A DNA stretch of 63,859 nt, filler included, from a bacterium (GTDB lineage: Bacteria > UBP15 > UBA6099 > JAJRTR01): assembly GCA_024278215.1 (NCBI GenBank). It is 5 parts of 5 records of this genome, joined end to end, with 100 filler letters (N's around TTAATTAATTAA, not from the genome) between each part and the next. Parts side by side here need not be neighbours in the genome. Positions count along the whole stretch, not along the records: positions 1 to 25,025 come from JAJRTR010000178.1; 4 more parts are not named here. The stretch is one strand, 5' to 3'. How positions within the stretch are numbered: position 1 is the stretch's first letter; every line of letters begins with the position of its first letter. The position numbers and the translations under genes are program-made. Positions 1 through 63,859 of this stretch are shown one piece after another. The notes beneath the pieces were generated by a model. It ran no database searches and had not been told where the DNA came from. It worked only from the letters and a program-made list of their open reading frames with translations.

Positions 1-102
1 GGCGACAAGCAGGAGCATTTTGCGCGCCCGCCGCGGCAGCAGCCAGAACAGGCCGAATACGGCAGTGAGAAAAACAAGATATGTCAGACTCTGAAACTGC
101 AT
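1..102 (-). CDS. MBOAT-family O-acyltransferase (AlgI/DltB-like), N-terminal fragment running off the window
   Basis: Reverse strand from the ATG at 102 reads MQFQSLTYLVFLTAVFGLFWLLPRRARKMLLLVA, typical of AlgI-like MBOAT N-termini; the ATG abuts the stop of the upstream SGNH-like gene. Confidence 0.7.
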   Translation of the reverse strand, partial: MQFQSLTYLVFLTAVFGLFWLLPRRARKMLLLVA

Positions 103-1284
103 TTATCGCTTACTGTCCTTTTCGAGAAAGCCCAGTTTCTTGAGATCACCTGCCACGACTTCGGCGAGAATCCTGTGCCCGCTTGCCTTGAAGTGCGAGT
201 AGTCCGGCTGGCCTGAGGTATAGAAAGTGCCCCAGTCGGCCTGCGGGATCACCGGGCCGTAATCCCTGTAGACTACGTTTTTTCCGTTTTTATCGGCTAT
301 CTTCTTCATCTCGGCCATGTACTCCGCGTATTCTTTTTCAGGAAACGGGCTCTCGACACCGGGCCGCAGCGGCACATTATACATAAGCATCCGCGTGCCG
401 GTCTCACGCGCCGCGTAAGCTGTCATGCCCATGAAGTCCATACTTGTCGTATAACGACCCAGCAGCACACCACGCTTCGAACTCGTGTTTATGCGGAAGA
501 CGGATTTGCGTAGACGCGCCAGCAGCAGCCGCAGATTCGCGTTTATATCGTCGCGCGAGCGCAGTATCGGGATACGCCCCCATATATTTTTTTGCAGGAA
601 AGTTTCGATGTCGTTTCCCGAATGTTCGGCGGCGATTTCCTGCGCCGTTTCGTCGCGGAGATCACGAAAAGCGTCGGGGAAACGAGCTTCCAGCCCTTTG
701 TGTCGTTCTATCCAATCCTTGATAACCGGATCGTCGAGAATCGGCCTCAGCTCGGAGCGAACCCCTTTGTTGCGCGTCTCGTGGTATCGGTATCCGTTCA
801 CGAGAATCAGGTTTTGCGGCAGGTCCGGCGCTTCCATGAGCCAGAGCGAAAGCAGGAACTGCTCGACGAAGTTGAGGTTAGGGTAGCTGAGCCCGAAGCA
901 GGGCGCTTCGCCGGGCCATCGCGTGCCGTTGAGGATAACTTGCAGATAATAGGAAGAGACCTGGTCGTCTTTCTTCATACCGTTTATAGCGTGCAGGTGC
1001 GAGTTGCCGATCCAGACAATCAGCGTGTCCGCTTCAGCCCTTTTCGGCAACAGCTCTTTCCAGTAGTCCCAGTTTTCGGGGTCGGGCTCGATGTCGTTTC
1101 GGATATGCCGGCCTGCAATTGTTGTATTCTTTTTAGCGAGGGTGCCTTCCCGCAGCGCTATCTCGGCAGGGTCCGTTTTGTTGTAATTGAGGATCAGAAG
1201 GCAGAAACCGATGAAAAAGAATATCGTGGCGGCAGGAGTCAGCCACTGCGATAAAGTTCCTGTATTATGGTTCTTGTCCGTCAT
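103..1284 (-). CDS. Membrane-anchored SGNH-like (DltD/AlgJ-type) protein, probable MBOAT partner
   Basis: N-terminal TM helix, IGNSH (GDS-like block I) and C-terminal DYSH (DxxH); coupled to the MBOAT gene; likely start 1284 (MTDK) rather than 1392. Confidence 0.6.
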   Translation of the reverse strand: MTDKNHNTGTLSQWLTPAATIFFFIGFCLLILNYNKTDPAEIALREGTLAKKNTTIAGRHIRNDIEPDPENWDYWKELLPKRAEADTLIVWIGNSHLHAINGMKKDDQVSSYYLQVILNGTRWPGEAPCFGLSYPNLNFVEQFLLSLWLMEAPDLPQNLILVNGYRYHETRNKGVRSELRPILDDPVIKDWIERHKGLEARFPDAFRDLRDETAQEIAAEHSGNDIETFLQKNIWGRIPILRSRDDINANLRLLLARLRKSVFRINTSSKRGVLLGRYTTSMDFMGMTAYAARETGTRMLMYNVPLRPGVESPFPEKEYAEYMAEMKKIADKNGKNVVYRDYGPVIPQADWGTFYTSGQPDYSHFKASGHRILAEVVAGDLKKLGFLEKDSKR

Positions 1285-1556
1285 TATTCGATTCAGCCGG
1301 TATGCTCCGCGGCAGAGCGCCGTAACGATGAAAATCACAGCCCGGTTACATATAATCGTACCATTTTTCGAGGCATATAAAAAGTGCTCCATGCAGTTTG
1401 TGATTCCGGAGATTGCGATTGACGTAGAGCCGATAACAAAATTGTGTTATAGTGAAGACATTCACAACGGCGGCCCCGATTCGAGACGGTTGGAATATGC
1501 CTGTGTTGGTATGGCCACAGAGATATATAACCCTGAAAGGACGGTGAAGAATATCT

Positions 1557-2378
1557 ATGATTAGAAAACAACATATTTTCGTATTGATTCTTGTAATATT
1601 TCAGGTGGCGTTTTTTCAGCCCGATCTCGCCGCCGCCCGGCCTCTTGAGATCACGGCCCACCGCGGGATGAAGAAATTCGCACCGGAAAATACGATACCG
1701 GCTATCAGGAAAGCAATCGACATGGGACTCGATTATGTGGAGTTCGACATCCGCGAGACTTCGGACGGCGTAATGGTGCTCATGCACGATTCAACTGTCG
1801 ACGCCACAACGGATGGAACCGGTCCGGTCGCCGGGTTCACCCTCGATGAGATGAAAAAACTGGATGCCGGCGTTAAGTTTTCTGAAGAGTTCAAGGGAAC
1901 ACGGGTCCCGACACTCGAGGAAGCCCTGCTGATCATGAAAGGCCACATAAAGGGGTATCTCGATTTCAAGGTCGGCTCACTTGAGAAACTCGTCGCGATA
2001 GTCTAAAAATGCGGCATGGTCGATTCCGTTGTCCTGTACGGCGACATAGGCGAAGCCGTTCGGATGGAAAAACTCAACCCGAATATCATTGTGATGCCCC
2101 ATGTGGAGAATGCGCAGCAGATAAAATTGTTTCTGACGACTGTCAAATTGAAAGCGGTCGAAACTTCGATTCTCGTCGCATCCACAAAGAAACTCGTGGA
2201 TGAAGCGCACAAGCACGGAATAAAGGTCTTTATGGATATTCTCGGCCCGTTCGATAATAAGACCGGTTTAAGGAAAGCGCTGAAGATGAAAGTGGACGTG
2301 ATTCAAACGGACAATGCGGATGTAATGCTCGAACTGCTCGAAAAGAGAAAATCCGCAAAACGGAAATCCGCCGAATAG
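1557..2378 (+). pseudogene. Glycerophosphodiester phosphodiesterase (GDPD), secreted, interrupted by an in-frame TAA at 2004-2006
   Basis: Signal peptide, AHRG, PENT, VEFDI, MHD motifs in 1557-2006; ORF 2016-2378 is in the same frame and supplies the rest of the barrel (VDVIQTD). Confidence 0.8.
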
Positions 2379-2489
2379 ATACATACGGCCAAAGCCGGGG
2401 GCAATAGAAGCCTGCCGTTTCTGACGAAACCGTCCTGAATCCCGTCGCTTTTGCTGTATCACACGGTCTCTCTCTATCAGGAAAAAGCC

Positions 2490-2518
2490 AAAAAAAAAGC
2501 CACCTGCTTCTGGTGGCT
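2490..2518 (-). terminator. Intrinsic terminator, minus strand
   Basis: Minus strand AGCCACC-AGAAGCA-GGTGGC followed by a T9 run (A9 at 2490-2498 on the plus strand). Confidence 0.8.
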
Positions 2519-2565
2519 CTTATCAGGAGGAGTTGCTGTGGCTAACAGCAACCATGTCAATCATT
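2490..2565 (-). ncRNA. Candidate sigma28-dependent small RNA (~75 nt)
   Basis: Lies between a perfect sigma28 promoter and an intrinsic terminator; 8-bp hairpin GUUGCUGU/ACAGCAAC then single-stranded UCCUCCUGAUAAG. Confidence 0.6.
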
Positions 2566-2570
2566 AATAA

Positions 2571-2598
2571 TTATCGGCCATCCTGCGTTAAACTTTAG
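2571..2598 (-). promoter_or_regulatory. Sigma28 (FliA/SigD) promoter
   Basis: Minus strand CTAAAGTTT-aacgcaggatg-GCCGATAA = TAAA-N15-GCCGATAA, exact consensus including the extended GTTT. Confidence 0.8.
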
Positions 2599-2929
2599 TA
2601 GTAGGGTAAAAAAACATTTCGCGCAACTTTGCGTAATTATAGTTATACAAAATGTTGTATTATATAAGTTTTTACAACTTTCGAACCCGTTTTTCCGTTT
2701 GTCGGCGATAAAAACTTGCATCCTGCAAGAAAAAACGGCGTTTTGTCATAATACTTGTGCGCATTCAGATATTTTGTAAGAATTTCGGGGACATGACTGG
2801 AATTTGCCATTTAATTCCGGAGCGTGTTCCAAGGAAATTCCGCGCATGTTTCAAAAATGCACAAGTTAAGATAATATATTAAATGAGCTATTTGCAAGTG
2901 GCTATAATGATCACATAGCGAGGTGGCGC

Positions 2930-4114
2930 ATGAGCTTTTTTAAGAACAGAATTCATCTCATTAGCGCGGTTTGCGTTTCGATGGTCTTGTTTCTTACAGT
3001 ATCCACGGCAATATCTTCATTTGCGAAGACACATCCGAACGTAAAAGCGGCGAGTTTTTATGCGGAAGCCCTGGGTGCGGAAAAAGATTATTACATCTAT
3101 CTGCCGCCGGGATATGAGGAGAAAACAGATTCCGAATATCCATCTGTCTACCTGTTGCACGGATACGATTTTGCGCGCAACAACCCCGATCTCAAGGATG
3201 CCATGGCCCGAGAGGAGCAACATCACTGGATCGCCCAGGAGCAGGTGCCGGAGGTGGCCGACTGCCTTTTCACAACACAGGATTATGGGGCACTTCTCGC
3301 GTGCCTCGCAGGAAACGATGTCGAGTTTCCCGAGGCTATCGCAGATGACATGAGAGATGAATACCCGGTGTGTCCCCTGCCGCTCCCGCCGATGATCATA
3401 GTGATGCCGGACGGCGATTCAAGCTTCTATGTGAACCGGCTGGACGGGAAGAAAACCTGGCCGCCCCTCGACGGCCCCGAATTCGTCAACGGCATACGCA
3501 AAGGCGCTACAGGACAATATGAAACATACATTTATCGTGATCTCGTCGACCATATAGACTCGACATACAGGACGATAGACAGTTCAAAATACAGGGGAAT
3601 AGGCGGATTTTCGATGGGCGGTATCGGCTCGATGAACATTCTTCTCGGGCACCCTGATGTCTTCTGTTCCGTCACTTCACTGAGCGCGGTTTTTACTCTT
3701 TCAGACCTGTTGAACGATCCGCTCGGACAGGGACTGGACAAAACAACGCCCGAGATCAGAAGCGTGTTTTCCGACAACCCGGATGCTGAAAACCCGGGAA
3801 TAAATGTAAAATATCTCAAGCGAAACGATCCGTATTACAGGCTGAAAAACCTGAAAACGAACAGTGTCCACATATACTATGATGCCGGTTCCGCAGACTT
3901 TTTCTCCGGGATGTACAATTTCAGGACATTCCGCAAGTTCCAGCGGGGCATCGAAAAAAAGGGCCTGACATCGGAACCGGCGAACCACATAATCCCTGCA
4001 CGCGAAAACAACGGGAAAGGTATGCACACAGGCCGCTACTGGCGATCCCGGCTTGGCGTGGTGTTCGCCTTCCACGCGAAATCTTTCGGATTGTTGCCCG
4101 GGAAAGATGAATAA
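2930..4114 (+). CDS. Secreted alpha/beta-hydrolase, putative esterase family
   Basis: Signal peptide, YIYLPPGY, YLLHG, IIVMPDG, nucleophile GFSMGG, C-terminal His (GMHT). Confidence 0.85.
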   Translation: MSFFKNRIHLISAVCVSMVLFLTVSTAISSFAKTHPNVKAASFYAEALGAEKDYYIYLPPGYEEKTDSEYPSVYLLHGYDFARNNPDLKDAMAREEQHHWIAQEQVPEVADCLFTTQDYGALLACLAGNDVEFPEAIADDMRDEYPVCPLPLPPMIIVMPDGDSSFYVNRLDGKKTWPPLDGPEFVNGIRKGATGQYETYIYRDLVDHIDSTYRTIDSSKYRGIGGFSMGGIGSMNILLGHPDVFCSVTSLSAVFTLSDLLNDPLGQGLDKTTPEIRSVFSDNPDAENPGINVKYLKRNDPYYRLKNLKTNSVHIYYDAGSADFFSGMYNFRTFRKFQRGIEKKGLTSEPANHIIPARENNGKGMHTGRYWRSRLGVVFAFHAKSFGLLPGKDE

Positions 4115-4139
4115 TGGCCAGGAGGTTGTGTCAGCGAGT

Positions 4140-4321
4140 GAAAAACCGTAAGAATGCCTGTAATAATACAAGGCGCGGCAAGTGAGTTGCGAGGGAGCAG
4201 CCGGCCAGCCGGTCTATTGCGCAAAATGCCGGTATGTGACCGATCCCGAATCGCTGCCGCAACGCAGTAGAATGGGAGTTCTTACGGTTTTCCGGATTTC
4301 TTTGTGAGAAATGCGGGTTAG
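4140..4321 (-). mobile_element. MITE-like repeat family B copy (one end truncated, ~25-30-bp central insertion)
   Basis: Reverse complement aligns with 46704-46884 and 48538-48720 (TAACCCG.ATTTCTCACAAAGAAATCCGG...GATTCGGGATCGGTCACATAC...ACTTGCCGCGCCTTG). Confidence 0.8.
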
Positions 4322-4328
4322 TGATAAT

Positions 4329-5855
4329 ATGAAAACGAGCAATAACATTCTTGTATATCTTGCGGTGTTTTTCGGCGGAACGGCTGTGATGGCGTTCGAG
4401 CTTGCGGCATCGCGACTGTTCGCACCGTATTACGGCACATCGCTGTATGTGTGGGCGGGGCTGATAGGCGCGCTGCTTTTTTTCCTGTCGGTCGGCAACT
4501 ATACAGGTGGCCGCATGAGCAGGTCGGGCGCGGGTGCGAAGAGACTTTTCGCCCTGCTCCTGACCGCCTCGATATTCGGCGCGGTCGCGCCTTTTGCGGC
4601 ATTGCCGGTTATGCGCGCGACATCGACATTTGCCGGTTCGGGCGGACAGATGCTGCCGGGCATACTCGCTTCGACAATGGCGGCGCTGGCGGTGCCGCTG
4701 GTGCTTCTGGGCTGCCTGCTTCCGATCTCGACGGGCATTCTGACAGGCGATACCGACGACGCCGGCAGGATTGTCGGTATACTCAACGCGCTTTCCACGC
4801 TCGGCTGCATCGTCGGCATTTTCGTTTCAACACTTGTCACTATTCCTTACCTCGGAACGAGAATGACATTTCTCGTTTTCTCACTTGCGCCGGCAGCGAT
4901 TGCGGTTGTCGGGCTTGCGCGCCCGGCGCAGGCGGTCGTCCTGTTATTGTTCGCGCCTACGTTCATGTTCAGCAGTCGTCTCCCTTTGAGACAGCCGCCG
5001 CCCGGACACGTTCGGCTGGCCGAGCGTGAGACCCCATACAACTATGTCCAGATTACTGAACATGACGATTTCGTCACTATGCTCGTAAACCAGGGCTGGC
5101 TCTCTTATTCAAGGTACAGGAAAAACACGATCAGATCAGGCTCATACAGAGACTACTTTCCGCTGTCCGAAACTCTCAGCGGCGACGAGCATTTTCCGCG
5201 AAATATCTGTATACTCGGACTGGCCGGAGGCACGGCCGCGCGGGTGCTGCGGCACGCTTTCCCCGACGCTCGCATTGTCGGAGTCGAGATCGACCCCGGG
5301 CTTATCGAACTCAGCGAGCAATACATGGGCCTCGACCTGGACGCGATGATTGATGAAATCTTTATATCCGACGGTCGCACTTTTCTCAGGAACACTGCTG
5401 AAAAGTTCGACCTGATAATTGTCGATGTTTACACGCAGGAGTACATCCCTTTCCACATGGCAACCGTCGAGTTTTTCGAGATCGTGAGTGACCGGCTCAC
5501 GCCCGGCGGCGTGGTGGCGATGAATGTGGCGTGGCGCTCGGCGAAAGAATGGTCGCTCCCGGAGCGTTGCGCGAATACCCTCAGGCAGGTTTTCCCGACT
5601 GTTTACATCCAGATGTTCAACAGGAAAATAAACACACTTCTGTATGCCACGAAAAAAGCTGTCACACTCGATCAAGTGTCGGCGAACCGGAGAAGTGAAA
5701 CCAACAGCTATACGAGGCAGTTGTTGCAACTCGGGAACTATGTTTTCCGAACATACGGGGGTGAAGGGCCATATTTCACCGACGATCTGGCCCCGGTCGA
5801 GCAGTTCACCAATAATTCGATAAAGATGTTTTTCGCTTCCCGGATAACAGAATGA
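4329..5855 (+). CDS. Fused membrane/spermidine-synthase-like SAM-dependent methyltransferase
   Basis: Multiple N-terminal TM helices (ELAASRLFAPYYG), then LGLAGG, GVEIDP, DGR, DLIIVDVY, IPFHMATVEF. Confidence 0.85.
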   Translation: MKTSNNILVYLAVFFGGTAVMAFELAASRLFAPYYGTSLYVWAGLIGALLFFLSVGNYTGGRMSRSGAGAKRLFALLLTASIFGAVAPFAALPVMRATSTFAGSGGQMLPGILASTMAALAVPLVLLGCLLPISTGILTGDTDDAGRIVGILNALSTLGCIVGIFVSTLVTIPYLGTRMTFLVFSLAPAAIAVVGLARPAQAVVLLLFAPTFMFSSRLPLRQPPPGHVRLAERETPYNYVQITEHDDFVTMLVNQGWLSYSRYRKNTIRSGSYRDYFPLSETLSGDEHFPRNICILGLAGGTAARVLRHAFPDARIVGVEIDPGLIELSEQYMGLDLDAMIDEIFISDGRTFLRNTAEKFDLIIVDVYTQEYIPFHMATVEFFEIVSDRLTPGGVVAMNVAWRSAKEWSLPERCANTLRQVFPTVYIQMFNRKINTLLYATKKAVTLDQVSANRRSETNSYTRQLLQLGNYVFRTYGGEGPYFTDDLAPVEQFTNNSIKMFFASRITE

Positions 5856-5897
5856 TCATACACTCCGCGTTCACCATAAAGTTGTTCGTGGCACATG

Positions 5898-5931
5898 AAA
5901 AAAGAGGGCTCTTTTGGGGGAGCCCTCTTTT
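5898..5931. terminator. Bidirectional intrinsic terminator
   Basis: AAAAGAGGGCTC-loop-GAGCCCTCTTTT between convergent genes. Confidence 0.8.
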
Positions 5932-6029
5932 GTTGTTTCCATTATGTTCTGGCGGGGAAACGCCGGTCCCACCCTGCACCTGATTTCTTACTGCCGAACG
6001 TCCTGCTTATCAATCAATACAAAATACCG

Positions 6030-8756
6030 TCACCCGCCGTTTTTTGAGATTTTGACGGCGCAGACTTTGTATTCCGGTATCCTGGCGACCGGGTCGAGCG
6101 CGCCGTTTGTGAGCCTGTTGGCGGCGGCTTCGGCGAAGTGGAACGGGATAAAGACGATATTGTTGATGACTTTGTCCGTTACGCGCGCCTTTGTAGTGAT
6201 GGCACCGCGCCGCGATGCGACATTGACCATTTCGCCGTCGGCGACACCGAGTTCGGCGGCGAGTTTCGGGCTGATCTCGACCCAGCCCGAAGGCACATGC
6301 TCGTCGAGCGGCCGGGAGCGGCGGCTCATGCTGCCCGAGTGGTAGTGTTCGAGTATGCGACCGGTGGTGAGGATGACGGGGTATTCGTCGTCGGTCATTT
6401 CAGCCGGGTCGCGATAGTCGACTGCCGAGAACAGGCCCTTGCCGCGTGCGAACTTGTCTTTGTGCAGATAAGGGGTGCCGGGGTGTTTTTTGTCCGGACA
6501 CGGCCATGCGAGGCCGCCCGTTTCTGCGATGCGTTTGTATGTGATGCCGCCGTAGCTGGGGGTCAGTGCGGCGATTTCTCTCATGATGGCTTCCTGGCTG
6601 GAGTAGCGCATTTTGTAGCCCATGCGTTTGGCGACTTCGCATATAATAGCGTAGTCCTGCTTCCTCTGTCCTTCGGGCTCGATCGCCTGTCGCACGAGTT
6701 GCACACGGCGTTCGGTGTTGGTGAATGTGCCGGTTTTTTCGGCGAAGCTCACGCCGGGCAGTATGACGTCGGCCAGTACTGCCGTTTCCGTCGGGAATAT
6801 GTCCTGAACGACAAGGAAGTCGAGTTTTTTGAGGGCTTCTTCGGCGTGGTTGAGGTCCGGGTCGGTGACCATCGGATTTTCGCCCATGATGTACAGTCCC
6901 TTGAGTTTTCCCTCGCTCGCCGCTTCGATCATCAGCGTGACGGTCAGACCGATATTCGGGTCGAGCGGCACACCCCAGGCTTCCTCGAATTTCTTCTGGA
7001 TGTCCGGGTTTGTGACGGGCTGGTAGCCGGAGTATACGTTGGGCAGTGCACCGAGGTCGCAGGCGCCCTGGACGTTGTTCTGGCCGCGCAGCGGGTTCAC
7101 GCCTGTACTGGGACGGCCTATCTGGCCGCAGAGCATGGCGAGGTTGGCGGTCGAGAGCACGTTGTCCGTGCCGCTGGTGTGCTGCGTGATGCCCATCGAG
7201 TAGATGAGTGAAGACTTCTCGGAAGTGGCGTATATGCGCGCCGCTTCGCGCAGGCTATCGGCAGGTATGCCGGTGATTTCTTCGACCTTTTCGGGTGTGT
7301 AGGCGGCGACAGTCTTTTTGAGTTCCTCGTAGCCTTCGCAACGCTCGTCGATGAATTCCTGGTTCTGGAGTCCCTCGGCAATGATGACGTTCATCATGCC
7401 GTTGAGCCACGCTACGTCTGTGCCGGGCCTCTGGTGGAGGGCGAGTGTCGAGATGGCGCACAGGTCGATGTTGCGGGGTTCGACAACGATGAGTTTGCAG
7501 TTGTTGTTACGAACGGCTTTCTTTATTTCGAGCGATATTATCGGGTGTGTTGCAGTGGTGTTGCTGCCTGTGACGAGGATGCAGTCGCAGTCTTTAAGCT
7601 CGCCGATCGAGTTTGTCATAGCGCCTGAGCCGAAAGCTTTGGCGAGGCCCGCGACGGTGGAAGAGTGGCAGAGGCGGGCGCAGTGGTCGACATTGTTTGT
7701 GCCGAGCACGGCGCGCACGAATTTCTGGAACACATAGTTTTCTTCGTTGGTCGTCCTGGCCGAAGAGAAACCGCCCAGCGCGCCGGGGCCGTGCTCGGAC
7801 TTGATCTGCGAGAGCCGCTCGGCAACGTAGTCGAGCGCTTTCTTCCATGAGACCTTTTTATAATCCTTGAGCGTGTATGTGCGTTCTTCTCTGGGCACCT
7901 TCAGCATAAGCGGATAGTCGAGCCTGTCTTCGGAGTGGACGAATCCGAGTCCGAAACGGCCCTTGACACAGAGCGCGGTTTTGTTGACGGGATTGTTTTT
8001 GAAGTCGGTCGAGTCGGCCTTGACGATTTTATTGTCTTTCACGCAGAGGTCGAAAGTGCAGCCGCAGCCGCAGTAGGGGCAGGTGGTGTGGGTGCGTTCG
8101 AACTCCCATTCGCGGCCCTTGCCGTAGCGTTCCTTTTCCATGAGGGCACCGGTGGGGCAGAGCGCGACGCAGTTGCCGCAGAACACGCAGTTGCTTTCCT
8201 CGAGCGGCAGTTTGAAGGGTGTGGACACCATCGCGTCGAAGCCGCGGTTGGCGAAGTCCAGCACGTTGTTGCCCTGTATCTCGTCGCAGGCTCTGATGCA
8301 CTTGCCGCAGAGGATGCACTTGTTGTAGTCGCGCACATAGTACGGGTTCGAGCCGTCGACAGTGTACTGGTATTTGTCCTGGTACTTACTGACATCGACA
8401 CCGTACTCGTAGCTGTATTCCTGGAGATCGCACGCGCCGCTTTTCTCGCATACGGTGCAATCGTTGGGGTGTGCGGACCAGAGCAGTTCGAGGAACACGC
8501 GTCTTGCGCGGACCACCTTGTCGCTGTGGGTTTTGATCTTCATGCCGTCGCCCGCCTGATTGACGCAGGCCGGTACCAGCGCGCGCGCGCCTTCCACCTC
8601 GACGACGCACATGCGGCATGCCGCCGTCGGTTCGAGCACTTCGCTGTGGCACAGCGTCGGGAGCCTGATCCCCTGCTGCTCGGCAATTTCCAGTATGGTC
8701 ATTCCTTTTTCAGCTTTAACTTTTTTACCGTTCAGTGTGACGGTTATTTTTTCCAT
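6030..8756 (-). CDS. fdhA: Formate dehydrogenase alpha subunit (Mo/W-bisPGD, Cys ligand) with NuoG-like FeS N-terminus
   Basis: 2Fe-2S, HxxxCxxCxxxxxC and 2x4Fe-4S motifs; CPYCGCGC; DHCARLCHS; PLRGQNNVQG; C-terminal molybdopterin-dinucleotide domain. Confidence 0.93.
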   Translation of the reverse strand: MEKITVTLNGKKVKAEKGMTILEIAEQQGIRLPTLCHSEVLEPTAACRMCVVEVEGARALVPACVNQAGDGMKIKTHSDKVVRARRVFLELLWSAHPNDCTVCEKSGACDLQEYSYEYGVDVSKYQDKYQYTVDGSNPYYVRDYNKCILCGKCIRACDEIQGNNVLDFANRGFDAMVSTPFKLPLEESNCVFCGNCVALCPTGALMEKERYGKGREWEFERTHTTCPYCGCGCTFDLCVKDNKIVKADSTDFKNNPVNKTALCVKGRFGLGFVHSEDRLDYPLMLKVPREERTYTLKDYKKVSWKKALDYVAERLSQIKSEHGPGALGGFSSARTTNEENYVFQKFVRAVLGTNNVDHCARLCHSSTVAGLAKAFGSGAMTNSIGELKDCDCILVTGSNTTATHPIISLEIKKAVRNNNCKLIVVEPRNIDLCAISTLALHQRPGTDVAWLNGMMNVIIAEGLQNQEFIDERCEGYEELKKTVAAYTPEKVEEITGIPADSLREAARIYATSEKSSLIYSMGITQHTSGTDNVLSTANLAMLCGQIGRPSTGVNPLRGQNNVQGACDLGALPNVYSGYQPVTNPDIQKKFEEAWGVPLDPNIGLTVTLMIEAASEGKLKGLYIMGENPMVTDPDLNHAEEALKKLDFLVVQDIFPTETAVLADVILPGVSFAEKTGTFTNTERRVQLVRQAIEPEGQRKQDYAIICEVAKRMGYKMRYSSQEAIMREIAALTPSYGGITYKRIAETGGLAWPCPDKKHPGTPYLHKDKFARGKGLFSAVDYRDPAEMTDDEYPVILTTGRILEHYHSGSMSRRSRPLDEHVPSGWVEISPKLAAELGVADGEMVNVASRRGAITTKARVTDKVINNIVFIPFHFAEAAANRLTNGALDPVARIPEYKVCAVKISKNGG

Positions 8757-8817
8757 CTTGTCACTCTCCAGACATATCTGATCTTATTTTATAACTATTG
8801 ATTTCGAGATAGCGTTA

Positions 8818-10662
8818 TCAGCCGGCGGCCACCGGTTCGGGCTCTTCCTTCTTTATACCCGGCGACAGTTTCACTATCGCGTCGAACGGGCAGGACGTGT
8901 AGCACATGCCGCACTGGATGCACTTGTCTTTATGTATCTCGAACGGAATTTCCTTTTTCTTATTGCCGGTGATGGCGTCCGCGGGGCAGTTGCGCTTGCA
9001 GGTGCCGCAGAGCTTGCAGGCTTCCTGGTCGATCTCATATTCGAGCAGCGCTTTGCAACTGAGCGCGGGACAGCGTTTTTCGTTGACGTGTGCTTCGTAC
9101 TCGTGGCGGAAGTAGCGCAGAGTGGTGAGCACGGGGTTCGGAGCAGTCTGGCCGAGCCCGCAGAGCGAACCTTCCTTGATGGATACGGCCAGTTCCTCCA
9201 GAGTGGTGATGTCCTCCGGTTCACCTTCACCGGCGCAGATTTTCTCGAGGAGTTTCTGCATCTGTCTCGTGCCCATGCGGCACGGCACGCACTTCCCGCA
9301 GGATTCGTATTGTGTGAAATTAAGGAAGAAGCGGGCCATGTCCACCATGCAGGTTTCCTCGTCCACGACGACCATGCCGCCGGACCCCATGATGGAGCCG
9401 GCTTTCGCAAGCGTGGCGAAGTCGACGGGAGTGTCGAGGAATTCCTCCGGGAGACAACCGCCCGACGGGCCGCCGGTCTGGACCGCTTTGAACTTCTTGC
9501 CGCCGATGATCCCGCCGCCGATATCGAAGATAATCTTTCTGAGCGTCGTGCCCATCGGTACTTCGATGAGACCGCAGTTGGCGACCTTGCCCGTGAGCGC
9601 GAACACCGCTGTGCCGGGGCTGTCTTCCGTGCCGATGCTGTGGAACCAGTCCGGCCCGCGTGTGATTATGTCGCCGAGATATGAAAGGCTTTTAACATTA
9701 TTTATGATAGTGGGTTTGCCCCAGAGCCCCTGCACGGCAGGGAAAGGCGGTCGCGAGCGCGGCATACCTCTGCCGCCTTCGATGGAGCCTATGAGCGCAG
9801 TCTCCTCGCCGCAGACGAACGCGCCCGCGCCCCGGAAAACTTCCAACTCGAAATCGAATCCGCTGCCCTGTATGTTTTTGCCGAGCAGGTTCATCTCTTC
9901 AGCCTGCTTGATGGCGATTTCCAGCCGTTTGATCGCCAGCGGATATTCGGCACGGGCATAAATGAAGCCCTTTGTGGCACCGATGGCATAGCCCGCGATC
10001 ACGAGGCCTTCGATCACCTGGTGGGGTGTTGCCTCGAGGATCGACCTGTCCATGAACGCGCCGGGGTCGCCCTCGTCGGCGTTGCATATCATGTACTTCT
10101 GGTCCGTTTTCTGCGCCGCGCAGAATCCCCACTTGACCGCTGTCGGGAAACCCGCTCCGCCCCTGCCTCTGAGACCGGCCCGTTTCACTGCTTCAATAAC
10201 TTCCGCAGGCTGCATCTCAGCAAGCGCTTTTTTCATTCCGTCATAAATACCCGCATCCAGCGAATCCTGGATGACCTCCGGGTTGATGTGCCCACAGTTT
10301 CGCAGGACGATACGCTCCTGGTTCGCGTAGAATTGAATAGTCCTGTATTCACCGACCGGATCGCCCGAAACCGGGTCTTTATAGAATAGTCTTTCCACCG
10401 GAGTGTTGTTCTTGAGGTGCGACTCGACAATTTCCGGCACGTCTTTTTCCTTGACCGCCGAATAGAAAATGCCGTCGGGTTCGACGATGACAATGGGGCC
10501 CTGCTGGCAGAAACCATGACAGCCGGTAATCTTCATCCGAATGTCGAGACCCGCCGCTTTTATCTCCGCCTCCAGGGCATCATAAATCGGTACCGCGCCG
10601 GAGGAAACGCAGCCTGTCCCCTGGCATACGAGAACTGTGCGTGAACTGTTATCCTGTGTCAT
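8818..10662 (-). CDS. NuoF/HydB-like NAD(H)/FMN-binding subunit
   Basis: N-terminal thioredoxin-like 2Fe-2S, GRGGAGFP, NADEGDPG, CGEETAL, GGPSGG, CGKCVPC, C-terminal 2x4Fe-4S. Confidence 0.93.
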   Translation of the reverse strand: MTQDNSSRTVLVCQGTGCVSSGAVPIYDALEAEIKAAGLDIRMKITGCHGFCQQGPIVIVEPDGIFYSAVKEKDVPEIVESHLKNNTPVERLFYKDPVSGDPVGEYRTIQFYANQERIVLRNCGHINPEVIQDSLDAGIYDGMKKALAEMQPAEVIEAVKRAGLRGRGGAGFPTAVKWGFCAAQKTDQKYMICNADEGDPGAFMDRSILEATPHQVIEGLVIAGYAIGATKGFIYARAEYPLAIKRLEIAIKQAEEMNLLGKNIQGSGFDFELEVFRGAGAFVCGEETALIGSIEGGRGMPRSRPPFPAVQGLWGKPTIINNVKSLSYLGDIITRGPDWFHSIGTEDSPGTAVFALTGKVANCGLIEVPMGTTLRKIIFDIGGGIIGGKKFKAVQTGGPSGGCLPEEFLDTPVDFATLAKAGSIMGSGGMVVVDEETCMVDMARFFLNFTQYESCGKCVPCRMGTRQMQKLLEKICAGEGEPEDITTLEELAVSIKEGSLCGLGQTAPNPVLTTLRYFRHEYEAHVNEKRCPALSCKALLEYEIDQEACKLCGTCKRNCPADAITGNKKKEIPFEIHKDKCIQCGMCYTSCPFDAIVKLSPGIKKEEPEPVAAG

Positions 10663-11132
10663 TGTCCTTCCTCCTTATCAGCGGTTGCATACTTTTTAAG
10701 TGTTCTGGTTGCAGTCTTTGGTTTGAGGCGGCCGTGAACTTCCTGGTTGACGGTCATCACGGGCGCGAGCGCGCAACAACCGATGCAGGCGACGGTTTCG
10801 AGCGAAAATTCGCCGTCCTCGGTCGTCTCGCCTTCTTCGATGCCGAGATGCCTCTGCACATGTTCCAGTATCTGGTCCGCACCCCTGACATGGCACGCTG
10901 TCCCGCGGCACACGCAGACATGGTTCCTGCCCAGCGGCTCGAAGCGGAACATCGTATAAAATGTCGCTACTCCATATACTTTGCTTTTCGGCACCCCTGC
11001 ATGGGCGGCGATGCCGTCCATCGTCTCCTGCGGCAGGTAGCCGAATTCATCCTGCACGTGCTGAAGAATCGGTATCAGATCGGCAGGCGACCTCCCGTAC
11101 TCTCCCAGCACCTTTTCTAATCTCTCTTGCAT
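10659..11132 (-). CDS. NuoE/HydC-like 2Fe-2S subunit
   Basis: VATFY, CRGTACH, CIGCCALAP; overlaps the NuoF-like start. Confidence 0.92.
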   Translation of the reverse strand: MQERLEKVLGEYGRSPADLIPILQHVQDEFGYLPQETMDGIAAHAGVPKSKVYGVATFYTMFRFEPLGRNHVCVCRGTACHVRGADQILEHVQRHLGIEEGETTEDGEFSLETVACIGCCALAPVMTVNQEVHGRLKPKTATRTLKKYATADKEEGQ

Positions 11133-11396
11133 ATATTCCCTCCCAGCAATGTTTTACGTTTTGTTTTCTCACATTCAGATGAAGCCCATCAAATCCACAT
11201 ATACTCAGCTTTCTGTCCGCTCCACATTCATGAGAGAATTTTCTCAGAACAAACAACCGGCGCAGACGGGGCACACGCACCAAGGTCATATTATAACATA
11301 ATAATTCCATTATCAAATCACATAATAACATAGTACTTGGATTTTTCAGTGTAAAGACCAGTGCTTATGCTCAAAAACATGGTAGCTGTCCGACGT

Positions 11397-12956
11397 TCAA
11401 TCTTCGCCGATGACTTTACATGTGGAGATAATCTTTTCGAGTTCAGCCTTGCGAGCTATGACTTTTCTCTGGTATTCCTGAGCGATGTCGAGTTCGGCGT
11501 TTTCCGAGATGTCACCGAATTCGCGAGCTGTGACGATTGCTTTTGTCGCTTCGTTGAGCCCGGTGTCGACGATCTCCTTGAGTTCGGCCTGATATTTATC
11601 GAACGTGGCCCGAGTTAAGATAATACCGTCGTCTTCCTCGATGTGCGGGGCTTCTTCCTCGAGTTCGATGTCTTTGAACATTTCCTTGAACTTGTCGATG
11701 AAGTCTTCACGGTAGGAAAGTTCGATGGCGTTGCTGTCGCGGTACATCGCAGCGAAGAGTGCGGCGATATCGGGAGAACGTTTTTTCAGCGAGGCAAAGA
11801 TTTTCTTCTGGTTTTTCATAAGTTTCTGGAGTTCGTCTTCTTCTTTGGACACGCTGATGTCGTCCTGTGGGCGCACGGAGAAAGCGGAAGTCGTGTGGAT
11901 ATTGTTCAGGATGCGGAAGGTTTCCTGGAGAATATGCTTGACGTTCCGCCCGATTCTTTAGATGCCTTCAGGGGCGAGTATGGCTTTTCGCGAGAGCCAC
12001 ACAAACGGTTGGAGGTTGGTCATTATGTTGGCCATTGTAGTATCGAGAATTGTCATGATCGGTTCTTTGTCTTCATGAGCGAGAAGCGTGTCGAGCGTCC
12101 AGTCGCGCTGCTGTTTTTTGAAGCGCTTGCACATCTGGGTGCAGATATGAATAAACTCGTCGGGTTTGCGTTCCTTGAAGAGTTCGAGCAGTTTCGCGCG
12201 GACGGTAGCGTCGGATGTGTTTGCCAGGGCCTCGGCGGCGCTTTCCGAGTCCATCGACTCTATCTCGTCAAAGAGTTGTTCCTTGATGCACTCGAACTCT
12301 TCCTGATCCAGTTCCGGGAGGAAAAAGAGAGCTTCGAGGCGGATGCCCATGTTGTTCATTCTGCTCAAAGCTGTTCCGGTGAAGAATGACAGGGCGGATT
12401 CCTTGACTTCATCTACCAGTACACCTTTTGCCTCGAGTTTTTTCATTTCCCGGCCTATACGTTGTTTTTCTTTAAGCGAACGCGCTTTGCGGAATTTCAA
12501 CAGCAGGTCGTCTGCAAGCGCCGTCAGATCGCCTTTGTATTCGATTTTTTTGTTTTTATGCACTTCGAATCGGGGGTCCTCCTTGAGTATTTCCAGCGTG
12601 TTTTTCTGCCATTCATCCCATTCCTCCGGAGATATAAGGTCAGGAATAAATTCATTTTTCATCTCGGACAGAGAGAATCTGACGAGGCCGTCTTTCTCGA
12701 ATGCCAGAGCGGCCTCCAACGGATTTTCCTTTATTGCCTGCGAGAATTCTTCTTTATGCTCACGTTTTCTGAGCCAGAAACCGGCGGGGTCCAACTTCAA
12801 CAGCGGCGGCGTTTTTTTATCGCCGACCGGGTATATCTCATCCGTGCCGTTGTCGAATACTACGAGGATTTCCTTGTCGTCGCAGAGTTCCACTCTGCCG
12901 ATACCCCCGTCTTTGTTCCATACCAGATCGCCTTCTTTAAACTTTCCCGACATCAT
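11397..12956 (-). pseudogene. Large GreA-like transcription factor (long N-terminal extension plus GreA coiled coil), interrupted by an in-frame TAA at 11958-11960
   Basis: ORFs 11958-12956 and 11397-11876 share a frame (EGI*RIGRNV...); C-terminus has AREFGDISENAE, the GreA N-terminal-domain signature. Confidence 0.7.
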
Positions 12957-13017
12957 GAAGCTCCCGTCTTTTTAAGCGGTCGGGGGTCGTCCCGTCCGCA
13001 TTATTTCAGGACTTGAC

Positions 13018-13047
13018 ATTCTATGTATCTCGACTACAACAAGTCAA
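13018..13047 (-). promoter_or_regulatory. Putative sigma70 promoter of the GreA-like gene
   Basis: Minus strand TTGACT-N18-TAGAAT about 60 bp upstream of the start codon. Confidence 0.45.
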
Positions 13048-13311
13048 GATATTTCTTATTCTGTTTTTTGCCGTCCCGCGCCGCCGATGCGAATTACGCC
13101 GCATACGGCTCTGTAAAGGCTCTCGTGCCCGAAAAAAGATGGAACATATCCGGAATATGTCTGTCTCAAAATTATTAAGGTCTGTAAATGCCTGATTTAT
13201 GTCGAATATGGATTTTTGCGGGAACTGTTGTAAGAATTCAATGTTATGTTCCGGACGGCGCGTATTGAATGTAAACACATGCGTACGTCGCCCGTGAAAG
13301 GGGAGCGACCA

Positions 13312-14307
13312 ATGGAAGGATCACAGGATATCAGGGAACTCAACGAGATAATAAACCGCGAGAGCGCGTTTGTCGAGAGCATCATGGCGGAGGTGGGCAA
13401 ACGGCTTGTCGGCCAGAAGCAGATGATAGAGCGACTGCTCATCGGGCTGCTGGGCAACGGTCATGTGCTGCTCGAGGGCGTGCCGGGACTTGCCAAGACT
13501 ATGACTGTCAGCACGCTGGCGGATGTGATCGACACGAAGTTCCAGCGCATACAGTTCACTCCCGACCTGTTGCCGGCCGACCTGCTGGGCACACTTATAT
13601 TCAGTCAGAAGACCGGTGAGTTCACCACGAAGAAGGGGCCGATCTTCTCGAACCTGATACTGGCCGACGAGATAAACCGCGCGCCGGCAAAAGTGCAGAG
13701 TGCGCTGCTCGAGGCGATGCAGGATCGGCAGATCACTATCGGCGACGAGACGTTCCCGCTGGACGATCCTTTCCTTGTGCTCGCCACGCAGAATCCCATC
13801 GAGCAGGAAGGCACCTACCCGCTTCCAGAGGCCCAGGTGGACCGCTTCATGCTCAAGATACTCATCAGCTACCCCAGCCGCCGCGAAGAGGTGGACATCA
13901 TGCGGCGCATGGCGCGCGGCAGACCGGCGGAGGTCGCGAAGGTCGTCACTCCGGCGGACATAATCCGCGCTCGCGGCCTCGTCGAGCAGGTCTATATGGA
14001 CGAAAAGGTCGAAAACTATATCATCGACATAGTTATGGCCACGCGGAACCCGGAGGAATATAAACTGGAGGGGCTGGCGGACATGATCGAGTACGGCGCT
14101 TCGCCGCGCGCTTCCATCAATCTCGCGCGGGCCGCCCGCGCTCACGCCTTCCTGCGCCGCCGCGGGTTCGTGACGCCCGAAGATGTTCGCTCTATATGCC
14201 CGGATGTGATGCGCCACCGCGTCATCGTCAGCTACGAGGCCGAAGCGGAAGACATGACTTCGGACGAAGTCATCAAAAAGATACTGGACAGAATCGAAGT
14301 GCCATGA
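13312..14307 (+). CDS. moxR: MoxR-family AAA+ ATPase
   Basis: GVPGLAKT Walker A, RIQFTPDLLPAD, LADEINRA, ATQNPIE, EAQVDRF, GASPR. Confidence 0.95.
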   Translation: MEGSQDIRELNEIINRESAFVESIMAEVGKRLVGQKQMIERLLIGLLGNGHVLLEGVPGLAKTMTVSTLADVIDTKFQRIQFTPDLLPADLLGTLIFSQKTGEFTTKKGPIFSNLILADEINRAPAKVQSALLEAMQDRQITIGDETFPLDDPFLVLATQNPIEQEGTYPLPEAQVDRFMLKILISYPSRREEVDIMRRMARGRPAEVAKVVTPADIIRARGLVEQVYMDEKVENYIIDIVMATRNPEEYKLEGLADMIEYGASPRASINLARAARAHAFLRRRGFVTPEDVRSICPDVMRHRVIVSYEAEAEDMTSDEVIKKILDRIEVP

Positions 14308-15179
14308 TATCGACGGAACTGCTGAAAAAAGTCAGGCGCATCGAGATATACACCAGGAACCTCGTCAACAGTGTGTTCTCGGGTGAGTATCACAGTGTGT
14401 TCAAGGGGCGCGGCATCGAGTTCGCCGAAGTCCGCGAATACACTATCGGCGACGACATACGCACCATCGACTGGAATGTCACCGCGCGCACGGGCGAACC
14501 GCACATAAAGATATTCAACGAGGAACGCGAGTTGACGATCATGCTGCTTGTGGATGTCAGCGGTTCTGGGCATTTCGGCACCGTAAGCCAGTACAAAAAC
14601 GAAATCGCAGCCGAGTTGTGCGCGGTGCTGGCTTTCTCGGCCATAAAAAACAACGACCGCGTCGGGCTCGTGATGTTCACCGATAATATCGAGAAATATA
14701 TTCCTCCTAAAAAAGGACGCAAGCATGTGCTTCGTGTCATCCGTGAGATTCTCTCTTTCAAGCCGACCGCGACAGAGACGGACATAAACTGCGCCCTCGA
14801 GTTCATAAGTAAGGTCGTTAAGCGCAAATGCGTCGCGTTTCTCATGTCCGATTACATGTCGGGCGAATATGAGAAAGCCCTCAAAGTTGCTCATAAGAAA
14901 CACGATTTGATAGCGATAACACTTACCGACCCACGCGAATTGACTATGCCGAATATCGGTATCGTGAACCTCGAAGACGCGGAAACGGGCGAGCGGATTC
15001 TCGTGGACACTTCCAGCGCGCGTGTCCGCAGAGAGTTCGAGGAGCGCGCGGCACGGCGCATCAGCAGCCGCGACCGGCTTTTCCGCAAGATCGACCTGGA
15101 CTCGATCCCGGTGACGACCGACAAGTCATATATCGACCCGCTCGTGCGTTTCTTCCGTGCGCGCGCTAATAAGTTCTGA
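14304..15179 (+). CDS. DUF58 (vWA-like) MoxR partner
   Basis: GRGIEFAEVREY.GDDIRTIDWNVTAR and DVSGS; ATGA overlap with moxR. Confidence 0.92.
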   Translation: MISTELLKKVRRIEIYTRNLVNSVFSGEYHSVFKGRGIEFAEVREYTIGDDIRTIDWNVTARTGEPHIKIFNEERELTIMLLVDVSGSGHFGTVSQYKNEIAAELCAVLAFSAIKNNDRVGLVMFTDNIEKYIPPKKGRKHVLRVIREILSFKPTATETDINCALEFISKVVKRKCVAFLMSDYMSGEYEKALKVAHKKHDLIAITLTDPRELTMPNIGIVNLEDAETGERILVDTSSARVRREFEERAARRISSRDRLFRKIDLDSIPVTTDKSYIDPLVRFFRARANKF

Positions 15180-15203
15180 GCGATGGTTCGCAGAGGTGAA
15201 TGG

Positions 15204-16226
15204 ATGAAACATAACAACAGGATAACGCAAAGAATACACGGTGTTGCAGCAGCAGCGATAATCGTCTTTCTCTCGCTCGCTTTCTCCGGCTGCGCGGGCG
15301 GCGCGAAAAAGAACACCGAGCCATGGCTAAAAGATTATGCCGCCGAACTGATCGACAAGGGCCTGTACAAGGAAGCGGTCGATGCTTATAAGGATTTCCT
15401 GCGCACGCCGGACCTCGATCCGAAAATCAGGGCCAACGTCTATTACATGCTCGGCGATGTGTACCGCGAGCAACTCTTTGATTACAAAAGCGCGATGGCG
15501 AGTTACATGAAGGTGAAATACATTGATCCGGACACCGAACTGGGAGATAAAATAGATAAAAAAATCATCGAATGCCTCGAAAAGATGGGCCGCTCGACAG
15601 ATGCGAAACGCGAACTTGACAGAATAATCTCCAACAAGCCGCATGACACAGGCGACGAGAATATCGTGGCGCAGGTCGGCGGCAGAAAGATAACGGGCAA
15701 AGAACTCGACGGCATGATCTCACGCAGCTACATGGACCCGGATAAGATGACTGTCCGCGAAAAGGCGCAGTTCCTTCAGAGCAGAATCGCAAACGAACTC
15801 ATGGCCAATGCCGCCGAAAGGAAAGGCTACGGCAAGGATCAGGACACGCTTCTGCGCCTCGAGGACTTCAGGCGTACCCTGCTCGCCCAGAAGATTTTCA
15901 AGGAGGAGATCGGCGCGAAGGTCAGTGTCGACCCGGAAAAAGTCAGGCTCTATTACGAAGCCAACAAAGACGATTTTAAAGACGAGGACGGCAACCCGAA
16001 ACGGTTCGAGGATGTGCGCCGTGAGATTTACTCGAAACTCTACATGCAGCAGCAGCAGGAGGCGGCTCAGGATTACATACAAAGGCTCCTCAAGGCGGAG
16101 AGTGTGGACATTTATATGGAGAACATCAAAGGCGCGCCGGAACACGCGACCGGTGCCGGGGCATCCGTCGGGGAGCCCCCGCCCGGCCTCGATCAGCACA
16201 GCCTGCCTCCGGGCGGAAGCGACTGA
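15204..16226 (+). CDS. Lipoprotein with TPR plus SurA/PrsA-like chaperone domain
   Basis: Lipobox FSGC, TPR helices, then VAQVGGRKIT...KLYYEANK...FEDVRREI typical of foldases; no complete parvulin domain recognised. Confidence 0.6.
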   Translation: MKHNNRITQRIHGVAAAAIIVFLSLAFSGCAGGAKKNTEPWLKDYAAELIDKGLYKEAVDAYKDFLRTPDLDPKIRANVYYMLGDVYREQLFDYKSAMASYMKVKYIDPDTELGDKIDKKIIECLEKMGRSTDAKRELDRIISNKPHDTGDENIVAQVGGRKITGKELDGMISRSYMDPDKMTVREKAQFLQSRIANELMANAAERKGYGKDQDTLLRLEDFRRTLLAQKIFKEEIGAKVSVDPEKVRLYYEANKDDFKDEDGNPKRFEDVRREIYSKLYMQQQQEAAQDYIQRLLKAESVDIYMENIKGAPEHATGAGASVGEPPPGLDQHSLPPGGSD

Positions 16227-16278
16227 TAATATCCGGACAAAGCCGCCGCGCCACCGTTCCTGCGGGGATAACAATCGA

Positions 16279-17274
16279 ATGAGCTATATGATGATCAGAT
16301 TATCTGCAAAAACACACATTGTTCGAACAGCCGCGTTGCTGTTGCTGCTGCTGTTCGCTTCTTCACTTGCGTTCGCGCAGGCGGGACAAAAGCCTGTCAC
16401 ACTCAACGCCGAGGTCGACAAAGACACGATAACAATCGGTGATCCCATAACCTATACGATCTCAGTGGTTTACGGAAACGGCTACCATATCGAGCTGATG
16501 AATCCAGGAACGAATCTTGGCGAATTTGAGATTCGCGACTTCCACAAAGAGGGGCCGGTCAAACTCGATGACGGCCGCCTCAAGATCGTTAATGTTTATG
16601 TCATCTCGGTCTACGACACGGGCGAATTCACTATTCCGCCCTTTTCTATCGCCTACTGGAAACGCGAAGACGAAAAAGATACGCTCGCGACTAAAGAGAT
16701 AAAGATACATGTCAAAAGCATCCGCAGCGAAGACGCAAAAGACATACAGGATATAAAAGACCCGATAGCGGTGAAGCCGTCGTTTACAAAATATATCGTT
16801 GCCGGAGCCGCCGGATTCATTCTTTTCGCGGGGCTTATCGCGGCACTGATCGTGCTGGTCAGGCGGCGAAGACGGCTGAAAGCGGAGGGCCCGCCGCCGC
16901 CGAGAAAAGTTGTCCCGCCGCATATCATCGCCGTTCGCGAACTCGACGGGATCGAGGCGCTGGACCTGCCCTCGCAGGGCAGAATAAAGGAATATTATAT
17001 CGCGGTCTCGGAAGTGATACGGAAATATATCTATGGCCGCTACGGGGTCGTTACGATGGAGCGGACGACGGACGAGATCATGAGCGATCTTCTGAACCGA
17101 AATGTCAACCGGGAACACAGCGATCCCATCGGCGGGCTGCTCCGCGACGCCGATATGGTCAAATTCGCGAAATACAGGCCCGGTCGCGAGATGTGCGCCG
17201 ACGATATGAAACGCGCCCGAACGATTATAGAAATCACAAAGGAGACGCAGGCACCCGATGCAATTCGCGTATAA
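16279..17274 (+). CDS. Bat-operon membrane protein (BatD-like N-terminus, TM helix, helical C-terminus)
   Basis: Signal peptide, VDKDTITIGDPI, IQDIKDP, TM, YY..VSEVIRKY, ERTTDEI, ADMVKFAKY. Confidence 0.8.
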   Translation: MSYMMIRLSAKTHIVRTAALLLLLLFASSLAFAQAGQKPVTLNAEVDKDTITIGDPITYTISVVYGNGYHIELMNPGTNLGEFEIRDFHKEGPVKLDDGRLKIVNVYVISVYDTGEFTIPPFSIAYWKREDEKDTLATKEIKIHVKSIRSEDAKDIQDIKDPIAVKPSFTKYIVAGAAGFILFAGLIAALIVLVRRRRRLKAEGPPPPRKVVPPHIIAVRELDGIEALDLPSQGRIKEYYIAVSEVIRKYIYGRYGVVTMERTTDEIMSDLLNRNVNREHSDPIGGLLRDADMVKFAKYRPGREMCADDMKRARTIIEITKETQAPDAIRV

Positions 17275-18268
17275 AATACTGCTCGCGCTCCTGGCGCTTC
17301 TGCCTCTGCTTGCGCTCCTTTACAGGTGGCGCGAGCGGCGCAGGGGCACGCTCGTGTTCAGCGACATCAGTGTGTTCAAAGACATCCCCGCGACGGGCGC
17401 GGTGCGCCACAGGCACATATTGATCGTTCTGCGCCTGCTGGCGGTCGCCGCGCTGATTGTTGCTTTCGCGCGGCCGCAATCGACATCCAAAACAGAGAAG
17501 ATATACACCGAAGGCATCGACATCATCCTCGCGCTCGACGCCAGCGGCAGTATGAAGGCCGAGGACTTCCGTCCCAAAAACAGGTTCCAGGCGGCAAAAG
17601 ACGTGATCTCCGATTTCATCGGGCATACGAACAACAACCGGCTCGGCCTCGTCGTCTATGCCTCGAACGCTTACACGCAGTGCCCGCTTACGCTCGACTA
17701 CAGCGTGCTGCTCAACATACTCGACCGCACCACACTCGACATGCTCGACGGCAAAAGCACCGCTATCGGCATGGCTATCGCAACGTCGGTCAACCGCCTG
17801 AAAAAATCGAAAGCGAAAAGCAAGGTGATCATCCTGCTCACCGACGGGCGCAACAACAAGGGCGAGATCGACCCGATAACGGCGGCGCGTATCGCGGCGA
17901 CATTCGGCATAAAAATCTACACGATCGGTATGGGGAAGGAAGGCGGAGCGCCCATGTATGTCGATCATCCGGTGCTGGGGCGCATCGTCGCGCGCGATGC
18001 CAACGGCGAGATAATGATGTACGAAGAGCCGGACGAGGACACACTTGTCGAGATCGCCCGCATTACCGGCGGCCGCTATTTCCGCGCGACGGACGAGAAA
18101 AAACTGACACGTATTTATGAAGATATTGCGTCGATGGAAAAATCGAAAATAAAGACGGAACAGAAAATAAATTATACGGAATATTTCCAGTATCCGCTGC
18201 TGGCGGCCCTGCTGCTGCTGGCATTGGAGCTTGTGCTGGGAATGACAAGGTTCAGGACGCTGCCATGA
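17258..18268 (+). CDS. batA: BatA vWA-domain membrane protein
   Basis: ARPQ, MIDAS DASGSM, PLTLD, TAIG, LLTDG, TGGRYF. Confidence 0.9.
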   Translation: MQFAYKILLALLALLPLLALLYRWRERRRGTLVFSDISVFKDIPATGAVRHRHILIVLRLLAVAALIVAFARPQSTSKTEKIYTEGIDIILALDASGSMKAEDFRPKNRFQAAKDVISDFIGHTNNNRLGLVVYASNAYTQCPLTLDYSVLLNILDRTTLDMLDGKSTAIGMAIATSVNRLKKSKAKSKVIILLTDGRNNKGEIDPITAARIAATFGIKIYTIGMGKEGGAPMYVDHPVLGRIVARDANGEIMMYEEPDEDTLVEIARITGGRYFRATDEKKLTRIYEDIASMEKSKIKTEQKINYTEYFQYPLLAALLLLALELVLGMTRFRTLP

Positions 18269-19320
18269 TAAAGTTCGCAAGCCCGGAGATGCTGTACCTG
18301 CTGGCGTTGCTGCCCGCCGCCGCTGTGCTGGTGTGGCTGAGTTTCAGGCGCAGGCGGCGCGACCTTGCGGCGTTCGGCGACATGCGCCTCGTCGAAAAAC
18401 TCGCCGCGTCCGCCGCACCCGGCAAGCAGGTGACGAAATCAGTGCTGTTCCTGCTCGCTATGGCAGCCTTTATCATTGCGGCGGCGCGTCCGCAGGTCGG
18501 CACTAAGATGGAACTCGTCAAAAGAAAAGGTATCGACATCGTTATCGCAATCGACACTTCGGCAAGTATGAACGCCGAAGACGCGATGGGCAAATCAAAG
18601 GGCCGCCGCATCGAAAAAGCCGTCCACGAGATAGACGCGATGCTCGATATCCTCGACAACGACCGGGTCGGTCTCGTCGCTTTCGCGGGCTCCGCACACA
18701 TCCACTGTCCTCTCACACTCGACTACGATGCCGTTCGCATTTTCCTTAATGTCATTGACACGAACCTTGTGCCGACACCCGGCACCAACCTCGGCGCTGC
18801 GATCACAAAATCCATATCGATGTTCGATAAGCACGAAAAGAAATTCAAAGCCCTTATCCTTATAACCGACGGCGAAGGCTTTGCCGGAAAACCACTTGAT
18901 GTCGCAGAAAAAGCAGCGAAAGAAGGCGTGCGCATCTTCCCCATCGGCATCGGCTCGCCTCAGGGAACACCTATCCCGGTCTACGATGAAAACGGCGAGA
19001 AAATCGGCCTGAAAAAGGATAAAGACGGCAATCTCGTCCTGTCGAAACTCGACGAGGTTACGCTCGAGAAGATAGCGCTCAAAACCGGCGGGCGCTACTT
19101 CCCTGCTTCGCTGGGCGAGATCGAACTCAAGAAGATACACTCGGAAATATCCAGTATGGAAAAGAAGGAACTCGCCACCCGCAAGTACACACATTTCGAG
19201 GACAGGTTCCAGTGGCTCATCGGACTCGGTCTGTTGCTTCTGCTACTCGAATCTCTTATCACTACACGCAGCAGCGGCAACGGTGGTCAAAGGAGGTTTG
19301 CAGATGAAAAAGAAGCCTGA
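18265..19320 (+). CDS. batB: BatB vWA-domain membrane protein
   Basis: ARPQVG, DTSASM, PLTLD, ITDGE, IGIGS..G..IP, C-terminal RFQW. Confidence 0.9.
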   Translation: MIKFASPEMLYLLALLPAAAVLVWLSFRRRRRDLAAFGDMRLVEKLAASAAPGKQVTKSVLFLLAMAAFIIAAARPQVGTKMELVKRKGIDIVIAIDTSASMNAEDAMGKSKGRRIEKAVHEIDAMLDILDNDRVGLVAFAGSAHIHCPLTLDYDAVRIFLNVIDTNLVPTPGTNLGAAITKSISMFDKHEKKFKALILITDGEGFAGKPLDVAEKAAKEGVRIFPIGIGSPQGTPIPVYDENGEKIGLKKDKDGNLVLSKLDEVTLEKIALKTGGRYFPASLGEIELKKIHSEISSMEKKELATRKYTHFEDRFQWLIGLGLLLLLLESLITTRSSGNGGQRRFADEKEA

Positions 19321-20196
19321 GACTTTCAAGATATTTGTCCTCGCCGCGCTGGCGCTGTGCGCTTTCGTTTTCACATCGGGCTGCAACCGCCTGCGCGACG
19401 ACTACTGGTATCACATAAAGAAAGGCAACTCGGAATATGCTTCCGGCGACTATGATTCGGCTCTCAAACAATACCACGACGCGGAACTTCTCAAACCCGA
19501 GTCCGCTGTGATCAGCCACAACATGGGCAACGTGTTCTACAAGCAGAAAAACATGGAGAAAGCTGTCGAGAAGTACAGGGCCGCGCTGTCTTCGTCCGAC
19601 CGCCGCATCGTCGCCGATGCCCACTACAACATCGGTAACGCTTACTACAGGCAGGATAAACTCGACGAGGCTATCCTCGAATACAAACAGGCACTCGAGA
19701 TAAATTCCAAAGACGTCGAAGCGAAATTCAACCTCGAACTCGCACGCGCTAAACTGAAAGAAAAGCTACAGAAACAGGAGGAAGAACAAAAAAAGCAGCA
19801 GCAAAAAAAGACCCGCTCGAAAAGAATAAGCTGCCCGACGATAAGAAGGACCAGAACAAGAAATGCAACAACCCGAAACAGGGACAGGGACAGAAGCAAC
19901 AGGCACAGAAAAAGCCGGCGCAGAAAAAAACCGGCGAAAAGGGCGAAGGAGCGGACAAAAAGAAAAAAGACGCTGAAAAGAAAAAAGCGGCAGCACAGCC
20001 TGAGCCGGGCAAAGATAAGAAAAAAGATGATAAGAAAAAAGGTGCCGCCGCAGGCGAAAAGAAAAAAAACGGCGAGATGTCCAAAGACGAAGCCAACAGG
20101 ATTCTCCAGGCGCTGGACAGCCGCGAGAAAAAGGACCGCGAGAAGATGACCGTCCCCTATCCGATGGGCGACTATCGACCTGAAAAGGACTGGTGA
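19304..20196 (+). CDS. batC: BatC TPR lipoprotein, split by a -1 frameshift in the Q/K-rich linker (~19790-19810)
   Basis: TPRs (HNMGN, YNIGN, AKFNLELA); the -1 frame after the A7 run at 19803-19809 gives DPLEKNK...MSKDEANRILQALD...PEKDW* (stop 20194-20196), the typical BatC ending. Confidence 0.8.
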
Positions 20197-20237
20197 GGAC
20201 AGGCACACAACTTTTAAATATAATAAAGCGGAAGTTT

Positions 20238-22025
20238 ATGAAAAACAGGATCAAAACAATATATATACTCGCCGCGTTTCTTACTATAGTGCTGCCGGCC
20301 GGTTGCGCTGTCGCGCGTGCGGACAACCTGCAATTCACCGCAAGCGTCAACCGAAACCGAATCGGGATAAACGAAACCCTGCAATATGTGCTGAGTGTCG
20401 AGGGTGCGGCCAGGCTGAACCAGTTGCCCCAGCCGCCCGACTTCAAAAACTTCGATATCGTCGGCACATCAAGGTCGAGCAACATGCAGATAATAAACGG
20501 CCGCGTATCGTCATCCTTCAATCTCATCTTTCAACTCGTGCCGAAGAACGTCGGCAAATTCACTATCGGACAGGCATCTTTCACCTACGGCGGCAAGACC
20601 TATAAGAGCAACAGGGTTGAAGTCGAAGTAATCCAGGGTCAGAAAAAACCCCGGCAGCAGGCCCCGCACAGGATGTCGAGAACTCTCGACCCTTACGAAC
20701 GGGACCAGGGCATCAAGGACAACATATTTTTTAAAACTACCGTCGACAAAACCAAAGCCGTGATAAATGAGCCTATCACTTTGACTTTCGGCTTCTACTC
20801 CCGGATAAATGTGTCGTCGGCGTCACTCGAGAAGATGCCGACTCTCAGCGGTTTCTGGAAGGAGGAACTCGAAGATTCCAAAAATGACCGCGAGGTCATC
20901 GTCGACGGTCGCCGCTACGGTGTCACCGAATGGAAATGGGTTGTCTTCCCCACAACCACGGGAAAATTCATTATCGACGAGGCAAAGGTAAAGGTGCAGA
21001 CCAGCCCCTTCCAGTCGCCTTACTTAATCAAGTCGAACCCGATAACAATCACAGTCGGCGATTTCCCCGACGAGGGCCGCCCGGATAACTTCAACGGCGC
21101 TGTCGGCGACTTCAAAATGAAAACAAAACTAGCCGCCGGGCAGGTTAAAGTCAACGAACCGGTGAACCTCACCGTGCGCATTTCCGGCAGGGGCAACGTC
21201 AACTCGATCCCCGATCTCGACATAAATCTGCCGCCCGACATCGACGTATACGAATCAAAAAGCACATCGAACACTTTCCATGAAAAGAATTATGTGCACG
21301 GCGAAAGGATATTCGAATATGCCCTGCTCCCGCGCGCGCCGGGCGACTATGAACTACCCGACATACGTTTTTCTTTCTACAACTATCGAACGAAAAAATA
21401 TGAAACCGTTTCCTCCGGGCCGTTGAAACTGAAGGTGTCGGGCATAGCCGCTATGCCCGAAGCTGTTCATGTGGACAAAGGCACGGTGCGCGTCCTGAAG
21501 CGGGAGATCAACCACATCAAGCCCGCGCCCGAAGGCGAACTCGACAGCGGCGGCTTTCTTTACAAAAATAAATTCTACTGGCTGCTTCACCTCCTTCCCC
21601 TGCTCGTTCTCGTCGCGGCCGCAGCGACAAAACACCGAAAAGAAAGTTTCAAAAAAGATGTCGCTCGCGCTCGCGCCACACGCGCTAAAGGTATCGCAGG
21701 TAAACTACTTCGCAAAGCGGCGAAACTGTTGAAAACTGAAACACAAAAGGAATTCTTTGCCGAGCTGTCGGCTGCTTTATATGAATATTTCGCCGACAAA
21801 CTCAATGTCTCCTCAAGCTCGCTCGTGATTGACGATATCGTGTCGATACTCGAGGAAAAACTCGGCGACGGAGCCCCGGCGGATAAGATACGCGAATGCC
21901 TGACCACCTGCGACACAGCCCGTTTCTCGACATTCAACGTGTCGCGCGAAGAAATGAAAAACGCATACTCGCAGGCCGCCGGAATCATAAATACTGTCGA
22001 AAGGCTATGGAAACGTGCCGGTTAA
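20238..22025 (+). CDS. batD: BatD protein
   Basis: Signal peptide, IINGR.SS, FNGAVGDF, ISGRGN, C-terminal TM plus helical domain. Confidence 0.88.
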   Translation: MKNRIKTIYILAAFLTIVLPAGCAVARADNLQFTASVNRNRIGINETLQYVLSVEGAARLNQLPQPPDFKNFDIVGTSRSSNMQIINGRVSSSFNLIFQLVPKNVGKFTIGQASFTYGGKTYKSNRVEVEVIQGQKKPRQQAPHRMSRTLDPYERDQGIKDNIFFKTTVDKTKAVINEPITLTFGFYSRINVSSASLEKMPTLSGFWKEELEDSKNDREVIVDGRRYGVTEWKWVVFPTTTGKFIIDEAKVKVQTSPFQSPYLIKSNPITITVGDFPDEGRPDNFNGAVGDFKMKTKLAAGQVKVNEPVNLTVRISGRGNVNSIPDLDINLPPDIDVYESKSTSNTFHEKNYVHGERIFEYALLPRAPGDYELPDIRFSFYNYRTKKYETVSSGPLKLKVSGIAAMPEAVHVDKGTVRVLKREINHIKPAPEGELDSGGFLYKNKFYWLLHLLPLLVLVAAAATKHRKESFKKDVARARATRAKGIAGKLLRKAAKLLKTETQKEFFAELSAALYEYFADKLNVSSSSLVIDDIVSILEEKLGDGAPADKIRECLTTCDTARFSTFNVSREEMKNAYSQAAGIINTVERLWKRAG

Positions 22026-22833
22026 GAAATACATACTCTTATTGATTTTCGTGATGGTTGCCGGCTCGACTGTCGGCACGTCGGCGCTTGAATTCGCCAC
22101 GGAACAGCAAAAATTGCCGGACAACCCAAAAGCGGTTTTCGCGCTTGCGGGCAAAGCATACGAAGCGGATAACTATGACGCGGCAGTGCAACTCTACGAA
22201 TCTATCGTCCGCCGCGGAATCCGCAGCGGAGTCGTTTATTACAACCTCGGTAACGCATACTTCCGTGCGGGCAATCTGGGCCGCGCCATCCTCAACTACC
22301 GGCGCGCGCAACTGCTGATGCCCCGCGACATCGAACTCCAGGAGAACATCGATTACGCTCGCACTCTCGCTATCGACGAGGCGAAAAAGACTATCGTCCC
22401 CACCTATCATGGCCGTTTTATCGAGAACGCCAAACGCTTCAGCCCCAACGAAATAACGATATGCGCATCGTCGTTATTTGTTTTTTCGATAATACTATTC
22501 TGCATCGCGATCTTCACGGACGCACCGGGCCTGAAGAAATTCCTCCGGCGCACTGGCGCGATCGCACTACTGCTTTCAATAACAGCCGGCGCCACACTAG
22601 GATATATTGTTTATGAAAACAAGCAGGCGCCGCACGCGATCATCACAGCCGAGCGCGTCGAAGTCCGCGCCGGGCCGGGAAACGAATTCACCACAGTCTT
22701 CGTGCTTCACGCAGGCGCGGAAGTCGTCGTGCGGCGCGAGCGCAACGGCTGGCTCAAAATCGAGTTCCCTTCCGTCGGCCACGGCTGGCTCCCTCGCAAC
22801 GAACTCGACAAAATACAGCTAAATAGTGGCTGA
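22015..22833 (+). CDS. batE: BatE (TPR plus SH3b) protein
   Basis: YYNLGNAY, GRAILNYRRA, two TMs, VRAGPG...LHAG..V...GWL. Confidence 0.88.
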   Translation: MPVKKYILLLIFVMVAGSTVGTSALEFATEQQKLPDNPKAVFALAGKAYEADNYDAAVQLYESIVRRGIRSGVVYYNLGNAYFRAGNLGRAILNYRRAQLLMPRDIELQENIDYARTLAIDEAKKTIVPTYHGRFIENAKRFSPNEITICASSLFVFSIILFCIAIFTDAPGLKKFLRRTGAIALLLSITAGATLGYIVYENKQAPHAIITAERVEVRAGPGNEFTTVFVLHAGAEVVVRRERNGWLKIEFPSVGHGWLPRNELDKIQLNSG

Positions 22834-22875
22834 CCGAAAATCCCCGCAATACACGCATAAGGGTTCGTCAAGAAA

Positions 22876-23022
22876 TAACCCGGCGTAGCCGAACCCAAAA
22901 GGTCGCGTTTTCGCGCCCAAACAAATGCGGTTTGAGCACGGCACACAGAGTTTCATCGTTCAAAAGGTCTACATTGGAAACGTCTGTAACTGGAAGCTCC
23001 AGTTTTTACCGATCTCTTTTCA
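22876..23022 (+). repeat. Repeat family D (~147 bp), second copy at 63711-63858
   Basis: Aligns by eye at roughly 90% with 63711-63858; contains palindromic units such as AACTGGAAGCTCCAGTT. Confidence 0.85.
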
Positions 23023-23404
23023 TCATTTCTTTACCATCCCGTGTAGCATTTCAGTCATAAGATACTGAGAAGAACATTCCGGTCATGTCCCTGAAATCTT
23101 AATAATCATCTGAAACGCACAAATTCAGTCTGTCTCCGAAAAACAAGCGAATTGACATAACTGCGGCGTGATAGGCCACGATTGCGCACTTTTCAGCAAT
23201 ATAGCGAATCTGCTTAAAAAAAAGTGCTCGTTTAAAGATGTTTTTTGTAAACAAATCCCGACAATTCAGGAAATTAAGTTTAGACAACAACAATATGGAA
23301 ATATTATTAGTAGACAGGACCGTTGCGGCGGTCTTTTTCGACAGGGGAAGAATGAAAATGCTTTTGGGAGATACTTTGTGTTTAAATTTGTGCCACCTTT
23401 ATGG

Positions 23405-24913
23405 ATGCACCGCCGATTTTCTTCTTCAACCTGTTCATTCTTTTTCATACTTTTATTCCTGATCATATCCCATACCGCGTCAACCCGTGCCGTTGCCGGT
23501 GCACAGTATGATATTTCATACTTCTGGAGCACCGACATCGACAGAGTTCGCCTCGTGGCCATCGAGATCGGTCGCCTGCTTGGTCCGGACGTTTCGCGCG
23601 AATTGAGGATCGTTACCGATAAATCAAAATACGGTCTCGTGTATGACCGCAACGGCGACGAAGCCTCCACAAGACAACTCGCCGCCGCACACTCGGAAAT
23701 ATTGAAAAAAAGCGGTTTCGAAGGCGCTTACGCCATCAGGGAGTCAAAATACGATTACATTTACAACATAAGATATTCATCCGGAACAAAGCTGCAACAA
23801 ATGAAAGAAGACTTCGAAAAGGTATTCACATATCTTGGCGAAGGTGTTGCTAAGGAGCTTTATGTCACGCGTGATACCGGCGGCAACTACGAACTGATAT
23901 ACCGGCGCCGGGGTGATCTGGATTCCACAAAAAAGATCGCCGCAAAACATACGCGACTTCTCTCCGGAGCAGGGCTCGAGGCTACCCTCAGCAGGGAGAA
24001 GGACTCGATGGTAGCCTACAGCCTGGCAGGTTTCAGCAATGGACGCGGTGGTTTTGTGGTCGGCGACCCGGAGACTCTTCATAAGTCTCGCCCCAAACAG
24101 TTCAGCACGGACACCAGCAACAATTTTACAATCGACAATCTTGAGGATGCGCTGGAAAAATACATCAAAAACCTCCGGCGAAGAGGCGTCATTACTTCCG
24201 ACGAACGCACCGCGTGGTCCGTTTTCGACTTCACATCGGGCAAAAAGATCGTCGACATCAATGAAGATGTTCCTCTCCAGGGTGCAAGCATGATAAAACC
24301 GTTTATATGCCTTGCGTTCTTCCACCAGGTTAAACAGGGCCGTATCGCCTACGGACCCAGAAGCCGCGCCAAAATGGAAGCGATGATCCAGCGCAGCAAC
24401 AACAGTGCCGCCAACTGGGTAATGAAACAGGTCGGCGGTCCCCGTGCTGTCGAGCGCATCCTTAAACGGAATTACAGCTATATATTCAAGCAGACACGAA
24501 TCGTCGAATATATCCCCAGCGGCGGTCGCACATACCGCAATAAGGCGTCCGCCCATGATTACAGCAGGTATCTCTTCGCTCTCTACAATAATAGACTTCC
24601 CTACTCACGCGAGATGAAGCGCCTCATGGCACTGCCCGGTCGCGACAGGCTCTACACCGGCGCTGAAGCCGTGCCGAAAGGGACAAAGGTCTACAATAAA
24701 ACAGGCAGCACATCACGACTTTGCGGCGACATGGGCATTCTCATGGTGCCCGGCAAAAACGGAAAGTATTACGCATACACACTCATCGGCATCATCGAAA
24801 AACCCGGCGGCGCTCGTAACTACTCGCGCTGGATCAAATCACGCGGCGACGCCATCCGCGAAGTCTCCAACATCGTATACTACGCAATGAAATCACGCCA
24901 CAGCCTGATTTAG
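23405..24913 (+). CDS. Class-A beta-lactamase-like serine hydrolase (PBP-A-like) with a duplicated N-terminal domain
   Basis: SxxK (SMIK), SNN and KTG; hydrophobic signal region after the likely start at 23405; two ~80-aa repeats upstream. Confidence 0.8.
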   Translation: MHRRFSSSTCSFFFILLFLIISHTASTRAVAGAQYDISYFWSTDIDRVRLVAIEIGRLLGPDVSRELRIVTDKSKYGLVYDRNGDEASTRQLAAAHSEILKKSGFEGAYAIRESKYDYIYNIRYSSGTKLQQMKEDFEKVFTYLGEGVAKELYVTRDTGGNYELIYRRRGDLDSTKKIAAKHTRLLSGAGLEATLSREKDSMVAYSLAGFSNGRGGFVVGDPETLHKSRPKQFSTDTSNNFTIDNLEDALEKYIKNLRRRGVITSDERTAWSVFDFTSGKKIVDINEDVPLQGASMIKPFICLAFFHQVKQGRIAYGPRSRAKMEAMIQRSNNSAANWVMKQVGGPRAVERILKRNYSYIFKQTRIVEYIPSGGRTYRNKASAHDYSRYLFALYNNRLPYSREMKRLMALPGRDRLYTGAEAVPKGTKVYNKTGSTSRLCGDMGILMVPGKNGKYYAYTLIGIIEKPGGARNYSRWIKSRGDAIREVSNIVYYAMKSRHSLI

Positions 24914-25025
24914 CCTCAATACCATGATTCGTGTGTAAAAAGTCACGGATGACATTTGTCAATAGACAATAAGCAACAATAGCGAACTCGCGAATAGTGT
25001 TTTTGTGCATTTCCGCCGACTTTAA

Positions 25026-25125
25026 NNNNNNNNNNNNNNNNNNNNNNNNNNNNNNNNNNNNNNNNNNNNTTAATTAATTAANNNNNNNNNNNNNNNNNNN
25101 NNNNNNNNNNNNNNNNNNNNNNNNN
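25026..25125. other. Artificial contig linker
   Basis: N44-TTAATTAATTAA-N44 six-frame-stop spacer. Confidence 0.97.
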
Positions 25126-26945
25126 ACTGGGCCGCTGGCGGAGATCGAATAGCCGCTGCTGTTGTTCTCGACATAGAAACTATCTGTTGCGGTATCAATA
25201 TAAATGTTGAGCGGACCGGTCATCGTGTCGCCTGTCGTCTGGACACCGTCGCCCGCGCTGATGCCCGTGATGCCGGAGCCGTCGCCGACAAGATATGCCG
25301 CTGTGATCGTACCTGTAGCGGCTGTTATGTCGCCGGATGCGGTGATGTTGCCGTCGACCTCGAGCCCCCCTTTAACATTACCGCCTGTTGTCATAAGAAA
25401 ATCAGTCGAATCATACCCATCCAGCAAGCCCGCGTCATCGGCTGCTACACCGGTAAGCCCCGAGCCGTCGCCGGAGAATGCACCGCCCGTAACTGTGCCT
25501 GAAACATCGAGTCCGCCGGAAATCGCGACCGCGCCGCTGGCGCTTATCGCGTAACCGGTGCCCGCATTTGCTACACTGAGCGTATCTGTTGAAGTGTCAT
25601 AAGATATTCCGAGCGGGCCGGTCATCGTGTCGCCGGTTTCATCGACCCAGTTATCCGTTGTTGCTTCCATAAAGTCTGTGGAGTCCATACCATCGAGCGT
25701 GTCCGCGTCTCCGCCGCTCGCGCTGATACCTGTGATGCCCGAGCCGTCGCCGACGAGATATGCCGCCGTGATCGTGCCGGTTGCCGCCGTGATGTCGCCC
25801 GATGCGATAACATCACCATTAACATCGAGTGAGCCGCTCATCGAGTCGCCTGACATGTCGACCCAGAAGTCCGCCGTGGCATTCATGAAATCTGTCGAGT
25901 CGAGTCCATCGAGCGTGTCCGCGTCTCCGCCGCTCGCGCTGATACCTGTGATGCCCGAGCCGTCGCCGACGAGATATGCCGCCGTGATCGTGCCGGTTGC
26001 CGCCGTGATATTGCCCGAAATAATGAGGTCGGAGTCTATCTCCAGATCGCCGATCATAAGGTCGCCGTCTGTACGTACCCATTCGTCGGTACCGGCAGTC
26101 ATAAAATCTGTCGAGTCCATGCCGTCGAGCGTGTCCGCGTCTCCGCCGCTCGCGCTGATACCTGTGATGCCCGAGCCGTCACCGACAAGATACGCCGCCG
26201 TGATCGTGCCGCTGGCTGTGATGTCGCCCAATGCGACAATATTACTATCGACATTGAGAGGGCCGGTCATCGTGTCGCCGGTTTCGTCGACCCAGTTATC
26301 TGTCGTTGCATCCATGAAGTCTGTCGAGTCGAGTCCGTCGAGTGTATCGGCATCTGTCGCGGCGGAGACGACACCTGTAAGCGCCGAGCCGTCGCCGACA
26401 AAATACTCTGCCGTCACAGTGCCGCTGGCAGTGATATTGTCGCCGGTGATGTCGCCGGATGTGATTATGTCGCCGGTGAGTGTGCCGCCGGTGAGCGACA
26501 GTTTTTCGCCGTCGAGTTCCGCGATGGCCGATTGCACATCTGTCGCCTCGACGCCGCCCTCTGCCGTGAACGTCACATTTTCGGCTGTGGACTGAAGCGT
26601 ATACGCCGCGCCTGTGACCTGCTCGCGCGGTGTGAACGCAGTGCCGTCCACCGAGATTTCCAGGTACACGGGACTTTCCCAGTCGATAGCCGACAGGTCG
26701 CAACTGCCCGAACCGATATCATAAGTAAACAGACCGGTGGCGACCGTAATCGACTGCGCGCCGGACGAGCACAGCATTGTGCCGCCGGTTTCGGCATCGT
26801 AGAGCTTGAACGTCATGCTCCTGGTGCCTGTGACGGCCACATCCGATTGTGCCAGGTATCCCTGGTATCCGATCACCTGTGGTGTCGCGGCATAGGCGAC
26901 CGCGCAAAGAAATACGAAAATACTCAGCAGACCAAGGCGTTTCAT
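25126..26945 (-). CDS. Secreted repetitive fibre/adhesin-like protein, C-terminus lost at the gap
   Basis: Signal peptide; PQVIGYQGYL...FKLYDA..GG N-terminal domain; repeated ITAAYLVGDGSGITG and DADTLDGLDSTDF units as in tail-fibre-like proteins. Confidence 0.75.
25620..26440 (-). repeat. Intragenic tandem repeat, 213-216 bp (71-72 aa), about 4 copies
   Basis: Matching blocks start at 25695, 25911, 26127 and, more diverged, 26340. Confidence 0.9.
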
Positions 26946-27028
26946 CTTAAACCTCCAAGCCTCAATTCGATTATACGAATGTAAGGTTTATTTCCATTAT
27001 TTTTATACTTCGATTTTTTATTCAACTT

Positions 27029-29350
27029 TCACTTCTCCGGCTCATCCGGGAAATCCGGCGGAAGAGCTTGTTCCACTATCAACATATATGTATCCGTCAC
27101 AGTGCCGGACTGCATTGTGACCACTACCGTTCCGTAATCCGACCCGGTCGTGTACACCACTTCCGCCACACCTTCCATCGTTGTCGCTACAGGATCAATG
27201 GAACCTTTATCGACGGAAAACAGGACTTCCGTGCCGTCCTTTATCGGGTTACCCGCTGCGTCCGCCACCAATACCGTCAACTCCGCCGCGTCGATTCCAT
27301 TTGACGTAAGTGTGCCGGTGTCCGAATCGTAGTAGATGTCAGTGACTGTGATGCTCGCCACTACGCTTGTGTGTTTCAGGAATGTGTCGTCGTCTTCGAT
27401 GTTGAGCAGTTTCCAGCCTTCGTCTTCTTTGTTGAATACCCATACGCCGGTGTGGGCATAAGTGACACTTCCCGTGTCGGTATCCCAGTCGAACTCGATG
27501 CGGCCTGTCGTACCGCTGATGATGGTAGCCTTTACCTGGTAGACAATATCTATGAGACCCTGTTCGGTGAACTTGTCGTCGAGGGCCTGTTCGAGCCTGT
27601 TGCTGTCCTCGATACTGTCGTAGTTCGTGGAGAAGTTATCGTCGACGGCATCCATAAAGGTGTCAACATCATTATCCTTATAAGCCTGCAACATCTTCTC
27701 GAACACTTCGCGCAGGGCGTCTTCTTCCGTCTTGTCGGTATATGTCAGTTCTATGGGATTAAGCATTTCTTCGGATTCGTTGCCGCCGATGTCCGTGGCT
27801 CTTGCGACGATCTCGTACTCACCGTCCGATGGTTTGAAACCATAGGCCCACGCTGTAGTATCTTCGGCCTCGAACCATGATGAACCGTCGTCCATGCTCA
27901 CTTCCACTTTTGCTATCTCGCACTGTGTTTTTTCCGCAGTCCCGGCGATATTCAGCTTGCCGTCTATCAGGTTGCCTTTGTTCATTTCCATTTCGCCGCC
28001 GAAATCGGGCACAGCAATGTTGGATATCATCTCGATTGTCACAACCGGCGCCTGCACATTTTTCGTAAGCTGCACTTCAAATTCAAATTCTTCGGATTCC
28101 GTGTTTCTGCTATCCTTCGCCTGCAGCGTAATGTTGTAACTATCCGCTTCTTTAAATGTGGGTTTGGCTTCCCATGTGTCCTTGCCTTCCACCTTGAACG
28201 ATGTTCCGTCCGCTTCGAGGGCCACACTCTCTATCTCGCCGCACACCGATGCCGCTTTACCTTTTATATCCAGTTTCATGTCGCCGCAATCGGTCGACTC
28301 GATATCGAGTGTGCCGTCTGCTTCGACGCTTTTCCCATTCACTGTTATCGCGCTGAATGTCGGTTTCGGCAGTTCTTCAATCGGCTCGACACTGAGCGAG
28401 TATTCGAATTTCGATTCTTTTTCGTTCGCGTCTTTCGCATTTATTACTATCTTTCGGGCTTTGGTGTCGGAGATTTTGAATTCATATTTGCCCTCGAACG
28501 TGATCCCTTTTTCCACGCCCGCATAGGTTTTGGTCTCCGATCCCACGGCAATAGATATTTCCTTCAGTGCGGCACAATCGCTTTTTATTTTCCAGGCGAT
28601 AGTTACACTTTTTTTCGGGTCGCAGACAGAGTCGGACTTTAGTTCCATTTCGCCGCCGTTGCTTGCCGCGTCTTCATTTATGGTAACCGAAGAAATCTCC
28701 GGCGAATCGGTGCATGTTTCCGCCGCCACGCCTGTCTTTGTTTCTGCTGTAATCGCCTGTGTTGAAAAAGTAATTGTTATTGTTTTGTTTACAACAACTT
28801 CGACATATTGAACCTCAGCCGCGTCCGCCGCTACGCCTGCCGATTTGCCGGTTATGCCGCCGGCGACAGTCGACGACTCGGCGGAAAAGACAAGATTGCC
28901 GGTGTCGCCGCTGATCTCCGGTTGCGCCTGTGCTTCGCCGTCGTCAAAAGTGATGGTCGCCGATTGTGTGACGACGACCTCGACATATCCTGACGTGCCC
29001 GCTGCCGTGCCCTCCGCGGCATACCCGGCGTCGCCGCCGAACTGGATCGAGCTGTCGTCGGTGCTGATCTCCGGCTGATAATTTTCGCCGGAATCACCTG
29101 TGGAAGGTGCAGCCTGCACGGGTCCACCGCCCTGCGGCTGCGTATTACCACCGCCCACGCCGGTTTCTTCTCCTGCTGCGTCCGAATAAACGATCTGCCC
29201 CGTTCCCGTGATCGTCACTTCCTGCATCCCGGGTTCGTCTCCCGCCTGGGCAAGTGCTGCCACGCTCCAGGCAAAAAACAGAACAGTAAGAGAAAGAAGA
29301 TATATTATTCTTCGCTTCATCATCCTTTTCATGCCGATTCCTGAATTCAT
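27029..29350 (-). CDS. Large secreted acidic protein with Ig-like domains, an NTF2-like domain and a C-terminal invasin/Big_1-like domain
   Basis: Signal peptide; VEVSMDDGSSW...ARATDIGGN Ig motif; AYKDNDVDTFM...WKLL; VADAAGNPIKDGTEVLFS. Confidence 0.6.
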   Translation of the reverse strand: MNSGIGMKRMMKRRIIYLLSLTVLFFAWSVAALAQAGDEPGMQEVTITGTGQIVYSDAAGEETGVGGGNTQPQGGGPVQAAPSTGDSGENYQPEISTDDSSIQFGGDAGYAAEGTAAGTSGYVEVVVTQSATITFDDGEAQAQPEISGDTGNLVFSAESSTVAGGITGKSAGVAADAAEVQYVEVVVNKTITITFSTQAITAETKTGVAAETCTDSPEISSVTINEDAASNGGEMELKSDSVCDPKKSVTIAWKIKSDCAALKEISIAVGSETKTYAGVEKGITFEGKYEFKISDTKARKIVINAKDANEKESKFEYSLSVEPIEELPKPTFSAITVNGKSVEADGTLDIESTDCGDMKLDIKGKAASVCGEIESVALEADGTSFKVEGKDTWEAKPTFKEADSYNITLQAKDSRNTESEEFEFEVQLTKNVQAPVVTIEMISNIAVPDFGGEMEMNKGNLIDGKLNIAGTAEKTQCEIAKVEVSMDDGSSWFEAEDTTAWAYGFKPSDGEYEIVARATDIGGNESEEMLNPIELTYTDKTEEDALREVFEKMLQAYKDNDVDTFMDAVDDNFSTNYDSIEDSNRLEQALDDKFTEQGLIDIVYQVKATIISGTTGRIEFDWDTDTGSVTYAHTGVWVFNKEDEGWKLLNIEDDDTFLKHTSVVASITVTDIYYDSDTGTLTSNGIDAAELTVLVADAAGNPIKDGTEVLFSVDKGSIDPVATTMEGVAEVVYTTGSDYGTVVVTMQSGTVTDTYMLIVEQALPPDFPDEPEK

Positions 29351-29390
29351 ATTCCGTTTCCCATCGGGCTCCGCGCCCTCAGAACTTGTA

Positions 29391-31337
29391 CTATTTAAGG
29401 AAGCTGTACATAAGGCGTATCTGGTTGTTGTTGTAATCCCTGTAATTAAAGAATTTATATTCGATACTCATTTCCCTGTCGTTGTAAATATCAATTTGCT
29501 TATAGCTGGTCGTCAGGGCAGTCCTGTTGTTGGACGTTCCGTTGTAGTAGCGTTCGAGCCCGACGGAAGCTTCGGTCCAGTCTCCGATCTCATAAGAGAA
29601 TTTCGACTTGTAGAACCTGTTGAGCGGATTTGCCGCGCCTGTGCGGCGCTCTTTCCTGAACTGGAGATTAACGGAAAGTTTCTTCGTCAGCGGTGTGTCG
29701 ACTCTGTAGCGCTGCATAGTCCTGTAATCCTGTACCCCGGCGGTGTTCTTCTGCGCTTTGCGGTCGAAGTCGACCCTGACTTTCGCCGTGCCGATCCTGT
29801 CTTTAAGGTTTAACTTGCGCCTGTCTGTGAATCGTGTGCCTGAAGTACCGCGGGTCTTGTCGTAGTTGCGTGCGGCGGTCAACCTGAAACTCGACCTCTG
29901 CTTCAGCGGTATCATATTCAATTGCAGCGGAAACACCAGCCTGTCTTCGCCCCGCATTACAATCGACTTGTAGCCGCCGCCCACTACAACACGCCGCCCG
30001 ATCTTCCGGTTCAGCAACGCGGAAAACTCTCTCCTGCCGGGCGTGAAAAATGATGTTTCCGACACAAACTCGGACCCGGTCCGTTCATAAGAGGTCTTCA
30101 ATTTCATGTCCGGGACCCTGCACTGGAATTCCGCCCATTTCGCCTTCGCGTTGATGTTTTGACCGTAGTTGTATTTTGTTTTCGACAATGCCGTTTCAGC
30201 ATCGAGACTCAAAGCCGTTTTTTTCCATTTCCCATTCAGCGACAAAACCTGATTGTCGAGTCGATTTGTACCCTGCAACACACCGGTGTCTTTCACATCC
30301 ACATATCCCAGCCCCAGCATCGCGTCGCCGGCCACATCATTTTCAAGCCTGTAGCCCTGCACATATCTGTTGTACCTGGATGTGCGCAGTTTCTTCGGCG
30401 TCTTGCCCATCATGATCGTGTATTTGAAAAGATTATTCGTGCGCTCGTACTGAACGCCCTGCAGCCGGTAGTTCTTGAATGTATATCTCGTGATTTTCGG
30501 AAAAAGATCATAAACGGAATATTTGACTTTGTTTTTACTCATGGTAATAAAAAAGGTCTTCACTTCGCCATGCTTCTGATCGTCGTCCGTAGTCGAGCGG
30601 GTCCTGAGTGAACTCTGAAGTTCGTAACCGTTCCGTATCTGGCCCAGAAACCTGATACTGAAATCGTTGTAGAAATCAGACTTCGGCTCCATGCTGCTCT
30701 GGCTTTCGTCGCCGGAGACCTTTACATTTTCGTATGTTAGTTTGTTTTCGTATGTATAACCGATAACGGTTTTCAGCACTTCCTCGACTTCTTCGGAGAT
30801 AATCTCTTCCTGCGCCTCGATTTTCGTTTTTCCGCCGGGCAGCTTTTCCATCTGCGTCAGGCCGGTCGGCGTTGTTACGTCGATCCTGTTGTCGCCGTAT
30901 ACCACTGTGCAGTCGAGGTCTTCGAAGAACGACTCGAACGGCACTGTCATATTCCCGGAGAAAACTATGGCCGGCTCGACGAGTTCACGCTGCTGGTCGC
31001 GCGCGATGTAGAGAGTCTCGCCCTCTGTATATTCGAGCTGTGCCTGCGCCGTGATGACTGTAGCACGCATCTTGCCGCCCGCAACCTGCGTCTCGAGCTC
31101 CGCGTCGAGCAGGTCCATGAGGTTATACGTGAGAGGAATATAGAGTATCCCGTTGCGCACAATCGGCTGTTCGTCGGCTCTGTAGAGTTCGCCATCCACA
31201 TATAAGCCGGGTGCCGATGCGTTCGTGCTCGCCGCCGCCTGCTCCACGGTCTCCTGCGCCACGACCGAAACCAGCGCAAAAGCCATAATCACAGCAAGGC
31301 ACGGTACGACTCTGTTTATCAACAGTTTTAATTTCAT
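29391..31337 (-). CDS. Outer-membrane beta-barrel-like protein with an N-terminal stalk (copper-amine-oxidase-N-like) domain
   Basis: Signal peptide; PIVRNGILYIPL...PAIVFSGNMTVP duplicated stalk motif; long alternating-pattern region ending LMYSFLK. Confidence 0.55.
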   Translation of the reverse strand: MKLKLLINRVVPCLAVIMAFALVSVVAQETVEQAAASTNASAPGLYVDGELYRADEQPIVRNGILYIPLTYNLMDLLDAELETQVAGGKMRATVITAQAQLEYTEGETLYIARDQQRELVEPAIVFSGNMTVPFESFFEDLDCTVVYGDNRIDVTTPTGLTQMEKLPGGKTKIEAQEEIISEEVEEVLKTVIGYTYENKLTYENVKVSGDESQSSMEPKSDFYNDFSIRFLGQIRNGYELQSSLRTRSTTDDDQKHGEVKTFFITMSKNKVKYSVYDLFPKITRYTFKNYRLQGVQYERTNNLFKYTIMMGKTPKKLRTSRYNRYVQGYRLENDVAGDAMLGLGYVDVKDTGVLQGTNRLDNQVLSLNGKWKKTALSLDAETALSKTKYNYGQNINAKAKWAEFQCRVPDMKLKTSYERTGSEFVSETSFFTPGRREFSALLNRKIGRRVVVGGGYKSIVMRGEDRLVFPLQLNMIPLKQRSSFRLTAARNYDKTRGTSGTRFTDRRKLNLKDRIGTAKVRVDFDRKAQKNTAGVQDYRTMQRYRVDTPLTKKLSVNLQFRKERRTGAANPLNRFYKSKFSYEIGDWTEASVGLERYYNGTSNNRTALTTSYKQIDIYNDREMSIEYKFFNYRDYNNNQIRLMYSFLK

Positions 31338-31618
31338 CAGGACATCACCATTATGAATTTTTCGTATCCAAAAATTAAGAATGCAGGTCTGCTGTTTCAT
31401 ATTATCGGCGCACAAAAAAATAAGCCTTGCGGCTGTTCGCCTTATGTAAATTCACTGATACAATATAATGAAGGTAAGAACTTATTCAACACCATTCCCC
31501 AACTTCTGATAAAAACATTCCGGTTCTCTAATATTATTAACACCTATAATACCAGACAACAGCCTGTTTTGTCAATCATAAACAGCGGTCGGTGTGGAGT
31601 TCTTTACAACTCCGCATC

Positions 31619-31647
31619 TTGACTGCTGGACGCAAGTACAGTATAAT
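31619..31647 (+). promoter_or_regulatory. Sigma70 promoter with an SOS-box-like operator in the spacer
   Basis: TTGACT-N17-TATAAT; the spacer holds CTGGACGCAAGTACAG (31626-31641) = CTG-N10-CAG. Confidence 0.65.
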
Positions 31648-31675
31648 GCCTCTCGGGAGTTTATAATTTATATCC

Positions 31676-31713
31676 CGATTTTCCGGATTTCTTTGTAAGA
31701 AATCTCGGGCTAA
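31676..31713 (-). repeat. Isolated terminal fragment of repeat family B
   Basis: Reverse complement TTAGCCCGAGATTTCTTACAAAGAAATCCGGAAAATCG matches the family B left end. Confidence 0.7.
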
Positions 31714-31767
31714 CAACAGGGCCGGGAGTGGCAGGACGGCGCTACCGGCGGCAGAAAAAGGAGCCAA

Positions 31768-32021
31768 TGATACAGCAGGTCGGCGAATCTATCCCCGTGC
31801 TTGCCCGTTTTCGCGACGGCAGGTTCGAGCCACGCAAGTTCTTGTGGGGCGGTGGTGTCCGCATCGTCGAGAGGGTGACGGGCCGCTGGTCCGAGCACGA
31901 CGGGCAGTACAAAATCTATCACTTCGCTGTGATGACCGACACGGGCAGTTGTTGTGAGTTGTCGCTGCACACGCGGCACATGGTCTGGCTGCTGGATCGT
32001 GTGCTGGCGGCGGGGGGGTGA
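31768..32021 (+). CDS. Small DUF6504-like beta protein preceding dinB
   Basis: AGGAG RBS; MIQQVGESIPV...P.KFLW....VERVTGRW...YHFAV...W.LDRV pattern of DinB-associated small proteins; start approximate. Confidence 0.65.
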
Positions 32022-32027
32022 GTACGC

Positions 32028-33371
32028 ATGAGCAACGACGACCGCAAGACAGGCGGTCGCCGCGCGCCGTTTCTGCGCGGCACGCCGGTGGGGCGAGATC
32101 ACGACCGCGAGCCGGACGTGAGCCGCGTCATCGCGCTCATCGACATGAACGCTTTTTTCGCGCAGGTCGAGCAGATATGCAATCCGTCGCTGCGTGGCAA
32201 GCCGCTGCTGGTGGGCGGCGACCCGAAGAAACGTTCGATTGTCGCCGCGGCGTCCTACGAGGCCAAGGCGTGTGGCGTCAGGTCGGGAATGTCCTACTAC
32301 GAGGCGAAAAAACTCTGTCCGGATGCAATAGCGATCGAGGGCGACAGCCGTAAATATCTCGACTACTGCTACCGCATCGTCGACATCTTCCGAGAGTTCA
32401 CCGATGTCGTCGAGGCGTTCTCCATCGACGAGGCATTCCTCGATCTCACCAATGTGCAGCGTCTTTTCGGCACCCCGGAGAGGATATGCGGCTGCATAAA
32501 AGAGCGGCTGGTCGAGGACCTGGGTCTCACATGTTCGGTGGGCATCGGCCCCAACAAACTGGTGGCGAAAATGGCGTCCAACATGCAAAAACCCGACGGT
32601 CTCACTCGAATATGGCCCGAAGAACTGCCTCACATTCTGTGGCCGTTCCCGGTGGAAGAACTCACGGGTGTGGGCCGCCGCATGAAGCGCCGGCTCGCCC
32701 GGATGGGCATATCGACAATCGGCGACCTGGGCCGGTTCGACCCGGCTGTGCTCCGCGGGCAGTTCGGCGTCTATGGCGAACTGCTGCACCAGTGGGCCAA
32801 CGGGATCGACGAATCGCCTGTGGACCCGACATGTTTTCAGACGGTGAAGTCCGTCGGCCACAGCTACACACTGCCGCGCGACATCGACGACACTGAGACC
32901 GCGCGCTGGTTCATCTTCTGGCTGTCCGACCGTGTGTGCCGCCGCATGCGCCGCGACAACTATGTCGGCCGCACCATCACACTCACTGTACGCAACAGCG
33001 ATTTTCTTTCCTTCACACGTTCGCTCACACTGCCCGAGCACACGTCATCGGTCCACACGCTACGCGACAGGGCTATGCTGCTGTATCGCCGCAACGTGCC
33101 GCCGGGCATGAAAGTGCGACTGCTGGGCGTGAGTTTTTCGCACCTGAAAAAAGAGACCCCCGAACAGATGGAGCTTTTCAGCAACGAGCGGCAGCGCCGC
33201 GCCGTGGACGCCGCCGTGGACGCCGTCAAAGACAAGTACGGCGATTCGGCCATTACATTCGCCACGCTCATCGGCAGGCCCCGCGGCATGATCCGCCGCA
33301 AGATCGGCTGTTTCCTCACCAGTTCGGAAAAAGGAAAATCCGACTCGCCGCTCGCCCGGCCACCGTTGTGA
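32028..33371 (+). CDS. dinB: Y-family DNA polymerase IV
   Basis: IDMNAFFA, AASYEAK, SIDEAFLD, SVGIGPNKLVAKMAS, KPDG, KSVG, clamp motif QMELF. Confidence 0.93.
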   Translation: MSNDDRKTGGRRAPFLRGTPVGRDHDREPDVSRVIALIDMNAFFAQVEQICNPSLRGKPLLVGGDPKKRSIVAAASYEAKACGVRSGMSYYEAKKLCPDAIAIEGDSRKYLDYCYRIVDIFREFTDVVEAFSIDEAFLDLTNVQRLFGTPERICGCIKERLVEDLGLTCSVGIGPNKLVAKMASNMQKPDGLTRIWPEELPHILWPFPVEELTGVGRRMKRRLARMGISTIGDLGRFDPAVLRGQFGVYGELLHQWANGIDESPVDPTCFQTVKSVGHSYTLPRDIDDTETARWFIFWLSDRVCRRMRRDNYVGRTITLTVRNSDFLSFTRSLTLPEHTSSVHTLRDRAMLLYRRNVPPGMKVRLLGVSFSHLKKETPEQMELFSNERQRRAVDAAVDAVKDKYGDSAITFATLIGRPRGMIRRKIGCFLTSSEKGKSDSPLARPPL

Positions 33372-33499
33372 ATCTGTGTTTGAACGCAAGCCATACAACC
33401 TGCGGAGAATCAGCACGCCACACTTGCTCTCGATCACATTTCTTTGCCTCTTCGCTATATGGTGTGGGTATAGAAATATAGTGTGCCGTCGATAAAACA

Positions 33500-33670
33500 G
33501 ATAATTGGGCAACGACTTATGTAAAGTTTTCCACAAATCCACTGTCCGGCAATCCTTTAAAATTGCCGGGAAACGGTGGGTATTGTGGTAAACTCGGCTC
33601 GAAAGCCGCCGGTTCTCCGCGCTGGAGTTTTCTATGGTGAACACAGAGCCCCGAACTCGTTTTGTCCACA
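33500..33670 (+). ncRNA. Candidate structured intergenic RNA
   Basis: 70-nt imperfect hairpin 33525-33594 with G-U pairs on the plus strand, CGGCT/AGCCG hairpin, 5'/3' closing pairing, upstream TATA-N15-GTCGATAA. Confidence 0.4.
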
Positions 33671-33674
33671 CAAT

Positions 33675-36314
33675 TCAGCGAGGAGCCGTTTCTTTTGTAG
33701 GAAGACGGAATTTATCCGCAAGCCCGCGGGCGAGGGAGCCGGCCCTGCGGCCCCAGTATGACGCCGGGTAGTTCGTGATGACATCCTGGCAGCGGCGGAG
33801 CGCTTCTTTGTCCCGGCCGAGCTTTTCGAGTATCACGGCGAGCCGGTAGCCCGCGCGCGCGGCCAGAGCCGGGTCCTGCCTGTCTTCAAGTATTTTCGAA
33901 TATGCTTTCGCCGCCGCCTCGAGCTCGCCGCCCTTCAGCAGTATGTCGCCTGTGCGCATAAAAACATAATCGCGCGGTGTGCCTTCGGGCATCATGGCCG
34001 CCAGTTTGCGGAAGGCCGCCACTGCGCCGGCGGCATCTCCTTTTATGTTCTTCTTCTCCGCCGCGATAAAGGCCTGTATGAAAATCGGATCGGTCGCGGA
34101 CATGTCTTCGAGGAAAAACAATCTTTCAAGCGCGTCGTTCACGTAGCGGCTCTCGGGGTACTGGTCCATCACGAGTCTGTAAAGTTTTTTCGCTTCATCA
34201 ATTTTCGAACTGAACAGTTTTGTTTCCGCGCGAAAGAAGAGTATCTGGTCGAAATAGCGCGATGAGCCGGGTCGTTTCGCGAGAGCGTCAAAGGACTCGG
34301 CGGCGCGTGCGAATTCGCCAAGGGAAAAAGTGGTGCGGGCTTCGCCCACGAGCGACGCCTCGAACCACGGCCCGGCGGGATACTCCGACGCGAGCCGCGC
34401 GTAGTAGCCACGGGCTTCCTTATAGTTACGCCGGTCTTCTTCGATCCCGGCGAGTTTCATAAGCGCTTCGTCGGCGCCGGGTGCGCCCGGATAGTCGTCG
34501 ACGATGCGACGCAGCAGGCGCGCGGCATTGTCCATATCGCCCGCAGTGAGCCACGACCTTGCCGCCTGGAGCAGAAAGAAAGGACTCTGCGCGGCGTCTT
34601 TCCCGGCGGCTGCTTCGTAAAGCCGCGCCGCCTGTTTGTGTGCGCCCCGCATCGCGCGCCGACCCGCGAGCTGACTCAGGAATGCGGCCGGAACAGGTGT
34701 TCTGGACGCCGCCCGCTCTGCTTCCGACATTGAGGCCGGCCCCTTTTTCAGTGTCATCAGGATGTCGAGCCATGTAAGCTGAAGTTGCAGATTCCCTGGT
34801 TGCGCAGCAGCGGCTTTTTCAACGATGCCGATACCTTTGTCCGCGACTTCTTCCTTTGTAGCCAGCCTGTAAATCATGTTTGCCGCGTTTTTGTCGTTGG
34901 GGTTCATCATCAGCAACTTAACATATTCGCCCAGCGCTTTTTCAAACTGCATCTGATTGTAATAAAGGTTTGCGAGATCGGCTGCGAAAAGATTCGGGTC
35001 GCCGAGCCTTTTGCGGCCTTTCTCGAAAAGTTTGGCCACTTCGTCGTGAAGATAGAAAGGCAGATAATAGCCCGCGAGTGTCCTGTAGGTGACGGCGTCG
35101 TCGGGATTGAAGCCCGCCGCTTTTTCCCACGCCTCGCGTGCCCTGTCCATATCTTTTTCCTGGAAATAGATGTTGCCCAGTTGTCTCCATGCGGGCTGGA
35201 AAGCCGGGTTCTTCGCGATCACCGCCTCGAGTGTTTCCTTCGCTTTTGTCACCCATTTGTTGTCATAATACACCTTTGCCAGCTCGACAGCGTCCACGAG
35301 GTTGCCGGGCTCGTGTTTAACGATGACCTCGAGCTGGTTGAGTTCGTCGAGCGATTTCTTGTCCCATTGATAGAGGCGTTTCAGCGTATGGTACGGTGCC
35401 ATGTCGCCGGGGTTCTTCGCTTTCCGCTGCTCGATCTGTCCTATCAGTTCGTCGAGTTTACCAGCGTTTTTCACGGCGTTGAAGTACTTGTTTTCAAAGC
35501 CGCGGTTTCCGGGATTCGCTTCGAGTATTTTCTTATAGATACCGGCGGCGGATTCGTATTCTTCTTTAACTTCATAAGATTTCGCGAGCTGGAGCAGGAA
35601 CTGGAGGTCGCCCGGATTTTTCTTGAGATGCTTTTCGATAACGGTCTGTGCCTCATAGATTCGGGAGAGGCGCAGGTAGAGTTCGACAAGCGCCCTCGAA
35701 GCACGGTCCGCATACCCCTTGTCGGGGTTTTCCGACACCTGCCGCAACATGCGCACGGCATCGTCGGCGCGGCCTGTTTTTTCGTACAATTGCGCCAGTC
35801 TGAATCTGGCGTCGATTGCTATCGGGGCATCGGGAAACCTGTCGACGAGGGTTTCATAGAGATCGACGGCTGCTGCCTCGCGGCCCGCCTGCGCGGTGGC
35901 TTCAGCCGCCATGTACAGCGCGCGCGGCGCTAGCGGATCGTCGGTATAATCCTGGTAGAGCTGCATGAAAGCGTGGGCCGCCGCGTCGAAATCCTGCTTG
36001 TTTTTCAACTGCACGGCATTGTTGAAAAGTTGCTGCGCGTTGAGAACAATCGCCGGGCCGGCCTCGACTTTTTCCTGCTTGCCCACAGTGACACTGACGC
36101 CCGGCGACATGGGCGGCGCGGGAGCGGCGGATGTACCGGCGCATTCAATCTGCACAGCAGCAGGCATCTGAGCCAGTATTGCCGTGAGCAGTATAATAAT
36201 GACTTTCGCGCCGACATATCCACATGCAGGCGGATACGCGGCAAAAGCTTTTTCGGAAAAAATATCTCGCAACGACTTGAAATTCATATTTTCCTCGTGG
36301 AATCTCTCATTCAT
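33675..36314 (-). CDS. Long TPR-repeat (BamD/YfiO-like repeats) envelope protein
   Basis: Numerous TPR units with YP.S/YP.A turns; hydrophobic N-terminal segment; start uncertain. Confidence 0.8.
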   Translation of the reverse strand: MNERFHEENMNFKSLRDIFSEKAFAAYPPACGYVGAKVIIILLTAILAQMPAAVQIECAGTSAAPAPPMSPGVSVTVGKQEKVEAGPAIVLNAQQLFNNAVQLKNKQDFDAAAHAFMQLYQDYTDDPLAPRALYMAAEATAQAGREAAAVDLYETLVDRFPDAPIAIDARFRLAQLYEKTGRADDAVRMLRQVSENPDKGYADRASRALVELYLRLSRIYEAQTVIEKHLKKNPGDLQFLLQLAKSYEVKEEYESAAGIYKKILEANPGNRGFENKYFNAVKNAGKLDELIGQIEQRKAKNPGDMAPYHTLKRLYQWDKKSLDELNQLEVIVKHEPGNLVDAVELAKVYYDNKWVTKAKETLEAVIAKNPAFQPAWRQLGNIYFQEKDMDRAREAWEKAAGFNPDDAVTYRTLAGYYLPFYLHDEVAKLFEKGRKRLGDPNLFAADLANLYYNQMQFEKALGEYVKLLMMNPNDKNAANMIYRLATKEEVADKGIGIVEKAAAAQPGNLQLQLTWLDILMTLKKGPASMSEAERAASRTPVPAAFLSQLAGRRAMRGAHKQAARLYEAAAGKDAAQSPFFLLQAARSWLTAGDMDNAARLLRRIVDDYPGAPGADEALMKLAGIEEDRRNYKEARGYYARLASEYPAGPWFEASLVGEARTTFSLGEFARAAESFDALAKRPGSSRYFDQILFFRAETKLFSSKIDEAKKLYRLVMDQYPESRYVNDALERLFFLEDMSATDPIFIQAFIAAEKKNIKGDAAGAVAAFRKLAAMMPEGTPRDYVFMRTGDILLKGGELEAAAKAYSKILEDRQDPALAARAGYRLAVILEKLGRDKEALRRCQDVITNYPASYWGRRAGSLARGLADKFRLPTKETAPR

Positions 36315-39275
36315 TCCTGCCGCGCATCAGTTCGTTATAGTACTTTTCGATGAGCCGCTCGTAGCCCTCCGGCCTCGGCTGTTCGCGCAGTCGCTTGAGT
36401 TCCTCGCGCACAGCCGGCGGAAGCGATTCCTCCAGAAGGTCTCTCACAGGCGCCGGCGATTCTGTTTCATAAGCTTTCGCTTTTTCAGCAACGCGATTCT
36501 CCTCGAGCGCTTCCTTACGCAACGAGAGCGAAGCGTCCTGCAGGCGGCGCAACACATCGGCCTGTCGCCGCCGCACCGTGTCGCTCACCCTTCCGCCCGC
36601 CATGCCACGCTGTATCTCTTCCATTTCGCTTTCAATCTGCGACAGACGTTTTCCCATCTCGCTCATGCGGCCCATTTCGTTCATCAGACCCGACAGGCCT
36701 TCTTTTAGCATCTGTTGCTGTTGCGCAAGTTGCTGCATAGCCTGCCCCATGCCCGGCACAGGCGTTCCCGAGTCGCCCAGCCGGCTGGTGGCGTCGTTCA
36801 GGGACTTCTGACCCTCGGCAAGTTTCTGTAGCTGTTCCATATATTGTTCGAGCGCGGATTTCGACGAAGCCGCCGCCGCGTTGCGCTGCCCCTCGAGCAG
36901 GGCGATTGCAAGCTGATTGAGTTTCAGCGACGCCCGGCGCTGCTGATTGAGAGCGCCGGCGAGTTTTCCCTCGGCGAGTTGACCCACAACCTGCGACAGG
37001 GCTTCCGACGCGGCGGCGGCGATGGTTGTCGCACGCGGCGGTATCGCCATCGACATTATCGCAAGGCGTGACACGTCGCGTTTGAGGAAGTCGACGGTCT
37101 CACGCGCGATCTTTTCCTCGTCCATCAGTGTTTCGGCCATGTCGGGTGGAATAGCCGATACATTGTGCTCGAGCAGTTCCTCGGTGCTCGCGAGCGAGGC
37201 TTCGTGCGCGTCGGAAACGTCCAGTGTGCGGCGCAGCAGTTTGCGTATAAGCCCCTTGAGTTCCTTCTTCATATCGGCGGCGAGCTGCTCGGTCATTTCA
37301 TCGAGCGCGCCGCTCATGCTGCGCAACTTTTTCGCGGCCGCCTCCTCGTCGGGAATCGCCTCGCCGGGCTTGCGCTCGGAAAGTTTACGGTGTGCGTTTT
37401 TAAGATCATCTTCCAGATTGGCTTTTCGGCCCATTCGAGCGATTTCGCCGAGTTTTTCGGAAGCCCCGGGACTCATTTTCTCGATTTCTTTCGCAAGCTT
37501 TTCAAGCGCGTCGAGTGTGGGGGGCGTCTCTTCGGATATGCGTTGTTCTTCGCGTGCCTGGCGGGCGGTTTCGTCGATCTGGCGGCCCTCGGGCGGCCTG
37601 CCCCCGGTGGATTTATCGAGCGATTTCGTGCGTTCCGTCAGGTCCTCCTGCCTTTTCGCGAGTTTTCGGAGTTGTTCGCGCAATGCGTTCAGTTGCTGCT
37701 CGGTTCGTATACGTTTCAGCCGCTTGAGAGTCTGGTCCAGGCGGTCCATAATCTTCCGTTGCTCCTTGCTTCGCTCCAGCATCGCCGTGTCCATCTTATT
37801 CATGTCCGCCTGCTGAAGATTCTGCTGTATTTTCTCGAGCAATTCCTTCATGTCGTCGTTCATAATCTTCGACATGAGCCTGTTTATTTCCTGCAACTTC
37901 TGCAACGTGTCCAGGTTCACAAGTTCGTTGCTCTGCATCTTTTTCAGGCTGTCTTCCATGGACTTCGATATCTCGGAAAGTTCCTGTTCGAGCGCCTGCT
38001 GTCTTTCGAGCGCACGCGCGGTGTCCGCGCGCCACTTTTTCCGGCCTTTTGCCGACTTGTCCAGTTTCTGCGCCATGTTTTTGAACTGTTCGGCGATCTT
38101 GCCGCTTTCGCGCAGCACGGACTCGAGCCTGTTGATGTCGCTGTCCTGCTTCCTGGTGATTTCCCTGTAATCCTCGAATCTCGACATGATATGTATGCGG
38201 CGCGTCTCCGAGTATGAAGTCTTGGGGCCGGTGAGCGCGTCGTTGTCGGTCGCGCTGATCCGGTACTCGATTGTGTCACCTTCGAAAGCATCCAGCCCGA
38301 CAAGGTCCCACGAGTATTCGAACAGCGCCTCCCGCCCGCCGCGTACAGGTATCTCGATTCGGTCTTCCCTGTTTTTACCGTTCATTTTCATGAGCAGTCC
38401 GACATCGGAAACGCCATAGTCGTCGCGTGCGTTGCCTTTCAGCATCACTATTGATAGCTTCGGAACCGTAAGGTCCTTTTCCGGTGACACGAGTTTGACA
38501 CTGGGCGGCTCGTCCGGCACAGACTCGATGTGGTACTGCGGTGGGAACCTGTTGGCGAAACCATGCGAGTCGCGCAGATGCACCGTATAGACAATATCCT
38601 TACTTATAGTTATCGAACCGGTCGCCACTCCGGGTGCGGTCGGAGCGAGTTCGGTTCTGTTGCCGTTCTGATCCTGAATCCAGGCGGAATCCAGGTCGCT
38701 CGTGGATTCGACAGTGAAGTCGACACGTGTGCCGAACGGCAGTCGCAAGTCACCCGCGTTCTCACGTGTATCGGGCAATATACCGGTGTATTCCGGGTAA
38801 GTGAGTATCGCCGAAATGCCGCGCACACCGGGCGGTTCGACAGCAAATATATGGAATATGCGTGACTTGAAATCACGGAAGGCGACATGATAGTTCATAT
38901 CGCCCGCAACCGAGATCACACGGGCGGCGAATAGCATCGTAGTCGCCGACGCCGCAGCGGCGGCGGCGGCTTTTTCCATCTGTATATCGAAAGGTTCGAG
39001 CCCCTCGCGCTCGAGCACAAGCCGCGGCTCGATGCCGGAATAGCCCGAGAAAACAGCTTCGACGACCGCCTCTCCCCCCACCGGCACCGTGATATCTCCG
39101 GTGACGGATTCGAGAGTGAACACTTCAGGTTCGGGCCTGTACGGCGGCTGGAGATATGAAATAACGTCGGAGGCTGTTTTTCCTGTATAAGACATTACCG
39201 CCGCGACGGAAACGAGCGCAAGCACGGCGGCGAGCGCCGCCGCCACGAGCGGGCGCGTGTTGACGATACGCAAAG
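36307..39275 (-). CDS. DUF4175-like membrane protein with Ig-like domains and a long coiled coil, N-terminus lost at the gap
   Basis: YPEYTG, D..P.V....P, ARDDYGV, ATDNDALTGPK, Q/E/K-rich coiled coil, C-terminal P.GY..LIEKYY. Confidence 0.75.
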
Positions 39276-39375
39276 NNNNNNNNNNNNNNNNNNNNNNNNN
39301 NNNNNNNNNNNNNNNNNNNTTAATTAATTAANNNNNNNNNNNNNNNNNNNNNNNNNNNNNNNNNNNNNNNNNNNN
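39276..39375. other. Artificial contig linker
   Basis: N-TTAATTAATTAA-N spacer. Confidence 0.97.
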
Positions 39376-39424
39376 AAAAAAATCACACACAGGCAGGTAC
39401 CTGAAAAAATCTTTAAAATGATAA

Positions 39425-39603
39425 GAGCCAGTTGCAAAATAGTGTTCGAAGCGAGGTCGAGCGAAATTGGTCGGAAGCAATGCGGAGGTGCAAAATCCCC
39501 GCAGGCGTACTTGTAGAGTACGTCGAGGATGATTTTGTGCCGACAACGCAGCTGTTGACAATTGCAGCCGACCGTAGCCGAATCAGAATTTTGCAATTGG
39601 CTC
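39425..39603 (+). mobile_element. MITE-like repeat family C, full copy (179 bp)
   Basis: Terminal inverted repeats GAGCCAGTTGCAAAAT / ATTTTGCAATTGGCTC; near-identical inverted copy at 58379-58557. Confidence 0.88.
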
Positions 39604-39633
39604 ATAAGTTTTTCACTTAAAATGGATTAGGAT

Positions 39634-40689
39634 GTGATGCAAATGGAGAAATACCTGGTTACAGGAGCCTGCGGCTTCACCGGCTCACATGTGTGCGATA
39701 TACTGGCCGAACGGGACATACAGTTTCTGGCGACGGACCTGGAGTCCGCGGACAGGCAGTGGCTGCCGGAGGGCGCCGAGTTTTTGCCGGCGGACATCAC
39801 CGACCCGGACAGCATTAAACCGTTGCTCGAAGGCATCGATATTGTGCTTCATCCGGCGGCTGTTTTTGATTGGTCCGCTTCAGAGGAATTGCTCCAGGCG
39901 GTCAATGTGCATGGCATGGAAAATATATGTGCCGCGGCGAAAGAGGCGGGAGTGAAGAGGGTTGTTTCATGGAGCACGAGCGGTGTTTACGGCGACCAGC
40001 AGTTCGACGAACTTCCCATCACAGAGGATTATCCCTGCAAACCGATCGACAAGTACAGCCTGTCGAAATATCGGCAGGACCAGATAGCCCTGCGGTATTC
40101 GCACGAGGAGGGGCTCCCGACGACAATCATCAGACCGGGTGTTGTGTACGGGCCGCGCTCGAAGTATGGCGCGATGCAGATTTTCGACGCGCTTTCCATG
40201 GCTCCCATCATTCCGATACCTGAAAACTTCACATTCAAACTCGGCACTGTTCACGCAAGGGATATTGCGGCCGCCGCGATATTCGTATCTACAAAGAAAG
40301 AAGCCGACGGTGAGATTTACGGCGTTGTAGATGATTCCGGTGTCACAATGAGAGACTTCTTCAGGATGATAGCCGCAGTGCTGGGGAAACCCACTATACC
40401 GATATTCGTGCCGCCGAAGCTGGCGAAATACGGCGGGCTTATCGCTGCCGATATATCCGAGTTTATCGCTAAGAACATCACGAAAACCAAACCGCTCCTG
40501 GAGAAAGACCCTATCAGGTTCTTCCCCATTTCACTGGACGTAAGCAACCGGAAGATCAGAGAACTGGGCTACGAATTCCAGTACTCGGACGTAAGACTCG
40601 GGATAATCGAAACGATCGACTTCATGCGAGATGAAGGAATGCTGGATATTTCGCCGATCGAAAGATTGAAAGAACTCATCCGGGGATAA
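39634..40689 (+). CDS. NAD-dependent epimerase/dehydratase (extended SDR, 3-beta-HSD-like)
   Basis: VTGACGFTGS, STSGVYG, YSLSK, RPGVVYGP. Confidence 0.9.
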   Translation: MMQMEKYLVTGACGFTGSHVCDILAERDIQFLATDLESADRQWLPEGAEFLPADITDPDSIKPLLEGIDIVLHPAAVFDWSASEELLQAVNVHGMENICAAAKEAGVKRVVSWSTSGVYGDQQFDELPITEDYPCKPIDKYSLSKYRQDQIALRYSHEEGLPTTIIRPGVVYGPRSKYGAMQIFDALSMAPIIPIPENFTFKLGTVHARDIAAAAIFVSTKKEADGEIYGVVDDSGVTMRDFFRMIAAVLGKPTIPIFVPPKLAKYGGLIAADISEFIAKNITKTKPLLEKDPIRFFPISLDVSNRKIRELGYEFQYSDVRLGIIETIDFMRDEGMLDISPIERLKELIRG

Positions 40690-40702
40690 AATGGATTCCC
40701 GA

Positions 40703-40738
40703 TAGTGTCGTGTCAACGATGAAAAGACCGTACCCCGT
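40703..40738 (+). repeat. Truncated left end of repeat family A
   Basis: TAGTGTCGTGTCAACGATGAAAAGAC identical to the start at 49811. Confidence 0.8.
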
Positions 40739-40805
40739 ATTTTTCACCGATGCAAGTTGAAAATTGCGAGAAATCCGGGATAGATATTTCTGGAGGGTTT
40801 TGACT

Positions 40806-41246
40806 GTGAAGAAAAACCTCATTGCACTGATTGTGATCTCTCTTTTTCTGGTCTCATGTGCTGTTTTCCCCGAAAAATACGGCATACCGCTCGAAGGCGC
40901 CGAACGAGAAAAGACGGTCGCACAGTCCGATCAGATTGCAAACGAGATGCTTATGAGTATCAACACGGGTGATTACGATATGTTTTCGAGACGCTTCAAC
41001 CAGGAAACCCGTGTGCATCTGCCACGGAAATACTTCCTTGAAAAAAGGGACCGGATACTCGGCAAGCTCGGGAAATACAAGTCGTATAAGCTCAAGGGAG
41101 TATTCTCGCATGGAGAGACGACACCGGCAGTATACATCGCGCAATTCGAGAAAGGAAAAATGACGCTGCTGATAATCCTCGAACAGACTGGTGAGGGCTA
41201 CGTTGTCGGCGGTGTGGAGATGACATCCGGCAAAACTACATTCTGA
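40806..41246 (+). CDS. DUF3887-like lipoprotein
   Basis: GGAGG RBS, lipobox LVSC, GDY..FSRRF, LGKY, AQFEKG. Confidence 0.6.
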   Translation: MKKNLIALIVISLFLVSCAVFPEKYGIPLEGAEREKTVAQSDQIANEMLMSINTGDYDMFSRRFNQETRVHLPRKYFLEKRDRILGKLGKYKSYKLKGVFSHGETTPAVYIAQFEKGKMTLLIILEQTGEGYVVGGVEMTSGKTTF

Positions 41247-41254
41247 GCTTGAGT

Positions 41255-41375
41255 TGTGCCATGTCACACTTGTAAACGCGCAAGAGGTGCAGACAAGGGA
41301 TGCGGCGACTCCGCCCTTGTCTATAGTTTTTACGCCAACTCAACTTACATCTTTTCATCGTTGACACGACAGTAG
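41255..41375 (-). mobile_element. Repeat family A, short copy with both ends
   Basis: Reverse complement TGTCGTGTCAACGATGAAAAGA...TTTACAAGTGTGACATGGCAC; internal hairpin AGACAAGGG/CCCTTGTCT. Confidence 0.8.
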
Positions 41376-41521
41376 TGCCTGAACGAAAACCCTGAAACAC
41401 CTTTAAAACAAAGGGGTAATAGAAAAAGTGCTACCGAAATAAAGAAGAAAAACAGCAGTGCAAGGGTTCAACTTATGCGCCTTTGACCGAGTCAATCAAC
41501 CCCCTGTATAATACAGAAGCT

Positions 41522-42304
41522 ATGAAACATTCGCTAAGAACAACAATCGTAGATAATACTGCATGTGGCGGGCAGTGGAACAGGCTCGAGATTGAAGCGC
41601 CCGAAATCGCAGCCGCTGCCGGGCCGGGCGCATTTGTGCAGGTTCGTGCATGGACGGGTATAAGCCCTTTGCTGCGGCGACCGTTTTCGATTGCAGGTAC
41701 TTGCGGCGACAGTTTAATAATACTTGTTAAAAAGGTAGGAACGGGCACGAGAATTATTACTGCGCTCGATGTCGGCGCGGAAATCGAAATAACCGGTCCG
41801 CTCGGAACAAATTTCTCGTGTCCGGGGCCGGAACAGTCAGTGTTTCTTGTCGCGGGCGGTGTCGGAATCGCACCGTTGCGTTTCTTCATCGAAAGGAATC
41901 CTGATGCTGACTGCACACTTTTCTTCGGCGCGCGCGACAGCAGTGAACTCGCTGTCCTCGACGATGAATTGTTTGAAAATATCAACCTGAAGCTCACTAC
42001 GGAGGACGGATCGGCAGGCGTAAAAGGACTCGTTACAGCGCTGCTCGCGGAAGAAATGGAAAAGAGCGATTCGGCGATCGTGCTCACTTGCGGTCCTGCG
42101 CCGATGATGAAGGCGGTCGCAGAGCTGGCGGCTATGTGTGATTTCAGGTGCGAGGTGTCGATGGAGACATACATGTGTTGCGGAATCGGGGCCTGCATGG
42201 GTTGCGTCGTGCCCGCTGCCGGAGATGCCTCTGGATACCTGCACGCCTGCACCGACGGCCCCGTCATGGATTCCACGATGATTGATTGGAGCAGGATCAA
42301 ATAA
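41522..42304 (+). CDS. pyrK: Dihydroorotate dehydrogenase electron-transfer subunit
   Basis: RRPFS, GPLG, AGGVGIAP, CGP, MCCGIGACMGC, CTDGPV. Confidence 0.92.
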   Translation: MKHSLRTTIVDNTACGGQWNRLEIEAPEIAAAAGPGAFVQVRAWTGISPLLRRPFSIAGTCGDSLIILVKKVGTGTRIITALDVGAEIEITGPLGTNFSCPGPEQSVFLVAGGVGIAPLRFFIERNPDADCTLFFGARDSSELAVLDDELFENINLKLTTEDGSAGVKGLVTALLAEEMEKSDSAIVLTCGPAPMMKAVAELAAMCDFRCEVSMETYMCCGIGACMGCVVPAAGDASGYLHACTDGPVMDSTMIDWSRIK

Positions 42305-42321
42305 CTGGCCGGGAGTGAAGT

Positions 42322-43245
42322 TTGGCAGAAACAGACCTTAAGGTAAAACTCAGAGACGATGTGATCTTGAAAAATCCGGTGCTTGTATGCTCCGGAACGT
42401 TCGGCTATGGCCGTGAATTCAGCGACTTCATGGACCCCGGCAAACTTGGCGGGATTTTCACCAAGGCTATTACACCCGAGCCGCGTGCAGGGAATCCGCC
42501 GCCGCGCACCATCGAAACACCGGCCGGAATGCTCAACGCCATCGGGCTTGAAAACGTGGGGCTCGATGTTTTTGTAAAGGAAAAACTTCCATATCTAGCC
42601 ACGCTGGACACCGCAGTTTTTATAAATGTCGCGGGGAGTTCCGAAGATGATTACATTACAGTAGTCGATCGACTGTCTGTGGAGGATGCGGTAGACGGTT
42701 TTGAAATAAACATATCCTGCCCGAATGTTAAAAGCGGTGGAATAGCGTTCGGCACGCACCCCGAACCGGCGGCACAGCTCATCGCCGCGTTGAGAAATAT
42801 CACAGATAAACTGATTATCACGAAGCTCAGTCCGAACGTAACAGAGATTACAGACATTGCACGCGCTGTTTGCGATGCCGGTACGGATGTACTGTCGCTT
42901 GTGAATACTTTCCGTGGCATGGCGATAGACGCAGTCGCGCAGTCGCCGGTTCTCGGCAATGTCGTGGGGGGGCTCTCGGGGCCGGCGATCAAAGCGCTTG
43001 CTTTATATAATGTATATCAGGTATCATTAAGCGTTGCGGTTCCTGTTATAGGCATGGGGGGGATCAGCAATGGAATCGACGCCGTCGAGTTTATGCTCGC
43101 CGGCGCGGATGCGGTTTCCATCGGGACAGCCAACTTTATTCATCCTGACGCCGCACTTAGGGTTCTCGGAGAAATTGTTGAATACTGCGAATCCAAAAGG
43201 ATCATCGCTATAGGGGAAATAGTGGGTAAAGCGCACAGGAAATGA
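42322..43245 (+). CDS. pyrD: Dihydroorotate dehydrogenase class 1B catalytic subunit
   Basis: SGTFGYG, GNPPPR, NAIGL, EINISCPN, KLSPN, GGLSGPAIK. Confidence 0.95.
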   Translation: MAETDLKVKLRDDVILKNPVLVCSGTFGYGREFSDFMDPGKLGGIFTKAITPEPRAGNPPPRTIETPAGMLNAIGLENVGLDVFVKEKLPYLATLDTAVFINVAGSSEDDYITVVDRLSVEDAVDGFEINISCPNVKSGGIAFGTHPEPAAQLIAALRNITDKLIITKLSPNVTEITDIARAVCDAGTDVLSLVNTFRGMAIDAVAQSPVLGNVVGGLSGPAIKALALYNVYQVSLSVAVPVIGMGGISNGIDAVEFMLAGADAVSIGTANFIHPDAALRVLGEIVEYCESKRIIAIGEIVGKAHRK

Positions 43246-43262
43246 GTGAGCAATGCCGATAA
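43236..43262 (+). promoter_or_regulatory. Putative sigma28 promoter of cheB
   Basis: Perfect -10 GCCGATAA (43255-43262) with a weak -35 (CAGG) 15 bp upstream. Confidence 0.45.
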
Positions 43263-43333
43263 TATTAGATAAATCATTACGGCAACAAAACTTTGAATAA
43301 TAGCTGTCGACAGTGACTGTTATGGTGTTCCCT

Positions 43334-44467
43334 ATGGCTGAGCCTCTGAAGAAAATAAGAGTAATGGTAGTCGAATACTCTGCATACATGCGTTATGTAA
43401 TATCCGAGATACTGAACTCCGATCCTGAAATAGAAGTAGTGGAAAAAGCCCGCGATGGTGTGGATGCCCTCGAAAGGCTGAAAAAAGATGTGCCGGACGT
43501 CATCACGCTCGATATACAGATGCCGCGAATGGATGGACTGACTTTCCTCGCTGAATTGAGAAAGAATTATCGTATCCCGACAATAATGATCAGCAGTCTC
43601 ACGCGCGAGGGCGCCGAAGATACATTCAAGGCGCTGGACCTCGGCGCTGTGGATTTTGTGCCTAAACCGTCTGGAATGCTGTCGCTCACCCTCGAAGACA
43701 TCCAGGAGCAACTGATAGAAAAAGTAAAAGCGGCATCCGTTATCAAACCGATGGTGACATTCGGAACAGGCCTGGGAACACGAGTTAAAGAAAGAGCGGA
43801 ACACTCGGAACATGTTGCGGAGCGGCAACCGAACAGCAGGCGCGAAACCGTAATAGAACCGTTGCGGGTGAAGAGAACACCGCTTCCCCAAAAAGTGCCT
43901 GTACTTCATCGTATCGTCGCCATCGGCAGCTCCACCGGCGGCCCGCGCGCACTTACGGAGATTATACCTCTGCTGCCCGGCGACCTGTCTGCCTGCGTTG
44001 TTGTTGTCCAGCACATGCCGCCGCGTTTCACCACGGCGCTCGCGGAACGCCTCAACTCGATTTCCGAAGTCGATGTGATCGAAGCTTCGAACGGAGACAG
44101 GTTGAAACCGGGTGTTGTGTACATCGCTCCCGGAGACTTCCACATACACGTCGGCAAAGGCGATACGATCTATCTCACACAGGAAGCTCCTGTAAACGGG
44201 GTCAGACCCTCTATCGACATTCTCATGAAATCCGTAGCTGCAACATACAGGCGCAAAAGCATCGGCGTGATCCTTACAGGCATGGGCTCCGACGGCAAAG
44301 AAGGCGTGAAAATGATAAGTGGTGAAGGCGGAACGGTATTCGCCGAGCATGAAACTACATGTGTTGTATACGGCATGCCCAGGGTCGCCGTCGAAACAGG
44401 CTGCGTCGACCGTGTGCTTATTCTTCCACGCATCGCAGACGAACTCATCCAGCTGATTGAAAACTGA
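43334..44467 (+). CDS. cheB: Chemotaxis response regulator/methylesterase
   Basis: Receiver (TLDIQMP..DG, FVPKP) plus methylesterase (GSSTGGP, QHMP, LTGMGSDG, YGMP). Confidence 0.93.
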   Translation: MAEPLKKIRVMVVEYSAYMRYVISEILNSDPEIEVVEKARDGVDALERLKKDVPDVITLDIQMPRMDGLTFLAELRKNYRIPTIMISSLTREGAEDTFKALDLGAVDFVPKPSGMLSLTLEDIQEQLIEKVKAASVIKPMVTFGTGLGTRVKERAEHSEHVAERQPNSRRETVIEPLRVKRTPLPQKVPVLHRIVAIGSSTGGPRALTEIIPLLPGDLSACVVVVQHMPPRFTTALAERLNSISEVDVIEASNGDRLKPGVVYIAPGDFHIHVGKGDTIYLTQEAPVNGVRPSIDILMKSVAATYRRKSIGVILTGMGSDGKEGVKMISGEGGTVFAEHETTCVVYGMPRVAVETGCVDRVLILPRIADELIQLIEN

Positions 44468-44476
44468 CCTTTTATA

Positions 44477-44597
44477 GAGCCAGTTGGAAAATTCCGGTTC
44501 GGCGGCGGGCGGCGGCAATTGTCAACAGCTTCGTTGCCTGCGCAAAAACTTCCTCGACTTACACTACAAGTACGACTGCGGGGATTTTGCACATCCC
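44477..44597 (-). repeat. Repeat family C, diverged partial copy
   Basis: GAGCCAGTTGGAAAATT...GCAATTGTCAACAGCT...TTCCTCGAC..ACTACAAGTACG..TGCGGGGATTTTGCAC matches 58379-58500. Confidence 0.75.
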
Positions 44598-44719
44598 GAA
44601 TTTCTCTTTGCCGGGGATGAGCAGCCTTGCAGCTTGATGGAAAACGTGATAATGTCCAGTACTGTAATATTGCAGTATTTACGGCGCGTCAGACATTGCG
44701 CATAACGGAAGGCGGTAAT

Positions 44720-46117
44720 TTGTCGATCAGGAGTAAAGAGCGAGACCTGACTGAGGGCAGTCTTCTGAAGTATATCTTTGTGCTGGGCATACCTGTGATG
44801 GCCGGCATGTTTATGAATAATGTCTACACGCTGGCAGACCTCTACTGGGTCGGCAGGCTCGGGCCGACGGAAATCGCAGGAGTCACCCTCTGCCAGTTGT
44901 TGTTCTTCGTAGTCTTTTCCATATCACAGATATTCGGCATGGGTACCCTTGCGCTTGTCGCCCGCTATTTCGGACAGGGGCGCAGGGATAAAGCAGTGGA
45001 GACAACCCGCAACGCAGTTTTTGCCGCGCTGATAGTCGGGCTCGTGCTTTCGGCGACTGTTTTTGTTTTCGCCGACGAAGTTGTAAGTCTCGTGGGTGCG
45101 AGAGGCGATGTGGCACCGGTCGCGCTTGCATACCTGAAACCGTTCTGCCTGGGATTCGTGTTTCAACTGGTTGCCTTTACAGTAAATTTCACGATGCGCT
45201 GCGCCGGCGATATGATAACTCCGATGGTAATGATGGGCATATCGATTGTGTTGAACACAATACTGGATCCATTTATGATCTTCGGCTGGGGCCCATTCCC
45301 CGAGTGGGGTGTCGCGGGTGCGGCGATTGCTACAACTATCTCACAATTTATCGGCGCGGCTCTTTCGATTTTTGCGACTGTTTCCGGACTCACAACTTTG
45401 CATGTACCTGTAACATTCAAGTTTAAACCCGACTGGAAAGAGATATGGGCGATTATTCGGATCGGCGCTCCCATCGGGGTTCAGTTTCTTATACTCAGCA
45501 TGACCTTTTTCATACTCATCAGAATTGTTGCAGGATATGGCGAACATGTTGTCGCGACACTCGGCATAGCATGGCGGATATTGCACACGGCGAGTATGCC
45601 GGTACTCGGTATCGGCGCGGCGGTAGCAACGCTCGTGGGGCAGAACCTCGGTGCGAAGAAAGAAGACCGCGCGGTCCGCGCCACAACACTCGGCGTCATT
45701 GCGTCTGTCTCGCTCGCCAGTATTTTTGTAATCACATACTTTTCGGTGCCGGGATTCTTCGTTTCACTTTTTACCGATTCAAAAAAAGTTTTAGACCTTG
45801 CTCCACTTGCTATCAGAATAATGGGCTTTTCGCAGATATTTATCGCCGTCAATATAGTTTTACAGTCCTGCTTCAGTGGTTCCGGCGATACATTCCCACC
45901 AATGCTGGCAGCAATCATCCGGGCTGTAGTGATGCTTGTTGCTGTTTTTTTCCTGCCGCGTCTGGCAGGGCTTGGCCTCACCGGCATTATTCTCGGACTG
46001 CCGATCTCGACATTCACCGGCATGACCGTTCTGTATTTCTTCTATCGCAAAGGCAGATGGAAAACACACATGGAAAAAAAAGAGCCGCCTATGACTGCTC
46101 TGCATCCCGTTTCCTGA
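44720..46117 (+). CDS. MATE-family efflux transporter
   Basis: DLTEG, ADLYWVGRLG, GDM.TPM, NTILDP.MIFG, GVAGAAIAT, GQNLGA; about 12 TMs. Confidence 0.92.
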   Translation: MSIRSKERDLTEGSLLKYIFVLGIPVMAGMFMNNVYTLADLYWVGRLGPTEIAGVTLCQLLFFVVFSISQIFGMGTLALVARYFGQGRRDKAVETTRNAVFAALIVGLVLSATVFVFADEVVSLVGARGDVAPVALAYLKPFCLGFVFQLVAFTVNFTMRCAGDMITPMVMMGISIVLNTILDPFMIFGWGPFPEWGVAGAAIATTISQFIGAALSIFATVSGLTTLHVPVTFKFKPDWKEIWAIIRIGAPIGVQFLILSMTFFILIRIVAGYGEHVVATLGIAWRILHTASMPVLGIGAAVATLVGQNLGAKKEDRAVRATTLGVIASVSLASIFVITYFSVPGFFVSLFTDSKKVLDLAPLAIRIMGFSQIFIAVNIVLQSCFSGSGDTFPPMLAAIIRAVVMLVAVFFLPRLAGLGLTGIILGLPISTFTGMTVLYFFYRKGRWKTHMEKKEPPMTALHPVS

Positions 46118-46156
46118 TTTGTGATTCGATAACCTTGGTGAAATACGCAGGAAACA

Positions 46157-46522
46157 TTATTGCTCATCTTTCATGGTATCCAGGTCCGGCCGCTGCAACA
46201 TAGTCGGCTTCGCAAAATCGCCGGGCATGATATTATCAATAAAATTCTTAAAATTCTCTTTCTCCGTATCAAGACAATACCTGACAAACATTGTCCTGAT
46301 ATACTTTCCGTCAACCACGTATTCCTCATAGATGCAGTCGTGATATTTGTATGAAATATTTTCGTATAAAAGGTCATGTTTCAAATATTTATCAGTAAAT
46401 TTGTCGGGCTCTAGATGATTGAAAGGAACGAGCACAACTTTGTTCATTCCTTCCTTGCATTGTCCTTCGCCAAGAAAGTGGACAACAAGCCTTACCGCCA
46501 ATTTTTCAATTGAGTTTTTCAT
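46157..46522 (-). CDS. AT-rich hypothetical protein
   Basis: ~121-aa ORF from MKNSIEK in a low-GC patch; no family recognised. Confidence 0.5.
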   Translation of the reverse strand: MKNSIEKLAVRLVVHFLGEGQCKEGMNKVVLVPFNHLEPDKFTDKYLKHDLLYENISYKYHDCIYEEYVVDGKYIRTMFVRYCLDTEKENFKNFIDNIMPGDFAKPTMLQRPDLDTMKDEQ

Positions 46523-46703
46523 GTTGTCACGTTTCCAATCTATTATTTTGTGCTGCTTGATCCGGTGCAAAATGTCGTTCAATTGCGTCCGGCTGCAATT
46601 GGCACTTCCTAATAAATAATAAATCGATTTTCTGCTTTTTTGTTCCCGCTTTCTTCAGTTATATTTCATATATACCCATTATCAGAAGCCTTGAAAAATA
46701 TAT

Positions 46704-46884
46704 TTATCCCGGATTTCTCACAAAGAAATCCGGAAAACCGTGAGAACCCCCATTCTACTGCGTTGCGGCGGCGATTCGGGATCGGTCACATACCTGCAGT
46801 ATGCTCCCTCACCACTAACTTGCCGCGCCTTGTTTTGGGCATTCTTCCGGATTTAAACCCGCATTTGTGAAATATGCGGGTTAA
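46704..46884 (+). mobile_element. MITE-like repeat family B, full copy
   Basis: Ends TTATCCCGGATTTCTCACAAA ... TTTGTGAAATATGCGGGTTAA; homologous to 48538-48720. Confidence 0.88.
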
Positions 46885-46890
46885 TAGAAC

Positions 46891-47592
46891 TTATGAGATA
46901 ACAGAAGTTTTTTTGCCTGCGAACCTGACTCGGAAGCGGGGCGGGTGGGCGACGACGCATGTTACGGAACAGTTGGGGAGCAGCGTCATCGGGTGTGAAA
47001 TTGAAAACCAGTTGAAGATATGTCTGCGCGCGAGATCGACGAGCATAGCGCTTATAAAGAAACTGTGCGCGACGGCAACCACACGGCGCTCGGGGCGTGC
47101 GGCGAGCGTGTCGAGGCAAAAGGATGTGCGGGCAAAAAGGTCTTCGGGCGACTCGAACCCCTTGATCCCGAAATTCACCCATTTTGTGAAAGCGGCTGTA
47201 AAACCGGCTTCGAAAAGAAATCCACGGATATGTTTGCCGCCGGGTATTTTATAGAGAGTTCGCGAAAGAGTATTTTCTATTTTCAGGTTGCCGAGAGCGT
47301 TTTTTTCGACTTTGATCTCGCGCATTTCGTGCAGTTTTTCGACTTCGAGCCCGAAGCGTTCCGCTATAGGCCCGGCAGTCATGTCGGTGCGGGCGAGCCC
47401 GCTGGAGACCACGGCTCCGACGTCGACACGACCTTCGAACCAGTCGGCAGTTGCTTCCGCCTGCCTCTGTCCGAGTTCTGATACAGGGTTGTCGAGAAAC
47501 CCCTCATCATTCACATCCATTTCGTCGAATGTGACACCGGCAACGTTGTCCAGTGATTCGCCATGCCTTACAAAGTATATTTCAGTCGCCAT
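46891..47592 (-). CDS. Histidine phosphatase family protein
   Basis: VRHGES, LS.LG..QA, SSGL.R...TA, GFES, VAHS, PNCS. Confidence 0.88.
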   Translation of the reverse strand: MATEIYFVRHGESLDNVAGVTFDEMDVNDEGFLDNPVSELGQRQAEATADWFEGRVDVGAVVSSGLARTDMTAGPIAERFGLEVEKLHEMREIKVEKNALGNLKIENTLSRTLYKIPGGKHIRGFLFEAGFTAAFTKWVNFGIKGFESPEDLFARTSFCLDTLAARPERRVVAVAHSFFISAMLVDLARRHIFNWFSISHPMTLLPNCSVTCVVAHPPRFRVRFAGKKTSVIS

Positions 47593-47753
47593 GTTTTTCT
47601 CGCAATCTGTTCAAAAACATTTCCAACAGGGGACAATTATATCATAAGAACAATGTCCGGGGCACATCCGGATCATGGATGTATTTCTGTTTTATCTATA
47701 TTGAGTATAAAATAGAAAAATTGAATAAGACTACGGAGTACTGAAAAACCGCA

Positions 47754-48428
47754 ATGCGAAAAGAACCGGTAATACTGATAGATGTGCCGCTCGAAATGGG
47801 TGGCGATCCTTATCTTACGCCTGTTAACGACAGCCTCACCCCTCTCGACATACTCATGAGCAGGATGCAGGAACTAGCGCCGCTCGACCGGATTGTGTTA
47901 TGCACGGGACGCATGAGGTATCACTCTGTATTCAACCGTTTTGCCGCCACCCGGCACATCACGCTGTACCCGACAAACGAACCGTATATCATGAAACGGA
48001 TTATGGCCGCAGTAGCCATCAGCAGGGCAGATACGATAATACGTGTTTCGGCAAATCACGTGTTTGCCGATCCTGAAATGCTGAGGATACTTCTTAACCT
48101 GCACTCACAGCACAAGACAGCGCCGGACTACAGTACACTGCTCAACGCCCCGGATTGGATTTCAGGCGAAGTGATCGAGACATTCGCTGTGCAGAGAGCA
48201 TGGGACGAGATAAAAGGACACGAAGAGTTCAAGACGATACAGCCCAAGGCATTTTTCAACAGCAGGATCGATGATTATGGTGTCTTAAAGCACAGGGCAC
48301 CGATCCGGGGCACCTGGCAGATGACGGAGATGACTCTCGCCACACAGGAAGGCCACGCCGCCATTATCGAGGCAATAAGACAAGCCAGAAACTATGAAGA
48401 TATAACCTTCAAACAATTTCTTGTATAA
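47754..48428 (+). CDS. SpsF/cytidylyltransferase-like protein (degenerate)
   Basis: IIRVSAN..FADP, DY, P..ISGEV resemble SpsF; the N-terminal QARMxSxRLPGK motif is absent. Confidence 0.5.
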   Translation: MRKEPVILIDVPLEMGGDPYLTPVNDSLTPLDILMSRMQELAPLDRIVLCTGRMRYHSVFNRFAATRHITLYPTNEPYIMKRIMAAVAISRADTIIRVSANHVFADPEMLRILLNLHSQHKTAPDYSTLLNAPDWISGEVIETFAVQRAWDEIKGHEEFKTIQPKAFFNSRIDDYGVLKHRAPIRGTWQMTEMTLATQEGHAAIIEAIRQARNYEDITFKQFLV

Positions 48429-48537
48429 ACCGTATCAACAGATAAAACGCATACTTGATTTTTCATACATGGTTATTGTTGATGTCCGGGGCGATAACAT
48501 ACCATGGGGTGATAAACATCCGGTCCGCGCTGCCGAC

Positions 48538-48720
48538 TTAACCCGGATTTCTCACAAAGAAATCCGGAAAATCGCAATAACGCCTATTCTACTGCGTTGC
48601 GGCGGCGATTCGGGATCGGTCACATACTATCAGTATGCTCCCGCACCACTCACTTGCCGCGCCTTGTATTACAGGCATTCTCCCGATTTTTAACCCGCAT
48701 TGGTGAAATATGCGGGTTAA
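48538..48720 (+). mobile_element. MITE-like repeat family B, full copy, TTAA at both ends
   Basis: TTAACCCGGATTTCTCAC ... GTGAAATATGCGGGTTAA inverted termini, each end also a local hairpin. Confidence 0.9.
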
Positions 48721-48908
48721 GACCATTCATTCTTCTTATTGCCAAAAAGAGATTTCAGCTCTTCCGCAGTTATTTCGATTTCCTTCGCGGCTTCGGAATT
48801 GTTCATCCGTTCCCTGACCTCGTTTTCTATGCGCGTGGCAATCGCGTCTGCCTGCCGATTCTCATCTGTTTCTCTCTGCCGGGTCACTATACTCTTATAT
48901 CCTTTCAT
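48717..48908 (-). CDS. Small charged helical protein (63 aa)
   Basis: MKGYKSIV...LKSLFGNKKNEWS; preceded by TTGACT-N17-TAAAAT (48931-48959). Confidence 0.45.
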   Translation of the reverse strand: MKGYKSIVTRQRETDENRQADAIATRIENEVRERMNNSEAAKEIEITAEELKSLFGNKKNEWS

Positions 48909-49080
48909 TGTGCTATCAAAATCACATGCCATTTTAAAACAGTGTATCAATAGAGTCAACTTCGAGTAAAATTCGCAACCGGCAATAATTAGCTGTTAAG
49001 CAACACGCAAAACATGTGCCGGGGATAACTTCTGCAATCGGGCCTTTTACCAGAGAACCGCGAAATTCACAATTGTTTTT

Positions 49081-49106
49081 AACCAACAGTCCCTGATGTC
49101 CGTCTA
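49081..49106 (+). promoter_or_regulatory. Putative ECF-sigma promoter
   Basis: AAC-N17-CGTCTA 40 bp upstream of a Spy/CpxP gene. Confidence 0.45.
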
Positions 49107-49145
49107 TATGGATGTCCGAAAAAAAAACATGGAGGATAACGACTT

Positions 49146-49706
49146 ATGAAGAAATGGACAAAAGGGACGATGCCGTTTGTTGTGATTGCTATGGTGGCGC
49201 TGCTCGCGATGACATCTTATGCGCAGAACATGGGCGGAGGCATGGGCAGATCGATGGGCTCTCTACAGGGGCTCGACAGGTTAGTAAAGAATCCGAAAGT
49301 CGTCGAAGAACTCGCCCTCACCGACGCGCAGGTGGATAGTATTTCCGCGATTTCAAAGCAAGCTGCAAAAAAGAAAATCCGCATACAGGCCGATGTGCAG
49401 ATTCTACAGATTGACCTGGTAGACCTTATTGAGCAGGACAACCCCGACACAAGCAAGATAGACTCAATTATCGAGCAGATAGGTGAAAAAAACACCGAAT
49501 CCCAGAAACTCATGATTCACACATTGCTTGATATGAAAAAAGTTTTCACCGCCGAACAGCTTGATAAAATAAAGGAATTCATGGCCCAGAGAGGTAGTCG
49601 GCAGGGAAAGCGTAACGGCGCAAAAGGCGGAAACATGGAACACCGTAAACAGGGCGGGATGATGCAACCCCAGGACGAGAGCGAGAGCAGCATCAACGAG
49701 CAGTAA
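49146..49706 (+). CDS. Spy/CpxP-family periplasmic protein
   Basis: Signal peptide, LALTDAQ and VFTAEQ (LTxxQ motifs), G/M-rich tails. Confidence 0.85.
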   Translation: MKKWTKGTMPFVVIAMVALLAMTSYAQNMGGGMGRSMGSLQGLDRLVKNPKVVEELALTDAQVDSISAISKQAAKKKIRIQADVQILQIDLVDLIEQDNPDTSKIDSIIEQIGEKNTESQKLMIHTLLDMKKVFTAEQLDKIKEFMAQRGSRQGKRNGAKGGNMEHRKQGGMMQPQDESESSINEQ

Positions 49707-49715
49707 TATACCTGG

Positions 49716-49760
49716 ACCCGGCAGAGTCGGAACCAAATAGGGTTCCATCCGAGCCGTGCA
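49716..49760 (+). repeat. Short motif shared with the family D left end and with 56250-56287
   Basis: ACCCGGCAGAGTCGGAACCAAATAGGGTTCCATCCGAGCCG. Confidence 0.6.
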
Positions 49761-49810
49761 CGTAAACAAGCGGTGTTTTTATACAATGCGAAAAAGACGA
49801 AATGAACCGA

Positions 49811-49989
49811 TAGTGTCGTGTCAACGATGAAAAGACGTAAAACCGATAAAAGTGTAGGGCGGGGTCACCGTACCCCGCCTCAACTTTTGCTCGTACAAAC
49901 AGTTATGCGTAATATATGCTCAGGCGCGGGACGGTGACCGCGCCCTTGTCTACACATCTTGCGCATTTACAAGTGTGACATGACACTTG
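49811..49989 (+). mobile_element. Repeat family A, long copy with terminal inverted repeats enclosing a GTAG-type REP pair
   Basis: AGTGTCGTGTCA ... TGACATGACACT; internal GTAGGGCGGGGTCACCGTACCCCGCC and an inverted variant at 49922-49953. Confidence 0.8.
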
Positions 49990-50024
49990 CCTACGCGCGG
50001 CTCGGAATTTCTTTACCATCTTTA

Positions 50025-52021
50025 TTACTGTCCGGCTTTGCCGGATCGGGGACTGCTTGCCGCCTGCATTTTCTCTATAAGCCGCATTCGGTTTTTCTTT
50101 ATCACGGGGTTGTCGGGGGCTATCTCTAGTGCCTTCGTGTAATGCGCCAGCGCCTGTTCGTAACGGCCCGAGTCGCGGTATATGTTCGCCAGATTGTTGT
50201 GAGACAGAAGGCTGTCGGGATCGAGCGCGATGGCTTTTAAATAGGCTTTTTCCGCCTCGTCTGTTTTGCCCTGTTTTTTGAGAAGGTTTCCCATCAGAGC
50301 GTGTGCCTGAGACAATTGCGGGACGAGTTCGAGCGCTTTTTCGAGTTCGGACTTCGCTTTCCGGTAGCTTCTGCCGCGGATATAGAATTGCGCTTTTTCA
50401 ATGTGCTGAAGCGCCTGTTGCTCCGGCGAGGCATTTTTTGTCAATGGCGGTGAGATGCCCGGTGTCGCTTCCTGTTGCGCGAGGAGCCGCTCCGACCGCG
50501 TCACCCATTCTTTTTCTTCGGGCCGGTCGGCGGCGGCAGTGATAAATTCGCGAAGTTTGCGTTTGAAGCAATCCGACATTCCCGCCTCATCGCACAGGAG
50601 CGCGTGATCGTAAAGTATTGTCACATCGGTCGGGTCGGCGCGCTCGGCCGCTTCGTGCTCCGCGACCGCCGCCCTTATCGCCTCGCTTGCCTGCCGCCTC
50701 GCTTCCGCCGCCTTTTCAGTGTCACCGGCCTGCTCCAGCTGCGTCGCAGCGGCGTCGAGACGCTCGTATTCGCGACGGTACATCTGCCCGAGGTTCTTCC
50801 TGATGAACGCACAGTCGGGCGCAAGCGCGCGTGCCGCCTCGATCTCGATGATTCCTTCATGAAATCTGTCCAGCCGGATCAGGGCCTGGCCGTAGTCGTG
50901 CCTCAGTTCGGCGTAGTCTGGATATTCTTTTACCGCTTTTGCGAACTGCGCGTTTGCATTTTTGTCATCATGAATCTTTACATAGGCTTTCGCGACGAAG
51001 TAGTCTGTCGGGTATCCGCGCGCGAATGTTGTGTCGGCCCAGCGGACGTTCGCGAACACCGCCCCGGCAACGAATATTGCAACAGGTATCGCAAGCCGTC
51101 GAAATTGCTTTTCTTTTATTTCCGCAACGATCCATACCGCCGCGTAAGCCGCCGCGGGCAGCATGAACGGCACCACCGGCAACCTGTATCTGGACCGCAC
51201 GTGAAACAACACAACCGACAGCATATACACGCCGACAAAACCGGTGATCGTCCACCACCTGATGTTGCGTGGCCGCCACAGGAACAGTCCGGCGAAGAAC
51301 AGCGGCACCACGATCCCGAACGGCACAAACAGCGGCCCCGCCCTGAACATCAGCACGCGCAGCACCGGTATCCTGTCCCTGAACCATTCGAGGTCCGTGT
51401 TGGGCGTGAGCTCTTCGCCGGTCCAGAAAAGGGCAAACTTCTTTGCGATCTTTTTCAGCCACCCGCCCGGATGTCCCGCAATATATTTGAATGTTTTATT
51501 AAAGAACCAACGGGAATATTCGGATGGTTTCGCATCGTAGCCGAGGTCGCCGCGCGGGGCGAACGCCATCCTGTCCCAGTCGATGCCGGGCTGAAGCGCG
51601 GTGAGTTGTTCCGACCGCGCGCTGTTGCCTATAAAGAAATTCATGCCGCCCTGCGGTGACACCGGCACAAGATCGCCTTCGACTACATAGTTTCTTATGG
51701 TTACGGGAATTATCGCAACAGCAACAGCAATCGTGAAAACAGCGGGCGCGGCCAATTTCTTTATTATGCCGGATTGCCTGTCGGAGACAAATATCAATGC
51801 GACCGCCACCGGGCCGAAAAGCAGGATATTCTCGCGTGTAATCGCGGACAGTCCGAGCAGAAGACCCGCGCCTGCCAGCCACTTATAACTGCGCGTGTCG
51901 AACCATTTCAGCAGCGCAAGCGTCATGAGCAGCGCGAGGAATATCACCAGCACAGGCCGGAGCAGCGCGACATCATAATGTATCATCGGCCCATAGAATG
52001 CTGCGGCGAAGCCCGCGATAC
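50025..52021 (-). CDS. GT-C (PMT/ArnT-like) glycosyltransferase with C-terminal TPRs, N-terminus lost at the gap
   Basis: TMs, TREN, RNY...G, NFFIGN, RYRLP, followed by TPRs. Confidence 0.8.
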
Positions 52022-52121
52022 NNNNNNNNNNNNNNNNNNNNNNNNNNNNNNNNNNNNNNNNNNNNTTAATTAATTAANNNNNNNNNNNNNNNNNNNNNNN
52101 NNNNNNNNNNNNNNNNNNNNN
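52022..52121. other. Artificial contig linker
   Basis: N-TTAATTAATTAA-N spacer. Confidence 0.97.
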
Positions 52122-52122
52122 G

Positions 52123-52227
52123 AAAAAACAAATAGCAAATTATAAGCAATTCAAAAAACTTACCGGCGAATGGATCGACCTATCCGTCGAACTCGCCAAG
52201 CTTCGCAAATCAGTAAAAAAGGGGTAA
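52123..52227 (+). mobile_element. C-terminal fragment of a DUF6788-like IS-accessory ORF
   Basis: KKQIANYKQFKKLTGEWIDLSVELAKLRKSVKKG*, at a contig edge. Confidence 0.5.
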
Positions 52228-52331
52228 AGTATTATCCAGAACTTGGTACTGTCCAGAAAAGAAGATAACGGCGATAATGAGACCGGCCGGCGCAACGAAT
52301 AGCCTTTTGCAAGCGGCTCAGGATAATATTC

Positions 52332-53399
52332 ATGGAGGCAGCGACAATGGCAACAGACAGAATTGAAAATGATATGGACGAACTCAAAGAGCGGCTGAAA
52401 GGAAAACTCGACGATGGCGAAGCTCTGGCTTCACTCGGCCGGGGCTACATGTTCATGCAGATGTATGACGAAGCGGAATATGTGCTTGAAAAAGCGCTGA
52501 GCATCGACAGCGGCTCCGCCCTCGCGATGCACGGCATAGCTTCTCTGCTACTAACGAAAGGTAAAAAGGATGCAGCGATTTCTCTTTTACGGGAAGTCAC
52601 GGAAAAACATCCCGACTATGTGCCTTCCCTGCGTCTTCTCGGCTCGGTATGTTCGGAGGACAATCGGATCGAAAACGCAATTGCAGTGATGGCCAGGGCG
52701 GCGGAACTCGAACCCGACGACGCGGACCTTCTCTACGAACTCGGTAACCTCTACGACGATAACGACGAACCCGACCGTGCGATGGAAATGTATGAGAGAG
52801 TGCTTGAACTCGAGCCCGACCATGCGCCCGCCCACAATGCGATCGGCATACTCAAGGCTGATGACGAAGAATGGGCGGCCGCTATAGCTTCATATAATAA
52901 AGCGCTTGATATCGACCCGGCATATTCGAACGCGCTCTGCAATCTCGCGGCAGCATATCTCGGGCACCCGGATTTTCCGGTGGAAGACGCCGAAGACGAG
53001 TACAAGCGTGCTCTCGAACTGGATGCGGAAAACGACGAAGCATACATGGGCCTGGGCTCGATATATTACGACGACGGGAAATACCGCAGGGCCAAAGACT
53101 ATTTCGGGAAGGCTGCGCGTGCGAATCCGAACTCGGCGGAAGCATTTTTCGAGCTCGGCAACGCCTGCTTCATGATGGGCAGCCATGAAGAGGCGGCGAT
53201 CGCATACAGGAACTCCTGCCGTGTGGACGCCGAGTTCGCCGATCCCCACTACTGGCTCGCTCAGGCTCTCCTGAAGACCGGCAACGGTCTCGAAGCGGCC
53301 ATCCAGCTCAAGCTCTATCTCGAACTCGACGACGAGGGCGAGTGGGCCGAAGAAGCGCAGGCTAAACTCGACGAACTCAAGACCGACTGGCCGCTGTGA
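52332..53399 (+). CDS. Acidic cytoplasmic TPR protein
   Basis: About nine TPR units; no signal peptide. Confidence 0.85.
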   Translation: MEAATMATDRIENDMDELKERLKGKLDDGEALASLGRGYMFMQMYDEAEYVLEKALSIDSGSALAMHGIASLLLTKGKKDAAISLLREVTEKHPDYVPSLRLLGSVCSEDNRIENAIAVMARAAELEPDDADLLYELGNLYDDNDEPDRAMEMYERVLELEPDHAPAHNAIGILKADDEEWAAAIASYNKALDIDPAYSNALCNLAAAYLGHPDFPVEDAEDEYKRALELDAENDEAYMGLGSIYYDDGKYRRAKDYFGKAARANPNSAEAFFELGNACFMMGSHEEAAIAYRNSCRVDAEFADPHYWLAQALLKTGNGLEAAIQLKLYLELDDEGEWAEEAQAKLDELKTDWPL

Positions 53400-53568
53400 A
53401 TGTTTTTCACTTGCTCACCCACGCATCCTTTATGCTTGTTTTCGATTATATTTAAATATTGTATTCACACCTGTTTTTTTATATAATCGCTTAGGTATAT
53501 CCGCTACACTCCGGCATTATGTTTCCGGTCGCTACTGCGGTTAATAGGCTCGAAGAGGATAGTTCTCA

Positions 53569-54435
53569 ATGGACCCGACTTACTTGTTGTTCCTCGGGAT
53601 TTGCATCCTGAATCCCTGCCTCCAGAATATCGGGATGGGCATACAGAAACTCTCGATAGATAAAACACCACTCCAGAAAACTTCCGGCGGAAAAACCAAA
53701 TGGATAGGCGTGTGGATACTGGGTCTGCTTTTCCAGGTGGCGGTCGTGATACTCGGGTTCAAGGCGCTTTCGCTGGGCTACCCTGCCGCGACGCTCGGCG
53801 GTTTCGGTGGTCTCGGTCTCGTGTTCCTCGCCGTGTTCGCTTATGTTGTGCTGAAGGAAAAGATACTGCGCAACGAGTACATCGGCATGGCGCTCGTCGT
53901 TGTAGGCACAGCAGTGCTGGGCATATACAGCGAGGGGACACAGAACATGGAAGTCGCACTCGAGGCCCACCGTATGGTAACGTTCTTCGTCCCCTATTTC
54001 GCGATGATTGCATTCGGGATTTTTCTTCTTGTCAGATATAAGGAAACTTACGCTGGTGCTGTGTTGGGGCTCATAGGCGGCAGTATGAACGGCATCGGTG
54101 TCGTTTTTCAGAAAATCGTAACGCTTACACATCTGGATGTAAGCGGATTCGACAAGCTTCTGTTAAGCCTTATACAGGCGCTGTCGTCCCCTGTTACATG
54201 GATAATGATAATCGGCGGTGTCGGCGGGCTGATTGTGATTCAGTACGGTTATAAATATGGCAAAGCTGTCCAGGTTGTGCCGTGCCATGCGTCGATGGTT
54301 GTGATAGTGCCTGCGATTGCCGGTGTGATAATCGCAAAAGAGCACGTGCCGCCCATCGCATGGTTGTGTATTGTCGTGATTGCAATAGGTGTCGTGATCA
54401 TCACAACCGCCGCGCCCGCCAAGCACGCCGCGTGA
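53569..54435 (+). CDS. DMT-superfamily membrane protein (NIPA/EamA-like)
   Basis: About 9 TMs, GMGIQK, W..G, LKEKI...EYIG, duplicated halves. Confidence 0.7.
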   Translation: MDPTYLLFLGICILNPCLQNIGMGIQKLSIDKTPLQKTSGGKTKWIGVWILGLLFQVAVVILGFKALSLGYPAATLGGFGGLGLVFLAVFAYVVLKEKILRNEYIGMALVVVGTAVLGIYSEGTQNMEVALEAHRMVTFFVPYFAMIAFGIFLLVRYKETYAGAVLGLIGGSMNGIGVVFQKIVTLTHLDVSGFDKLLLSLIQALSSPVTWIMIIGGVGGLIVIQYGYKYGKAVQVVPCHASMVVIVPAIAGVIIAKEHVPPIAWLCIVVIAIGVVIITTAAPAKHAA

Positions 54436-54486
54436 CAATTGCATCAAAAGCAAAGGGGGCACACATTTTTCATGACGTGCAATAAA

Positions 54487-56222
54487 ATGAAAAAACCCAC
54501 TGTCCCCGGGCCGGTCGTCATTGCAGCGGGCATCGTATGCATTGCCTTTTTTCTTTTTCACAGTGTGTTTTCAGCAAAAATGAATTCCATCACGGCAGAT
54601 GAATACGTGCATCTGCCTGTGGCGATATCAATACTGCAGACGGGAAACATGTTTATCGACCACACCGGCTCGCCGCCCCTGAGGGCGCTGGCGGGCATAC
54701 CGGCGCTGATGTCCGCGCCCGTGATGGATTATGACAACAGCTTCTGGCGCGAAGGCAAAACTTATAAGTTTTCGTGGCTGTTCATGAAGAACAATTTTTC
54801 AAGGTATCACAGTCTGTACTTCCTTCCGCGCCTTCTGATAAGCGGCTTTGCCGTATTGCTGGGGCTGCTGGTGTTCCTCCACACGAAGCGGCTGTGGGGT
54901 TGGAGCGCGGTTCCATTCGCATTCCTTTTATTTTTCTTCAATCCCGAGATACTCGCGCATGGCGCGCTCGTCACGGTTGACCTTCTCGTCGCTTGTTTTT
55001 TTTTGCGTCGTTTCATTTTTTCATTCTTTTTCTACGCAGGTCCACATGGGTTTACTGCCTGTTGTGCGGCGTCTCCATGGGGCTTGCTCTTCTCGCTAAA
55101 TTCACTGCCGTTATACTCCCGCCTGTCATAATTCTGATTCTGCTGCTTTTCCTGTTTTCACGCGAATATCGCGCCGGCAGAGCACGCCTGCCGCGGCTCG
55201 CCGCCGGGACAGTTGCCGCTATCCTTGTTTCTCTTCTGGTGCTGAACGCGGGATACCTTTTCAACAGTACTGGAAAAACCTTGCAAGAGACTCCGGCGGC
55301 AGCGTCTCCGGGGGACTTTTCTTTCGGCGATCAGAATAATGCGACATCGACCGAGGAAATACGGTGGCGCAGCAACGCCATGCAATCACTGCGCAAGTCA
55401 TTTCTCGGAGATGTGCCGATGCCGTTTCCGATTCTATATCTTCACGGCATCGACAAGCAGTTGTTTAAAAGCAACATACCGGTTTTTACATATTTTCTGA
55501 ATGGAAAGTTGTCTGCTAAAGGGTGGGCGTTGTATTACCCCGAAGCGTTCGCACTGAAAACTCCGATCCCTCTTTTGATCCTGCTGATAGTCGCCGCAGG
55601 CTTTATGTTCGCAGGCCGGAGCAGTTTCTACGAACGCATTCTGTGGCTCGTGCCTGTCGTTTTCATGATTCAATTCACTTTTTTTGCGCGCGTCGATCTG
55701 GGGCTGCGTTACCTGCTTCCGATCGTACCTTTCCTGATCGTTATCTGCGCCGGGGCGATGTCGAAAGTAATCAGATATGGAAGCTATGCAAAGTTCGCGG
55801 CAGTCGCGTTGTGCCTGTGGTACGCCGGTTCGATATTCACGACATTCGGAAACGGCCTTGCGTACTTCAACGAGTTCGCGGGCGGCCCCGGTGGCGGACA
55901 CAGGTATCTCGTCGAGTCCAATCTGGACTGGGGCCAGAACCTTGTGCGGCTCAAAATGTATACGGAGAATATTGACGCGTCGCCTCTGCTCGTATACAAC
56001 TACGGGCTTGTGCCCCCTGCGGCATACGGCATAAAGTCCGGTTGGGTGCCCTGCAAGCCGGAGGCGGCGGTAGTCGCGATAAGTGTCAATTATCTGTATG
56101 GTGTCGACCCGTTCGAGAAGAGACCGCGCGCGTGCTTCAAGTGGCTGCGGCAGCGAGAACCGGTGAGAATAATCGGCGACGGTTTATTTGTCTATGACAT
56201 GCGAAAAGAATCGAAAGACTGA
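54487..56222 (+). pseudogene. GT-C (family 39/83-like) glycosyltransferase split by a -1 shift at the T9 run 54996-55004
   Basis: SITADE.VH, PPL and P.ILAHG.LVT.D in the first frame; LAKFT, GLRYLLP, YFNE.AGG, ESNLDWGQ in the second; one extra T joins them. Confidence 0.8.
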
Positions 56223-56249
56223 TGTTATCGGTGTCATAGTAACTAACGT

Positions 56250-56326
56250 CGTAGTCGGAACCAAACAGGATTCTATCCGAGCCGCACAGCATTTACAGTG
56301 TCGTGTCAACGATGAAAAGACGTAAG
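56250..56326 (+). repeat. Composite: family D-type motif plus family A left end
   Basis: GTAGTCGGAACCAAACAGGATTCTATCCGAGCCG then AGTGTCGTGTCAACGATGAAAAGACGTAA, same order as 49716-49840. Confidence 0.75.
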
Positions 56327-56337
56327 ATAAGCTTTCT

Positions 56338-57852
56338 TCAGTCTGCTACCTCACCAAACTGCGCAAATATCAGTTCCGTTTCGATTATTGTCTCAAAAAA
56401 CCTGTTCCACGGAAAAACAGCACTTCTGATTGTGCCGGAATCCGGAACCGCAACATATTTCCCCGAGGGGTCTACCGGAAGAGTCCTGTTTATAAAAAAC
56501 GTACTCATCATTTTTTGAAGTTCCGAGTCGCACTCTTCAACCAGAATTCTCTCAGCTTCCTCACGATTTGAAATATCCAGTTTGTCTCCGGTTGAGGAGA
56601 TTATGTTCGGCCTGACTTTTGTGGAATACAAATAATCTTCCAGCAGTCTGTCCGTCAAGAAGTTGAACCTGCACCGGAGGCGCTTTTTCTGCGATAAATT
56701 TCCGTTACCCGATAATCCTGCCGCACATTGGGCTATGACTGTTCCACTGCTGTTTGCCGTAGTATTCCAACCAGCATAAGCGGCAAGCCGGAAAAAGAGT
56801 TGGCGCTCGAGCAGACTTTCTATCAGTTCGGGAGATGAGCCATTGATATTTTCCGCATCTACGAGACCGACAGTTCTTGATTTATTCAGGTGATTCTGAA
56901 GATTTTCGATCAGCTTTTCAGATGGTGTCGCCGATTCGTCGCCGCTTTTTTCATTCTCGATCTGTTCCAGGAATAAATCTTTTTGTTTTGTCCCGACGTT
57001 GGGCATGTGTGCCATGAGGACAAAGTCCGAACAATCGGGAAAGCTTGCGATACGACCGCCCGCGGCCCGGACCTGTAGCCGTAGATTCTCTTCGAGCGAA
57101 AGCGGCTCATAGAGTGGCGTCGTCTCTAAAATACTCTGCTCGATGTCGAAGAAAAAAGACGGTGTAAGATTATATATGTCAGCCGCGGCGCGGGCGATCA
57201 TGAGACAGGCGAGTTCGTCGGCACCCGAAAGCACAATCGTTTTTCGTTCGCCGAAGCTGAAGGCGTCGTCATTCAGCGATTCGAGTTCTCCGCCGTGAGG
57301 ATTGCCTGCGGCAGTGTCTTCTTTGCCGATAACGAGGAAGTCGAATAAGCCGTCGCCTGCGAGTCTGACAGCGAGTCTGTTGACAGAAAGATTTCGTTTC
57401 CTTATTATGCCGGATTCGACGGTGGAACGGCTTTTTCCGTCCATCTGTTTTTTCCAGTTGCCGAACGACGATTCGTCGGACGCGGTTATTGCGTCCCGCA
57501 GAACAGTCGAGAAAGCATACATTTTCAGGGCGGGTTTGTTTTTCCTGAGTTCCCTGAAATAGTTGAAAACTTTGAGAGCTGTGATTTCATTTGCAGTATC
57601 CGGTAACCTCGATTGTACGAGTCCGCCGTACACGATCATGTCGCATGAAATAATAATAGCATCTACAGGTTGTTCGAGCCGGCTGTCGAGCCATGCGAAA
57701 ACCGCGTCGCGTGCGGCGGGCGAGTCCAGCGTGCCGAGTATATCAAGCGGCGGCATGATAAGTTCGAACCCGGCAAGCGCGGCCATTCGCGCCGGCAACC
57801 GGGTGCTTGCGGGGCGGCTGTCCATCGGCAGCAACACAAGTCTTTTATTCAT
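56338..57852 (-). CDS. DUF4127-family protein
   Basis: [50 protein letters not shown]. Confidence 0.85.
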
Positions 57853-58351
57853 CTTTTTCGCCCCGTAAAATAAAGAAGAATGCAAAGAGGAAAGTGCCGA
57901 TGACGATGAAAGAATCCGCTGCGTTGAACGTAGGCCAGTGCATGGTCCCGACATAGACGTCGATAAAATCGAAAACCTTTCCGGCGTGCAGCCTGTCGAT
58001 AAGGTTGCCGAGCGCACCGCCCAGCATCAGCGATACGCCCGCCATTGCAGGCAGGTCATTACCACTATACTTGAAAAGAATTACAATCATCGCCATGACA
58101 AGAACGACCGGGATATAAATGGAGTACGGCTGCGCGCCCTGGAACATCCCGAATGCAACACCTGTGTTGAATGTATGCACGATTGAAACGAATCCCGGAA
58201 TTATTACAAGTTCTTCGCCGCCTCGTGAATTCATAAAATTCTGCGTGGCATATTTTGTGTACTGGTCGAACGCTACGGCTGCTATGCTGATCGCAAAAAA
58301 AAGAACCACAGACTTATTTGTTTTTATTTTTTGTTCGGTCATTTCGGTCAT
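57845..58351 (-). CDS. lspA: Lipoprotein signal peptidase II
   Basis: [36 protein letters not shown]. Confidence 0.95.
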
Positions 58352-58378
58352 TGTGGATTATATATTAAAACAATGTTT

Positions 58379-58557
58379 GAGCCAATTGCAAAATTCTGAT
58401 TCGGCTACGGTCGGCTGCAATTGTCAACAGCTGCGTTGTCGGCACAAAATCTTCCTCGACGTACTCTACAAGTACGCCTGCGGGGATTTTGCACACCCGC
58501 CTTGCTTCTGACCAATTTCGCTCGACCTCGCTTCGAACATAATTTTACAACTGGCTC
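58379..58557 (-). mobile_element. MITE-like repeat family C, full copy
   Basis: Near-identical reverse complement of 39425-39603. Confidence 0.88.
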
Positions 58558-58797
58558 GTTTATAAAAATGAAATGCCTTACTGTTTTGGTTGTGGCTGAG
58601 TATGTTGTCGCTACGAAATGATATTGTGAATGAGAAAACGATCAGTCTGTGAGCTGCCAGGGTGAACCTTGGGAACGATGATTTACATAAACAGTGGGAA
58701 CGATAACCGGGTGAAACGATGGATACTATTAAAGGGGAATATCGAATAGCAAACAAAGGATGAAGAAAGCAACAGATGTGCGGATAAACTTCTTGCG

Positions 58798-59841
58798 ATG
58801 AAACGAATACAAATGCCATATAGCGGAAAGCACGGGCTGGTCGCCTGCGATCTGACGGTATCCGCGCCGCCCGGCATATACGGGAATACCGTGTACGGCA
58901 GGGGTGTGCTGCCCGGCCGCGAATGCGGGATGTTTGTGCGCGAAAGCGAATTCACATCAAACGCTGTCAGGATGGAATTCGCGTCGGACGAACTCGTGAT
59001 GACCTGGAATGCTACCGCACCGCCCGGCACATCAGTCAGTATGGCATTTGCTGTGAGCGACGATGCGGAGAACTGGTCGAAGTGGTTTGAAATGGGAGAC
59101 TGGAAAACCGACACAGCACGGGAAAGGCAGTGCGCCGACCGTGACTGGGGTAAACTGTCGGTTGATCATTTCAGGTCGGTCGGGAAGTTCCGGTTTGCGA
59201 AATACCGCGCAATATTTCACACTGCCGATCCGAGCCAGGCACCACTGCTGAGACGTGTTTTCTTCTGCCACTCTGATGTAAAAAGCGGTGGCGACTGTGA
59301 GGCGGCAACATACGCGGGCACCAGCGTCGACCTGGATGTGCCGTGGTTGTCGCAATATGACGAGCGGGTAGTGAAGGACCCTGTTATGATGGATGCGGGT
59401 GTGTGCGGTGCGACGTCTGTTGCGATGGTGCTCAGGTATCACGGAATAGCGGCAAACGTGCGTAATGTGGGACGCCGCGCATGGGACCCGTCGGCGGAAA
59501 TATACGGCAACTGGGCTTTTCTGTGCGCCGCGGCTTCAGAGTACGGACCGGCGGCGTGGGTGCAGCGCTTTTCAGACTGGAGCAGTGTGCGGGAGTTTCT
59601 GGAAAGTGGGATTCCTGTCGTGATCAGTATATCCTATAATAAAGGTACTATGAGCTCCGAACCTGAAAAGGAAACGGCGGGGCACCTGATTGTCGTGCGC
59701 GGATTCACTGGAGACGGGGACGTAATTGTGAATGATCCCGGCACGACAGACGAGCAGCGGGGAAGAAGATATGTGTATCCGGCGTGTGAATTGGGCCGTG
59801 CTTTTTTCGGTCATGGCGGCGTTGGTATTATAATTAAGTGA
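58798..59841 (+). CDS. Peptidase C39-like protein with an N-terminal beta domain
   Basis: VPWLSQ, CGATS.AM.L.Y, YGNW, GHLIVVRG, VNDP. Confidence 0.85.
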   Translation: MKRIQMPYSGKHGLVACDLTVSAPPGIYGNTVYGRGVLPGRECGMFVRESEFTSNAVRMEFASDELVMTWNATAPPGTSVSMAFAVSDDAENWSKWFEMGDWKTDTARERQCADRDWGKLSVDHFRSVGKFRFAKYRAIFHTADPSQAPLLRRVFFCHSDVKSGGDCEAATYAGTSVDLDVPWLSQYDERVVKDPVMMDAGVCGATSVAMVLRYHGIAANVRNVGRRAWDPSAEIYGNWAFLCAAASEYGPAAWVQRFSDWSSVREFLESGIPVVISISYNKGTMSSEPEKETAGHLIVVRGFTGDGDVIVNDPGTTDEQRGRRYVYPACELGRAFFGHGGVGIIIK

Positions 59842-59881
59842 CCGAACTGCTTTTTACATAATATCTGTATAACCGCATATA

Positions 59882-59981
59882 NNNNNNNNNNNNNNNNNNN
59901 NNNNNNNNNNNNNNNNNNNNNNNNNTTAATTAATTAANNNNNNNNNNNNNNNNNNNNNNNNNNNNNNNNNNNNNNNNNNNN
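59882..59981. other. Artificial contig linker
   Basis: N-TTAATTAATTAA-N spacer. Confidence 0.97.
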
Positions 59982-60171
59982 AAGAAAAGCTCGTTATATC
60001 TGCAAAATACAATTTCTTTAACACATTCTATATCATTTATAGTACTGTTATAAGACCCTAATTATTTGGAATTATCAATGAATTTGAAGGAGGCCAGCAT
60101 CTTTGGATTAGGGGTTAATAAACTTCGTGATAATCCCTGTTCTTGAAAATTGAAAAGTCAGGTTAGAGGAG

Positions 60172-60825
60172 ATGAAATTTATGTCTTTAAGAGATGCATT
60201 AAATGAAATTTTGGGAAATTACGAATTTGCTCGTCATGCAAATAACAAAACAAATCCTTTGCCTATGTTAAGGGAGTTGAAAGATGAGGTGCATAACATT
60301 ATTCACGATGATTTTCCCGACATGCTTATTCAACATCCTGCTCCTCATATAACGCATCGTTTCCCCTGTCAGGCTTGGATAACAGTCTTGCATCCTGATA
60401 TTACAGAATCTCCGAAGAAAGGTTGCTATGTGGCATATCTTATTGCTTCATATAAACCAAGTAATGTAATTTTATGTTTTATGTCTGCTGTTAATGAAGT
60501 CGAAATACAAGTCGAAGATGATCATGACGCAATAGTTCACGAATTGCATAAAAGATCTCAAGAAATAAGCAGAAGTGCAGAAAAAATGATAAGGCGTGCA
60601 GACGCTACAGGGTTTTTAAAAATAGATAATTATGTCGGTTTTCTGCATGGTAATACAATACGCGATCATGGTAACACACGTGCTTTGTATTATGAGAAGG
60701 CAATAGCATTTGGAAAATCTTATGGAAATATTTTGCCCGAAGAAGAAGTATTGATAAATGATCTGAAAACGATTACGAATTTGTATGCGAGAATGGTTGG
60801 CTTGGGAATTGTCCCAATAGGTTAA
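60172..60825 (+). CDS. Stand-alone McrB-N/DUF3578-like domain protein, AT-rich
   Basis: WI..L...IT.S...G.YVAYL and YE......K.Y...LP.EE.L..DL......Y patterns. Confidence 0.55.
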   Translation: MKFMSLRDALNEILGNYEFARHANNKTNPLPMLRELKDEVHNIIHDDFPDMLIQHPAPHITHRFPCQAWITVLHPDITESPKKGCYVAYLIASYKPSNVILCFMSAVNEVEIQVEDDHDAIVHELHKRSQEISRSAEKMIRRADATGFLKIDNYVGFLHGNTIRDHGNTRALYYEKAIAFGKSYGNILPEEEVLINDLKTITNLYARMVGLGIVPIG

Positions 60826-60861
60826 TGCTAATCAATTGCACAAAGTTTGTATTATTAGACT

Positions 60862-60899
60862 CATAAAAAAGCCCCGGCTTATTACCGGGGCTTTTTATG
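60862..60899. terminator. Bidirectional intrinsic terminator
   Basis: AAAAAAGCCCCGG-CTTATTA-CCGGGGCTTTTT between convergent genes. Confidence 0.85.
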
Positions 60900-60992
60900 T
60901 TTCTGGCTACCGATTTTTCTATCTTAATCTTATCTGATTCTTAACTCAATAATGTGAGATCAAATCCTGATTCAGCCTATACATCAACCCAA

Positions 60993-62201
60993 TCACTCAT
61001 CCAATTTGCCGACGATCGAGATGCTGCATACGTTCATGCAGGGGAATCCGCCGAGGTTGTGCGTGAGGCCGAGTTTCGGGTTGTCGAGCTGTCGGTCGTC
61101 GGCGCGGCCCAGCAACTGGAGATACATCTCGTAGATCATGCGCAGGCCGGACGCGCCGATGGGATGTCCGAAACATTTGAGGCCGCCGTCGATCTGGCAT
61201 GGTATCTGTCCGTCGGCGTCGTAGAAGCCGTCCATGATGTCTCTGGGCGCCTGGCCTCTTTCGGAGATGTGAAGGTCTTCCATGGTAACAAGTTCAGTGA
61301 TCGAGAAACAGTCGTGGACTTCGATCATGCTGAGTTCCTCGCGCGGGTTGGTGATGCCTGCTTCTTTATATGCCGCCGTGCTGCATTTTGATGTTGTGAT
61401 GAAGTGGTCGCCGTCCCAGTTGTTGTACTGCATTTCCTCGCCGTTGCTGAGGGCGAGTTGGAGAGCCTTGACGGAGACGATGTCCTTCTTGCCCAGCTTC
61501 TTTGCGATCTCTGGTGTGGTGACAATCGCGCAGGCGGAGCCATCGCTGACACCGCAGCAGTCGAAGAGCCCGAGCGGGTGAGCGATCATGGGTGAAGAAA
61601 GGATTTTCGATATGTCGACTTTTTTGCGCAGATGGGCTTTCGGGTTATTCGCGCCGTTCTGGTGGCTTTTCCATGACACGTGCGCCATCGCCTTTTTCAG
61701 TTCTTTGGGCGGGATGTCGTACTTGACGGCGTATGCCTGCGCGAGCATGGAGAACGCGCCTGGGGCTGTGAGGTTGGGGAACCACAGCCAGTTGAGGGGC
61801 CCCGCGCCTGCGTTGAGGTCGGGGAGTCCGCCGTAGCCTGTGTCCTTGAGCTTTTCGACACCCTGCGCGAGCACTATGTCGTAGGCACCGGAGGCGACGG
61901 CGTAGACCGCGCCGCGGAACGCTTCGGTGCCGGACGCGCAGAAGTTCTCGACACGTGTCACGGGGATATTTTCGAGGCGCAGAGCTATCGGGAGCGCGAG
62001 CGCGCTTTTTCCAACGTTGATTTCTTCGATACATGTGCCGAGCCACGCCGCCTCGATGTCTTTTGTTTCGAGCCCGGCGTCTTCGAGGCATTCGAGGTAT
62101 GCTTCCACCATGAGTTCTTCGGCGCCGACGTCCCAGCGCTCGCCGAACTTCGAGCATCCCATGCCTACAATCGCGACTTTATCTCTGATTCCACTCGCCA
62201 T
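60993..62201 (-). CDS. Thiolase, SCP2/archaeal type
   Basis: ENFCASG, GVEKL, DGSA, EVHDCF, GHPIGASG, HNLGG; likely start 62201 (TAATG overlap). Confidence 0.9.
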   Translation of the reverse strand: MASGIRDKVAIVGMGCSKFGERWDVGAEELMVEAYLECLEDAGLETKDIEAAWLGTCIEEINVGKSALALPIALRLENIPVTRVENFCASGTEAFRGAVYAVASGAYDIVLAQGVEKLKDTGYGGLPDLNAGAGPLNWLWFPNLTAPGAFSMLAQAYAVKYDIPPKELKKAMAHVSWKSHQNGANNPKAHLRKKVDISKILSSPMIAHPLGLFDCCGVSDGSACAIVTTPEIAKKLGKKDIVSVKALQLALSNGEEMQYNNWDGDHFITTSKCSTAAYKEAGITNPREELSMIEVHDCFSITELVTMEDLHISERGQAPRDIMDGFYDADGQIPCQIDGGLKCFGHPIGASGLRMIYEMYLQLLGRADDRQLDNPKLGLTHNLGGFPCMNVCSISIVGKLDE

Positions 62202-63673
62202 TATTTGCTCGCCTCCTTTTCCTCTTTTTGCGGTATAGCTTTCCAGAAGTAGCCCTGGTAGCCGGAGCGGTCCTTGTCGAAATATTTCTTCCTGAATGAC
62301 ATTTTGATCTTGCCACCGACCTTGACGTCTTTCTGTTCGCAGTCTGTGAAGTCGAGCAACATGCGGCCACCTTCGTCGAACTGCACCAGTCCGTAGAGCG
62401 AGGGCGGTTCCGTCGATATCGCCAGCATGTCGGCGGTCCATGTTACGACTTTGCCTTCTTTTTCCGAGAACTCGTAGTCCGAGAAGTCGCGGACACTGTG
62501 GCAGTCGGGGTTGACGCATATCTCGGGCGGCGGCCACTGTGGCGTGCCGCATTTGTTGCATTTCGCGCCCACAAGGCCGGTGACCATCTTGCGCTTGCGC
62601 CATAGTGTGGTCATCGCGCTGCGACCACCCGCTTCAGCGCGGATGCCCATCTCGACCTGGAGCAGGTCGCGGAATTTTGCGAATTTTTCATAGTTCAGAA
62701 TCGCCCGCTTGTCGGCGAGGCAGCCCTTGATGCTTTTTCGTTCGGGTAGTTTTGTGATGTTTTCCGTTACCTCGAACAGCATGGCGTCGCAGCCCTGACC
62801 GAAGCAGGCCAGCAGTATCCTGTCGCCGGGTTTGGCCTGTTCGAGCGCCGTGATGAGCATTACCAGCGAATGTGCCGTGCCGGTTTCTCCGCAGACGTCG
62901 TGCATGTTGTCAAGCACCTTGTCGGGTGTCGCGCCGAGCAGCTTCGAGATTTTAAAGTGGTCGCCCTTAAAGAAGCAGGGGAAGACCAGCTTGTCGACAT
63001 CGGCCATCGTGATGCCGAGTTTGTCCATGAGCCCGTTGACGGCTTCGGGGATGATCTTCGTGTAGCCCTCGTCGCGCGTCCAGCGTTCTTCCCACATGTA
63101 GTCGTACTTGTAGCCCGCGCCGCGGAAGTGGTCGACGAAGTCGTGCGATGTGGAGTACGAACCTTTGTATTCGGCGATAACATTTTCGTCGCCGATCATG
63201 ACGGAGCCCGCGCCGTCGCCAAACCACATTTCGTAGAAATATGCCGCCTTCGTCTGCCTGTGGTCCGTGGCCGTGACGAGGATGTTCTTCCTGTTGCCGC
63301 CCGCCACCGCGTCGAGCGCGGTGATCATCGCTGTCGTGCCCGCCTTCATCGACGCGGTAAAATCCACCGCCAGCACACTGTCTTTGAGGTTTAGAGCGGT
63401 TTTCGCTATTCCCGCGTTCTGCCTGTCCGCATAGGGCAGGGTTGTCGACGCGAGATAGACCGCGTCGATCCGCGACTTGTCCATTCCCCTGAGGCAGTCG
63501 CGCGATGCTTCGACCGCCATGCTCAGCGCGTCTTCGTCCCAGTTGCACATTGACCTTTCACCCTGCGCCACCATCATAATCGCAGGCGCGAACCAGCCCA
63601 TCGCCTGAAAAATCTGCATGCGGTTGAGCCTCAGCTTGGGGATGTAACCCCCATAACTTGTAATTCCTGTCAT
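62201..63673 (-). CDS. HMG-CoA-synthase-like protein fused to a DUF35 (Zn-ribbon/OB) domain
   Basis: GITSYGGYIP..RL, DEDALSMA, GDGA, GETG; C-terminal CNKCG...C..P.C plus OB fold. Confidence 0.85.
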   Translation of the reverse strand: MTGITSYGGYIPKLRLNRMQIFQAMGWFAPAIMMVAQGERSMCNWDEDALSMAVEASRDCLRGMDKSRIDAVYLASTTLPYADRQNAGIAKTALNLKDSVLAVDFTASMKAGTTAMITALDAVAGGNRKNILVTATDHRQTKAAYFYEMWFGDGAGSVMIGDENVIAEYKGSYSTSHDFVDHFRGAGYKYDYMWEERWTRDEGYTKIIPEAVNGLMDKLGITMADVDKLVFPCFFKGDHFKISKLLGATPDKVLDNMHDVCGETGTAHSLVMLITALEQAKPGDRILLACFGQGCDAMLFEVTENITKLPERKSIKGCLADKRAILNYEKFAKFRDLLQVEMGIRAEAGGRSAMTTLWRKRKMVTGLVGAKCNKCGTPQWPPPEICVNPDCHSVRDFSDYEFSEKEGKVVTWTADMLAISTEPPSLYGLVQFDEGGRMLLDFTDCEQKDVKVGGKIKMSFRKKYFDKDRSGYQGYFWKAIPQKEEKEASK

Positions 63674-63710
63674 AAGTATCCTCCTTCCATTGTGTCCCTT
63701 ATTGTGTTCC

Positions 63711-63858
63711 TAACCCGGCAAAGCCGGAACCAAACAGGCCGCATTTTCGTGCCCAAACAAATGCGGTTTGAGCACGGCACACAGAGTTTCATCGTTCCAA
63801 AGGTCTACCTTGGAAACGCCTGTAACTGGAAGCTCCAGCTTTCACCGATCTCTTTTCA
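63711..63858 (+). repeat. Repeat family D, second copy
   Basis: Aligns with 22876-23022. Confidence 0.85.
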
Positions 63859-63859
63859 G

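Follow-up and report, generated by a model that had tools for sequence, protein, structure and literature searches.

On the minus strand of the 63,859-nt stretch of DNA analyzed here (the window), positions 2564 to 2490 are predicted to encode a non-coding RNA driven by sigma-28, and this RNA may well pair with the mRNA of a flagellin whose gene is linked to csrA. The unit belongs to what is very likely a real and independent family of sigma-28-type sRNA genes. An earlier note on the window had described the locus as a sigma-28-driven, motility-linked sRNA, and this reading is supported by the genome comparisons. To our knowledge, almost nothing is known of RNA regulators in uncultured phyla. 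The present family has been defined purely from sequence, in its promoter class, ends, copy number, distribution, and one concrete candidate target.

The window contains a single sigma-28-type site, at 2598–2571 on the minus strand. It reads CTAAAG-N15-GCCGATAA, with a −35-like element CTAAAG (2593..2598) and a −10-like element GCCGATAA (2571..2578) that contains CCGATA, and it can also be written as TAAA-N15-GCCGATAA or as CTAAAGTTT-N11-GCCGATAA. The spacer from CTAAAG to CCGATA is 15 nt, and about 18 nt lie between the −10 element and the first hairpin of the RNA. A two-block promoter matrix, built from 22 homologous promoters, scores the site at 26.5 bits, compared with 12.1 bits for the runner-up anywhere in the window, and the strict pattern TAAA-N15-GCCGATA occurs once when both strands of the 63,859 nt are scanned. 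The perfect sigma-28 promoter that the earlier note had seen on this strand is borne out by this sole strict match and by its score.

The start of transcription was placed 7–8 nt past the −10 element, the distance given by sigma-28 promoter geometry, and the end was placed at the U-tract, so that the predicted transcript spans 2490..2564 on the minus strand and is about 75 nt long (~70–75 nt). All of its elements lie on the same strand. A 5′ block, UGACAUGGUU (2550..2559), is followed by hairpin 1, GGUUGCUGU-UAGCC-ACAGCAACU (2531..2553), which has nine pairs, one of them G-U, with the stem GUUGCUG/CAGCAAC and the sequence AGCCA within its loop. Next come the CU-rich tract CUCCUCCU (2525..2532), which constitutes an anti-Shine-Dalgarno block, a short linker, and an intrinsic terminator, AAGAGCCACC-AGAAGCA-GGUGGCUUUU plus U-tract (2490..2521), with the stem GAGCCACC/GGUGGCU. 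The terminator forms 10 pairs between 2521 and 2495, five of them G-C, around a 7-nt loop, and is followed by nine U residues down to 2490. A terminator stem and U-tract had been anticipated here and are present, but the stem measures 8–10 bp rather than the 7 bp first assigned to it. The fold of 2488–2570 has a predicted energy of −27.2 kcal/mol (z = −3.4), a stability equaled by 1 of 200 shuffled sequences. In the minimum-energy fold, CCUCCU is unpaired, in agreement with the suggestion of a free CU tract between two hairpins, and the first 7 nt of UGACAUGGUU are likewise single-stranded in the free RNA.

The unit occupies a 550-nt gap between a plus-strand GDPD gene (2016–2378) and a plus-strand esterase gene that starts at 2930. 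The nearest gene downstream of the promoter, the GDPD gene, is thus on the opposite strand, and the unit in the window is therefore without a gene of its own behind the promoter, as had been proposed. It could be imagined that a promoter-like string has fallen by chance beside the terminator of a neighboring gene, since the convergent GDPD gene, with its stop codon about 110 nt away, might also use this terminator. The U-tract, however, is on the minus strand only, and the whole unit is kept in 12 of 12 related genomes in unrelated contexts; we consider such a coincidence extremely improbable.

Relatives were found by way of the window's 908-aa molybdopterin oxidoreductase, whose best match was in genome G001 (74%); the neighboring esterase, used as a synteny guide in a search of genome contigs, yielded no relative. 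A 151-nt region around the unit has a match in genome G002 (84% over 108 nt, E 4e-25) and matches at two sites in G003; none was found in G001, which belongs to a different phylum from the G003 group and is without the RNA. A search with a 73-nt query across the uncultured, heavily flagellated phylum to which G003 belongs returned 23 copies at 85–94% identity, with 1–3 in each of the 12 genomes, and at the same threshold gave no match in 401 genomes of the phylum of G001. The PyrD protein of the window is 66% identical to that of G008, the closest relative, 65% identical to that of G010, 55% to that of G002, and 53% to that of G001. The organism is therefore a fairly distant member of the G003 group or a neighbor to it. 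Metagenomes were scanned with a pattern in which neither arm of hairpin 1 was constrained, and at least 118 stretches matched, with activated-sludge and digester assemblies among their sources. Of the 80 listed loci that were examined, 10 proved to be true copies, which carry the same core, and 71 pattern matches arose by chance.

Conservation within the family is extreme and stops at the borders of the unit. The core UGACAUGGUUGCUG-YY-AGCCACAGCAACUCCUCCU is identical over 21 distinct sequences save for two loop positions and one G-to-U change, such that the RNA is invariant over 35 nt plus the terminator stem. The CU tract CUCCUCCU is identical in 21/21 distinct copies and the 5′ block UGACAUGGUU in 20/21, the remaining copy (L108) having one G-to-U change. 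In hairpin 1 only two loop positions vary, and the terminator stem GAGCCACC/GGUGGCU is nearly fixed. The linker, the terminator loop, and all sequence outside the unit vary freely, and a UGAUAAG segment 3′ of the CU tract, to which the earlier note had drawn attention, is not kept in the relatives. Conservation sets in within a few bases of the expected sigma-28 transcription start, and the −10 hexamer ends 8–13 nt 5′ of GACAUGG across the copies. The promoter, seed, and terminator were thus found to be conserved together: the unit is present in 12/12 related genomes, the promoter in 22/24 copies, and the CU tract and terminator stem are the same in all 21 distinct sequences.

The setting of the copies indicates that they are genes in their own right. 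Their flanks are unrelated, and the neighbors are diverse (a PHP-domain protein, GH4, EamA, GlmS, and others). In 17/22 loci the gene upstream is divergent, and the downstream gene may be on either strand, being co-oriented in 15/23 loci, at a distance of 100–355 nt, and opposite in 8/23. As the downstream genes are unrelated and lie on either strand, the unit is not the leader of a fixed gene. Each of the features of an independent RNA gene is found: a promoter of its own, a Rho-independent terminator, an intergenic position, and the lack of coding capacity. No Rfam family reaches its gathering threshold; the best match of the window's unit is to Phe_leader, at 23.3 bits compared with a gathering score of 55, and five loci of relatives give no Rfam match. 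A limited literature search found no publication on this RNA. The RNA forms a new, previously uncatalogued family among RNAs of a known kind.

These same observations bear on the idea that the locus is a tiny coding gene of 10 codons (MVA[V/A]SHSNSS) or a leader or attenuator of the gene that follows. The unit in the window does contain a 10-codon ORF with its ATG at 2555, which is not kept as such in the relatives; a frame of 10–11 codons from ATG to stop is present in 15/24 copies. No Shine-Dalgarno sequence precedes the ATG, however, the stop is lost in 8/24 copies, where the frame overruns the terminator, the ATG is lost in one more, and there are zero synonymous changes. A leader would be in keeping with the co-oriented downstream ORFs of 15/23 loci and with the weak resemblance to Phe_leader, but that resemblance comes mostly from the terminator, the downstream genes are mutually unrelated, and in the window, as in 8/23 loci, they run on the opposite strand. 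We regard a peptide or leader function as very unlikely.

None of the 14 predicted pairs shows covariation over the 21 distinct sequences. The stems never vary, which accounts for this lack, and with no covarying pair the RNA structure is argued from thermodynamics and invariance alone. Stems that never vary over 21 distinct sequences are typical of sequence-specific recognition, and the motif AGCCAC is present twice, once in the loop of hairpin 1 and once in the terminator arm. Both observations would suit an RNA that binds a protein as a decoy or cofactor, in which the stems are the recognition sites and any complementarity to the flagellin leader described below is incidental or a form of mimicry. 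Against this idea, no candidate protein is linked to the RNA gene, and base pairing explains the 5′ block, the CU tract, the GAGCCACC arm, and, within hairpin 1, the AGCCA loop only, leaving the GCUG/CAGC stem and the 3′ arm of the terminator without an explanation. Protein binding as the primary function seems improbable to us. An sRNA of the CsrB/RsmZ kind, which sequesters CsrA, was considered separately and rejected: this kind requires several GGA motifs in loops, and the transcript contains no GGA, which sets it apart from the known CsrA sponges.

Several lines of evidence connect the RNA to flagellar genes. In 22/24 copies, the promoter follows the pattern CTAAAG (or TTAAG)-N15/16-(C/A/T)CGATA, usually with an upstream run of T or A; the two copies in which it is absent are L102 and L108. 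The spacer is 15 nt in 11 and 16 nt in 6 of the 17 copies that match a stricter pattern, and, when five copies with a variant motif are included, 15 nt in 15/22 and 16 nt in 7/22. The matrix of the RNA promoter finds sites of at least 16 bits on the sense strand upstream of 20 of the 31 flagellin genes of the phylum, and 19 of those 20 sites lie at −82 to −109 from the start codon. On the antisense strand of these regions the same matrix finds 0/31, and of 1952 pieces taken at random from the window none reaches 12 bits. These shared matches indicate that the RNA has the promoter type of late flagellar genes, and we infer that a sigma-28 (FliA)-type promoter drives it, as one does most flagellin genes of the phylum.

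The corresponding machinery is widespread among the relatives. FliA/WhiG (TIGR02479) scores over the curated cut-off in 10/12 relatives, and a contig end truncates one further match; TIGR02479 has no match in G008, for which an incomplete assembly is a possible reason. Flagellin_N is found in 12/12 genomes, with 9–22 matches each, and FliW in 12/12. Among the five genomes that were searched for other regulators, CsrA is present in 5/5, Hfq in 3/5, and FlgM in 2/5. The fliA gene, flagellins, and target gene of the window's own organism are inferred from these relatives, with which it shares 55–66% PyrD identity. The window itself contains cheB at 43304–44464 (+), with the domains Response_reg and CheB_methylest (E 2.9e-65), as the earlier note had reported.

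Among scored gene starts, one class stands out as a partner for the RNA: the flagellin that lies downstream of fliW-csrA and begins MS(L/I/V)TR.... Its leader contains two invariant islands within an otherwise diverging 300 nt. The first is a leader hairpin, UUCUGGUGGCUCCAG, placed about 45 nt upstream in the leader, the 13-nt core of which occurs exactly once per genome in 12/12 genomes, save for two occurrences in G007, where the second belongs to a duplicated cluster. This 13-mer lies 0.5–0.9 kb downstream of fliW on the same strand in 12/13 cases. The hairpin folds with a 5-nt loop, UGGCU, in 10/10 cases, and compensating differences are seen at the foot of its stem. The initiation region, AAGGAGGAG-N3-AA(C/U)CAUGUCA, with the Shine-Dalgarno sequence AGGAGGAG, makes up the second island. 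No sigma-28-type site of 10 bits or more is present within 700 nt upstream of the target flagellin at any of the 13 loci.

The invariant parts of the RNA match these islands. The 5′ block UGACAUGGUU is complementary to AACCAUGUCA in the start-codon region, AUG included, and the CU tract CUCCUCCU is complementary to the Shine-Dalgarno sequence AGGAGGAG. A third block, GAGCCACC(AGAA), which is the 5′ arm of the terminator together with the start of its loop, has its complement in UUCUGGUGGCUC of the leader hairpin. In 27 cognate pairings this match runs without a break over 8–16 pairs, Watson-Crick or G-U, and over at least 11 in 18/27; in the group of G003, G011, G012, and G013 it is just 8–9 nt, and its use requires the terminator to open. 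The AGCCA loop of hairpin 1 is in addition perfectly complementary to UGGCU, the loop of the leader hairpin. Across 13/13 leaders, the partner sites either are invariant or keep wobble pairing; in the G006 variant, AAUCAUGUCA, a C-to-U change stands opposite a G of the RNA, and pairing is kept as G-U. The earlier note had expected pairing to ribosome-binding sites resembling UAUCAGGAGGA, which did not hold, as the predicted pairing uses AGGAGGAG instead. Beyond the CU tract, the 5′ end of the RNA is predicted to cover the start codon and the third block to match the leader hairpin. The proposal that flagellin-class mRNAs are the targets stands in silico, with the change that one specific flagellin is now the best predicted target.

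Dimer folds of the RNA with the target leaders, net of the cost of unfolding, range from −13.5 to −25.1 kcal/mol in 13/13 leaders, with a mean of −19.9. Their architecture is identical in all 13, with two helices flanking a 4-bp remnant of hairpin 1, and the 5′ block is paired in every case. The window's own copy gives −20.1 kcal/mol with the leader of G008 and −23.4 with that of G010. When 171 gene starts from loci picked independently of complementarity were scored, this class, which had been identified post hoc after inspection of several flagellar leaders, took ranks 1–6 (7 distinct leaders). In each of 8 leaders, 0 of 60 dinucleotide shuffles of the RNA matched the real value (z = −3.5 to −7.2). 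A search of the 12 genomes with the bipartite pattern GGAG-N4-10-ACCATGTCA gave 20 distinct sites, compared with 1 for the reversed control; 12 of these sites belong to the csrA-adjacent flagellin, 2 to paralogues of the same class in G005, and 6 are probably due to chance. On this evidence we favor the csrA-linked flagellin as the main target of the RNA, with a confidence somewhat better than even. Conservation of the initiation region could also have other causes, such as the binding of CsrA at the same site.

The scores of the remaining genes leave room for a broader activity. Other flagellins (n = 27) have a mean of −8.9 kcal/mol and a best value of −15.5, and fliW starts (n = 11) a mean of −6.7 and a best value of −15.3; flagellar genes have a strong Shine-Dalgarno sequence and frequently start with ATG TCA, which generally raises their pairing scores. 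Non-flagellar genes (n = 126) have a mean of −4.5 kcal/mol, and 0/126 reach −13.5. Weaker pairing to the ribosome-binding sites of other flagellins and of fliW is thus possible. One could go further and envision a general anti-Shine-Dalgarno regulator in which CUCCUCCU binds many strong sites with no privileged target and the hairpin serves stability or a chaperone. That other flagellins and fliW outscore other genes is what such a regulator would produce, and Hfq, found in 3/5 genomes searched, could act as the chaperone. The fliW ribosome-binding site is also partly complementary in some genomes, reaching −27.7 in G010, −22.4 in G007, and −23.7 in G009 with a 27-nt probe. This complementarity is not conserved, however, falling to −14.2 in the G003 group, and fliW was rejected as the main target. 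Extended complements of the seed are not enriched across the relatives' genomes either: exact complements of the 11-mer seed gave 22 non-self matches compared with 38 in controls, and 14-mer complements with at most one mismatch gave 33 non-perfect matches compared with 49. Invariance of UGACAUGGUU and GAGCCACC, both of which match one leader only, would moreover be unexplained. A general regulator therefore appears unlikely, though less so than the protein-binding function considered above.

Preferential pairing with the csrA-linked flagellin suggests the following sequence of events. Sigma-28 would switch on the RNA gene at a late stage of flagellar assembly. The unpaired 5′ end of the RNA, UGACAUGGUU, would cover the start codon of the target and the CUCCUCCU tract its Shine-Dalgarno sequence, and a shortened hairpin 1 would remain between both helices as a three-way junction. 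The invariant leader hairpin could be contacted by GAGCCACC with the start of the terminator loop, by the AGCCA loop, or by both. The expected outcome is that initiation of translation of the csrA-linked flagellin is blocked once sigma-28 is active, and that flagellin output shifts toward the sigma-28-dependent paralogues. The RNA thus probably tunes which flagellin is made.

The target leader also resembles flagellin leaders that are bound by CsrA, in having a hairpin with GGA in its loop and a Shine-Dalgarno sequence that contains GGA. In the partner switch of CsrA, FliW, and flagellin, which is established for hag of Bacillus subtilis, the regulation is protein-based. The predicted target shares with this switch the gene order fliW-csrA-flagellin and the combination of a GGA-loop hairpin with a GGA Shine-Dalgarno sequence, whereas a sigma-28-dependent RNA acting on the same Shine-Dalgarno sequence is not part of the switch as described. 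The switch also operates on flaA of Campylobacter, for which GGA is given as the CsrA motif (PMC4894983). Because the Shine-Dalgarno sequence bound by the RNA lies in a CsrA-type leader, the RNA and CsrA may compete. A more speculative extension, which we put forward tentatively and consider doubtful as it stands, is that the RNA is one arm of a phylum-wide switch between flagellin classes that is layered on the CsrA-FliW partner switch. RNA from its 1–3 gene copies would clamp the leader at three sites. The first contact might be a 5-bp kiss between loops, AGCCA with UGGCU, after which strand exchange between the terminator and the leader hairpin could allow pairing to extend across the AUG and the Shine-Dalgarno sequence. 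The leader would thereby lose both CsrA and the ribosome, and the cell would replace an early, hook-proximal flagellin by its many sigma-28-dependent paralogues.

The closest parallel to the proposed pairing with the csrA-linked flagellin comes from Campylobacter, where CjNC1 and CjNC4 are reported as sigma-28-dependent, stand-alone, paralogous RNAs with predicted pairing over the ribosome-binding sites of flagellar genes that depend on sigma-54, one of them flaB (PMC4626219). They and the window RNA are alike in being short genes in multiple copies that combine a sigma-28 promoter with a conserved region for pairing and a terminator hairpin, and in having predicted pairing over ribosome-binding sites of flagellar genes that do not depend on sigma-28, a minor flagellin (FlaB) among them. 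Regulation by CjNC1 and CjNC4 is described there as Hfq-independent in reporters. The window RNA differs in that it belongs to a different phylum and, judged from the absent Rfam match alone, has no sequence similarity to them; it is predicted to pair at three blocks, start codon included, and its predicted main target is one csrA-adjacent flagellin. A related RNA, CJnc170/FlmR, is FliA-dependent and reportedly shortens the filament (PMC11187230).

A second parallel is FlaX of Vibrio cholerae, which is reported to repress the secondary flagellin flaB through three conserved leader sites, including the ribosome-binding site, and to set the composition of the filament and the order of the flagellar gene classes (PMC11879080). 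The two RNAs are thereby alike in having three pairing sites in one flagellin leader, those of the window RNA being predicted. By the same account, FlaX is a 265-nt fragment of a 3′-UTR and is FliA-independent, whereas the window RNA measures about 70 nt, is encoded in multiple copies, and has a sigma-28-type promoter of its own. The E. coli RNAs UhpU, MotR, FliX, and FlgO are sigma-28-dependent and have a post-transcriptional effect on flagellin level and flagellar number; they are described as UTR-derived and Hfq-bound, with MotR and FliX pairing within the coding regions of ribosomal protein mRNAs (PMC10578931). They are not homologous to the window RNA.

If the predicted target is true, an sRNA that is tied to the late sigma factor and silences a flagellin of the other class would have arisen independently three times, in Campylobacter, in Vibrio, where this design uses another sigma factor, and in the present phylum. 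It could then represent a general solution to the ordering of flagellin paralogues in multi-flagellin filaments. The family could join RNA family libraries and serve the annotation of genomes of the phylum.

As a separate observation, a perfect 17-nt complement of the RNA lies between two tandem flagellin genes of G002, a single and unconserved case.

Flagellin genes are numerous in the 12 relatives that carry copies of the RNA (the predicted ~70-75-nt sigma-28-type small RNA; genomes G002-G013), with 9-22 Flagellin_N matches per genome, many of them arranged as tandem arrays. This repertoire is unusually large. The leader of the csrA-adjacent flagellin, the paralogue downstream of fliW-csrA and the predicted main target of the RNA, retains two elements beyond the invariant hairpin that is the predicted third contact (loci L342-L353 and L357): a G-rich element, GGGGGAGGGAGGUG...ACGGCUACCC, lying ~100 nt upstream of the start, and a GGA-loop hairpin. 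Both resemble either CsrA sites or an additional structural element.

Complementarity to the RNA was also observed elsewhere. A 17-nt perfect complement lies between two tandem flagellin genes in G002 (locus L085, contig C166, about 1500-1519, minus strand), with the next start codon about 350 nt further on, and this site is the sole perfect non-self 14-mer match to the RNA in the 12 genomes. Partial complementarity covers the ribosome-binding site and GUG start of fliW in G010 (L341; GGAGGAGUGCUGUG), G007 (L332/L340), and G009 (L333); the fliW starts of G003, G011, G012, and G013 are without it.

Two copies of the RNA, L102 (G005, contig C5) and L108 (G006, contig C221), lack the sigma-28-type promoter. 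In L108, moreover, one G of the RNA's 5′ block is replaced by U, which would weaken the predicted pairing with the target. These two loci may represent RNA copies that are decaying or differently regulated.

Beside the RNA unit in the window is a GDPD-family (glycerophosphodiester phosphodiesterase) gene on the plus strand (1557-2378) whose coding sequence is split by an in-frame TAA (2004-2006). The halves on either side of this codon share one frame; the locus could be a pseudogene or a pair of ORFs, or the stop could stem from an assembly error. At four places in the window (25026-25125, 39276-39375, 52022-52121, and 59882-59981), two N runs of 44 bases each flank a 12-base stretch. The gene cheB (43304-44464, plus strand) encodes a receiver domain and a CheB methylesterase domain (E = 2.9e-65); its neighbors are pyrD/pyrK-like genes, and a che operon is not visible around it. 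A Bat/aerotolerance-type cluster at about 13246-22833, also on the plus strand, comprises MoxR AAA ATPase, DUF58, BatA/VWA, TPR, and BatD-like genes.
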